The position numbers and the translations under genes are program-made. A stretch of DNA of 62,709 nt, counting the filler, from Basidioascus undulatus (taxonomy: Eukaryota): NCBI GenBank assembly GCA_000826855.1. It is 11 parts of 11 records of this genome, joined end to end, with 100 filler letters (N's around TTAATTAATTAA, not from the genome) between each part and the next. Parts side by side here need not be neighbours in the genome. Positions count along the whole stretch, not along the records: positions 3,816 to 28,462 come from JTLS01000234.1; 10 more parts are not named here. One strand, given 5' to 3'. Positions 1 through 62,709 of this stretch are shown one piece after another. Below the pieces are notes generated by a model, which saw only the letters and a list, made by a program, of their open reading frames with translations, was not told the DNA's origin and made no database searches. The number at the start of each line of letters is the position of its first letter. The stretch's first letter is position 1.

Positions 1-1127
1 CCCTCTCCCACGCCTACTTCCTCCGCACTCCTCTCCTCCCAACTCTTCTTCTCACCCCCTTCCCCCTCTCCTCCTCGCTCTTCCCGTCCGTCTCCCCCTC
101 CCCCTCCCGCACCCTCCTCCTCCCGCTCCTTCCTCTTCTTGCCCACCTCCACCTTCCCCTCCCCTGCCGGCGCAGGCGCAGGCGGCTTCTTCTGCTTCTT
201 CTTCATGCTGAGCGGGTTGGGGCCCTTGGGGCCCTTCCGATTCTTGCGTGGCTTCTCCTCCGCCTCCGTCTTCTCCGGCGCAGCGCCGTCCGTCGCGGGT
301 GCGGCGGTAGGTGCGGGAGCCGCGAGCGCCTCCTTCTCCTCCTTCGACTGTCCCGTCTTGCCCACCTCCAACTGGAACCATCCCTCCATATCAATCTACG
401 CCTCCGTAGGCCAGAGGAAAGCGTAGAAGGGGAAAGAGACGCACGAGAGCGATATGCCGCGTCGTCGTGTCCGAGGGCGGCTCGAGGACGAGCACGGCGC
501 GGTTGACGTGGACGGTCGGCACCCCGGGGATAACGCGCAAAGCCTTGCGGAGCTTCGGATCGAGCGTCGCAACAGCGTAGCGGTGCTTATTGGTCTCGCC
601 TGCCCATCCCCGTCCAACTATTCAACCCACGCCCGGGAGAGGAAGAGGGGGAGGAGGAAGCAGACGCACCGACCACGTCCCGCACGCACTCCTCCACCGG
701 CTTCGCCTCCTTATGGTTGCACTTCCGGCGCTCGCACGTCTTGGCTAGGTCCACCGCGGGCTGGAACTCATTCCCCAGCACATACAGTGCTTGCATCGCG
801 CATTGCGTGATCACTGTTGGCCGCCCCCACCTCAGTCTCCCTGTTGCTTGAAAGCGAGGGGGAGAGAGAGAAGGAGAGGGGACGCACTGAGCTTAGTCGA
901 CCCGCGCATGACGGTGTCCAGCGCCTTCTGGACGTCCATCTTCTGCTTGTGCGCGCAGAGGACAAACGAGTCGTCCAGGAGGACTTGGTACGGCTGACGG
1001 AAGCCGAAGTGCCGCTCATACTGCGTTTCCCCGCCCAACGCGTCAGCTTCGAGTGCGGGAAGGAGGGATGAAGGAGGCGCACCTGAGCGAGAAGCTTGGA
1101 GTACGCTTTTGCACGCTTGTTGCGCAT
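1..1127 (-). CDS. UTP23: rRNA-processing protein Utp23 (PIN/Fcf1 domain), 5 exons, 3' end runs off contig
   Basis: Spliced translation MRNKRAKAYSKLLAQ|YERHFGFRQPYQVLLDDSF...|MITQCAMQALY...CERRKCNH...|NKHRYAVAT...LRVIPGVP...LVLEPPS|...KGPKGPNPLSMKKK. GT-AG introns. Confidence 0.92.
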
Positions 1128-3715
1128 CGTGTGGGCGAGATGGGGAGTGAAGATGTGGGTGAGAAGACGGCGAGGCGAGGCAAGGCGAGGCGGATCGAAG
1201 CCGCTGAAAGTTCGTGAGAGGCGCTTACGTCGCCGAGAGTCGGACACGAAGCGCCAAACATGCAGTTTGTCACCTCAGACGATGTTCTGATTTAGGTCCA
1301 AATCTTTTATCCGAGAGTACGAATTCCTTTTGAAACTGGGCGACCCAGCAACCACCTGCCTGGCGGCATGCGGATGCGACGGCTAACGACCGCAGCAGTT
1401 TGAAGCGAAAATCGTTCGTCATCCCTGCCGACGCGAAGCGTCTATTCACATTTCGAATAGTACAATAATTTAAAATCAAACCTGTTCGAGCAGGTGTCCA
1501 TGTTTCAGCTATGTCTGAAGTGCGTAACAACATAAGAGCCTGTATCGCCATGTCGTTGCCCAGCCGTCCCAAGTATGCCATTCGCAGGCCCAATCACACA
1601 CTGACCAGCCCATGCCTGTAATCCCCTTCTCCAACCGTCCCCAGCAGAGATACATTGATTTCCACGCCCTCTCTGGGGCCCCATGGCCACCAAAAGCCTG
1701 AAAGTCGCGGCAGCTGGCGGTACATGTCTGTCGTCAGCGCACGCGGAGGATGAAGAACGAAGAAAAGCAGCATACCCAGAACCGAAATGAGTCCACATCA
1801 GGAGCGTTCCGGCTGTGTACCACTTATACTCTACGTGTTGTGGAGGATGCTGAGTGAATGATGCATGGGCGAGTGACAAGAGAGGCGCACCGGTACCGGT
1901 TTCGCGGTGCCGTGCAGGGGTTTACTGAGGGCTGTGCACAGCACTGCGAGGACCGGAAGGACACGTAAGGTCCTTCAGGGACTTTGATCTTGGATAAACG
2001 AGTGATAAGCGACTGACCAAGCCAGCCCAGCATCAGTACGCTGTGAACACCCGCATGCGTAGCCACAGTGGCCATCGGTTCTGTCTGATGGGGGATGCTA
2101 TAGCGGAGACTGTAGGGTCAGACCTCACATAATGAACAAACTGAAGAATGTCCCGACTAGAAGGCACTTGCAGGATGAAGATCCAGATCCATGTGAGGCC
2201 TGCGAAGACCGCGGCGGCTACGAAGACGTTTACTGGGAAAACGGTTGGGTCCTCTCAGCAGAATGAAGCCCTCGGGAAAGAAGGAAGGACTTTACTCATG
2301 CTCCTGTGATGGTCGCCTTGCGGAGAGTCAACACCGACAAGCAGGCTGGTCTGCACTATGGCGAGGATCACGGACAAGACCACGTTACATTTACCGTCAG
2401 CTGCAAATAGTACTTGAGCTATAGGAACAATCCTACGTGTGAACTTACAGTATAAGCCTAACCGCCTGAGGTCGTAAGGTCCCTTGAGCGGCGGCTCGGC
2501 CTTCCGACGAGTAGCTCTCCCCCCGCAGACGCGGCCAGCTCGGAGACGTGGGCCCTCCACATCGCATTGCCTTTCATACCCTGCCGAAAAAAGAGGAAGA
2601 GGAGAAATACGAATGTTCCGCCATCTGAGATGGGGACCGCGAGATGAAGACATGCTGGGCCAGGTTTGCGGAGGACGGCTCACACGCTATGGAGCAGATC
2701 CAGGCGAAAGTGTACACGGCTGGGGCGAGGTGGAACAGAGTCATAGCGGAGGAAATTGGGAGGTTTGATTGAATGTGAGTTTGTTATTAGGAAAGAAGGT
2801 TGGAATGATTGGCACAGGAAAGACGATAACTGAGCCGCCCTCCTCAGCCGCTCCTTCCCATCACAATCAAAGGCGACTCCCTAACACGTATAATCAGGGT
2901 CACCACCAACACTCGCAAGCGGTCCCCTGCCTTTCCCGACCGCTCGCCTGTCGAGGCTTGCCCCCAGCCAGAACGGCAGTGTGACCAGAGCAAGGCGGTC
3001 TGCACTGCGGTTGTAGTGAGGGAGACGACTGATGTGCTACTATGAGAAAGTGTGTCTCGTTTGGAGGATGGATGGGGCGAAAGTAATGTGTAGGGCGGTG
3101 AGCGCGTGTGTGGAGGTGATGAGGATGCTTGGCCGCGGTGGGGGAGCTGCCGGTAGGCGACATTGTGTGGGAAGGCGCTGGTCGTGGAGCAAGAAGAAGA
3201 GGGAATTGGGAGTGTATTAATTGCTCGGAAATATATCAAAGATACTGAATTTCAATTTGGTCGCATACAGCCCGCGAGGAAACAATGACCAGTGCAGGTT
3301 GTGCTCCCCGCTGCCACTTTCAGCTCAGAGATCGATAGTGGAAGCTACCTTCTCCAATCCAAGGATTTATTTGCTTCTGTTTTACATTCCAGCGAAAGTC
3401 ATTGTGCATAAGCACTCCGGAGTGCCAACGTGCAACGCAAGACCCGATCTGTCGTACCTGTCATCCTGTACCACACCGGGTCCGGATGCCCATCAGCCTC
3501 CTATTCCCGCTCAAGCGTCCAAAAGTTCCGATGAATATCAGTTCAGCGGGTACAGCTGTTTTGATAGAGTGTCAAAGCAGAGCCGATATTTGTGGATCTT
3601 GATGATCAACGTTGAAATACAACGTTGTTGGAGATTGAGAGGACGATCTAGCCTTTGACACCACTTTGACGGTTGACACCTCCTTTCGTCGCTGAACCCT
3701 TTCATCGCTTAGTGG

Positions 3716-3815
3716 NNNNNNNNNNNNNNNNNNNNNNNNNNNNNNNNNNNNNNNNNNNNTTAATTAATTAANNNNNNNNNNNNNNNNNNNNNNNNNNNNN
3801 NNNNNNNNNNNNNNN
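3716..3815. other. Artificial contig linker N44-TTAATTAATTAA-N44 (stops in all six frames)
   Basis: Identical 100-nt spacer also at 28463-28562, 32278-32377, 36092-36191, 39902-40001, 43709-43808, 47513-47612, 51315-51414, 55114-55213 and 58913-59012. Confidence 0.98.
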
Positions 3816-4229
3816 TCATAGACCCGGATTGTGCACCACTCTTCTGCCACACGAGCCGTATGGGCGTTGCTTCCAGCGGGCTTTTACGTCGGCAGTGACT
3901 GACGTGCACCGCACAGGAGGTTGCCTCGCGCGACCTCAAGCGTACCGCAGGGCATAATACGAAGGTCTTGAACCCCAACAGTGCTACCCGTCTCTCTTCT
4001 CAAACCTTTTTGGGGGTATTCAACTTGGACAACATGGATAAGGTTCAGTTGGGTTCAAGTTCTTGTCGTGTCGGGGGCTGCCCGGTGTCCACGCCGGAAT
4101 TTACGCACAAATGCAGGGGACGGGAGGCGTACACTAGACTAGAAAAATCTGCATGGATCTACCAAGCGAGAGCGACTCCTTTGGAGCTCGAGGCCGGGAA
4201 ACCAACACAAACGGTCGCAGGCCTGGCGG

Positions 4230-4740
4230 CTAGTGGAAGGGCTTTTCGGTCTGTGGGGTGATCCGGACAGCATGGCGCCGCTCGGTACCTTTATAGTCGA
4301 GAATGGCAGTATGGGAAACTAACTGATTGTCCCATAGCATGACGGTACCTGAAGAACGAAGAATGTGAGCACTCTGACGAGAAAAAGGTCAAGACAAAGC
4401 ACATCCACCGAGCCCCTACTTTGCGCGAACCTGGAAGTCGGCCCCTTCGCGAGGTGGCCGCAAAGGAAATTGAGGAGGTTTTCGCTTTCCTCTTTCTTCC
4501 AGCCAACGATCGAGCGGGAGAAGGCTGGGTTTACTCACAGCGCACGCTCGCCGGTGACAGCATGGGTGCGAATGAGCGGGTGGACATTCTCGACGGGCTC
4601 GCGGCGGACGTTTCAGCCGATCTTGGCGGAGATGCGCGAGTAGTCGGCCTACAGGTAAAACAAGAACATTTGAGTAAGACTGCTGTTGCTTAAGCGTTGC
4701 GCGAACATGAGTGCCCCAAGCCGCGGAGAAAGATCTCGTA
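4230..4740 (-). pseudogene. TauD/TfdA-family alpha-ketoglutarate dioxygenase (JLP1-like sulfonate dioxygenase), C-terminal half, disrupted
   Basis: ADYSRISAKIG*NVRREPVENVHPLIRTHAVTGERAL*VNPAFSRSIVGWKKEESENLLNFL...ADFQVR; GTVMLWDN; ILDYKGTERRHAVRITPQTEKPFH*. In-frame TGA at 4613-4615 and 4535-4537. Confidence 0.88.
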
Positions 4741-4760
4741 CCTGACCTCAATGGCGCCCA

Positions 4761-6201
4761 GGATTCATCCCTGACGTGGTGCTTTATCTGTCTTACTAGT
4801 GTTAGTAGAGGAGCCTCTCCCTCGTTGAGTCTGTTAACGCTTAGCGGGAGCTGCACCTGTATAGACACATCCGCAGAGCTGCCGATTCGACTTGCATTCT
4901 TCTGGGTTTCAAACTAGTGGCCAAATAATCTTTTCCTCCGAGAGGCACCCTGGAACGATGCTGAAGTCTTCTCCTCCAGCGCTTGTGATCTCGTTTCGTC
5001 CTTCCTGGTGAATGGAATCTTGAAAATGCGCGGCATCGGAGGACACCCAGGCTGGAGGTACCTGTTTCTCTCGAAGGCGCCCTCACTCTCGTAGTTCGCT
5101 TCGCAACCTTCTTATGATGCCTCGTGTGTCCTGGCCTTTAGTTATCCGAAATGACACAGCGCGCTGACCCTATCCTACAGCGAGTCCCACGCAAAGCAAG
5201 AAGTGGTTCCGACCCAATGGCTGTATGCTGATTCCATCCAGCTTTCTCTGCCGTTGCTCCCCTACTGTCTGCGTTCGGCTAACACGGCACGCTGGCGTCT
5301 TGTTCGCAGACTATACCGAGAGGGATCAATCGGATTCTCCGCGACGACACCGCGAAGTCTGACATGCATAACCGGTACGCCTTGGCCAAGGGTCTGTAAG
5401 CTTGACAGGAAGTCGCTCAACGGGAGGTGCCCTTTCTCAGTGAGGTCCCATCACTGTAGTGCTGAGTCCTGACCGCCTTCTGGCAGCTCATGATCATTAC
5501 GGCCATCAGCGAAGCCGTCGACAATGGCAGTATCGTTTCGATAGCAGACAACATCTGGGCTTTACCTTTGATGGTCGCGATCCAGGTGCGTGTCACGCCA
5601 ATCTTTTAATTTCGCACAACTCCTAAGGCTCAACGGACCCAGTTCAGGTTGCCTGGGCTAGTCGCAATTCAGGTGCTGTGCGCAACCGGACTGTCAGCGC
5701 GTCGATTGTGCGTACTCCCGTGCCAGGCTCTCACAAGTTTGATAGTTGCCTGAGACCCATGGCCTAAATTGTAGGTTTGTCCAGGTCAGCAGCATTATCG
5801 GAAATAATATGTATCGCTCGGACGATGCTCCCTACTGTGCGTATTCTCTTCTATTCCAGCCGACCCCTGCGGCCCGCCCCCCCAAGGCGTACACTCGTGG
5901 CTGACTTTAGTCCTTTCTAACAGATCACCGCGGCAACAAAGTCAACATCGCACTCATCTGCATGAACCTCACGGTCCGTATCTCCTTTCTCCAATCACGG
6001 TCCACACTACTTGACCTTCAGCTTACTGTTGCGCCCGGGTTCCCAGCTCTACATTGCGACGCACTTCTGATACACTTGGCAGAATCGGCGTCGCGAACGC
6101 ATCTGGAACTCGTGGACGCAGGAGGAAAGAAGCATTATCTCTCCATCTCCACCACTAAGGACGTTGGCACTCACCGTCTCGACTTCCGCTTCACCATCTG
6201 A
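4761..6201 (+). pseudogene. MFS transporter of the allantoate-permease family (SOA1/YIL166C-like), 5'-truncated and disrupted
   Basis: Exon fragments GFIPDVVLYLSY, TSAELPIRLAFFWVSN, GILKMRGIGGHPGWR, SPTQSKKWFRPNG, INRILRDDTAKSDMHNR, QVAWASRNSGAVRNRTVSAS, YRSDDAPY, RGNKVNIAL, WQNRRRERIWN...RLDFRFTI*. Stop at 6068-6070 plus frameshifts. Confidence 0.88.
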
Positions 6202-6830
6202 AAAAGCTGCCAATGGATTGTAGATTTGTAGAGCTCGTCGTGGCAAGGAGATAGTGACGCTTTCGGTTGGTTAGCGGAAGTTCTGTTCGGTCTATAAATT
6301 TAACAATTACGAAAATCCCGACCTGCATCAGTGAACACTGTGTTCCTTGCCGGCAAATGCACCCTTTTGACAGGCTGCGCCGCAGTGTCCGCAACAACGC
6401 GCCATTAACCGTCAGTAAAAGCGAGCGCATGAGGGCAATATCCCTTCCGATTACTGTTATCCCCCACGTCTCATCCGCTTTGAGGGCCATCCCCGGCAAA
6501 CGCGCGGTCATGCAGCCGAGAACGACTCCAAACTGTGAACATAAGCAATACGCACACTCGAGTAGCGCGAATGGGCATGTGGTTGGTATATTACGTGCAT
6601 TGTAAGATCACGAGACGTGCATATGAAAAGCGTCTAAAAGTGCAGTCGAAATAAGAAAAGCGGGCCGCACTGCGCGCGGCGGTCCCCACCGATGCAGCGC
6701 TGCCCTGCGAAACACAATCCGCGTCCCCGTGAAACCCCAATGTCAGTCTAGAAGATCGCTGTACGACAGCCGGGAGTGTAAGCGAGTGGGCATAAGGGAA
6801 AGGGAATGTGGAGAGGGAGATGGGCACACC

Positions 6831-8411
6831 TCATTGCGCCTTGTCCTTCGCCGCGGCGAGCTTCTTCGCCTCCGCCTGCTTCGCCCGGTACGCGTGGTAC
6901 TTGACGTCCGTGCCGAAGATGGTGTCCCACCACTGTGCGCGCGCCCAAACTCGCGTGTCAGCTGGGCGTTTCCGACGAACCAAGCGGGGGGATGAGAAGG
7001 AAGACGCACGCGGAAGGAGGACGAAAAGCACTCCGTAAACTTCTCGTGGTGGTAGTCGTCTGGATTACGCACAAGGATGCCAGAAATAAAAAGAAAGGAG
7101 GGAAGAAAGGAGGGAGGAGGACGTACGGTGCTCAGCGCCCGCCCAGAAGGGGAGGATGTTGCGGAGGGACCACCTGTGCGCATTCGTTCCTCGTCAACCT
7201 CGGCAATTGCAATCCACCCGCAGAAGACGAGACGCACGGGAAGTCGTAGCCCGAGTGGGCATCGACGGCCTGGAAGAGGCGGAGCGTGATCCAGATGTAC
7301 ATCGTGAGGATGTGCAGGTTCCCGAAAGCGGCCGAGTAGAGGATCGGCCCGCCAATCGTTCCAAAGCCGGTGACCATCACCTCGACGGGGTGCGCGTACT
7401 CGGCGGTCTGATTCCAAGCCATCAGTGTGGGGTGTCAGAAGGAGAGGAGGGAGGAAGAACGGGAGACGGATCAGGAGGCAGAGGAGAGGAAGACGCACGA
7501 GACCGAACGGCGCAGAGTACTCGTGGTGGAGCTTGTGGATGTGCTTGTACAGCGGGCCGTAGTGGAGCGCGCGGTGGAAGAAGTAGTGCCACGTGTCCTC
7601 GAAGACAAAGAATGCCGCGAGCTGGTACGCCATCGTCGAGAGCTGCGGGAAGGGCAGCTGGTACGTCTGCATGCCGAAGTGCTCGGCGATACTGCATTCC
7701 CCGAACAGAAACGTCAGTATCGTAGATTCGAAATCGAAGAAATGGCAAGGAGGAGAAGGAGAGTGAGAGGGGAGGAACAGGGCAGGGAATAGGGGAAGAA
7801 AAGAAGACGCACGGGTGGAACAGCCAGATCTGGGGGAGCTCGATCGTCAAGTGCTGGAGTAGGACGAGCTTGGTGCATCGCCACTGGGCCTCAGGCGAGG
7901 GGGCCTTGTGCTGAAAGATAACGGAAAGCGTGCATAAGCGGAGCGCAGGGAAAGGGGGACGTAGGAGGGCAAGGCAGAAAGAAGACGCTGGACGGCGGAC
8001 GCACAGGCTGCAGCTTCCACTTGCGGAAGTAGGGGATCGCATCGATGATAATCCAGGGGAGCGAGCGGCCGAAATAGACGATCTGGTTGTGTGTGGGTTT
8101 GTAGGTGTAAATTGGTCTGTATACGGAGGAAAGACGCGTGTGGCGAGGGGGTGGGCGGCGACTACTGACCTCGTGCATCAGGAAGCTCATAACGCCCGTC
8201 GCAATAACGGGGTTGCCCCACCACACATACCATGCCATCCAAAGCTTCGAGCGTGTAAGTCCACGATATATCAAGTGAGAAACACTGAACTCACCTTCTC
8301 GAAGAAGTTAAGGCTCGGAACGTCGATGCCCGCGTACAGGTCCGCGCCCTGCACCGCAGGCGGCGCGAGGAAGCTCGCGGTGGAATTTTGGAGGTAGGCG
8401 AAGGCGTCCAT
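6831..8411 (-). CDS. ERG25: C-4 methylsterol oxidase, multi-exon
   Basis: [113 protein letters not shown] (histidine boxes). Confidence 0.96.
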
Positions 8412-9277
8412 TGCCCCCTGAACGGCTTATTGGCGGAAAGGAGAGGAGGGGAGGTGAAGGTAGGAAGGTGAGTGAGGTGAGATGGGATGGAAGCACGTTG
8501 GGCCGTTGCCTGATCGAAAGTCGGCCGGCCGAGGGCGGGCCAGAGCGCTTAAGAGCGCGCGATGTCAGGCCATGATCGAAAGGCAGCGCAGCGCAAGGCG
8601 AATGCATCCAGTTGGCTCGATATTTTGTCAGTCTTTCTTCATATTTTGAATGCGAAAGGCTACATGAAAATGGGGGAGTTGATGGTGTGTCCACTGTGAG
8701 AGAATGGGAAGAACCGAGGCCGCCAATTTGCAGCGAGGAAGTTCAACAGTGGACTCACTCTTTCGTACCCATTCGCCCCATTCTACTCGGTATTGATGAC
8801 GGTTGTAACCATGATAATTTGTATTTATTATTATTTTATGTGCCGACTTCGCAGTGGGTTCGACATCGAAAACTGTTGAAGCTGCAGATAGGCAGCAGTT
8901 GCAGTGAAGACACATTACGTAATCTGATACCTACTTGATATTGGGCGATGCGGAAGTGGAGGTGCCAAGACACAAACGACAAACAAAAGCACACCGTCTG
9001 CTATCGTTACGGGTATTCCTTTCGGGAGCAACTGGCCTTCACGCAGCCCGTATGTAGCTCCCAGCGCCCTCCATCTGCCTTTCTCTCCTACTTCTTTGAG
9101 CAGTTCCCGAGGCGAGATCACAAGGTACGCATGCATCTCTCACAGTGCTGTTTAAATCTGAGCGAGCATGCTGAGGGCGCTGGGATTCCAGAGGGCACCC
9201 CGGAGCAGCTGTTGGTGTTCTCGTTCGTACCTACCTTTCACTTTCGCCAGCCGCCGGACGACGAGCGATCGCCTGCG

Positions 9278-11032
9278 ATGGGCCTCAAGGAGGCGCTGGG
9301 CGGGCTTGTCGTCAACACTGGCCGGTGAGTCGGTCGGGGGTCTGTTGGTTGTGCTGCGGAGGTCAAGGCAGCGACGGCTGACTTGCCGATGTTTGGGCTA
9401 GATTCATCACCTTCATTCAAGTACATCGAACTTACAGCTTCACATCTGATGTTTACCGATATCTGACTTGACTGGACGTCCCAGGTGCTCTTCTATCTCC
9501 CCCTAACGCTTCACATCGCCGGGCGCCCCACGTTCCTCTCGCTCTCGCTCACCCTCACGCTCTACTACGCCCTCCTCTCCTTCACGCACCTCCTCACGCG
9601 GCGCACGCCGCTCTCGGGGCTCTCCATCCTCCTCGCATCCACACAGCCCGTCTTTGTCCCCCTCGCCCTCCTCTGGACGTTCCACCTCCACGCGGGCGCG
9701 GACCCCGCCGCGCCGGACGCCGTCGGCTGGGCCGGGCGCGCGTTTGAGCGCCTGCTGAGGTGGAGCAGTCCGACGTTCTACCTCCTTGAGGGCGCGGCGA
9801 CGCTGCTCGTTATCCAGAGCGCGAACCAGATCAGCCGCGTCATTGTGCGCAACCGCGGAGAGGGCGCAAGCATCGTTGTGCGTCCCACCTCTCTGCCTTT
9901 CCTGTCCTCCTCCTTCCGTAGGTTAGTTTATCCAACCTCATCAAGCGCAGTTCCTCGTCCTCTCCTCCGCTATCTACGTCGTCTCCGGCCTCTCCATCCT
10001 CTCCTCCTATCCTTCCGCCGCAGCAATCCCCATCTCCGCGACGCTCCTCGGCGCGTGCGCGACCGCGACGCTCGCGCTCTCCGCCGCGGGGCTGATGACG
10101 CGCCGCACGAGCGTGGTCGAAACAAGCTTGATGGCGGCGTACATGTGCGTCTATTCCGTCTTGCCAGCTTGTCTAATCGGGTGCTGATGCTTGGGGTTGC
10201 AGCGCTTACTCCATCTGGCTATGCGGGGACGCGATCGAGGGCGTTGGGGGGTGGGGCGGACTGCAGTGGGGCGTGGGCGGCGGGCCGGGCTGGGTCGTGC
10301 AGAGGTGCGTTTTGTTCTCTTCTCCCTTCCTTTCATTCCGCCCTTCTGAACCTCGTCCCCCGAAACACAGCTTCTCCACGGCCTGGACCTTCCTCACCAC
10401 CGCCTTTGGCGACTCCCTCGACTTCATTACCGCTGCGTCCGTTCCCCTCCCGCTCAACTCTCCTCCTTGATTTCTCTTCTCACATTCTCTCCCTCATATT
10501 CGCAGGCTCGCGACCCTCCCCCCGCCGTTGCTCACCTCCCTCATCTTCCGCTGCTCCGTCCTCTCCCTCGCGAGCCGGATCATCCCCGCGCTCAAGCGCT
10601 CGCACGCCGCGGGCGCGTACTACACCGACGAGGACGACGGGTACGGCGGCAGGGGCCTCGGCGACGAGGAGCCGAGCGAGATGGTCATGACTGTGCTCGT
10701 CGCGTTTGCGCGCATGATTCTGGTCTGCGTTTATAGCCATTTGCTGCGTGCGTCCGCTATTTCATTCATCTGAGGTCATCCGATGGGGGACGCGGCCTGA
10801 TAAGAGAGGTGCGGAGCAGTGCTCGACCAGGGTGCTCAGCTGTGGTGGCGATGGTGCGTCGCGTCTCTGCCTCTCTCTGCCTCACAGCTTCCCACATACT
10901 GACACGTGCCGCGCGAACTGCAGGGCCAACGTCTTCTGGACGCTCTTCCTCTGGGCGACGGAACTCCTGCTGTCCAAGGACGAAGAAGAGGTGGACGGCG
11001 CGGCGCTCGCGCAGCGGTGGAAGATCGACTGA
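9278..11032 (+). CDS. ICE2: ER membrane protein Ice2 family, multi-exon
   Basis: LFYLPLTLHIAGRPTFLSLSLTL, LLRWSSPTFYLLEGAATLLVIQS, VVETSLMAAY, ARMILVCVYSHLL, WRWANVFWTLFLWATELL. Confidence 0.85.
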
Positions 11033-12168
11033 TCTGCCTGTCCAGCCCCATCCATATTCCCATCCTCATCCACATTTCTATCCGCTTCCCTTCCCTTCCA
11101 CCTCCCTTTTTACCTTTTCGCGGCTCCCGGCTAGACGCCACCGAGTTGGATACGATACGAAGTTGGGGCGCTGTTGTAGTTCATTTTCGCGCGGACTTTT
11201 GGGGAGTGGGATATGGGATGGAAATGAGGAGATATGGGAGGGGAGGGCGCGGATGGACACTGGGTTACCCTGGGAAGATGCGGTGTGGCGCGCGAGGGAC
11301 GGGATGGGTGTGTTCAGCGTTGGGAGGGAGAAGGAGGGGAGTGGGAAGCATTCATTGGTGATAGCCTGTGTATGAGGGTGTTTTCGAACAACTCCACTTA
11401 CAATTGCGAATAATCTTGACGCCGAGGTGTGCGAATGCCGATAAAGAGGAGTCCCGCTGGTCGAGCGCTTCGCGGAATGCAGCAGGGTGGCAGAATGGAT
11501 AGCTTCAATCGACGCGCGCAGCGTCCGTCTCTGACTTGATAGTCCCATGGACGTCTCAATGTATTGTAGCCACAGGCACCGAGCATTTTCCGCTGCAAAC
11601 AGTCCAAGTACGCGTCGGTAAGCCGGCACTTTTTCACGCAGTCCTCCCTCCAGACCGTGAAAAATTTCTATCAAACACTGGTACACTAAAAGCGTACGAG
11701 AATGGCGGCAATTGTCGGGAGGTCGCTGCGACGCGGTGGACAGCTGTGTGCAGCGCCCGCAAGCCTGCGAGGGGGAGACCATCACCTCCGGCAATGACAA
11801 TGTATGCAACAATGATTTCCATGGTATGAATTCTGTCCGGGTGACAAAATCAATGATCAATACGAATGCGAGAATGCTTGACTGCCCTGGCCGCGTGAAT
11901 AGGCCAGGGGGAATACCTCCGACGTATGAGTGCGAGTGTAGGAGGGGAAAAGAAAGGGAATGAAGGAATGCGATAGGACTGGGCTGAGTGTATGTTTGAA
12001 TGCCCTGACCGCGTGAATAGGCCAAAGACAGGTGCAAACGGTGGGAAGGGGTGAAGAGTGGATACGAAGGTACTGGGACCGAAGTTTCCTGCAAAGGATG
12101 AAGGACGCTTCGATGAGACTGGGCCCCAAAAACGAACGATGCCTGGCCCGAGAGAGGAAGATACGAAC

Positions 12169-13151
12169 CTAGCTCCTGGGGATGAGGCGGACCGGGTAGA
12201 TCTGCCTGAAGGAAGGCCGCTCCGTCCATCTCCGCCAGTACGCCTGCCCTCGAAGATGAGCAGACGTGTCCTGCGTTCCTTCCAGTCAAGCACAAGGACT
12301 TACAGCCACGTTCGGTCCCGGACGGACTCCCACCTTGGCAGCGACGCTGTCGATGCCGCTCGCGTCCATAGCGCCCCCACACTCGTCCACGATCCGCGCC
12401 AGCAGAGCGCAGAGATGAAGGTCGCAGACGGTCAAGTCCTCACCGAGCACCCAAGGGCCCTCGATGTCCTCCTCGAAGCGCTTCAGGGCTTCGCCGACGA
12501 CCTCCCACGCCTTCTCGCTGGCTTTGAAGAATTCGTCGCGTTTTCGCGCCGCCTCGTCGGTAAGGTGCTCGCTGTTGTGTTGGAGAAACACGTCGAGTAG
12601 CGCGCGGTTCGCGTCTGCTTTCATGGAGAACCAAAGACGGCGGTCGGGAATAGACGTGTCGCTGAAATGGTCGAGAGCAGCTTGTCTGGAGCGTAGATAC
12701 GCTTCGGAGAAAGCTGTCCAGCGGAGGTGCGGTCAGCGTATGCAATCAGGGGGGAAGCGGCTTTCGGCGCCTTTCTGACATACCTGCCCTGGCGGAAAGC
12801 TCGACTCGTGTACAGGCGGATAGAGAAAGGAAGTTGGGGTCGAGGGCGGGGGTGTGAATGAAGTCGATCAGGTTGTCGCAGCGGGCCATGAGGTGAGGGA
12901 GGGGAACGAGCGAGGGCATCGAGCGTCGCCTGGACGCGAGATAAAGAACGATGGACTGCCGATTATTGGTTTTTAAGTTGTAGGAACCAAAGCAAAAAGC
13001 GGTGAAGAGCGCACTTTCGTGTCCGTGAGAGCTTTGAATCCCAGGGTCCCGGGGGTATACGTAGACGACTCGGTGTCATGCACGATAAGCGTGGGGACAG
13101 TGCCCGATGGGTTGATAGACAGGAAGGAAGGATGGAAGTTGTTTCCGGATG
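12169..13151 (-). CDS. Glutathione S-transferase-like protein (GST_N + GST_C); first exon(s) not recognisable
   Basis: NFHPSFLSINPSGTVPTLIV...KALTDTK|SIVLYL...DPNFLSL...|GPWVLGEDLTVCDLHLCALLARI...|AYWRRWTERPSFRQIY. These exons join in frame. Confidence 0.78.
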
Positions 13152-16100
13152 CTATACAAAGACGAACTTTGGTCAGTTACAAACTCCCGTGCATTGGTCG
13201 TGTGATGGCCTGCCGACTCATCATTCCCCTCGGCCCCACCTAAGGCCCTGTCTTGCCAGGGCCCGACCATAAAGATGAAGCATTGGGAATGATTCCCATG
13301 TAGGAATTTAAACTCTATAGGTGAAGTGCTTGCTACAAAAAGCCGAGAACAACGTCTTCCCATGAATCGGTCATCCGGATGAACCCGAAGACGGCCCAGC
13401 CTTCAAGCATTTGTACTCCGGTCGCACTCCTGGTTGGCGAGCAAAGCAAAAAGAAACACTCAACGAATATCAATGTGAACCATCTCTATGTCGCCTTGGC
13501 TGTACCCTTTCTCAAGCCTGAGGGAGGACGGTGCGAAGCGGTTAGCAACTCGGCAGCTTGCGGCCGGCATCAAGGCTACGAACAGGCAAAGTCCAGCGAC
13601 CGATGCCCATACCGAGACGTTGCTCCTGCGAAGGAGTTCCTCCTCAGAATGTAAGACCGCCTCTGTTGCGCTACTCAGTCTTGGCCTTCACATACCAGTA
13701 GAGCAAAGGAACTGCGGCAGTCGCATTCCCCCTCGAGGCCATGACCGACATCCAATCCCACCGACTCTGATAGCCCAGATGCACAACTGAACGAAAGGGT
13801 AAGATGTACAGAGGACGAAATTGCAGCGTCACGGTCGAGAAAGGCGATGGTGGTTGTCGGACAAGACTCTCCAAATCCTCTTGGCGCGTCTGCTCGGCTT
13901 ATTCTAGTTCGCTTCATGTCGGCCGTAGAAACTGGCGACGGGCAGTTCGCGATTGCTTTCATACAATCACACTTACACTAGGATAACCCTAATCTAGGGA
14001 GAATAGCACCAGCCTGGTGGATCTTCTCAGGGGCCGAACAAGTTGAGCAACATTCTCGGGGCCGGAGTCTGTCATGGTTATCGAACATCTTGAGTAGACT
14101 GATCACCTCGTTTACTGCAGGTGTTTCTGAGGAGCTACGGTCAGTCCATGTCCTGCTTCTTTGTCCATCCCATTTGGTATCCTAGCACAACCAGGAGGCC
14201 TCGTCGCATGTCTATGGAGGAGGTGAGAAGAACGCCGGGAGACAATCTTGTCCTGCAGAGATTACAGCAGCCCACACGGGCAATCATGGATGTTAAGGTC
14301 CGAACTTTCACGCCATGCGCAACGGAATGACGGCGCAGCGGCTCGGAGCGGCGGCTGATGGAGAGATTACCAAATAACGGGTTTATGCCGAGCGGCACGG
14401 GCCGATGTTGCAGCGGTTTCCCTTTGAAGCAGGGCCCACTCCGCCGGGCCAACGTGATGCTGAACTAAGGCGCCGCCACCATGAGCTGAAAGGCTGTGAG
14501 ATTACTTTTCATATCGTTTTCGATGTTTTGTGCACTCTCGGAATTGAAAAGAAAATGGAATGTTGTTGTCGTCTCTGAAATGCCTACCAGATTTGGGGGA
14601 TCGCTCAACCAAGTCGACGGTAGTTTGCCAGGTCTGACTATTTCTTCGACCGAGAAGTAAAAAATTCCTGAGCGAGCCGGCAAGCAGCAACCGACTCTCT
14701 TTAACACCTATCTTGGGCTGCCTGTGGTACAGATGCATGAGGTCTGGGTGCTTTGCGCCCATAACAGGACGAGGAAACCTAGTCCAGCGCCGGAGGTTCT
14801 CCCGCATTTGTGCTCCTCGGCTACGGCGCACGCTGGAATGCAACCTGTGTACACTGCGTATGATGCTTTGAACTAGATGGTACGACTGAATTACCCGAGC
14901 TCCATGTGGTTCTTTTACCCTTGCGGCTTTTGTCACTCGCTCCCGGCGTCACAGCCGGCCAAGTGACCTAAAAGCACCGAGGGAAAAAAATGACGGCTTC
15001 TGTGTGAAGACGTACAATAGTTGACCAAGTCTTTAACTTGCAAGAGGTACAATGCCTCACATACTCCCAATGTGGCGGAGTTGTGTCCATCAACCTCGAG
15101 AAGATATGTCCACAGTACTACCGTTACCCTCCTCCGTTGCATTTCGTTGAAAAGGTCTCATTGGCTAGGATAGATCTGGCCCAGTGAGTCATTGCAAATG
15201 TCGTAACTAAGCGCACGTTCACTTCTTCGCGGAGGAGAACGGGTCCCGGTTACCGTGTGGCAGCGCTTCAATCCATCCAGCTGTTTTCTCGGTGAAGGAT
15301 GCCGAGAAGAAGGATCGTCGTCGACGCTCTGGAAGTTTTACGACATCTATGAAAGATGCTACTGAGCAGTGAGAAGTTTACAGGCTTTGCACATGAGCCA
15401 ACCGTCGCCTGAGCTTTTATCCGGGCAACATGCGGGATATGAAGAGTGAAACAAGGTGAAAGCAGTGCTTGACCATCTGATCCCCCGAGTTGAACGGCTG
15501 TTGCCCGGTCAAACCTGTGGACAATCGATAGTCAAACAAACTAACTGCTCTCTGCAGTGTTATTTGATTGTGGACTTTGGGAGCTGGGCACCCGGTAGCG
15601 GCTCTGCTTAACTGCAAAACCATGGCTTCGACCGCTCTTCGAAGTGTCACTATAACTATCGCCTTTGAAAATATTGATTACACTACTTTTGGGTCACATT
15701 ATAATATAAACGTCGACATGTACTATCAGAAAGAGGGCAATGCCAGCGGGAAGTGCATCTAATCTAGCTTGCTGGAGGGCTAGCCGACCAACCCGCTCTG
15801 CAAACAATGCGAACCTCGGCTCATGAGTATGTCTATGATCCCCATACAGTTGCTCACAAAGAAAAACCATCGGGTTCCCGAGTTACTGATCCCGGCTATT
15901 GCATCTCAGCTCAATACTTTGTAAAAGACGAAAAGAGGACGGCTTGCTGAGCCCAGCCAAAGGCCTGCAGCCCCTTTTGTTCGCTCGCATAATTAGGAAT
16001 CCTTTGTAAAAATAACAGTGCAAGTTAGTTTTTTGCCTGAACTGAACACCTTCCGTCGCCGGGAGATGGAAACAAGGTGTGAAGAGGCCTTCCCGCCAGC

Positions 16101-16576
16101 ATGCATTGTTGCTGGTTGACCAACAGGCTCATCGACTTACAATGTTCAGGATGTGAGTTATTCTAATAAGCCTAATTTACGTCTAGCATACAGTACACAT
16201 CTTCGAACAGTTCATCTACCCGTCTGGACGGCGAATAGACCGTTCGTGGGCAAGACAACAGCTCATTGCATTGGTTGCACTTGGCGTTCAGGCTTTCAGT
16301 CAGAATAGGCCCTCCGTGAATACAGTAGTCGCATAATCTCTTTACGGTGTCCTTTCCACAGACAGGAACTCGACCCAGTTCGCAAGAGTAGTTGCCGGGT
16401 ACGTGTGAGGGCGCTGGGATTCGGCTCGCATACCCGAAGCCTGTCTGCGTCGGCTCTTCAGTCCGAGCTGCTAGTTCGTCTCCAGTCGCTCACTTGCATC
16501 TCTGACTCCACCGCCTATCTCTTCCCCTTTAAAAACGCAGAAGGCTTTTCAATCGAGTACTCACACTCATTCATTA

Positions 16577-17633
16577 ATGTCGGATCTGCCTTCGCAATCA
16601 AAGGACGCCTGGTCCTCATCGACCTATCAGACCAACGCGTCTTTCGTTTACTCAGACGAGAACACCTCGCCCGTGCTGCGGCTCCTCGATCCCAAACTGG
16701 GAGAGCGTATTCTGGATCTAGGATGCGTATGTTACCCTACGAGATCTACGCTCGCGTCCTCGACTTTAAGTTGATCGCGGGAAACCCAGGGCTCCGGCGA
16801 GCTAACTCAGCGTCTCTCTGCCCTGGTTGGGCCGTCCGGACACGTCCATGGAGTGGACTCGAGCAATTCAATGGTACGACCGAATTTCACACCTACTAAC
16901 CTACATTATTCACCTCTCACACTCTCAGGTCGATGCTGCTCGCTCGCTCGGCCTCACTGTATCACAGGGCGACATGCAAGCTCTCGTGCTAACGGCAGAG
17001 AATCAAGGGTCCTATGACGCTGTATTCTCTTCTGCTGCGCTGCACTGGTGCAAGGATGATCCCGAGGGTGTGGTCAAGGGTGCATATACAGCGCTGAAGA
17101 AGGGCGGGAGGTTTGTCGGCGAGTGCGGGGGGTTCTTGAACTGCGTTGGTCCGTCCACCTTGTTCAGCCGAGCTTAAAAAAAGCTTCGCATGCTTACCGC
17201 AAATGTCGGGCTCGACCAACAGGGGTACGGACCGCTTTGCACATAGTCCTCAAGAAGCGAGGGCACAACGCCGCCTCCCTTGACCCGTACGTCTTCATCT
17301 CCCCTTCCCCCTTACCCTCCACATCTCACGTCCATCTCCAATTCCATCAGCTGGTACTTTACAACACCGGAATGCCTCTCCACCCAGATCTCTAAGCACA
17401 AATTTACGCGCATCACCGCTTTGCTCCATCCACGTCCGACCCGGCTGCCGACCGGCTTGCGAGGCTGGCTCACGACGTTCACGCGCACGACATGGCTTGC
17501 CGGGCTGGACGATAGGGAGGCGGAGGCAGTCATGTCCGAAGTCGAGGAGATGTGTGGGGTTGATATGCGGGATGAGAAGGGCCAGTGGACGATGATGTAC
17601 GTTAGGCTGAGGTGGAGCGCGGTGAAGGAGTAG
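16577..17633 (+). CDS. Class I SAM-dependent methyltransferase (Methyltransf_11-like), 5 exons
   Basis: WSSSTYQTNASFVY...GERILDLGC|GSGELT; YDAVFSSAALHWCK; LKKGGRFVGECGGFLN; WTMMYVRLRWSAVKE*. Confidence 0.9.
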
Positions 17634-17846
17634 GGCGGCAAGGACACGGTTGAGCAATTTAGACTGTAGAATTCGGAGTTCTCTCTAAACAAATTGAGGA
17701 TGTGGGAAGACCAACGAGATTGATTGTCCTGCAGTGTGTGAGGCCGACGCACAACGACGCGCACCGGTGCCGCCGCATCAGTGACTGGGCTATGGCCTGT
17801 GAACAGCAAAGAGACCTTTATATTGATCAAAAGGAGTACAAAAAAT

Positions 17847-18981
17847 TCACCACTCTCCTACTCCCCACCTACAGCACCCGCAGCTCTTCGGCGAACCGCC
17901 GTCGCAAAAGCTACTCGATCGCCCTCTGCGCCTGCCGCGAGCCGGTTCCACCTTTTCGAGCCGGTCCCGAACGTCTCGCACGATCAGACTAAGCGTGCTA
18001 TCGGGCTGCGTGTTCCGAAGGTCATCCCGGACCCCTGCCGCTGCTGCGGCGGCGGCGACTTGTACTTGTCCCAGTGAAAGAGGCGTACATGCTCCGCTAC
18101 GCGCCACTGAAGCGGCGGTGTCCCAGGCGCCACGGGGTACAAAGACGAAAGCACGATGGCGCGCAGACTCTTCTTGAAGTCTGCCCAGCCGCATTTGAAC
18201 GACGCGTACCCCGGAGGCCGCACGGCTCCAAGGATCGTTGCGGGTCTCGCTGAGGAACGCCGAGAGCGTGTCGACGAGCTTGTCTGCCTGCGTTAGAGGC
18301 TCGTGCAGGGCCTCGCGCACGACCGCAAGGTTGAGCACGGCCGTTGTACCGAGGCGCGCGTTGGCGGGGGAGAGCGTGTGAAGCGGGCGCCAGACAAGCG
18401 CGCTGTACCCCGCCAGGAGCCACTCGGGCACGGCGAACTGGCGCGCGACGGCGACTGTGTCCACCGGGCTGGCCCATGTCAGGTTGGAGAGGTAGCCGAG
18501 CGCTTGGTAACGCTCAAGCGCGTACGCACGCTGGATGGGCATGTCGTAGAGGGTCGCGAGGCGGAGGATACACAGAAGTTGAGGCTGAGATGTGTTGAGC
18601 AGCTGCGCGAATCTAAGTAACGAAAGAGGAATCAGCCAGCATTGCGCCCACGATGGGGATACTTACGGAGCGTAGAGCGAGAACATCAGCGCCTCGAAGT
18701 CCTCCGCGCTCACGTCCTGTAGCACGACGGGGCGGTCCGCCGATTGCACGTCTGTTGACTCGTCCCCGACAGTGAACATGTCCGTAAATGCGGTCGAGGC
18801 GTCTTGGAGACAGGAGGCGTATACGCAGAGCAGGACGTCGGTAACGTAGCACGACCTCCGATTCGGTTTCAGCAGGATGGCATGCGTAGAGGCATGACAT
18901 GATACGATGAGAAGCCCATTGAATGTAGATGCTGCCGTCCTGGAAGAAGTGTGATGGCGAACGCTTGATGGTGGTGGCCAT
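17847..18981 (-). CDS. BTB/POZ-domain protein of the expanded basidiomycete type, possibly pseudogenised
   Basis: RSPSHFFQDGSIYIQ...VTDVLLCVYASCLQDASTAFTDMF...RPVVLQDVSAEDFEALMFSLYA|...ILRLATLYDM...VDTVAVARQFAVPEWLLAGYSALVWR. First intron lacks clean splice sites. Confidence 0.7.
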
Positions 18982-20234
18982 GATTACTTGAATCTGGCGC
19001 TACCTGAGGTTCCTGCGGGTGAGCGAGGTCTGGGAAGGATGCAAAAGGATGAGGACGAGGACGAGGACGTGGGAAGAAGGCAGAAGAGGACCTGCTAGTC
19101 GTTTCTAACAGTTTCCTAGTCAACATTCTTGCAGAAGGCTCACTCTTATCCTTGTATTCGTCCTTCGGACTCAATTTTACTGTTATCAGAGGACGATGCG
19201 CCGTATCATGAAAGGCAGCGGTGGTGCAGAGTTATTCGTCGCCGGTACGCTGCGAGCGCTGAAGCCGCCAGCCTTTGGCCAGCTTGTTGAGGTTTGCACA
19301 CTGTACCGTCCGGACTATATGCCCAGCACCATAGCTTTTATGGTGCTGTGGTCTACTTCGAAGGTGAGCGAAGCCATCGATTCTCAACCCGAACTGCATC
19401 CGCAAGGTGCCACCTGGAGACAGACTCCTCACCTCACCTCCCGCGCATTCACCTGAATCCTACCCTCATGGACCAAAGTCTCCCTCTGACCAGAGCGCAC
19501 CATCGGTACCTCGCATGAGGTTCTATGCGATCCCCGCCGGCTTCCAGCCGAGCTGGGGCCTAGCGCGAGAGCAGCACCGAACCCACGACTGGCAGTCTCT
19601 CCGCCCGCGCTGCAACTTCATTGCGCACCTGTGCAATAAGCACCTCGATGAACGCCAGCGCTTAGAAGCGGAGCAGCGGGACGAGGCTCTTGGGGAGCAC
19701 GAGGCGTTGCGGTTGGAGGGCTGTCGGCGGTGGGCTGGTGCCCACGAGAAACTCGAAGGAGTTTTTACGCGTTTGGTGGTTAGTTGACCTACTTTCAATC
19801 TGACTTGTGAACTCAACGACGTTTATGTGCAAAGTATAGCCTTGGACTGCATGCGGAACGACTATTTCGCTCTGGAACGCTCAGTGTCGTGCCCTTTGGA
19901 GCAGTGAGACGACGCCTTGCCACCTTACGAAGCTACCGTTAACTGATGCATGAGCTGCGGGCTTTCCTCAAATCCATCAGACGGACGAGGTCCGCGGTAA
20001 TGCGTGCTTTCGGCGGCGTCCGACCTCAGGAAGAGTGTGCTTTGAGCGTGGGTGTCTGTAGTGTTTGTGTGTTTGTGCGTGGGTGTCTGCGGATAGACAG
20101 TCCGCAAACAGCAGCGGCTCTGCGTGCAAAGTTTTGCCAAAAAGCACAACAGATCCATGCTCCCCTCTCCCACCCGCTCTCCATGCCCTCTCTCCGGACT
20201 CCCACCACCGCACCCATGAGAGGTCCAGCGCCAC

Positions 20235-22555
20235 TCAGCCCTTCCGCGTGAACCGATCCAGCGCACTCGGCTCGCGCGCCTCGACCGTGCCCCTCCGCTC
20301 GGCCGCCTCGCGCTCGCGCTGCTCCTTCATCTTGGCCATCTTCGCTTTGAGGGCGATCTGTGTTTGGGGTACGGGACGATCAGCGATCAGCGATCAGGTA
20401 GTGCAGAGGGAGGCCGGGGGGAATAAGGAAATGGGAAAAAGATGCGGGAAGAGAACGTACCGCCGACGGCTCGATGACGTTCTTCCTCTTCTTCCGCAAG
20501 AAGCGCTTCGTAGCCTTCATCTTCCCTCTCATCTTCATCTTCTCCTTCTCCTCCTTGCCCGGCCGCTGGCCGTCCCCCTCGCCCGCACCGACGAGCAGGC
20601 CCTCCGGCTCGTCGTCGTCCTCGCCCTCGGCGTCCGCAGACTGGCCGGTGAGTGCGAGGCGCTCGGCGCGCGGGAGGCGGCCGAAGGGCGTCGGGCCCGA
20701 GCGCGGGCGAGGCGGGCCCGGGAGAGGCTTCGCGTTCGGGTTCGTGTTGAGCCGAGGGACGGAGACTGCGCCGAGGCTTGAGGGGGCGTAGGTGATGAGG
20801 TCGGGTTGGATCTACGTGTAGAAAGGAGTGGGTTAGTCAACGCTTTGAGAGGGAAAGGAGAAGGAAGGGAGAAGAAAAGTAGGGAGGGCAAAGAAGCACC
20901 TTGTCCAACAGCGTCCGGACCTCGCGCTCCCTCCGCGCGCCGCGGCCCTCGAACGGGTCGACCTCGAGCGCGTCGTAGTTGGGCTCGCCCGCGCCGGGGA
21001 CGAGCATGCTCTCGATCCCGTGCGCGTGCGCGACGGTGAGCACGTCCTCGTACGGGCAGAAGCGAACGCGCGAGACGGCGCGCCCGGGGAGGTGGTGCGT
21101 CAGGTAGGGGGCCGGACCGGTCGAGGGCGTCCGGGCGGTGGGGGACGTGGTGAGGAGGTTGTTGTACACCTAAGCCGGGGTGTGTGTGTCAGTAAGGAGA
21201 GGAGGGAGTGGGACGAAAGGATATGATCGGCGACGCACATTCACATGGTTCCCCCACCCGACGCCGAGCATCCCCCTCGCGCTCCACTCCAAATCGCGCA
21301 CCTCCCCGCGCGCGCCCCACCCCCACACCTCCTCCCACCTCCTCACATCCCACACCTTAACCCTCCCATCCACGCCCGCAGTCGCTATGTAGTTCCCCGA
21401 GTGATCGTGCGCGACCGCGCGCACGGGGCCGAGGTGCGCCTGGAGCTTCACGTGCGGCGTTGGCACGGACGGCGTCCACAGCGTCACCGTCCCGTTCTGG
21501 TGCCCCACCGAGAGGACGGCCGTCTGCGGGTTCTGCGTGAGCGCGGAGGGCGTGCCGAGCTTTGTGCGGATCTGGGAGACGAGCTGGCCGGTCGAGGTGT
21601 CTTGGTATTTGAGCCAGCCGGCGTTGCCCTGGGTAGGAGAAGGGGAGGAGGTGAGAGGGGAAGGGGGAAGAGAGGGAAAGTGGTGGCGTACGATAGTCGC
21701 GAGCAGGAAGTGGTATCGCAAGAACTCCATCCGGCGCACTTCGACGTGGTCCTTGAGGCGGTGGAGTTCGATGCCCTGGGAGTCGTAGATGTAGACGTAC
21801 TTCTTCTGTGCGACGGCGTACATCGAGTTGTTGTGAAGGAATCTGCATCGGAGGAGGGGTGAGCGTGCAAGGAAAACTCGAGGGGATGTCGGGACGCACT
21901 TGATCTCTGGCGTGTACTCGTTCACCCAGATCTCGGAGTGCAGCTTGCCGAGGGAGGGATCGAGCGAGGCGATGTGTCCCGAGGCGGAGGTGAGTGCGAG
22001 AGTTCTGTACGACCATCGTCCACCCCAATAAGCCAATTCTCACTCCGAACTCGATCCCACTAAATGGACGACTCACCTCCCATCCGGCGTCCAGTCCATC
22101 GCCGCGCACCCGCCCTCCAACTTCATCGCCCACCCCTTCCTAGCCACACCCACAGCGACCGCGTCCTTAATCTCGCCTTGGCCCACCCTCCAAGTCCGCT
22201 CAACATCGCCCTCCGTCTCGATCGCGCCCGCCTCGGCGGGGAGGAGGTAGTCCCTGTAGTCCTGAGCGGCCTGGCGCGCGGCGGCGGCCTGCTTGTGCTG
22301 CGCGATGAGCTTGGTGCGCAGCTTGGTGTTGGGCACGGCCTTCTTGGAGAGCGATGCGGGGATCTCGAGCTCCGCGGGCAGGCGACGCGCTTTGGACGAG
22401 GGCTGGGTCGAGTTTGAGATAGACGAGGCTTGCTTCTCCGCCGAGGAAGACGCTGGGGCCTCACGCTTGACGTGCTTGTGCCGCGGCTTCTTCGCCTTCG
22501 CCGTCGACGGGCCTGCTGCAGCCGCAGCGGACGTTGTGGGCTCTGTGTCGGACAT
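20235..22555 (-). CDS. UTP7: U3 snoRNP protein Utp7/WDR46 (WD40 + BING4CT)
   Basis: [102 protein letters not shown]. Confidence 0.96.
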
Positions 22556-23843
22556 TCGTATGCGCGCGGAGGGACAAGGCAAGGGGGCGAGCGGTGTGGG
22601 AGGAGGTCAAGGTCGATTTCGCACTCAGAGATTCTCACCAACTTTTGGGGGTCACGTGAAACATCAAATGTCTGTCTGCCTGTCACCTGGGCCATGAAGC
22701 GGCATGCGGCGATGGCTGCTGCACGCTTCGTAGTGGATACGTTTATCTAATGTTCATACACGTAAGAATTTTCGTAGCCACTATATACCATAGGCTTACT
22801 GCGACATTCATCGATTAAGATTTTGAGAACCAGCCGAGCAACTCAAAGAGTACTAGACCATCCCAGCGCGCGGACTGCACAGAGCCACTTGGGGCAGCTC
22901 GACCCTCGGTGCACATCGATTTTACGTAGAGTTGGGAAATATTTTAAACTGATCCTCTCATGGTTCCGAGAGTCTGTTTTAGGCACCTCAATGCTGCGGC
23001 CATGGCTGGTGCCTACCGGCAGCCGCCGCTCCCGGCATTCTCACTCTCCGGCGAACCATGACATCCTCTCATAAGATCCCTAACTGCTCAGCACACTCCC
23101 CATGTAGCCAAATTAACTTCCACAAGGTGTGGAGCAGGAACAGGTGGGGAACGTCCACAAGGCGTACCAGTGTCTTCACCCACTCCTGTCCGCGCATAGT
23201 TCTCAGATTGTGCCTGGAGCAACTTGGAGGGTACTGAACGCCAAAAAAGTGATAATTTAGGGCAAAAATTTCACTGGAGGTCAATAAATCAAGTATCAGT
23301 CCTAACGTTGGTGTCGCAGGCTTTCAGTCTCGCACTTTTGTACAGGCAGCCCGCAGACTCAGCCTCACGAGCACAGGTCCCGCACGGTGCAGCACACGGA
23401 GCATGATCCACGACTCTTGCGCAATAAAGGCCGACAGCTCCCGCAGAAGGAAGGTAACTGTCAAGACAGCAAATGAAGGAGACCACACAGTACTGCCACA
23501 CAGCTGATTGACAAGTCAACGGGCCAGCGGATTCACCGCGCCTGCTCCCGCTCTTGATTGGGCCTTCTGTATCCACCCCGCTGCACCCCCTTTGCGTGCA
23601 CAGCGACTGCTCAGCCCAAATCCCGTTGCGTCGACCATACAGTCTGCATCTGGCAAACGCTTTCACAGCGGCTGTGTCTTGCTCACCGAGTCACCTGGAG
23701 TCACGCCCGCCGAGTTGCCTGCCGCCTGCAACCGACTCACACGTTCCGGCGCGTGCTCCGGGTTCGTCTTCCCGCATGGCGACTATTCTGACTCGCCCAT
23801 TATCGTCGGCTAATTCGCAGTCCGCTCTTTTTCTCTTGCACTC

Positions 23844-25982
23844 ATGATCTCCCTCTCCCCGAGGTCCTTCATCTGCCCCGCGTCTCACCCAGCCACACTC
23901 AGCAGGATCCCCCGGATCCAGACCCGGATACAAACTCGCAGGATGACTGTGCCGGCCCAGCTGCAGCAGGCGAGCGAGGCGAACAAAGCGAAGCTCTGGG
24001 CGATTGGGAGGGACTTTCGGAGTGAGTATGGGCGGCGGGGGAAGATGGGGAGGGGAGAGGCTGATGAGATGGGGTGGGGATGATTAGCGGATACAATTAC
24101 CGTTCCGGTGCGTTTCTCGTCTCGAGGAGCTCGACCCAACGCTGCGAAGCTGACATTTTGAGGTTCGCAGACGGACGAGATGCTGCTCACCACTCTGACC
24201 GCTTCACGCGGGGACGACGTGTACCATGTGCGTTCATCTCCCCTACCCACGCGCACAACCGTCCCCACAACCCAACTCCAACCCTTTCCCTCCCCCACAC
24301 AGGAAGACGCGACGACCACGGCGTTCCAGGCGCGCGTCGCAGCGCTCACGGGCAAGGAAGCCGCGCTTTTCTGCGTCTCGGGGACGATGACGAACCAGCT
24401 TGCGCTACGCACGCACTTGCACCAGCCGCCGCACTCGATCTTGTGCGACGTCAACTCCCATGTGCGTTTCCAACCCCCATTTCACCCCTACGCTCTGCCG
24501 GATCAATTGAACTGAGAGGGAAGGGAATGGCAGATCAACAAGTATGAGGCGGCGGGCGCGGCGTTCGTGAGTTTTAAGGGGTTGCTTTGGGGGAAGAGAA
24601 AGACTGAAGCGGGTGGAGGGGGATAGCACTCCCAAGCGGGGTTGACGACTGTGACGCCTAAGAATGGTACGTCCTGTTATCATAAACCGAGATTCGGACC
24701 CACACGCTCACGCTCAACCCTGTCGGACCACCGGCAGGCCACCACCTCACGCTGGAGGACGACATCCTCCCGCAGCTGATCATGGGCGACGACATCCACA
24801 CCGCGCCGACGCGGATCATAGCGTTCGTCTCTGCTCTCCCATTTTGTTTTGCCCCCGTCTCTTAATGCACCCCTTTCCTTCCGCTCCTGACGCATTCCCA
24901 TTCCTTCCCGACCCCACAGCCTCGAAAACACCCTCAACGGCCTGATTTTCCCGCAATCCGAGATCGAGCGCATCTCGGCGCACGCGCGCCACGAGGGTAT
25001 CGTGATGCACCTCGATGGTGCGCGGCTGTGGAACGGTGCGCTTTCTTTCCCATCCCACCCCTTCTCCCCATTCTTTCCTGCCTGCTGACTCGGGAGATAC
25101 GCACAGTTCACGCCGAGACGGGCCTGAGCATCCAGGAGCTCTGCGCGCCGTTCGATACGGTCAGCTTGTGCATCTCCAAGGGCTTGGGGGCACCGGTCGG
25201 GAGGTGCGTTGACTGGTGGGAAAGAAGGGGGTTGTGGGAAGAAGAGGCTGGGGCTGATGCGGCTTGGAGCGGCCGCGCAGCGTGCTCGTGGGGCCGAAGA
25301 AGTTCATCGAGAAAGCGCGATGGGTACGTCCGCTGTTTGCTGGTTTCTCTGGATAGAGGCTTTCGCTTACCTGGACTGAATCTATGCAGTTCCGGAAACT
25401 GTTCGGAGGAGGGATCCGGCAGGTCCGGCTTCCGTCTTCAGTCTTCCATCTTCCTTTTCAGCCTGTAGACTGACTCTCACGCAGTCCGGAGGTCTGGCCG
25501 CCGCCGCCGACTACGCGCTCACCCACCATCTCCTGCTTCTCAAAGAAACGCACGTCCTCGCACGCCGCCTATCCGAGGGTCTGTCGGAGCTGGGCGTTAA
25601 GATTTTGGCGCCCGTGGAGACTTCCATGGCAAGTCCCTGCCCTGTTCCCTCTCCTCGCTTTCCAGGCTCGCCAACGCCCGTCCACACAACACAGGTGTTC
25701 ATCGATGCCACGCCCCTCTCCCTCCCCCTCGCAACGCTCATCGCCCGCGCCGCGGCCCTGCCCGAGCCCATCACGTTCTCCTCGAACCGCCTCGTCATGC
25801 ACTTCCAAACGTCCCCGCAAGCAGTGGACGACCTGGTCGGGCTTGTGAGGACGCTGAAGGAGGAGCTGCGCGAGCGCGGGGAGCTACCGGAGGAGGAGGA
25901 GGTGCGGAGAAGGCAGAGGGAAGGGGACTCGGGGTGGGGGACGATCTATGCGCGGGTGGGGAAGAAGAAGGAGGAGGCTTGA
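23844..25982 (+). CDS. GLY1: Low-specificity L-threonine aldolase (PLP), many short exons
   Basis: DFR|DTITVP|TDEM...RGDDVY; GKEAALFCVSGTMTNQLALRTHL; LENTLNG; MHLDGARLWN; DTVSLCISKGLGAPVG (PLP lysine); FRKLFGGGIRQ. Confidence 0.95.
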
Positions 25983-26469
25983 GGGGGAGATGAGACGCGG
26001 GTGTGCGACCCGCTGGATGGGAGAGAGGCTGTGTGTTGTCGCCGCGGATGCCCTTCCAGACTACGTCTGCAAGCTGACATGCTTAGACTGATGTGTTGCT
26101 TGTCCAACTAGAAGCCCACACCAGGTATTATCGTCTCAATGAATTTGAGCCAAGCGCTTTGAACATTGTGTTGAATTCGCAGCCAGATCATCAGGATCGA
26201 GCATAGGCTTGAGGGCGACGGGTACTGCCTGCTAGCCGACGTGCAGGGGGCGGCACTGGAAAGCCTGGTCGTTTAGTCGCCTTCACACAGAAAAACTCCT
26301 TACTGAAAACATCTTCGTAATCCAATTGAAGCATCTTGCATGCCTGCCGAGCTCTGTCAGTCCGTGATCGGCGGCATTCACTCGAAGTGAACTCACGTGC
26401 GTGCTCAGCGGCATCTTTCCCCTTCCCCCTTCCCCTTTGTTTTCAACTCTCATCACTCAAACACACGCC

Positions 26470-27208
26470 ATGATACCCGGCAGTATCAGCCAGGACCTCC
26501 GCAAAGCGGGCTACGATCTCGTGCGGGCGGTGCAAGCCAAGCTGGACGGGGGCGTGCCCCTTCGCGATGCCAAGGTGTGCGGTGGAGAGCGTGCGTCTTC
26601 CTCTCTACCAAGCGCTGACGTGCGGCATATGGTAGACCGATGCGGGCGTCATGCCCATGTGCTCGAGGTGCATGAAGCCTATTTTCGGCAAGGTCTCGAC
26701 GTGCGCGGCGTGCAAGGTCCGTGAGTGGTTTCAGAGGCGAGAGAGCGTTGGTGGCTCATGATTGATACTGATGCGGCTCGGGATGGGGGGCAGTCGACGA
26801 ACTATTGTAACCGGGAATTCCAGAAGAAGTTTTCTTTCTGAAGTACCTTTTGATCGGAAGCCGTAGCTGAGGGTCGGGTGCACAGGGACTGGACGACGCC
26901 CCTCGTGCCGGTGTGGTGTCCTCGAAACAAGGCAAGTCCACGCACACTCTCCCACTCTCCCATCCACATCCGACCCCGTCCACCCTCAGCGGCACATGGA
27001 ACACCGGGCAAAGGCGCAAGAATAGCTGCTCCTCTTCCCGTGGGGCCGCCTCCAAACCGACGGGACGTTCTCGAAGAACCTGTGCCTCGCGCTGCGCGGG
27101 CTGCTGGGCGGCCTGGGAGTCGGCTTCTGGGCGTCGCCGCTGCGCGTCTCCCCACACGGGTGGTTCACTGACGGAGATGGGGAGGGAACAGGCCTGCCGA
27201 GCATCTAG
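26470..27208 (+). pseudogene. MYND zinc-finger (MSS51-like) gene relic
   Basis: MPMCSRCMKPIFGKVSTCAACK|STNYCNREFQKK..DWT..VWCPRNK|RHMEHRAKAQE*LLLFPWGRLQTDGTF...LGGLGVGFW. TAG at 27023-27025 and Cys replaced by Phe in the YCxxECQ motif. Confidence 0.7.
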
Positions 27209-27877
27209 AATGGGTTCGCGCTTGTCGTTTCGAGGACGAAGGATGGAACGAGGGAGTCGGACGAGCTCATGGACAGCTTGGGAGGTTTCGGTCAAGTGAT
27301 GCGCTGCGTTCAGCGTGCAGTGTATGTTGTACTTTTCCTGGGCGGCTGGATTGCCTCGCGTGCAGCGACCTGTCGGACTACAATTCTTTGGCATCGCCTT
27401 CAGCATCTGTAGAGGTCCATGATGCCGATTTCGATGCCTTTCGACGTCGCCCCGGTAGGTGGCGGCACGAATCTGATCCTGACCAGGGTGAGAAGTCATC
27501 TCAGCCGCGTACCGGGCTCTTCTCGATGCCTTTACTGGCTTGCGGAACGCCTTGTCTTCTGAAGACCCAACTTCCGCCTTACATTTTACCTCCAGATCTG
27601 CCTTCACGCAGCCAGCATTTCAGCGTTTCAAGACCTTTCAAGTGTTTCAGCCTCAGATTCCCACGCCCCGCCTGCATCGACGCATCGTCCGCCAGGTCGC
27701 CGCAGCGCCTTGACCCTCCTCCTGCTCCTCGAACGGCCTTGATCGCCGAGACAGCCATCCATCCACAACTCCAATCCTCCATTCAATCGAAGTCCTGCAT
27801 CTTGAGCGACCGAGAAGCCAAACGACGAGACAGCTGGACAGATCCTGCTAAAAGAAGGAGAACAACGACCGGCCACC

Positions 27878-28462
27878 ATGCCCCCCAGCATCAAGCTCTT
27901 TGGCACGTCCATCGCGCTCGCGCCTGCGATACGCAAGAAGCAGGAGTTCTACGTCCGAGTGAGTTTTCATTAGGAATTCTATTGGACTTCTTCTTTGGAG
28001 GAGGGAGGTGGTGGAGGGGTGAGGGAGAGATGGTACGCGAGGGAGAGATGGTACGCCAGCTCGGTAGGAGCACTGATACCCTCCGCCCCTACGCAGGTCT
28101 TCCAGTCTAAACGTATTCCATACCAAGTACGTCTTACCACCTTCTTTCTCCCTACCCATTCCCATCACCTCACCCACTTGCTCGGCGCCCAGTTCTTCGA
28201 CCTCGCGTCGGACGAAGTGTCCGTCCCTTTCCCTCTCTCTCTCCCTCCTCCGCACCCTCGCTGACATCTTGAGATTTACTCGACCTGCAGAGCCAAGAAG
28301 TTCTGGCGGCGGAAGAACCAGAACCACAACGAGCTGCCGGGGCTGCTCGTGGGGAACGTGTGGGCGGGGACGTTTGAGCAGTTTGAGGAGGCGGTGGAGT
28401 TTGACGAGTCCGTAGATTGTCCTTTTTATCGTCTCCCTCCCTTCGTCCCTCTTCCACCCCTT
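27878..28462 (+). CDS. SH3BGR-like thioredoxin-fold protein, 3'-truncated at contig end
   Basis: MPPSIKLFGTSIALAPAIRKKQEF|VFQSKRIPYQ|FFDLASDE|AKKFWRRK...ELPGLLVGNVWAGTFEQFEEAVEFD. Confidence 0.8.
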
Positions 28463-28562
28463 NNNNNNNNNNNNNNNNNNNNNNNNNNNNNNNNNNNNNN
28501 NNNNNNTTAATTAATTAANNNNNNNNNNNNNNNNNNNNNNNNNNNNNNNNNNNNNNNNNNNN

Positions 28563-30902
28563 GCCGTACGCGGCCGAGCCGCGCTCGCGGTCCATGCCCG
28601 GGCCGGGGACGGCTGCGGCGGCGGGGTCGCGCATGAGGAGGCCGAGGCGCTCGAGGAAGGCGACGAGCGCGCGCGGGTTGCCGAACTCGCGCTCGAGCTT
28701 GAGCGAGCCCGTGAGCGCGATCCGGATCAGGATCTTGAGGTAGTGCGCGAGGCCAGTGACGAGGCTGAGCAGGTCCTTGGACATGCCTGCTCGGCGCGCG
28801 CCCGCCTCATGCATGTGCGAGAGGAGCGAGAGGAAGGAGACAGTCTTGCGGCAGAGCATGCGCGCCTCGCGGACGTGCGACGTGCCTGTGAAGACCAGTC
28901 AGACTCCTGTAGCTCGAAAAGGGGCTGTGCGCGCAGACAACTCACCCTTCGCGTCCACCGCCAGGTACTGGCGCTCGATCTCGTCGAGGGCAGCGAAGAG
29001 AACCTCGACGTGCAGGATGAACTTCTCGGCCATGCGGACCGCCTCCATGTACCCGCCCGCGCTGACGTGGCGGAGCATCTCCGAGATACACGCGGCCGAG
29101 CTCTCCTCGAAAGCGGACAGGACCGTCCAGATGCGGTAGACCTGGTCCTCCATCGCCTGCTGCGACGTGCGCAGGCTCGCGGCCGTCTCGCGCGCCTCCT
29201 CCTCTTCCGGCGTCTCGCTCACTGGCGTCGAGCTCTGCGCGAGCTTGACGTTCCAGAACTGCGAAGGCAGACAGACCCGAGTGAGCACCGAGATCGATAG
29301 ATGGTGCATGAGTGCGGGCGTGGGACGGACCTTGTTGATCATGTAACACTCTGGATGCCAGTGCTCATCCACGTTGTTGCGGTGGATCTCGACGAACTGC
29401 TTGAGGATCGCCGTCTTGCAGCCGGTGCACTTGACTGCGAAGCGGGTCGAGTAGTGGAAGTGGCCTGCACATAGGTCCATACGTCAACACGCCGTATTGC
29501 GTACCTCCACAGTACAGAATACTCACAGTACACTTGCGAGTCATGCTCGTAGTACGAGTCCTGCGGTCCGAAGAGCGTCGGGCACACCGAGCACGTAAAG
29601 TGGTTCGTGTGGTACTTGCGGCCTGCACACTCACACGACCTTGAGCCACTGAAGCACGGACGCAAAGCACCGGTTAAGGGAGGACATACCGCAAGCAGTG
29701 ATGTAGCTCCCTCGCAGCGCAAGACCGCAGTTCGCGCAGATGAGGTCGAGCCGGCGAAAGTAGTCCGTCTCGCAGAGGGGTTGCAGCCTGCCGTCGGGTC
29801 CCTCGATCGGGAAGAACTTGGTCGCGACGATCTTGCCGCAGTCCTGGAGAGGGGAAGCAGGGGGACGCAGAAAGTCAGTTCCATTCCCGCAATCAACCTT
29901 GTCGACCGCGCAAGCACAGGCACAGGCTGTGCTCGGCACCAACCCAACCTCGGCAGACAAACGACTCCTCCCGATCCAGCATTACAGCAGCACTTCGAAA
30001 CAGCAAGCCAAATTCACCTGGCATTTGAAGCAATCGAGGTGGAAGACTGAGCCGAGCGCCCGGACGAACTGGCCCGACATGGGCAGACCGCACGATGCGC
30101 ATGCGGGCGGCTGGTCGGGTGCGGTGGCCCCGGTGCGATGGGAGAGCTGGGAGGTGGAGTGGGACTGGGAGAGGGCGGAGTGGGAATGGGAGAGCTGGGA
30201 GCGGGAGGGGGACTGCCCGCGGGCGAGGGAGGACGAGTGCTGGGAGGGCGAGTGGTGGTCGTGAGAGCCGTGCGAGTGGGACGACGCCGGGGAGCGGGGC
30301 TCGCGGCTTCGCGAGCGAGGGCGGCCGCCCATCGGCGAGTGCGGGCGCGGCGGCGGGTCGAGCTCGGTGTCCGAGTGCTCGTCGGGCGGCTGCATCGCAC
30401 TGTAGGCAGCGCTCCAGCGTGCTGTGCGGTCGCGGGGTGCGCTGCCTTCGCCGCTGCTGGGAGTGTCCGTGCGCAGGACCGGGCCGTCGCTCGTCGGCGT
30501 TCTCGCCGGCGGACTGGTGCCCGGTGTGTAGGAAGAAGACGGGGTTGGACCGGTGGCAGCGCGGCGCTGGTAGAAGGCGGAGCTGAGGGAGGAGGAGGAG
30601 GAGGATGTGCCGTACTGGTACGGCGCTGTCGATGCGCGTGCCGAGCCGTTTCTGTACGGGCTGGGCTGGGGCGGCAGGGAGGAGAATGTCGGAGAGGATG
30701 AAGACGAGTTTAGAGGGTGGTTGTAGCTCGGAGATGGGTTTGAGCGCGCTGCTGGTGAGTGCGGGCGGTATGCGAGCGACGCCGTACCGCCCTCAGGCGA
30801 GGTGCTCAGGAGCAGCGAGTTGGGCCTTGAGCGTGTGCCCAAGGACAGGGCGGCATACGCTCCAGCAGGCTCGCGCGGACGCAGCTCCCCGGGCGGTGCC
30901 AT
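28563..30902 (-). CDS. LRG1: LIM-domain Rho GTPase-activating protein (Lrg1/Rga1 type), N-terminal part
   Basis: CASCGLPMSGQFVRALGSVFHLDCFKC; PLCETDYFRRLDLICANCGLALRGSYITAC; HFTCSVCPTLFGPQDSYYEHD; HWHPECYMI; LSAFEESSAACISEML; GLAHYLKILIRIALTGSLKLERE. Confidence 0.92.
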
Positions 30903-31431
30903 CGTCGACGGCGGCGGCGGCGTGGTCGTCGTTGCAGACGGTGAGCAGAGCAACGCGCACGGCGAGGACAAGGGCAAGCAGCGAGCAGCGTGTGTGGGCT
31001 GAGAGGGAACAGGCAACGGCTCAACGAAGCAAGCTCGGGCGGCTTAGGCGTTGGCCATAGTGCCAACTACAGTACTCGCGGCCCTGTTGTATGCCTAGTG
31101 CCGATTAATAGCCTTTGTTAGCTGAAACAATAGCCTCCTTGAACCAACTTGGAACACATGGACAGCCACACCACCACCGTCTTCCCCGTCCTTCATGTGC
31201 CTCCCGCGCCGGAAAAATAACATCTTCTAGAACATGTCCAGCTTGCGTTTTCAGTCGGGCTGTGTATATTTCAAGACCGCTACAGCAACCCGCACGCGTA
31301 CTTACATAGACACCCCGTTTCTACACAGCGTCACAAAGCCACCATCAGCTAAACACCCCAAGTCGCAGCATCGCGTTATCTATCCATCCGATCTATTTCT
31401 ATCATCCTTCCACTTCCAGTCACCCCATCGG

Positions 31432-32215
31432 CTATTGCACCTCAACTTCCTTCGCCGCTGCCCCATTCGCCCCCACGTTCTCCTTGCGCTCCGCGGCCTG
31501 CTTCGCCTTGAGGTCGAGGATGTGCTGGTTCACAAACGCGCGCTCGAGCAGCTGCGCCTCCGTCAGGTCCTTCGCGCCCCTAATGCGACCCAAGCAGTTC
31601 TGGTTGTCCAAACGCATGCAAGTCAGTCGCTTGAAGGTGTGGAAAGTAAGTAGAGGAGAGAGAAGATGGCGGACCTTGGACCGGCACAGACAGTCAAACG
31701 GCTGCTCCATCTCCCACTCGCTCGCGGGGTAGAAGAAGCTCAGCAGCTCGCCGCGCTCGACGCGCCGCAGCGCGCGGACATGCCATTCTGAGGGCGGGCC
31801 GGTGACGCTGAAGGCGAGGTTGGGCGAGCACGAGTGGTTCACTGATGCGCCCTCCTATCAGCCAGCAACCCCGAGCTAGTGTGGGGAGCACGCTCACCGT
31901 AAAGCAGATCAGAATTCAGCTCGATGTGCTTGTCCTCCGAGACCTGCACAGAAGAGTATCGTTTCGGCCCTGGTGTCGTGCCCTCGATCTTGCAGACCAC
32001 CTCGCCCTTCTCGAACCTCTGTGCGGTGCCATCAGCACTCCCACACCTCAGCACGCGCCTTCCTCTGCACCCAAGACGATCGTCCCACGCACCCGATGAG
32101 GAACGATGTACGAGCTGTAGTTCCCCTCGCCCCAGATGACCTCCAGCAGTCCGGGATGAGTGGGTACGTACCCCTGCGGCGGGGCAGCACCAGTGGGGAG
32201 GGGGGTGATGGTCAT
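31432..32215 (-). CDS. Small SET + post-SET domain protein, 4 exons
   Basis: KRYSSVQVSEDKHIELNSDLLY|NHSCSPN...GELLSFFYPASEWEMEQPFDCLCRSK|NCLGRIRGA. Confidence 0.9.
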
Positions 32216-32377
32216 TGTGCGTGGGTGGGGGGTGTTGGTCGAGGGTGGACAAGCACATCGAGCTGAATTCTGATCTGNNNNNNNNNNNNNNNNNNNNNNN
32301 NNNNNNNNNNNNNNNNNNNNNTTAATTAATTAANNNNNNNNNNNNNNNNNNNNNNNNNNNNNNNNNNNNNNNNNNNN

Positions 32378-32460
32378 TCTGCTCGATGAACTGGACTACC
32401 TGGTCGATGTACGCGAGCGGGAGCTCGTGCTGGAGGAGGAAGCGCTGGGCGGCGTCGTAC
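32378..32460 (-). other. DOA1: 83-nt fragment of a Doa1/Ufd3/PLAA PFU domain at the contig start
   Basis: Reverse strand reads YDAAQRFLLQHELPLAYIDQVVQFIEQ. Confidence 0.7.
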
Positions 32461-32937
32461 CCGGAGAGCGATGTCATCCTGATCGTCTTTTCCGTGGACT
32501 ACCCTACAAGCTTGGAGAACGTTAAGGACAAGGTCCGTCTTCTCCCCTCTCATGCCCCATCCCTCCATCCACCTCCCCCCTTCCCTTTCTCTTTTCTTTC
32601 TCCCCCGCACTCCGACCGACCGACCGACTCGCCCACCCCACCGCAGTGGTATCCCGAAGTCTCCCACTTCTGCCCGGACACGCCGCTCATCCTAGTCGCG
32701 ACCAAGACGGACCTGCGGCAGGACGCGGAGACGCGGCGGATGCTGGGGATGCAGGGGCTTAAGCCCGTCGCGCCCGAGCAGGGCGAGGCCGTCGCACGCG
32801 AGATCGGCGCGCGCTACGTCGAGTGCAGCGCAAAGCGCAACGAGAACGTGCGCGACGTGTTTGAGCTCGCACTCAAGGAGAGCATGAAGGGCCGGTTCAA
32901 GAAGATGGTCAAGCGGCGGAATTGCGTGCTGCTGTGA
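32455..32937 (+). CDS. Rho-family small GTPase (Rho4-like), C-terminal half
   Basis: SYPESDVILIVFSVDYPTSLENVKDK|WYPEVSHFCPDTPLILVATKTDLR...YVECSAK...CVLL (CAAX). Confidence 0.92.
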   Translation, partial: SYPESDVILIVFSVDYPTSLENVKDKVRLLPSHAPSLHPPPPFPFSFLSPPHSDRPTDSPTPPQWYPEVSHFCPDTPLILVATKTDLRQDAETRRMLGMQGLKPVAPEQGEAVAREIGARYVECSAKRNENVRDVFELALKESMKGRFKKMVKRRNCVLL

Positions 32938-33374
32938 TTAGAGAGGGGTGCAGTGGAGCGGGTGGTGGATGCCCGGACGGTTTCTTGCTTGCTTTCTTGC
33001 TTTTCGATTTTCACGTCTTGTTTCACCAACCACTTTGTCGTTTTTGCATTCCTCGCATTGCCCGCATGGACACTCTGCAACCACAGCCCTAGCCGCATCT
33101 GCCGTGCACCAACCTGGATTGCACGATGAACGCAGTGCTTGCACTGACGTCTAAGCACACGCGTACAAGTAAGAACGTGAAGATCAATCATGCAGACGAC
33201 GATAACGGGGCTAATACAACTGGGTACACACTGATCAGGAGACGGGAGCAACGCGGAGAAAGAAAGCAGGGCGGTGTGTGTGCGGGTGAGTGTGTGCTTT
33301 GTGTGTGTGTGTGCAAAGAAACGAGAAAGACGCCAAATGCGGGCAAAGAAACCGAAAGAAAAGAAAGACGCAGA

Positions 33375-35912
33375 TCACTGCGCCGTCGCGGCGCGGACGC
33401 CCCAAAGCCGCGCGGTATGGTCGTCCCCGACGGACGCGAACATGGCCGGGTGCGTCGGGTTCCACGCGACAGCGTTAACGCTCCCACCCTCGTGCGCGAC
33501 GAGCGCCTCGATGAGCTCCCCGGACTGGGCATGCCAGACGTAGACGACCGAGTCTGCTCATTGCATGCCCGGTTCGTCAGAGAATGCGCATGGATGAATG
33601 GGCGTAGGAAGGAAGACGAGAACGCACCTTCCGAACCGCTGAGGATGAAAGTGTCGGACGGCCCGCCGAAGCACGAGCGGATCATGTGGTGCCCCTGCTG
33701 GTGTCCCATGAACTTGCGCACGAGGCGGTTGTTGACGATGTCCCAGAGCTGGACCTCCTGTTTGCGACAGCGCAACCATACAACCACGAGTGTCAGCGTG
33801 CCGCGGAAAAAATCGAAGCGATCGGGAGAAAAACCGCGAAGACGCACGTCCGGTGAGTAGTTAATCAGTGCCGAGCGTGAGTCCCTCGACACCCTCGAGC
33901 TCGAAATATCATTCCTGAGCTCGGTTTGCCTGTCCCAGTCCCCCGCACAGCATCAGCACCCGACCACCAGTGCGCGCAAGGGTCCAAGGTCGTCAGAGCG
34001 CACCATCGAATCTTGCGCGTCGCGATATCAAAGATGACGATCCTGCGTTTCTCCTCGGAGTACATGAGCGTCCCGTCGGGCGCGACGGTCGGCTGCGGGC
34101 CGTCGACGCCGACGGTTACGAGTGACTGGCCGTCGGGCGTGAGCGCAGCGTCGTTGATCCTGATCGGCGCGTTCGGCCACTTCCGCACGATGTTGCCGTT
34201 CCGGTCCTGGAGGTTTGAGTCGCGAGCTTGCCATTAGTAGGGTGCGATAGCGGAAGGAAATAATGGCGAAGATGAATGGGCAGTGGATGCACTCACCCAG
34301 ACGATGATGCGCTGGTCCATCCCCGTCGAGATGAATGTATTCCCTTCCGGGAACCAAACGAGGCTGGAGATGGTCTCCTCGTGCGCAATCTCGTTCGTAT
34401 ACCGGCACACGCCAGTCTGTGAGTAAACCGCGCAAGGTGGATTAGCTGCGATGCGCTAATCGGTAAGGAGCGAGCGGGTAGACGAACGTAGGGGTTCCAG
34501 ATGCGCAGCGTGCCTTCCGCCGCTGAGAGAAGAATCGCGTCGTCTGGAGACCACGAGACATAACCGACGTCTTCATCGTGCCCTCGCAGGGTTTGCTCAA
34601 TCGGGAAGTCGGGCTCCTGAACAGCGGAGGAGCGTCAACCGAGGATCATAGCACGCGAGAAGACCCCGCCGAGACGCACCCGCATCCGCCAAATGATCAC
34701 AGTCTTGTCCTTGCTCGCCGTCGCCAGGAACTTGCCGTCATGCGAGAACTGCAAATGCCACACCTCGCTACGGGTCGCCCCCGCCTGTCAGTCGCAGCGC
34801 AGCGCAGCCAGCTCGAGAAGCGTGCGTACTCGATGTGGCCGCGCAGCGTCGCGATGTTGACGCTCGGGAAGACGGACGGGTCGCGCGTGTAGTCCGAATA
34901 GAGCGATATAGGCACGTCGGAGATGTGGTACAGGCATTGCCGCCGCTGGAACTCCTTGGCTTGCTCGAGGAGGGTGAAGAGGCGCCGCTGGGGGAGCATG
35001 ACGGAGGGGGAAATGCTCTCTGTTTGAGGCGAAAGATATTCAGCGGATAAGGTGGAGGTTTGGGAGAGGAGTATACGCACGCTGAAGGTCCACAAGCAAC
35101 GCTTGTCGTGATCGTCCCGCCGCGCCATCCCATCGCGCCCGTTCTCGCAGCTCCTCCGGACTCAAACACATCATAAAGCTGCGTTAACCCTCTTCATCAG
35201 CAAACCGCCTTCCCATGACTGTCGAAGAAGATATGGGCGGACCTCGAGAGCGTATGCAACCCATCCGTCTCCGACTCGGGCGTGAGCGGTGCGAGCTCGT
35301 GTCGAAGCACAGCGAGAGCACGCTTCGAGTCGCCTCGCTCGAGGTGCTCGAGATATCGTTGTCGCGCGATGGCATATCGCGACCGCTGCAAGCGAGTGGC
35401 GGGTTGATGAGATCCCAGGGCCTCTAGTCGTGAGAGCGAGCACGCACCCGTTGATCTGCCTCTGACAAGTCCATAGAGCCCAGTAACCGCCCAACATCAT
35501 CCCAACTCCCTCTCAAGACCGCCCCGCGGAACTCTGCCACATCCGGAGTCTCGAGCTCGTAGCCCGACTCGAACGCCAGAGCCGCGGTAGCGTGTCTGCC
35601 CCAGCGGCCACACTTAGCGACCTCTCCCCTCCGTCTCGACACCCAAATTGGAAGCTCGACTCACCCGTAGCCAGCATCGTTCAGCGCCTGCATCGTAAGC
35701 CTCACAAACTCCTTCCGGTCGATATCGGTGCCCTCCAGGAGCGTGCCCTCCGGCGGCGCTCGCCTCGGACTGCTCCGGAGGAAACCGTTCGAGGAAGGCG
35801 AGAGGGAGCCGTTGGACTTGGCTGCTGAGCCATTGGAGGTGGAGGCAATGGGGGTGCCGTTGGTAGGGAAATGGCCGTTGGTGGTGTGATTGGAGGACTC
35901 GGCGAGAGCCAT
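33375..35912 (-). CDS. GID7: WDR26/Gid7 (LisH-CTLH-WD40) subunit of the GID/CTLH ligase
   Basis: DRKEFVRLTMQALNDAGY; ESGYELETPDVAEFRGAVLRGSW; ISPSVMLPQRRLFTLLEQA; VWHLQFSHDGKFLATASKDKTVIIW; GHQQGHHMIRSCFGG..FILSGSE; VNAVAWNP. Confidence 0.9.
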
Positions 35913-36191
35913 GTCGGGGGTGCGAGGGGCGGGGACGGGGGCGGTGTCGGAGGGTCTGAGGCGCTTGCGGGGTCGGGGAGGGCAAGACGCGGAAGAGGTG
36001 TGTGGGAGAGGGGTGCAAGTGCTCGAGGAAGAAGGGCGACAAAGACCTCGGGTTCCTGAACCGCGACCAGACGGACGAGTGGAAAGGGTGGNNNNNNNNN
36101 NNNNNNNNNNNNNNNNNNNNNNNNNNNNNNNNNNNTTAATTAATTAANNNNNNNNNNNNNNNNNNNNNNNNNNNNNNNNNNNNNNNNNNNN

Positions 36192-36607
36192 AGCTCGTCG
36201 AGGACGCCGAGCCCGCCATTCTGGACGAGGACGACGGTGCTCGTCGGCCCCAGGCGGTCGCGGAGGCTGCCGAGCGCGCGCGTCGCCCCGCCCGCCTTGG
36301 TCGCGACGATGAGCTGGCGGATGGGCTCGTCCTCGAACCCTGTGCTCCCCCCCGCCCCGCCGGCCAGCGCGAGGTAGGGATCCGGCTGCCAAGCCTCCCG
36401 GTCGAAGGGACCCGCGACGGAGGACGTCCCGTGCTGGGAGAGCCGGATGTGCGGCCGGGGCGGGAGGTCGGACGCGGTGGTCGGCCGGAGGAAGAGGGTG
36501 ATGGGGAGCGTGGCGGGCGGGAGGGTGCGCCGGAGATGGTACGCCAGCAGGGAGCCGATGGAGCCGACACCGAGGATGTGGAAGCGGGAGGCGCCATGGG
36601 GGGGCAT
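36192..36607 (-). CDS. Ketopantoate reductase (ApbA/PanE-like), N-terminal part
   Basis: RFHILGVGSIGSLLAYHL (Rossmann); IRQLIVATKA; STVVLVQNGGLGVLDE. Confidence 0.85.
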
Positions 36608-37123
36608 GGGGTCATCGGGATGAGGGGGCGGCGTCGCTATCACCCCATCCAAGACTTGAGTCCTGCAAACTATCTTCAAGAGATGAAATGGAGATTGGAC
36701 TCACGGGAAGTCGGACGGGCGCTCGCTGCCGAGCGTGAGGGAATCGGCGATCGAAGACGACGGCCTGCGGCCCGTCAGCGATGGTACGGGAGTGGCGGAA
36801 TGACGAGCTCGGTGGATCCGATGGCGAGAATGAACAGTTTGATGGTGGCGACAAGAGAAAGAATGAGGACGAGGCTGCTCCGTGGCTGGCTGGGATCGAG
36901 GCTTTTTCGACCCCCCGGCGAGCAGGCAGTGTGCAAGCGAGAAGAGAAGACTCGTCCGTCCGACTTCGCGCGAGCAGACAAAGCAAACGCTACTACCCAG
37001 CTACAGTACTCGCCTAGAAGCTGCTTACATAAGCTTTTCTACCTCCCAAGATTTTGAACCTCGCGCGCGACGTCGTCTCTCCCAGCAAGCACTCTCATAT
37101 CTGCTCGCCGCTTTGACACTACC

Positions 37124-39901
37124 ATGCCGGCAGCGACGACCTCGCCGACGGAAAAGCAGAACCACACCCCGGCGAAGGGTGGCGCTGGGACGCCTGCGCA
37201 GGGGAAGAAGCGCGGGAAGAAGGCGGCGGTGGTGGCTGAGGAGGCGACCAAGGGAGGGCAGGAGGAGGAGGAGGCGGAGGAGTGGCCGTGGCGCGAGCTG
37301 GGCCATGGGAAGGGCCAGGGTGGGCCGGTTTGGAGCAAGGATGGCAGGTGAGCGTGGGCGCTTCTCAGATGGGACTGAAGGACTGAGGAGGGCCGTCAGC
37401 GAGCGAGCGTGGAACTGACAGTGTCTCCCCCTGCTCCCTTCGCGCAGCTACTACTTCCTCCCCTCCTCCTCGTCCATCACAATCCACTCCACAGCGACAT
37501 CCTCGACCCTCTCCGTCCTCTCCGCGCCGACGTCCGCCTCCGCACACACAGCGCCCGTGACGGGGCTCGCGCTCCACCCGCGCAACCCGCTCCAGCTCCT
37601 CTCCGCCTCGCGCGACGGCACGCTCAAACTGTGGGACTGGCTCGAGGGCCGCTGCGTGCGCACCGTCGACCTCGGCCAGGCTGTCACGCGCATGTGCTGG
37701 GCGAACGAGGTCGAGCCCAAGGGCGACGGGAAGGACCGCGACATCCGCGTGTTCGTCGCACTCGAGAAGATCGTACATGGCTCTCAGCGCAAGGACGGGA
37801 CGTGTGCGTGCACTCCTTCCATTTTTTCTACAAACAACCGTCTCACTCTCTCTCCCTGTCAGTCCGCCCCTCGCATACCAACTCCCTCATCCACCTTGTA
37901 ACCGTCACCTCCTCCCGGCCCGTCCTCAAGCGACTCGGCAAGATGCGCCCGTGCTCCGCTCTTCTCGTCTCGCCCTCCTCCAACGCGCTCCTCGCGCTCG
38001 CCGGTCGCAAAGTGCACATCTCGCACCTCTCCCCCACGGCCCCGCCCTCGCCGTTCGTCAAGTGGGTCGGCGCGCAGCCGGGCATGCGCGTAGCAGCGTG
38101 GGACCCGCGCGGGTCCGGGTTCGTCACGGGCGACGTGCAGGGTGTCCTCCGGCTGTGGCACGCGTCCGAGATCCTCGCTGTCCAGCCGTCCCCGGCCGCG
38201 CCAGGCAAAGATGGCGAGGGCGGTGTGGAAAACAAGGCTGCGACGCTGGACCTGCACTGGCACGCGCACGCCGTCGGCGCGGCGACGTACACGCCTAGTG
38301 GCAGCGCGCTCCTGAGTGGCGGGGAGGAGGGCGTACTCGTGCGGTGGCACCTCCGCGAAGGCGGGGGGAAGGGCGTCCGGAAGGAGTACCTCCCCCGCCT
38401 GGGCGCGCCCATCGCGTGGATCTCGTGCGCCTCGGAAGAAACGATCCTCGTCGGCCTCGTCGATGGCTCCAAGGTCTTCGTTGACGCCGCTCAGTGGAAA
38501 GTATCCCACACCGTCCGCGGACTCCTCTCCGACCCGAACGCACCTCCGCCCCAAGCCCGCCTCCCCCTCGCTGTCACTGGAACGACCGGTCCGACTCTCG
38601 TTCTACCTTCCTCCCACCCCTCCGCGCTCCAGTTCTACGACCCCGCGTCCGCCGCCGCGCACGAGCTCGAGATCACCCCGAGCAACCGCATCTCGCGCCG
38701 CGATACGGCGCCGCTCGAGCCGGCGCGCGTGGAGCGTGTCGTGTTTGTGGGGAGTGGGGAGGGACGGGAGAGGGAGTGGATGGCCACACTTGAGAGCTGG
38801 CGCGGGGGCGAGAGGATCGTTAAGGTTTGGCATTGGGATGGGGCGGCGAAGCGGTGAGTCGAAGTGTCCTCTTTCTCTCCTTTCTTTCTTCTCTTCTTTC
38901 CTTGCTTTATTTTCTCATTGCGTCAGAAACTGATCCGTGAATCGATGACTATTCAGCTACACCCTCAACACCCGCATCGACAAGCCGCACGGCGACGACA
39001 CCGTCACGTCGCTCGTCTTCTCGCCCGTCCCGCTCGAGGACGACGCGCACCCGGCGCTCATCACGACCGGGCTCGACGGCAAGGCCCGTCTGTGGAAGTC
39101 CACCATTCACCCCAAGACGCGCGAGAGTGCGTTTCCTTTCCCTTTCCTCTTCCCTTCCCTTCTTCCTTGCCTTCTCATTCAGAGGATTGTTGCTTACGAG
39201 GGCGGGAACCAGTCTCCTACCGCCTCCACGCCGCCCTCTCTTACCGGGCCGATGCGCCCGCGCACGCGTCATTCAGCCCGGACGCCTCCCTTCTTGCGCT
39301 CGCGCAGGGCAACACGGTGACCCTGTGGGACGCGGGCGCCCCGGCCCCCGCGCTGGTCAGGACGCTCGTCGCATCTGACGTTGTGAAGGTCCGCGAGACG
39401 ACGTTCGTCGGCGAGGGGGGGAGGTGGCTTGTTGTGCGTGGGGACCGCGAGGGATGGCTGAATGGGAAGGTTGCCGTGTGGGATTTGGGGAGGTGCGAGG
39501 GTGCGTGGGCTTCCCCTTCTTCTTCTCTGTGTCTTCCCTCTTCTGCAGTGTCCTGACAATCGGTGGCAATGGTTGGATGGATATCTCCAGTGATCACCTC
39601 CCACGCCCTCCCCCACCCCTCCACGCACGTCTTCGCGCACCCGACCTCCCCTTGCTTCCTCCTCGCCTCGACCCCCCGCGTCCGCACCGGGCGTGGAAAA
39701 ACGTACCTGACCGTCTTCAACCCCCTGTCCCCCACTCCACTCTCGACGCGCACGATCCCCCTCCGTTTCCGGGAACTCGCGCTCGACCCCTCGCGCTGCT
39801 CCGCGGACGGGTCCTTCGCGCTCGTCGGCCTGCGCGAAGGCACCTCGTCCGCCACCCCCGTCCTCCTCGGCGCGCGGCTTGGCGCTGCGGCGGCCGCCAC
39901 G
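37124..39901 (+). CDS. UTP17: Utp17/Nan1/WDR75 WD40 protein, 3'-truncated
   Basis: PVWSKDG|YYF; LHWHAHAVGAATYTPSGSALLSGGEEGVLVRWHL...KEYLPRLGAPI; SHPSALQFYD; ELEITPSNRISR; YTLNTRIDKPHG. Confidence 0.9.
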
Positions 39902-40002
39902 NNNNNNNNNNNNNNNNNNNNNNNNNNNNNNNNNNNNNNNNNNNNTTAATTAATTAANNNNNNNNNNNNNNNNNNNNNNNNNNNNNNNNNNNNNNNNNNN
40001 NC

Positions 40003-40586
40003 GCAGACCCTCGCCCGGGAGCTCACGCTCGCCAATGTGTCGTACAACCCCGACCAGTGGGGGCTACGTCCTGAAGCAGACGCGCGTGTCCAAGCACTCG
40101 ATCCAGGGGTCGACTCTGCACTCTTCCTCCACGCCCTCTTCCGACTCCGGAGAAAAGTCGAGCTCGTCGGCTCGGGCGCTTCGACGACCGCTTCAACCTC
40201 ACCGCGTCCGGGAACCTCACCACCTACTCCGCCGCTGTGATCACGATCTCTTCCGCCGACGTCGCGAACTCGCTCGACATCGGCTTCCGCTTCAGCGACC
40301 CGCAGGTGTGGATCGACCGCGCCAAGGCGGGGTCGTGGTACAACCCTTTCTTCACAAACAAGTTCTCGCAGTAGATCGAGACGCCCGGCGCGGAGAAGAG
40401 CATCTCGATTCGTGGCGTCGTCGATCGCAGTGTCCTGGTGTTCATTAATTGTGGGGAGCAGAGCGCGACGGTCCTGTTCTTTATGGATCCGGAAGGGTGC
40501 CGGAGAAGCTGAGCTGCGAGCTGGGGAAGGTCGTGGCCGTTGCGGAGGTTAAGGTTGAGGAGCTGAAGAGCGTTTGGGACTGCTGA
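40003..40586 (+). pseudogene. GH32 beta-fructofuranosidase/invertase-like C-terminal domain, disrupted
   Basis: LARELTLANV..YVLKQT; VWIDRAKAGSWYNPFFTNKFSQ*; IRGVVDRSVL-VFINCGEQSATVLFF; EVKVEELKSVWDC*. TAG at 40372-40374 and at least 3 frameshifts. Confidence 0.82.
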
Positions 40587-42672
40587 GGTGCGTGATTCGA
40601 GCAAGTCCTGGCTGTGGGGTCTTCGTCGCTGACAACGGCGCTGGACGCTTTACAAGAACCTTCCATACCCTCATGAAGACCATCTTGACGGTACTGGGCT
40701 CCAAGTTTCATAAAATTGCTTGATGTTTACGATTGCTCGATCTGCAGTTCTCTGCTTGTTCACACTGGGCGCTATCATTGACAACGCTCACTGCTTGCTT
40801 GCCGATGGATGATTCGCCACCCTGCCTTCCCTCTGCTTTTCAGGTACTCTAAACATCAGGGAGTCAATACCGTATCACTGGCTGAAATAAGGTAGAGCAT
40901 CCTGTTCCGTCGGCCTCGTGAGATTCTCCGAGCGCAGCATTTCCACTCGATCGACTTCGCAAACCAGTGTCCCAGATGATGGTATTCGCGGGTCTGTCGA
41001 ACAATTTGAGCAAGCATCCCAGTAAATCCGTCTGTGCCGATGTATTGATTGTGTGTTGTGTTATTTTGCTTGCCTTTCAGGAGCTACGCAACGTGCTCCT
41101 TCAAGACGGCCTTTTCTCGTGGCAAAGAAAGGCAGCGCATCACCAAGCATCTCGGCGGGAAACGCGAAGGCACTCGGACCTTTTGTAGACTAGGTGTTTG
41201 AGCCTGTGGAGAGCAAAGGTGCACTTGAGTAGGCAATGAAGCATTGAAGAAATCCGCTTGGCCCGCAAATGTCAACCGCAGGCTTGCCGTGGGGCCCGCG
41301 CGCCCTCGAGTTCCATGTCACGTCACCATCATTTCAAGACTCTGGACCAATCGCAATTTTTTAGACTGAAGGAACCAATTTAGTAGTAATAGAGCAATGC
41401 AGAAGTGTGCATGCCTCACGTTTGGTACGACCCGCGGCGGGCACATTGCCGGTAAGGCAATCACTCTGCCTTGGAAGCCCGCTCTGTTTAAGAGAGATCA
41501 CGCGTATTACCGTAAGCTACTCATACCTTTTCAACCGCTCACAAAGTCTAATTCATCGAGTAGTGTTAACCCCCTGATATCATCTCTTGAGCAGGCGAGC
41601 AGGCATGGTATCGCCATGTGGGTTGCCCATGGACGGCCATTGACGCCTGAAACCTTCCTCCACCAGCCATTTCTGTTAGGGCAGAATATGGCCCATTGCT
41701 TCTGGAAAGACCTTGAGCGAACCACCATATTTCTCAACGATGCCCTATGTGCGGCGATGGCAGTCGCTTGTCCGCTTCGATGTGCTTGAACTCTTGGCAC
41801 ATTGCGAATGCTGAATCAGGTAGACAGGTACCGAGCATCAACTAGCGCTGGTGCGCTCGGGTCTCTTTCACCTGGGTATATGTAATTCATCTCCAGAAAT
41901 AAAGGCCCAGGCGTAGCACGGAGAGCCCGTCCCGCGAGGGCAATATTTCGCCCTCTCACGAGCTCACTCCTGCACAAAAACAAGAAGACCACTAGTCTAT
42001 ATGCTTCATCGCGGTCTCGCTACTTTCCATTCGCTCCAAACGACTTTCGAGCGTTCCGGACCCCCCGCCCACGCTTTACTGGCAAGTTACTCATTTCCTG
42101 CGCCCCGCCTTGCACATCAACTCCAACGACAAAGTGGGGGTCTGCCTAGAACAGCAACGCCACACCCTGCGAAACCCCCCTTCCTTCAGAAAGGCTCGAG
42201 CCTGCTTTTGACTGCCCGGCATGCTGTCAGGCACACAGCCTTCCAGTCGCCATAAAAGGTTGCACGAAGCAGAGAGCAGATTCTTCCGAATGCTCGCCTC
42301 CAGTGGAAGACGTGGAAATCCATATGCAGTATCGCACGAGCGAGCCCAAAATAAGAACCGAAAGAGAGAACGAGAAAGAGAGTGTGGGTGCGATTAAAGA
42401 GAGGAAGACAGGAAGGAAGGAGGGGGCGTCAGGCGTCGGAAGGTGTGTGTGGGAAGGTGTGGGGAGTGTGTTGGTGATAGTGCGGTGGGTGCGGAAGAAG
42501 ATGATGGACGGGCTGAGGCGGCTCAAAGATCCTGTACGACGGGCCCGACGCTCTCGAGCCTGACGCGGAACTCTTCATCCAGCGCGGCCATCAGCCTTTC
42601 CGCGGCCCGCCTCATCTGTCCCGTCCCACTCCCCCCATCAGCCACTCCTCTCCCTTTCCCTTCCCTCTTCAG

Positions 42673-43708
42673 CTCTGCGACCTAGACGTACCTCCTGCGC
42701 CTCCTCCCCTCCGACACCCTCCACGTGCTCCTCGCCCGCGTCCGCCGCGGGACCGTCGAGCCTCGCCCGCGTACCCGGAAGAGCGCCCCGCGTACCCGCA
42801 GCTCTATGCTACCGGGGCGCCCGAGCCGGTGCGCAGCTGGGAGCCGGGGCCCAAGGCCCTCCAGCCCCAGCTGTACGTCTCGGTTCCCGCCCAGCGCTAC
42901 CCGACTCGCGACCCCGGCCCGGTGCAGCCCCAGGCGTACGGGGGCCCTGTGCGTGTGCCATTCAAGACCGAGCCCATCGACGAGGTTCCGATCAAGGCGT
43001 TCGGTCCGGCGCACTACGACCCGCCCCCCACGATCGAGCGCTGCTCGGGCGCTCCGCCGCGGTACCTCCCGCCGCACGTCGGTCCCGCTGAGCGTGCGCG
43101 CGCCCCATCGCCCATCATGGCGTCCGCGCCGCGTCCGCAGTCTTATCCTCTCCCAGCGCCTGCGCCTGCGGCGAAGCCCGAAGTGGGCCCGATGCGGTAC
43201 TACCGTCCTCCTCCTCCGCCGCCTCCCGCGCCGCCGCCGATGCCGCCGCCGCAGGTCATCCCGACGCGCTCCTCCACCCCGAATCAGCACCGGCCGAAGC
43301 AGTACGAGGTCCCGGACGCGTACCGCGACCCTGTCACGCCGGACTACCGCGCGATGCAGCACCCCCGCCTCGGCGGGCACGCAATCGACCACCGCCGCGG
43401 CGAGCCTGCGGACCGCATCGGCGGGCACACGCTCGGGAAGCGCTCGGAGCGCATGCTCGGAAACTACTATATCGGCGACAGGGTCGATGCGGACGATGGG
43501 CAGGCGCAGGTGCAGCGCCCGGGACGAAGGGGCGAGAGGTCACAAGGGCCGAGGAACACCAAGGTGCGTTCGTGGAAAAGGCGGCTGTTTGCTCCCTCCC
43601 AATAGTCAAGAACTGATGATGAGAGCACTTCCGCAGCCCATGCCCGACCGCACGCGCCGTCGACCTCCACTGCGCGGAGAAACCAGCCTGACGCCCCCTC
43701 CCTCCCAC
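42673..43708 (+). CDS. Pro-rich hypothetical protein, start unresolved, truncated at contig end
   Basis: Open high-GC3 frame 42673-43563 followed by a GTGCGT...CAG intron. No recognisable domain. Confidence 0.45.
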
Positions 43709-43808
43709 NNNNNNNNNNNNNNNNNNNNNNNNNNNNNNNNNNNNNNNNNNNNTTAATTAATTAANNNNNNNNNNNNNNNNNNNNNNNNNNNNNNNNNNNN
43801 NNNNNNNN

Positions 43809-44860
43809 CCTGCCTCGACGTCTCCGGGCTCCCCGCCGCCCGTCCGAGCCCCTCGTCTTCGCCCTCAACCTTGATCTCAACCTCGGCAAGGCCTAGCAAC
43901 ACCAGACTCTCGGGCCTCTCCACCCTCCGCACCGCCTCGCCCGACTGCCCCCCCCCCCTAACACCTGTCTCCTCCAGGGCGCCCATCTTCGTCACTCCCG
44001 CCGGACATGCAATGCGCGCGTACGTCCCCACTGCGCTGTCAAACTGCTGGAGCATTACTGCAAGCTCTAAAGGTACGTTTCTCTTCCCGCTCATGTCATC
44101 AACTTCACACTGACTGAAATCGGTATGACAGAACAACGGCGCCAAGATAGTCACCGCCTTCTCGACCGCGACGCTCGTCATTCTCGACCCGTCCACAAAG
44201 ACCCCGCCGTCTTCGCCCGGAGCGCACGGCCGAGCAAGAGCGTGCGCACGCCCGAGTGGGTCCTGGAGAGCGCGCGGGTGGGCCAGCTGCGGGGCAGCAG
44301 TGGGAGTTTAGGGCGGCGGTCAAGAAGTGCAAGGGGAAGGAGTACGTGGTTTCTGTCTCTGTGTTTTCTTCGGAGAGAAGGCTGATGGAATGACTTTGGG
44401 GTGGGCAGGAAAGCGGCAGCGGGCCCGGCGCAGCCGGTCATGCTCGTGCATGATGCGGGCGAGTTCCAGCACAAGTATATCGCTGCGTCCGTACTCCCCT
44501 TCTCCTTCTATCTCTGTCCCCCCCACTAACAAAGCTTTCATTAACCAGAACCACCAAGCCCTTCTCCGCGACGCGAACGTCCTCGCGATCTACATCTCGG
44601 GGAACGCAGGAAACACGGACGAGGCGTTCAAGCAGCTTGCTGTGGACGTGCGTACCCCTCTCCCCCTGTTTGTCGCTTTTTCCTTTCTTGTCTCTCGCAC
44701 AAGGGTGATTAGGTTTTGGTGGGGCAAAACAGAACGTTTGGGAGGAAAGAGCGCGCTGCAATGGAAGAAGCTATATTCTGGGAACATGCAGGCTGTGGAT
44801 GGGCTTGTTCAGGCGCTGAGGATGCGGAGGAGGTCGAGGTCGGCGTCGATGGGGTGTAGC
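43809..44860 (+). pseudogene. BRCT + Myb-like (Rap1-like) gene fragment with a frameshift
   Basis: IFVTPAGHAMRAYVP...|NNGAKIVTAFSTATLVILDP /frameshift near 44195/ VRTPEWVLESARVGQL; later EAFKQLA..|..KSALQWKKLY. Confidence 0.45.
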
Positions 44861-47040
44861 TTGAGCGGGAGGGTGGGGTTGCTGTTGTGGAGTTCGTGGC
44901 CTTTTCATTTGGGTGGTCTCGTCGCTGTTGTAGAGTTCGCTTTGTTATTCGGCGTGGGGCATGTACGAGTTCAGAGCTGGTGGCGGTTTCGGTCTGGATG
45001 TCCCGCATGCCGGCAGGCAACTCAATTTTTCGAGACAATTCTTGGAAAAGAATTGTTTAAAGTATTTCAGGTGAAAGGCAAGGTGGGGCTGCTTGGTACG
45101 CCGGTGCCATACGGACGTCCTCCTGCACGCAAGTCTTGGCAGTGATTCGGTAGCACGGTCAGGCAGTTGAGGGTGAACCCATATCAGCTTCGACGGACTG
45201 GAGATCCTCGGCTTGAGGGTGAAAAGCAGACACTTTGCGAGACTGTTATCCGGCGAAGAAGGAAGCAACGACGCTGCAAGCCAACCTCTTGAATCTTCAG
45301 AGAGCGCACTCGCAGGAAGCACAGCGAAACAATGGCAAATGCTTGTCTCTAGATTTTGTAACCGAAAGATCTTCAAGGGACAACTAGTCGCGCTCCACAA
45401 GAATCTCCACGGTCGGCCCGGTCTAGTTGAAGACCCCGGCAGTGACCACGCAACGCCAACCCTGCTCGACGGGAAAGTGCGCCCGGGCATACTCGATCGT
45501 TTCCTGGAACTCCTCTACGATGTTTTCCTTGCACAGGTCTTTGATAGATTTCCCGCCTTGTTGAATGGCTTTGCGAGTCAGATATCCCTCGTTTCACGCT
45601 TTTCTTCAGGGCCCTCCTCACAAGTCTCGGGCTCGATCAAAAGCGTGAAAGGATCCTGACCTTTTTCAGCGCCGGAAGCTCACACTCATCGACGCTGTTG
45701 AACATGAGAGGTACTAGCTACCGACCAGCCGTCGTGGTTGGCAACCTGGTTCTCGAATGATATCGTGATCTGGGCGAGGTGAGGGGCGCGACGGCGGAGC
45801 GCAGCGTTGACGGTTCCCGCCCCATCCGCGTACTCCTGTAGCAACGGGCCCGACATGTTTGTCGGGAAGTCGAACAGGTTCAAGCGCGAGATGCGTAAGA
45901 GGTAGATCGAGCCCCCCATTTGAGCGACGGAGTTGCGCGGGACCGAGATGGAGGTCAGGCGAGGCAGAGTCGCGAGCGCAGAGAAGACGTCGCTAGTTAA
46001 GAGAAACGACTGCCCGAAGGCGAACTGAAAGGATCGCAAGCCGTGCATTGCGGATAGCCCTTGCGAACCGGTTCAGCAGTTGAGCACTCTGCCACAAGCT
46101 AAACAGTCACTTCAGCGGGTGTGTGGACGGCACAGTTTTACAGGACATAACTCACCGTCTCGGGATTCTCCCAAAACTCGTCACCGTCATCCATCACTGC
46201 CTTATTGCGGTAGTGGGCAGGCCATGCCATGTGCCAATGCTTCCAACAGTACAACCTGAGAGACTCGAGACCCTCCCACGCTGGGGGTCTGCGATGATGT
46301 CGTCGACCTCGTGCGAAATTGGGGAATTCATGCTCAGTTCGAGGTTTGAGGGGAGACCCTTTCCTTTGGCGATCAATCCAAAGAAGCGTGCTGAGGCCTG
46401 GGCAGTGAAAAAGGTTGAAAGAAGGAGCTGCGAGCGAGCCATTAGGCGCAGGCTGCCCAGAATGCGCAGCGGTCGCTGGACAGTGAGAACTCTCGATGAG
46501 AGTGCGATCGAAGGCCGGAAGGCCTGAGAAGCCATTCGAAGCATATTGGGCGTCGATTCGAGAGTGGAAGATGGTGGGAAGGAAGAGACTGGCGAGAGCA
46601 AGTGGGAGGGAAGAAAGCGTCGCAAGCTGATGAGAGAACAAAGGGGCTGCCGCCTCGGGCTGTCAGAAAGAGGAGAGCGATGCGCGGAGTTGGTACCCAC
46701 AATCTGGCCTTGACCAGCTTTGTCAGTATTTACATTTACATTCGGCACCAACTGCATTCATTCCGTTAGCATGACTTCGAGCAGAAGCTGTATTTCTTTG
46801 GCAGCTGTAACGCATCGATTGTAATGTCTGATTTCGGGTATTACGGTACAGTACACATTTGAGGTGACAATTCAGACTCTCGGATCAACGTATTTGGCGT
46901 ACGCGTATCTGGTTGAAAGAAAAAGGCAAAACGTAACGCATGCACAGAGGACGTCATTTCCCACGCGAGCGTCTTCTGAACGTCCCTCCGCTTGCCCTCT
47001 TCCTTCGCCACCATCGCGGACTTCGTTCACAACATCCACC

Positions 47041-47512
47041 ATGTCCTCCTCCACCCCTTCCACTGCCCCTACCTCTGACCCGTCTACCCCTCTAAACCTG
47101 CGCCCCATCCCGCGCCCTTTGACCTCGCACCTGCCCCCCTCGCGTTCGGCCGTCCCGCGCGAGCTCGCATACACGTTCCTCCCCTCGCAAGACGGGGTGG
47201 ACTCGAACCTGCTCGTCCTCCTGCACGGGCTGGGGGACACGCACGCGCCCTTCGCGCAGCTCGGGAAGTCGCTCAACTTGCCCCAGACTGCCGTGCTTAG
47301 CGTCCGCGCGCCGATGCGGATTCCGCTGCTGGAGGAGGAGTCGTACATGTGGATGGACAGCTTTGACCAGTGCGTGTGCCTTCCTCTGTCTTCGCTTTAG
47401 TTTGAAATTGGATTGATGCTGAATGGGGGATGAGGTGATGGGAAAGGGATCTGAGTGTGTGAAGAAGGAAGGAGCTGTTGAGAGTGAGGCGAAAAGCATC
47501 CCGAATGCCAGG
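47041..47512 (+). CDS. Phospholipase/carboxylesterase (Abhydrolase_2), N-terminal part
   Basis: [48 protein letters not shown]...WMDSFD. Confidence 0.88.
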
Positions 47513-47612
47513 NNNNNNNNNNNNNNNNNNNNNNNNNNNNNNNNNNNNNNNNNNNNTTAATTAATTAANNNNNNNNNNNNNNNNNNNNNNNNNNNNNNNN
47601 NNNNNNNNNNNN

Positions 47613-49578
47613 CACCTACCTTCTTCCCCTCCCCCTCCCCCGCGCGCCTGCGCGCCCCCCGATCCGTCTTCGCCCGCCGCGCCGCGTTCTTCTCCTCTGC
47701 AGTCGTCGCAGCCACCGCGCGCTCCTCCTCGGCGGCACGGACGCGCGCCTCCGACCGCGCGCTGATGCGCGCCTTGCGCGCCTTAAGCGTGCGAAGGGAC
47801 GGCTCGAACGAGCGCTCGATGAGCTGGGCAAGGGTGACGGACGACTTGCGGAGGAAGCTGATATGCGACGCCGGGTCGAACACCTCGCCCCCGGCGGGGA
47901 GGGCGTCCTTGTTCGCTGCGTGCCAGGCGCTCAAGTCCGCGAGCTCGGCCTGCTGCGCTGCGAGCGCCTCGCGCCCGGCGGCGAGGACGACAGAGGCCAG
48001 ACCCGGCTCGCTCCGCCGGAGGGCGGCCGTGAACGCCGTTTGGAGCGCGGCGGTCGAGAGGTGCAGGTGCGGCTGGGGGAGGGGGAGGGTGCCCGACTCG
48101 CGCGCGGCGCGGAGGGTCGCGAGCTCGGAGAGGTAGGACGCGAGGGCGAGGCGGACGTAGTGCTTCGTTAGGGAGCCGTGCGCGGCGGAGGCGTGCGTGA
48201 TAAGATACTTGTAGGTCGTGGTGTTTGGTTGGGGGGCAGCGGGGAGGACGGAGATGGAGGTGGAGGGTGTGGAGGCGGGGGAGGAGGAAGAGAAGAAGGC
48301 GGTGGAAGACGGTTGGAAGGGCGTATCCTCGTCGAGGGCGTCCTCGTCCGCCTCGGTGTACGTCGAGACGTTCGCGCGGGCCGGGTCCGCCGCGGAGGGC
48401 AGCGGCTGGGTGAGCGTCTCGAACGCGGCGATCATGAGGCTCGTGCGGCCGCTCTTGCCCAGGAAGTCGATCACCGAGTTAAGCACGTGCGTGCTCACGC
48501 GCGGGGGCGCGTACGCCGGGTCGGCGGCGCGCGCGGCACGCTGTGCGTCCAGGAACTCGAGCGGCGCGTGGTCGGGGTTCTCCAGGTCGACTCCGTACGC
48601 CGAGCGCAGGAGTGCAGAGAAGCCGTCGTAGTCCGCGCACTCCTTGAGCACGCGCAGCGCGAGCGAGACAGTCTTGTCGTCCGCGCGGATGCCGGCGTCG
48701 CTCATATCGCTCAGGAACCTCGCAATCTCGGGCGCAGCGAGGCGGGCTGCGTCGGCTGGCCGCGCGTCCTCTACCGCGTTGTAGTAACGCAGCCACCGGA
48801 CGTACCCCTCAAAGACGAGGTTGTACGCACGAGCGCGGGGGGCGACCCCTCCCGCGCGCATCTCGTCCATGACGCGGCGGACGCCGGAACGGGACCCGAC
48901 GGCCGCGAAGAGGGCAAGAACGTGCTCGAAGTCGTTTGCGTTGGGCGGGACGCCGTGGAGCGTCATCGTGTCGAGGACGAAGCGGAGGCGCTCCTGGTTG
49001 CGGAGGTGGCGCTCGACCTTGCCCGACGCGTCGGGGGACGTCGCCGACTGCTGCAGCGTCGACGTCCGCGGGAGGACATGCCGCAGCATGAGCCGGTGGT
49101 GCCGCGGCCCCAGGCCCGAGATCTTGCCCGTCGTGGCGAGGCGCACGTACATGTCCCAGGCGCGCTTGGGCGCGACGCTGGACGGGTTGGAGGACCGCAG
49201 GGAGTAAATCAGGTTCGCGAACTCGGGGCCGAGGTCCTCCGGGTTTCGGCCTTTCCGCTGTGAATTGGGACCACCCATCCGCACAATAATGAGCATCCTC
49301 GCCTATCGTACGGCCGCTAGCATCTGTCCTCCTGAGGAAGCCTACGACTACCCAAACATGGCGATGAAAGAACGCACCTGTACCGGCACCCCCTCCTTCA
49401 CATCCTCCCCCAGAGCAGGACCATTCCCCGCCACGCCTCCAAGTACCCCTGACAGCTCTGCAGCCGCAGGCACCTCAGCACCGGCAGCCGCAGAGGAAGA
49501 CGACGCCCGAGCCGCGCTGAGCGCACGGGAAGCGGTGGTCGAGCAGCGCCCCGTTTTCGCGTACGCCGAGGCGAGCAT
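47613..49578 (-). CDS. Pentatricopeptide-repeat-like protein, probably mitochondrial, 3'-truncated
   Basis: Ala/Ser/Arg-rich N-terminus; PPR-like units VMDEMRAGGVAPRARAYNLVFEGY, LSDMSDAGIRADDKT, VLNSVIDFLGKSG, PNTTTYKYLI. Confidence 0.72.
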
Positions 49579-51414
49579 GCCGAGCGATTAACACGCCAGT
49601 TCCCCCTGTTGTCGGTGCTGGAAGGACAGGGTGAGGGCGGGAGACAAAGGTAAAGAGCGTCCAAGATTGTGTGGTCGTCGTGGAGAGTGACGACCGAGAC
49701 GAGCGTCTTCTTCCTTGGAGCGGCGCCAGCTGCCGTCGGACTTAGCTGGACTGCTCGCGTGCTCGCCGCTGGACTATCGAGAGGGAACCGAGCTTCGAGT
49801 CCTCGCCGAGTTGCTTCACATTTCTCAATTTACAATCAGAGACCACAAGTCGCCTCTATTTTCAGTCCTTAGTGTCTAAACTTGTGCCTTCTAAACCTGT
49901 CGATATATCCAGAAGTCCTATCTGTGGCCACCAGGCCAGCGAGCAGACAGCTGGCTGTCCCGAGCGCCCTTTTTCTCTCATGCACCGATATGCATACCTT
50001 CTATTCAGGGAGGGATGAGTATCGGGGTATGAGCTCGACCGTCGCAACTCAAGCTGAGCTCTGAGCCTTGGCTGTCTTCCACAACGCAATTGCCATAGCC
50101 GCCCAACGACAATCACATTTTTTTGGGAATCTTATGGCCTACTTGAAGGTTCATTTCTTTCCATTTTTAATGACATAAGGATGGAGCCGCCTCCGAAAAA
50201 GTACGGCTCCCAGGCCGCGCACTTTGCGGACTTCTCCAAGCAGCAACCTTCCACATCTACCTCGACCGCCGCCCGGAGGCGCACATAGTCCCTCCTTCTA
50301 CCTCTAGTCAGTCGAAGTTGCTTCATAGCCTACTGCGTTGCGCCAACACCATGGGGTTCAACATACATGACAGCCGAGCTGCACACAGTGTTTCATTCGC
50401 CAACAACGCCGGTTCATATGCAATTGACGGTTGACCGTATGCGCTCAAAAGCTTAGTTGATTGCGCAACTATCGGCTTGAATTACGTTCCATGCTGGTGA
50501 GCCAAGTTGGCATTCGGCTTCTCACAAAAGCGAAAATGGCCCTTGCGGCAGGCACCAGTGCAGGTCTTCACCTCGATAATCAGGCACCGGTGCCGTATGA
50601 TCCCATCCACTCTTTTTATAGCCATTTTTATCATTTTAAAAGCATCGTCGTCACCTTTATGCGGATCCTTTCACAGGTGGCCGCCCGGATTTTTCACCTC
50701 GCATACCGCCTCACCGTCCCAAATATTGGGTGCGCTTTTGGTTGTTCAGACCAAGGATATCCCTGGTGTCCTCATCAAGTTACGAAGGAATGATTGACTG
50801 TTATTGATGTAAGCAAATGCATTCCGGGAAATACCTCCTCGTTACATCAAAGTCCAGCACCGCACTACCAGCATCTGGTATCTGGCTGTCTGGTTACTGC
50901 CCGCCCCATCGCATTTGCTGCTCATTGACACTGGTTGCACTTTATTTTAGCTCCAATGGACACGCCGGTGGGCCTCCGGCCTCAAACAGGGAGACTTGTC
51001 GAGCTTTTGCGATTCACCTGAAGCGAACACCTTGTCTGCATCCGACTCTCGACTCAAGCTCAACTCCTCCCTGCCTCGTTTCGTGGCTATTTCAGGCTGG
51101 AGCCCTACTTTTACCGAATATTTACGACCCTCACATCACGGCCGTAGTCGCAGTTGAGATGGAGCTGAGCGCTTCTGAGTAACTCGAGAATGTGTCGGAC
51201 TGTCCTTCATTCACCACACACCCCGCAATTCCCCGAGCCAATGACGAACGGCCGGGGCTTCCGGCCCAAGTCCCCATACCCCGCATCAACCCCCCCCCCC
51301 CGAGGAGGCCCACCNNNNNNNNNNNNNNNNNNNNNNNNNNNNNNNNNNNNNNNNNNNNTTAATTAATTAANNNNNNNNNNNNNNNNNNNNNNNNNNNNNN
51401 NNNNNNNNNNNNNN

Positions 51415-52391
51415 GGGAATTGAATGGGAGGCCTGCGAGTCTTGGAAGGGGAGGGGGAGGGGGAGAGACGAGGTGGGGACGAGGATGTTCGGCAGGCCCG
51501 TCGAGATGAAGGTGAATGGGATCTGAGGGCGAGGCATTCTTATCTCAGCAACCTCGTCAAAGGTGCAATAACAGTTGAAATCGCACCCTATGTCCATCAA
51601 CCTCCATCACGTCCCTCGCCCTCCCCGTAAGGAGCACCCCCCCGTCCGTCTTCAGCGCCGTCTCGAGCCTAATCCCGGGCGCGGAGCCAGGCACGCCCCC
51701 GATGACCGTGTTGCCCCTCTCGGCGGGGACGACGCGGCCATCCGCCGTGCGCTGCACGGGCACGTGCGCGGTGACGATCGAGCCGTTGTTGGCTGCGAGG
51801 ATGCGGACGGGGTAGGTCGGCCCGGCGTGCGAGGACGGGATGGGGGGCAGGAGGTGCGTCAGCGCGTGCAGCGCTACGGCAGAGGAGAGATTCCCGCAGG
51901 TTATATTCCTGTGTGGGTCCCATACTCTTCAGCTTGCGGTGGGTGAGCTCGGGATGCAGGACGTACCAGTCGATACTCGGCTCCTTCACCCCGACCTGCC
52001 CAAATCGAAACACGACGTCCCACCCGTCCTCCCCCTTACTGCGCTGCAGGTCGTCCGCCCAGCTCACGCCATCCTTCCAGTCCTGCGCGACGCCCTCGCC
52101 CGGGCGGGAAACCACAGCGACTTTCGACAGCGAGCTGACGCCCCCGCCCAGGCCGTCAATTTGGCGCCCGTCCGGGTCGGGCGACCCCAGCGCTGTGAGG
52201 ATGATGCGCTCTCGAACGGGATGGGGGTAGGCCGCGAGCGTTTTGGCGTGAAGGAGAAGGCCGCGGGAGGTCCCGCCCCGGTCTGGTCAAGTCCGCATTC
52301 AGCTGCAGGGGGAAGTCCCGGGGGGTGCAGTGGGAGACGCACAGAACTGTGCTGGGATCAAGCGGTTCAAGAGTGATAGAGAGGGCCGCAT
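51415..52391 (-). CDS. prpF: PrpF/AcnD-accessory (aconitate isomerase, DUF453) family protein, 3'-truncated
   Basis: IPAQF|YRGGTSRGL; LGSPDPDGRQIDGLGGGVSSLSKVAVVS; FGQVGVKEPSIDW; TCGNLSSAVALHA; IGGVPGSAPGIRL. Confidence 0.92.
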
Positions 52392-52809
52392 TTCTATGAG
52401 AGAATTAGTTACGTTTGTCTGTAATTGATGGAGAGGGGGGTCGGGAGAAAGAGATAAGACGCAACGACCTCGGACGCGTCCCAGGCGCAACTTCCGCTCC
52501 GAGCACTTCCGAGCCGGCCGCTGTCTGACTTCTAGCATCACAACAGCAGTTGTATTAACGGTAGCCTGAATTTCTTGATTTAATACAACGAAGAGGGCAG
52601 TCAGAAAAACGGGTACATCGAAAAGCGCAACGGCAACTATTGCGGCACAAAGATGCCGAGATACCGCGTCCGAGATACCGCGTCCGCGAATAGTCCGCGA
52701 AACTGCACTTTGGAGCATGTTTCCGCGCGCGCTTGCAGCTGTCTACGCGTCTCCTCTCGCTATTCCTCCCGCTCTCAGCTTTATTGCCCTATAAATCACC
52801 TAGAAAATC

Positions 52810-55093
52810 ATGGCGTACGACTCTGAATCCGACTCTGGCGACGAGCGCACGTCCCCCGTCGCGTCCGACGCCGAAGACGCCTCCGACGTCGAGTCCACCG
52901 TCGCCGCCGACTCGCCTGCCCCCGCCTCCTCCTCCGCCGCCGCCCACGCCGCGCCCACGCCGAGCGCGACGACCGTGCGCGTGCGCCGACCGCGCCTGCT
53001 CGTTGACCCGGCCAACATCCTCCCCGAGGATGAGGGCCCGCGCAAGCGCCGGCGGGCGAGCCGCACGGGCTACTCGGGCGCGGGCGAGGACCAGGACGAG
53101 GACGGGGACGCGGACGGGGACGCGGAGGACGCCGGACGCGAGCGCAAGAGCCGCCATGGCGTCGCCAACTTGAACAACCCAAAGCTACTCGACGATGCGC
53201 CCAAGATACTGGAGCGCTTGAAGGAGGTCAAGGATCCAGAGTAAGTGCTTTGCCTTGGGCGCGTTGAGGAGGGAGAGAGAGGAGAATAGCGACCGAGAGC
53301 AATTCCCCCCCATTCTTATGACGCGTGCTCATCGCGTCCTCGTCGCGTCCTTGCTTGTCCACAGAGGCAGGATCATGTCGACCGAGTTTATGCGCCTCCC
53401 CAGCAAACGCCAGCTCCCGGATTACTACGACCTCATCAAAAAGGTGCGCGCGCCTCCATTCCCTACACTTCTAGCGCGGGCAGGTCGAATGCTGACTTGA
53501 ATTCCTTGCAGCCCGTCGCATTCGAGGACATCTCGGTGTGTCGCGCACCTCACGGATCTACGACACATCCAATCAGTTTTGCTGAAACCATCGCCGTAAC
53601 CTCAGGCAAAGCTCAACGAGGGCGCGTACAAGAGCGTCGCCGAGTTCCGCGACGACCTGAACCAGACCTTTGTGAACGCGAAGCGGTGCGTCCCATCACC
53701 TATCCACTTCCCCACCCGCCTTCCTGACGCCTTCTTCATGCAGCTATAACGCAAAGGGTTCCGTCATCTTCATGGACGCGAAGATCCTGCATGTCCGTCT
53801 CCCTCCGCTTCTCACCTCATTTCACCCCCAGTCCCCTTGTTTACACATGTGACGCTGCCCTCCTCCAGAAATTGATGCATGAGCTGTACGACCGGCTCCT
53901 GCAAGGCGGGAACCTGGACTCGCCCGTGCTGCACCCCAAGGTCGCCAAGGCGGAGCGCAAGCCGCGCTCGGACAAGGGCAAGGCGCGCGGGCCGTACAAC
54001 CGCCCCAAGGGCCTCAACAAGATCATCAAGCGCCTCATGGAGCGCCTCATGGTCCAGAAGGAGCGCAAGTGCGTCCTGCCGTGCTCCGTATATCTGACCG
54101 TGTCGGGTCGCTGATGGGGAGGAGGTGGTGGTGGGAACAGGACTCAGCGCGTCCTCATCGACCCGTTCATCGAGCTCCCCGATCGGCAGCTGCTGCCGAT
54201 CTACTACGACGTGCGTCGAGGCGGCGGGCAGGGCCCTTCGTGGCCAACGGCATGCTGACACGTCGTCCATCCTAATAACAGGTTATCAAGAAGCCGATGT
54301 CCTTCGACATAATTCAAGTCCGTCCCCTGTCGCCCTGGCCGGTTTCCGGCGTCCCGAAGAGATCCGCTGACACGGCACGGCGCTTGCGTTTCAGAACAAG
54401 ATGCAGGAGAAAGTGTACGACGCGCTGGCGCCTTTCGTCCAGGACGTCGACCAGGTGTTCAACAACGCCATGGAGGTGCGTTCCTCACACTCAACAACCT
54501 GAGGTTGCCCGCACCTCCTGACTAAGTACGACGCACCCCCGCAGTTCAACGAGGAGGACTCGCAGCTCTACAAAGATGCGGTGCAGCTCCAGGTCCGTCC
54601 TCTCCCTTCCTTCTCCTGTGCTCAAACCCCAGGCCAAGCTCACCTCCCCGCACTGGACGTATCACAGAACTTCTTCCACACGATCCTCCAGAACGTCTCG
54701 CCGGAGGTGGTCGATCCGCACACAGCGGCCGTGATCGGCGCAGCGAAGCTGCGCCTCAACCTCACCAACCAGCTCCTCAGCAACAACGACGGGTCGCCCG
54801 CGCCCCGGGAAGGCTCGCACGCCGCGACCGAGCGCTCGTCGTCCGAGGCTGTCGTTGACATCGATGGCGCGTCGGGGCTTTGCTTCCCCCAGCCGCAGTC
54901 CCAACCGCCCCCCCAGCCGCAGGCGCAGACGTACCAACCCCCGTTCCCCATCGCTCCGCACCACGCGCATGCTGCCGCTGCCGCTGCCGCCGCGAGTCCA
55001 AGCCCGCATTTCGGCCATGCGGCACTGCATGGAACGCCTACGCCGTACGGGACGTACCACCCGATGCACTTGGGCAGGCCCGCGCCGTCGTAA
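52810..55093 (+). CDS. Tandem-bromodomain protein (RSC/polybromo-like), 3' end uncertain
   Basis: FMRLPSKRQLPDYYDLIKKPVAFEDI...FVNAKRYNAKGSVIFMDA; FIELPDRQLLPIYYDVIKKPMSFDII...VFNNAMEFNEEDSQLYKDA. Confidence 0.88.
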
Positions 55094-55697
55094 AGGGGAA
55101 CTTTCACAGGCCANNNNNNNNNNNNNNNNNNNNNNNNNNNNNNNNNNNNNNNNNNNNTTAATTAATTAANNNNNNNNNNNNNNNNNNNNNNNNNNNNNNN
55201 NNNNNNNNNNNNNGTTGGCACGGGGTTTGATGCGTATCGGCGTGGCACATGGCGGTTGTTTCCGCTGCGAAGGTGCATCCAGCTGACATTTCACCCTCTC
55301 ATATGCTCTTATCCTCAGATGTTTCTATACCGCTGTGGGCTATTGCCCTGTCTGACTCGCTGCATCTTTGAGTTGCGTCACTGGGCTCTAGTTGGGCGGA
55401 TGGTATTCGCCGTCGGGCTGGCGGTCTTCTTGGGTGTGGAGTTGGTGGAGATCTGCAGACTTCTGCAGGCCAGGTCAATCCCCACACTGCCTTCGGACAG
55501 CCCAGGAACGGCGAAGGCAACACCACTACTCCAGTCGCTGCGACCACATTACGCAGCCCTCCTGCGACTGCTGCCTCCTCGTCAGCGAGCAGAAATCAAA
55601 CCGATAGCGGGATTCCGTCCACCTTCAGAATCTCAGAATGGCAATCATCCGTTAGCTAACGCGGGAAGCTTCTGACAAGGCATCACTGGGCACCTAC

Positions 55698-55818
55698 AGA
55701 AGAAGGACGATGACAAGAAGGATGACAAGAAGGACGACAAGAAGGACGACAAGAAGGATGACAAGAAGGACGACAAGAAGAAGGATGAGAAGGACGACAA
55801 GAAGGGCGACAAGAAGGA
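55698..55818 (+). repeat. 12-nt minisatellite (AAGAAGGAYGAC)n, about 9-10 units
   Basis: Direct tandem repeats, reading KKDD on the + strand. Confidence 0.95.
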
Positions 55819-55829
55819 GTTGTATAACA

Positions 55830-56840
55830 CCATGATGGTCGAGTGCCATGGTGAGTACTCGGATTGCTGTTACGGCCTGTTGGAGGGTTTGAGGGGAGTC
55901 TAAGAGTCGATCAGTAATGGTGAGTTTGTCTGCTTCATCAGCGGCGACATTTTTGGCTTGTTGATGGGTCCCAGGGTTTGAGCACTGTGGGAGAGGGCCA
56001 GCTTCCCGTATTGTACTTGCCCTGGTCTCCTCGGTGTCCGATGCATGGACAAAGCAGCTGATTTGCGACAGCCGAAAGGGAGGGCGGTAGATGCAGGTCT
56101 TGGTGACGCCCACTCGGGTTTGTCTCAATCACAGTGCTATTTGGGCGTCATTGTGGGGTAGGCGGAGGGTATGGTCCATGAGGCCCATGCCACGAGCGCT
56201 CCCGGTGATGTACGTTCCTAGTTTCCCTGCCCTCTTTGGGTCCGCCAGAATGCTGAGTGTCTTGGTCCTCAGAAACGCCTTGACGTTGTCCTTTCTGCCC
56301 TGCGTGTCGTCTCCCATGCCTTCTTTGAGGCTTCTAAGGCGAGCGGTAAATGTACAATACGTGGGATTGTTTCATTGGGGAAGGGGGCTGAGGGATGTTT
56401 GATTAGACGTGTCACCGGGCTGCCTCGCCTTCTGTTCGTGATCGTATGGCAGTAAAGACTGAGCGTAAGATGACGAGGCGATCAGAGGGGGGAAGAAGGC
56501 TTGTTATGGCCATTGCAACTTTGGCCTCGATTTGGGTTGCGCCGACGATCCATGTCACAGCGTCTCGCCATACGGCATCAAGGAGGTCAAGGGTGCGTTT
56601 CCGTTTATGTTTCCTCCCCTCGACCCATAAGACGAAGGGGGCCACGGCTTATTCGATGAGAGGGCGAGCAAAGGTTCTGTAAATGGTCAGTCGAGTGAAG
56701 GCTGACCATGCTCCTCTCTTTGTCATGCAGAAGCCCAGTAGGTTCCCCGTACGTCCAATCTCTTTTGTCATATCCCACTTACACTTCGTTCGATTCCTAG
56801 GTATTTGTACGAGGGACTATGGGGACTTCATCCCATTTTC
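55830..56840 (-). mobile_element. Degenerate non-LTR (LINE-like) retrotransposon, end of RT and C-terminal region, 5'-truncated
   Basis: SYKYLGIE (about 56789-56812); LTIYRTFARPLIE*AVAP; DAVTWIVGA...ITSLLPPSDRL; AQIAL*LRQTRVG...EETRA...LLDSPQTLQQAV. Multiple stops. Confidence 0.75.
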
Positions 56841-58086
56841 GTTTGCCGATCGTTCGCCTCTCGCTGTCAGCTTCTGGCCCCCCTCATGCGTACGCGCAAG
56901 GATTACCCCATCATCAGCAAGAAATATGCTTGCGGCGTAATTCGACCGTCATGTTGTAGCAGCCGTGGCGTTGGGGCTACATGTTGTTGACATACAGCAA
57001 ATCCGACAAAGGCGCTGACGGCTTGGTGCACAATGAAGCATACCATATTTGGGTGCGTGTGGTGAGTAGCACGGGACAAACGAGGCATGGAAAGGAAGTC
57101 AGACAGCGACGCACCACACTTTGATTTGCCGACATGAACCACTGCCACGGTCCGCCTCTTTTGTCTCCAACCTTCTCCTGCCATTCATGCGCTTTCCACT
57201 TCCAATCTCGTCGTCTATTTTCCACACTCGCCTGCCGTTCTCACATGTGCTGAGGCTACTCTTTGAGCTACACAAATTTTGACCGGCTTGACCTCATCAT
57301 TGAGATCCTCCGTCAGTGACGAGATCGAAAATTGGGAAGATGAGGGCAATGTCCCATGTGGACTTTGGCTCTTGCTGCTCTCTGCAGTCTGGGGCCTGCC
57401 CGACTGTGTACGTGTTTGCTGAACACAGGGAGGGCCATAGGCTCAGCGTTGTTCAATATCACTCTATGCCTGTGATAAGGTCTGTCGGTCTTTGCTGCTG
57501 CCGTCTATGATTATTGTCTTGGGCCTAGAAAGGCTGCAAATCCAAGAACAAAATACCACGACGTAGTTGCAGCGCCTAGGGGCGACATGCAGCCCACGAA
57601 GACACGCAACGTTCCTGGCAGCCTTTCTTTGGAATCGAGATTAGAGCTGTCCCAAGGAACTTTTGAAATATTCCGAGCCAATTCCCTTTCGCAGCATCCG
57701 CGACCCGACCTGCGCTCGCCACTCGCCGCTCGCCACTCGCTTTACCCTCTGTCTCTCTCTCCAATCTCATAGATTTCCCTATGATGAAGACTCAAGGTGG
57801 TCACCACACCCCTTCGCGCTTCCTCCGGGTTGTCGGTGCTCTGCGGAGCTGCCGAACGCCGAACTCGCTTCGCACAGGCATGCCTGTCCAATCTAAAGCC
57901 CCCGCAGATCAGCGGCCATCCAAGTTCGAAGGTGTATTCCAGCCACTAATCAAGAATTGCTCAACAACTGAGACCCAACACCTCTCTCTCGCGCTTCCTC
58001 CGGGTCGCGGTGCTCCACGGAGCTATTGAGCAGCGTCTCTCGTGTCTGTTCAACTGATGCTCTCCGCAGGTCGCTCTTTAACTCAC

Positions 58087-58164
58087 TGAACTGTCCACCC
58101 CCGCACAATTTTAGACTCAACGATATGAACTGTCCACTCCCGCACAATTTTAGACTCAACGATA
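58087..58164 (+). repeat. 39-nt tandem duplication (1 mismatch)
   Basis: TGAACTGTCCACYCCCGCACAATTTTAGACTCAACGATA x2. Confidence 0.95.
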
Positions 58165-61100
58165 AATGCACTTTCCACCCCTTTTGCGCCTCCTCAGGGT
58201 GACGCGGCTTGACGGGCTGTCGGGCTGCATAGCAGTCAAGCTCACACTAACGAACACATTCTCCGCAGGTGACCGTCTATTCCTAAATAGCAAGGATTGA
58301 AATAGAAACCCCCAATAACAAGGATTAACACCTCCTCTTTCCATTCGCGCTTCCTCAGGGTTGCTTTGTTCCGCGGAGCTGTACAACTCCTTCCCGACAG
58401 TGTATCTGTTTAACTAAATCACTCAAAGCAATCTAAGGGTGAGAAGGCCTGTGCGTCAAGGGAGCAAGAAAGATCAGAGCATGGAGCACAAGCTGCAGTC
58501 AACCGCAAGGAGGGAACATTCAACATGAGCATCGCACGAGCGCTCACGGGCAGTTCAAATGCAAACGGACGGTTTTAGAAGCCGGACACATGGTATAGAT
58601 AGGCAAGAGTGTGAACGGGTAGAGCAACAGTCTCGAGCCCCAAGCTGAAAGACCCAGAATGAAAGAAAGGGGGGATGGCCAGGGAACAGCATGATAGCAA
58701 ACGACACCAGCACCGAGACTTCGAGAATGCCACAACTGGGAGAGACAGGGGGACGTCAGTAAGGGACCAGCGCACGAGGGAAGGGCGGGCGAACGTGCAG
58801 GCTCACCAGAGACTTCAGCCTAAAGAGCAAGAGCCACGACCGCCCATGCAACACCTAAAAGATCGAGCGATCCCTCACGCGCTTGACGCCCTGCCGCGCT
58901 CGTCTCGGTGGCNNNNNNNNNNNNNNNNNNNNNNNNNNNNNNNNNNNNNNNNNNNNTTAATTAATTAANNNNNNNNNNNNNNNNNNNNNNNNNNNNNNNN
59001 NNNNNNNNNNNNTTGATGCGCTCTGCTCTTAGGAGCCGAGAAGAAGAGCAGTCTGCCCTCCCCCCCCCCAATTACCTGTCACTCTTTCAACGACCTGCGC
59101 TGCACGGCCCAGCCCAAAGCACCTCAACGTACCTCCATACATACTCAAGATCACACTCATACACATGTCTGGCTGGTACGGCTCGTTCAGGTCCACCGAC
59201 ACAGATGCCGAGGCTGCCTACAAGAAAGCTGCCGTCGCCGACGTGATTGCAACGCAAGTCTAAGTTACGCTCCTTTGCCGTCAAAGGTTTTAACTGATGT
59301 TACTATTACTTGTTTATTTTAGGGCCCAGGAGAGCACTTACGACCGCAAGGTGGAGCAATACAACCAGTCGACCCAAGAGTTCGAAGCTGCGCACAAGAG
59401 GGCGCCCTCGGCGTGAGTACATCGCGTCGCGGATTGTTGGCAGTGAAACAAACTCAGAGGTGCCACTTGGTTTTCCTATACACTTTCAGGATGTAACGAC
59501 GGCCCATCAGCATACTATGCCGGTCCTGGCACCCAAGACGCGATTGTAGCCGCGCAAGCCAGGGCGGACGAGGCCAGAGCCGCCTACCTGCCGCACCAGG
59601 GCCGGGCGATGGGTTTATACGACGATGCGGAGCGGTATCAGCCCGCCGTCATGCTGGAGGTCTCAGACGACGTTTCGTGCACCGTCATCCAGCAGTTCGG
59701 GTCTCCCTATTGCTGGACCTTACCTTTGGACGTGCTGACAATTGTAAGTTGCATGCAACATCCTGACGTTCGCTTAACCTTGGCTCCGATGCCTCTTCTT
59801 CGCAGCAGATATGCCCCAGGCTCAAGCCCCTTCTTGTGAGATCTTCTCAAAATTCATTACCGACGAAACATCTGAAGCAGCCGTTACCTCTAAGTCCAAT
59901 CCCAAACCCCAACCTCCTGCCCTTCGGTTCAACCGGACGCCTGCCTGCTGTTCTCTGCTGTTCGACTGGCGTTGTCTGATTCGACCGTCAAAACTCCCGC
60001 TAGCATGGCTCGATTCACCATCGGCGCTTCTGCTGCTTCCCCCACCGTGATTACCCTTTTTTCTATAGTCACTAACTGATTATCCTAGAAATCCACAACG
60101 TCTTCACATGGTCCAAAGAAGCTGAAAGACTCGCTCTTCCATCAGTAAGCGCGTTGAGGACATAAAGCCTCTGAGGGTTATTCATCCCAGAATTGCACAC
60201 AGACAATGACATTTGCGCGAAATCCTTCCTAGGTCTAACTCGCCTACTGCTGCTTTCGATTCTGCGTCAGCTCAACCTGACAAGACGTCCGACTTCGCTG
60301 TCGCTTCCTCCGCTGTTCGGTTCAACACGACTTCTTCTTTCTTCACCTTGGTGTAAGATAACTCGCTCGTCTTCTCATGGCCCTGGCCGACTCAAGCCTC
60401 ATCTGCTCCGTCAGCTTGGTCCCTGTTATGCTCGTGCGCACCGCGCCGGCGGAAGGCTGCTGCTTCTATTTGAAAAAGGCGAGTAATGGGAAACTTCACT
60501 GCTTTCTCTCACCAACGCAAGGCGCATGCCAACCTATTCGGTACAGTTGAAGACTGCACTCTCCTATTCGTGAGTGGTTTGGACGACCGAAGCTTTTCAC
60601 AGTGCTCACGCCCGCCCAAGCTCAGTCTCGGTTCAACACCCCCGGCTGCCGGTTTCGTTTTTGAGTCAGCTCAACCTGACAATATCTCTGCTTTTTTCTT
60701 TTCTTTTCTTTTTCTTTTTTGCTGTTCGGTTCAACCCGTCGTCGTCTCTGCCTGTGCGTCCGCTTCGCGTCGGCTCAACCTGGCAATGATACATCTGTTG
60801 CGACTCGCTCATTGAAGTTGTCGTGGGCCTTGCCGCATGCTTGACATTTTATGAAAATCTAGGAGGATCTTGCACGAGAGAAAGATACACTACTCTTGAA
60901 TGAAGCGAAGAGTTAATTGTGCGTTGCAACACCATCAGTATGGCGCACTTAGTACCCTAGCACACCCCAACGACACGCCAGAACCGGCCACTATACATTT
61001 TTAGGGTAGGATCTGGGCTCCAGCATGCACGCACATTCCTCACAATCCGCAACGAGCAAAAAGTTAGGTCTGCGCAGAATCAGTCTCAGAAACACCTCAG

Positions 61101-61580
61101 CACAATGCACCCAATTCTTGTCTATCCCCTCCTCGCTTCACGATTCAAGGAGGGGAGATCTCCGTTAAGAGAAAATGCATACCGTTATGGCATATCCAGT
61201 TTGTACGACAGCAAAGACCGCCGCACGACTCTGTATATTGGGCGTAGAGGAGTAAGAGGATGCGTTCGCTCACTGTCTGACCAGTAGGATCTCATGAAAT
61301 GCTCACGATTGATTCGAGTGGAGTATCAGCTAGCCTGTCGGTTGAGGAGAAGAAAGCGTCTTCGTTCGCGAGCGGCATGTTGCCGCAAACGACTTGAAAA
61401 AACAAAACCTATAAAAGCGATACGGTTTATAAACGCCGAAGATGCCGTCCCGGCACGCCCACTCGCAGCCAGCTTCCAGCTCAGCGCAGCGCAGTCTCCT
61501 GCTCGTCCTCATCCTCATTCAACTCGTCCTCCTCCTTCATCCCCACTCAAAAGCGCATCCCAGCGCGCCAGAAACCGACC

Positions 61581-62709
61581 ATGCACCTCTCGCTGTTCTT
61601 CTTCTTCGCAACGAGCGTCCTCGCCGTGCGCGCCTCCCCGTCCGCCGACTCCGGGTTGCGCGTAGACCGCACGAAGCTGCACGCTGTTTCCTCGACGGGG
61701 GAAGACCTCCTTAACGCCCCGTCCGTCTCCTTATCCCTCCTTTCTTTGCATGTCATATTAACTGATGTTGATGCGAGCTCAGGTTCCCTCTCTCGACCCC
61801 GCTCTCCCTCCCGCAAGACGCTACGCTCCAGCTCACCTTCCACGTCTCCTCCGCTGCGTCCAGCGAACCGGTCGTCCCCCGCCAGGCGTTTGTCGAGCTC
61901 TGGGACCGCGAGGCAAGGAGGGGGTGGGAGGGGAACGTTCCTGTTCGCGCGAGGGATGGCAGGGGGCGTTTCACTTTGGTGCGTCCCCTTCTTCCCTTCC
62001 TCCCTTCTTCCTTCTCCCGTTCCACATCTTCATCTTCTCCCCGCGATTAACACTATCCCATCTACGCAGGATCTCGCCGCGCCCCCCTCCTCTCTCCCTC
62101 CCTCGCACTCCGGCGCCTACCACCTCTCGCTGCACCTCGCGTCCAGCCCGAGCACGCCCGGCCTCACGCTCCCCATCGGCGAGGTCCGCCTCCCGCCTGC
62201 CCCGCCCGCCGAGGCAGACCCCAACGACGAGTACACCCTCCGCCCGGAGATCGCGCACACCTTCCGCGCGGAGGAGAAGCTCCCGCCGCGCGTCGTGAGC
62301 GCCGTGGGCGCGGCGGCGGTTGTTGGGGCGCCGTGGGCTTCGTTCATCGGACTGGTACATCCCTCCTTCCATCCATCCTTCCTCCCTCCCTCCCGTCTTT
62401 CTTTCCCTGCTTCGTTGCCCTTCTTTCCCTTCCTTCGGACTGACCCGACAGTGGCGCGCAGGTCGCCCCGCTCCCCCTCTCCCCTTCCCTCCCCGCCCAA
62501 ACCCTCTCCTTCCTCCTCGCGCTCGCGCTCTTCGAGGCCCTCCTCGCGACGTACTGGGTCCGCCTCACGCTCTTCGAGCTCTTCCCGCTCGCGGCCGCGG
62601 CCGCGGTGAGCACGTTCTTTGCCGGGCGCGCGGCGCTGGGGGTGGAGAGGAGGAGGAGGGCGGGCGGGGTCGGCAATGAGCCGCTCGCGCGAGGTCTGCG
62701 TGCGCAGCG
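61581..62709 (+). CDS. SWP1: Oligosaccharyltransferase subunit Swp1/ribophorin II; stop codon not seen
   Basis: Signal peptide; PVVPRQAFVEL; YTLRPEIAHTFRAEEKLPPRVVS; FLLALALFEALLATYWVRLTLFE; AGRAAL. Confidence 0.85.

Follow-up and report, generated by a model that had tools for sequence, protein, structure and literature searches.

TauD-type enzymes carry an HxD...H iron triad and an arginine that binds 2-oxoglutarate, and the Jlp1 sulfonate dioxygenase frees sulfite from aliphatic sulfonates. Jlp1, TauD and AtsK are Fe(II)/2-oxoglutarate dioxygenases of this kind (PF02668), and Jlp1 is described, in the available part of PMC5857272, as the sole verified fungal sulfonate dioxygenase, in a family that may also use sulfate esters. 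Soa1 from S. cerevisiae and AstA from A. nidulans are proton symporters of the Dal5 family. In basidiomycetes and Eurotiomycetes, JLP1 orthologues have been reported to be co-located with a transporter of this type (PMC5303821 and PMC6901960, in the passages available, both citing Kensche 2008). For instance, CNAG_01499 and CNAG_01500 are clustered in Cryptococcus (C. neoformans), according to the same passages of PMC6901960, and in the accessible portion of the PMC5922974 supplement the R. toruloides genes RTO4_10225 (YIL166C) and RTO4_10226 (JLP1) have consecutive identifiers. A dead relative of the transporter has been described as well: YOL163W/YOL162W of S. cerevisiae, an inactive SOA2 leftover (PMC5303821, sections available), is a 5'-truncated, stop-interrupted Soa1-family gene with a working paralogue in the same genome.

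A locus of Basidioascus undulatus holds the remains of one member of each family. It was studied in a stretch of 62,709 nt (the window), which consists of contigs strung together by N-spacers, and it lies about 400 nt from the start of contig G000:C1490 (window 3816-28462; contigs are mostly given below by their C number alone). The spacers (3716-3815 and nine other places) are 100 nt long, with two N-runs flanking a 12-nt linker, and join unrelated contigs, so neighbours across a spacer are not genomic neighbours. The DNA of 3820-6500 occurs once in the assembly (32.1 Mb, 2,992 contigs), and in the contig linkage search neither end of C1490 overlapped another contig. To the right of the locus there is a convergent ERG25-type gene (stop 6833-6831), followed by ICE2. 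Four copies of this ERG25-type sterol C4-methyl oxidase gene are present in the genome (window 6831 to ~8400 on the minus strand, G000:C2866, C2970 and C2752); they are 64–88% identical in exons, and in run X3 the copy in the window shows splicing. A hybrid genome with an intact homeologue was considered and rejected, as 6500-12000 matches only the three further ERG25 copies (64–88%) and the ICE2 neighbour is unmatched.

As shown in Table 1, the 3' parts of the two genes stand head-to-head on opposite strands of this one contig, as an earlier sequence-only reading of the same DNA had described. On the minus strand, 4230-4755 retains the 3' third of a TauD/Jlp1-type dioxygenase gene; this stump has three stops and one frameshift, lacks the HxD motif, and is placed by the spliced alignment in profile columns 264-382 only. 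The plus-strand stump (4762-6201) keeps the 3' 60% of a Soa1-family MFS transporter, columns 219-572 of a 574-column profile, and has suffered three internal deletions as well as two stops and four frameshifts. The lesions bear out the earlier view that both genes are dead.

Table 1. Coordinates of the features of the B. undulatus locus, counted along the window
Feature	Position	Strand	Particulars
Last TauD exon	4230-4348	-	distal His and Arg motif retained; natural stop 4232-4230; Pfam TauD 237-267/267, spliced alignment
TauD intron	4349-4408	-	spliced alignment
TauD exon, columns 264-344	4409-4648	-	stops 4615-4613, 4537-4535, 4418-4416; frameshift ~4446
TauD intron, 93 nt	4649-4741	-	GT donor, AG acceptor; read by eye
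Possible remnant of preceding TauD exon	4742-4755	-	four codons like A-V-E/D-Q of P0001/P0005, 2-nt insertion; read by eye
Head-to-head joint of both stumps	4756-4758		no repeat, no clear microhomology; spanned in runs X1 and X2
MFS acceptor and five exons, columns 219 to ~345	4759-5395	+	stop 4797-4799; frameshifts near 5072, 5113, 5324
MFS introns within 4759-5395	4801-4864, 4917-4979, 5124-5180, 5223-5309	+	spliced alignment
First MFS internal loss (columns ~317-320)	near 5323	+	4-5 codons gone
Second MFS internal deletion (columns ~343-397)	5396-5486	+	91 nt against ~55 codons expected
MFS exon, columns ~405-438	5487-5585	+	spliced alignment
Third MFS internal deletion (columns ~439-460)	5586-5637	+	52 nt against an intron and ~22 codons expected
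MFS 3' exons, columns ~462-572	5638-6201	+	stop 6068-6070; frameshift near 6132; natural stop 6199-6201
MFS introns within 5638-6201	~5708-5774, ~5837-5923, ~5974-6046	+	spliced alignment

The dioxygenase stump belongs to PF02668 by sequence, with Pfam TauD matches at 4445-4603 (33.9 bits, cut-off 27 bits) and 4230-4388 (E 2e-4, profile 237-267/267). The 70-codon piece 4439-4648 matched seven proteins among 11 candidates, all seven with PF02668 and 48–65% identical, and the solved structures that it matched, 13 in number, belong to 2-oxoglutarate dioxygenases (TauD and AtsK among them), with taurine dioxygenases and AtsK matching best. The stump shares with Jlp1, TauD and AtsK the C-terminal third, the distal histidine and the arginine motif, but it is without the HxD motif and the N-terminal two thirds. 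The HxD iron ligands stand at about profile columns 206-208, that is, in the absent part, and the stump fails as a working TauD/TfdA enzyme, the HxD region being outside the retained columns. The intron at 4649-4741 was left uncalled by the aligner, which read through it in frame, and the exon remnant beyond it is short and could be a chance resemblance. For the transporter, the piece 4870-5073 matched 52 proteins among 69 candidates, 44 with MFS_1 and eight short ones without a listed domain. Thus the two family names of the sequence-only reading, TauD/JLP1-like on the minus strand and SOA1/YIL166C-like on the plus strand, were well chosen, the best matches lying within the TauD and Soa1/Dal5 families; what is retained of the dioxygenase is its 3' third.

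Membership of the Soa1/AstA family (Dal5-type MFS) is supported through relatives of the stump, which shares 57% identity with P0057 (XP_009540388) across the columns aligned and is 61% identical to P0022, at or above the family cut-off of Holt et al., 40% identity over 90% of the HSP to the query. In the available part of Holt et al. (PMC5303821), XP_009540388 has SOA1 as its best hit (43%) and stands in group 5 (row 618, between the headers of group 5 and group 6), and the tested members of groups 4 and 5, when expressed in yeast, gave poor growth on every sulfur source but methionine. The likeness to Soa1 and AstA is therefore the 57% identity to XP_009540388, while the difference is that the nearest listed relative of the stump falls in group 5, not group 2. 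From YOL163W/YOL162W the stump differs in being fused to a dioxygenase stump, in its probable placement in group 5 and not group 3, and in having a matching 5' half on another contig. It had also been proposed that the two genes formed a sulfonate uptake module; the Soa1 family and the Jlp1-type family stand, and carriage of sulfonate by the permease is an extrapolation, because its nearest named relative is in Holt group 5, whose tested members gave that poor growth in yeast.

Neither stump would be functional even without its stops, because the HxD ligands are absent from the dioxygenase and columns 1-218 from the transporter, which with its stops, frameshifts and internal deletions also falls short of the full 12-helix frame of a working carrier. 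The locus has no start codon, no promoter, no intact frame and no complete active site, and with its introns retained, its frames disabled and its starts absent it has the marks of an unprocessed pseudogene. It is a scar and yields no product. That the stumps are retained because they are of use, for example as a regulatory RNA or as the source of a short peptide, is extremely improbable: run X3, which looks spliced and has spliced joints over ERG25, does cover the locus at 5735-5851, and only there, by a 207-nt contig of depth 3.45, but this piece contains intron sequence, and both stumps have lesions throughout, about as dense as those of other dead paralogues.

The stumps are separated by about 3 nt, and not by the roughly 20 nt that had first been read, because the TauD intron and remnant extend to 4755 and the MFS acceptor is 4759-4761; with this spacing, no shared promoter with sulfur-regulated motifs is present between them. 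No repeat longer than 13 nt was found among the flanks, and none longer than 6 nt at the joint. Two DNA runs were compared with the assembly at contig level. The joint is crossed by a single contig in run X1 (10,271 nt, depth 46.4, against 46.7 for the neighbour) and in run X2 (3,693 nt, depth 19.1, against 17.9), and over ~3850-7544, which these contigs cover, there are 0 differences, and no indel, loose end or joint is listed within the locus, although both runs may be the assembly's own source. Run X1 also contains 6.5 kb of sequence to the left of C1490. The junction of the sequence-only reading is thus spanned, at contig level. That the locus is an assembly chimera or a product of sequencing errors is very improbable; the assembly is fragmented and the check may have drawn on the source data, but two contig sets span the locus in full agreement with the assembly, their depth matching that of a neighbouring single-copy contig, and the same aligner placed no lesion in seven of the eight control permeases or in C142, C2677, C2359 and C2177.

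Neighbouring genes of these two families probably stood at the locus before it broke, chiefly on the argument that a break joined at random would hit a Jlp1-type gene only rarely. The locus shares with the known co-located Jlp1 and Soa1-family pairs the adjacency of the same two families, here head-to-head, and differs from them in the death of both genes and the loss of the promoter; the published comparison concerns gene adjacency and identifiers, not strand. The title of Kensche 2008 is said to refer to divergent transcription. An ancestral neighbouring pair, which the sequence-only reading took to be divergent, is indirectly supported by RTO4_10225/10226, by CNAG_01499/01500 and by a second pair in the same genome, on C99 (5200-9750), where a TauD gene and a Dal5-family permease gene diverge 730 nt apart with the intergenic stretch retained and both genes decayed (2 frameshifts; 2 stops and 6 frameshifts; the TauD gene aligns to column 382). 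A close relative of the C99 permease bears the name 'alternative sulfate transporter'. Against the pair, tblastn found TauD near Soa1-type genes at 0/68 metagenome loci, and at 0/20 of those with >2 kb upstream, the positive control being found. These 68 are the Soa1-type loci among 78 returned from the best 80 of 130 relatives, the ten others (L210-L219, 24–32% identity) being left out of this count, and an HMM search of all 78 detected no TauD. The intact paralogues of both families in B. undulatus also had no partner in the flanks fetched, and the R. toruloides pair may correspond to C2677 and C2359 instead of the window locus. In one of the metagenome contigs (L193), from another fungus, a Soa1-family gene carries one stop and five frameshifts, so decay in this family is not unique to the B. 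undulatus genome.

The 5' halves and the promoter had been considered lost, which is correct at the locus and incorrect for the genome as a whole, as orphan 5' pieces are present on C29 and C2916. At least five Soa1-type loci were found: C142 and C2677 are intact, C2318 is a full-length pseudogene with six frameshifts and one stop, the window locus has the 3' part only and C29 the 5' part only; paralogue counts are lower bounds because the genome searches score best candidates only. The C29 piece (2308-3351, plus strand) is the orphan 5' half of a Soa1-family pseudogene, with its own start and columns 61-213, between PLPBP upstream and NTR2 directly downstream, and it ends five codons short of the column where the window stump begins. 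The chance of such an end is 1–4% if ends are uniform, a value computed after the match was noticed. Over the same columns, the C29 stub and the window stump have about half the introns of the paralogues (5 vs 11/9/8 and 6 vs 14/11/10), shortfalls that taken singly are not significant (Poisson p 0.10 and 0.055). Their lesion densities are 2.0 and 2.3 per 100 codons and their identities to P0022 are 62% and 61%. In half-protein trees both halves fell beside C142 with poor support, and a similarity-profile test of the match recovered only 1/3 true control pairs. Of 24 candidates in a search with the C29 piece, a single protein matched, P0060 of R. kratochvilovae, and in the tree it falls with C2677 and with neither stump.

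These observations bear on a plain deletion, in which a divergent pair would have lost the shared promoter together with the 5' half on either side of it (~2.5-3 kb estimated) and C29 and C2916 would be other paralogues that decayed independently. We regard this as a serious possibility, short of probable: a single event would account for both the joint and the orientation, truncated or decayed members are frequent in both families (11/17 loci broken), the MFS stump itself bears three more deletions, only 126 nt lie between the end of the C29 stub and the apparent stop of NTR2, as expected after a 3' deletion, and a reciprocal joint is absent. Such a deletion, however, would make the C29 end five codons before the stump a matter of chance, and the matching low intron number and lesion density of C29 coincidental too, and it requires that the ancestor had another copy from this subgroup. 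The earlier statement that one deletion inactivated the pair is not supported in the form given, since there are several deletions, their order relative to the stops is unreadable, and the C29 half fits to within five codons.

For the dioxygenase, C2916 (~6312-6830, minus strand) carries an orphan 5' piece from a TauD gene of the window stump's subgroup; the piece spans columns 54-137, no start codon was seen in it, and the ~2 kb that follow gave no Pfam match. When P0001 served as query, the window matched best for the 3' part and C2916 for the 5' part, and the two matches did not overlap. The C2916 piece ends ~120 codons short, and its 81 codons contain 0 stops or frameshifts, compared with 4 in the 119 codons of the window TauD stump (p ~0.07-0.12). 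Upstream of it is a weak TauD-like 3' remnant (score 68, reached by 1/60 shuffles, with real-sequence controls at or below 63), so the C2916 piece could be a separate gene. A linkage of C2916 through the HNT3 contig C2917, which has the next number, was tried and dropped, as contigs are numbered largely by size and C2917 has no TauD or Soa1 remnant; CDT1 was not found in the contig linkage search. The hunt for remnants comprised 20 region/profile/strand tests, with 3816-4229 and 5396-5486 outside them, and gave four scores above small shuffle sets (6-15 shuffles), the best of which was not significant on retest. Neither a TauD remnant before or after the C29 stub nor an MFS remnant flanking the C2916 piece was detected, so more than two breaks are needed if the two pieces are displaced halves.

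Gene order was compared with R. toruloides at PLPBP, GLY1 and HNT3 (ERG25, ICE2, UTP7, TRM10 and NTR2 lay outside the comparison), and the R. toruloides neighbours of these three genes, in the available part of PMC5922974, differ from those in B. undulatus. Gene order unlike that of R. toruloides at each neighbour tested would suit an inversion or translocation in which the two genes never formed a divergent pair: one break in each gene would have joined the 3' stumps, and a later break would have parted the 5' halves onto C29 and C2916. This directly yields the complementary C29 end and the head-to-head orientation, and it agrees with the unpaired state of the intact paralogues and of the 68 metagenome homologues. 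We nevertheless consider it unlikely, because a chance strike on a Jlp1-type gene is not expected when both families are neighbours in relatives, the C29 stub is not followed by TauD sequence, and the breaks share no repeat.

The reading to which we lean, tentatively, is that a neighbouring pair was broken and re-joined with its centre partly displaced, to C29 and perhaps to C2916. The ancestral neighbours would have been, most simply, a divergently arranged Soa1-family permease and Jlp1-type dioxygenase. Judging from the known families, the permease may have imported an organic sulfur anion by proton symport during sulfur starvation, and the dioxygenase may have released sulfite or sulfate through Fe(II)/2-oxoglutarate-dependent hydroxylation. 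The pair would have been dispensable because paralogues remain. Breaks within both genes would then have been end-joined without long homology, fusing the 3' stumps. The 5' half of the transporter most likely survives at C29, from 2308 to ~3351, and the TauD 5' part on C2916 may, on weaker grounds, be the other displaced piece. Small deletions, frameshifts and stops would have accumulated before or after the joining, an order that one genome does not reveal.

The decay extends beyond the window. Seventeen TauD-family loci were aligned and six were dropped (C571, a 3' piece near a contig end, and C2315, C1297, C33, C2377 and C445, which are distant with a poor profile fit). Seven of the 11 Jlp1-type loci assessed are broken (window, C2916, C656, C2791, C179, C99 and C2247), one frameshift is the only lesion of C1523, and the other three, C2359, C2177 and C2783 (the last seen over columns 97-382), look intact. 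Adding the C99 permease and the Soa1-type loci, five in number, gives 17 loci, of which 11 are broken, against 1/8 other Dal5-family permeases under the same alignment method, the lesions outside the window being read from the assembly sequence alone; the Fisher p for this excess is 0.03, and treating each stump and its stub as one gene raises it to 0.07. C2318, C656, C2791, C179, C2247 and C1523 are full-length or near full-length Soa1- and Jlp1-type pseudogenes with 0.8-1.6 lesions per 100 codons. The broken permease among the eight controls is C402:1-5000 (minus strand), with a stop and a frameshift, of which only columns 74-283 were aligned.

The search for intact paralogues that the sequence-only reading had suggested returned two of Soa1 type (C142 and C2677) and three of Jlp1 type, among which C2359 matches Rhodotorula paludigena P0004 over its whole length. 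The names of the homologues and the very small exons suggest a yeast of the Microbotryomycetes, probably of the Sporidiobolales. C142 (L039:2017-5840, minus strand) and C2677 (L089:3195-6500, minus strand) have ~30 introns in ~515 codons, with several exons of 3-10 codons; the 42 metagenome Soa1-family homologues that were aligned have 0-12 introns. As intact paralogues remain, the locus in itself implies no loss of sulfonate use and no phenotype.

The locus is a case of ordinary gene decay, and both the pairing of the two families and dead Soa1-family leftovers are already in print. A literature search, with subscription papers mostly outside it, turned up no report of such pseudogenes in Rhodotorula and none that deals with RTO4_10225/RTO4_10226. 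The complementary 5' half indicates that a head-to-head fusion of stumps need not mean a plain deletion, and the excess of broken Jlp1- and Soa1-type genes predicts a narrower range of organic sulfur sources. A more speculative and doubtful extension is that a multi-break rearrangement shattered a sulfur-scavenging pair, leaving both 5' halves on C29 and C2916, amid a lineage-specific collapse of the sulfonate and sulfate-ester scavenging repertoire, with 11-12 of 17 such loci broken against 1/8 other Dal5-family permeases. If this is true, dispensable, co-regulated starvation genes would be where the genome broke, which would suggest a move of the organism to a sulfur-rich niche.
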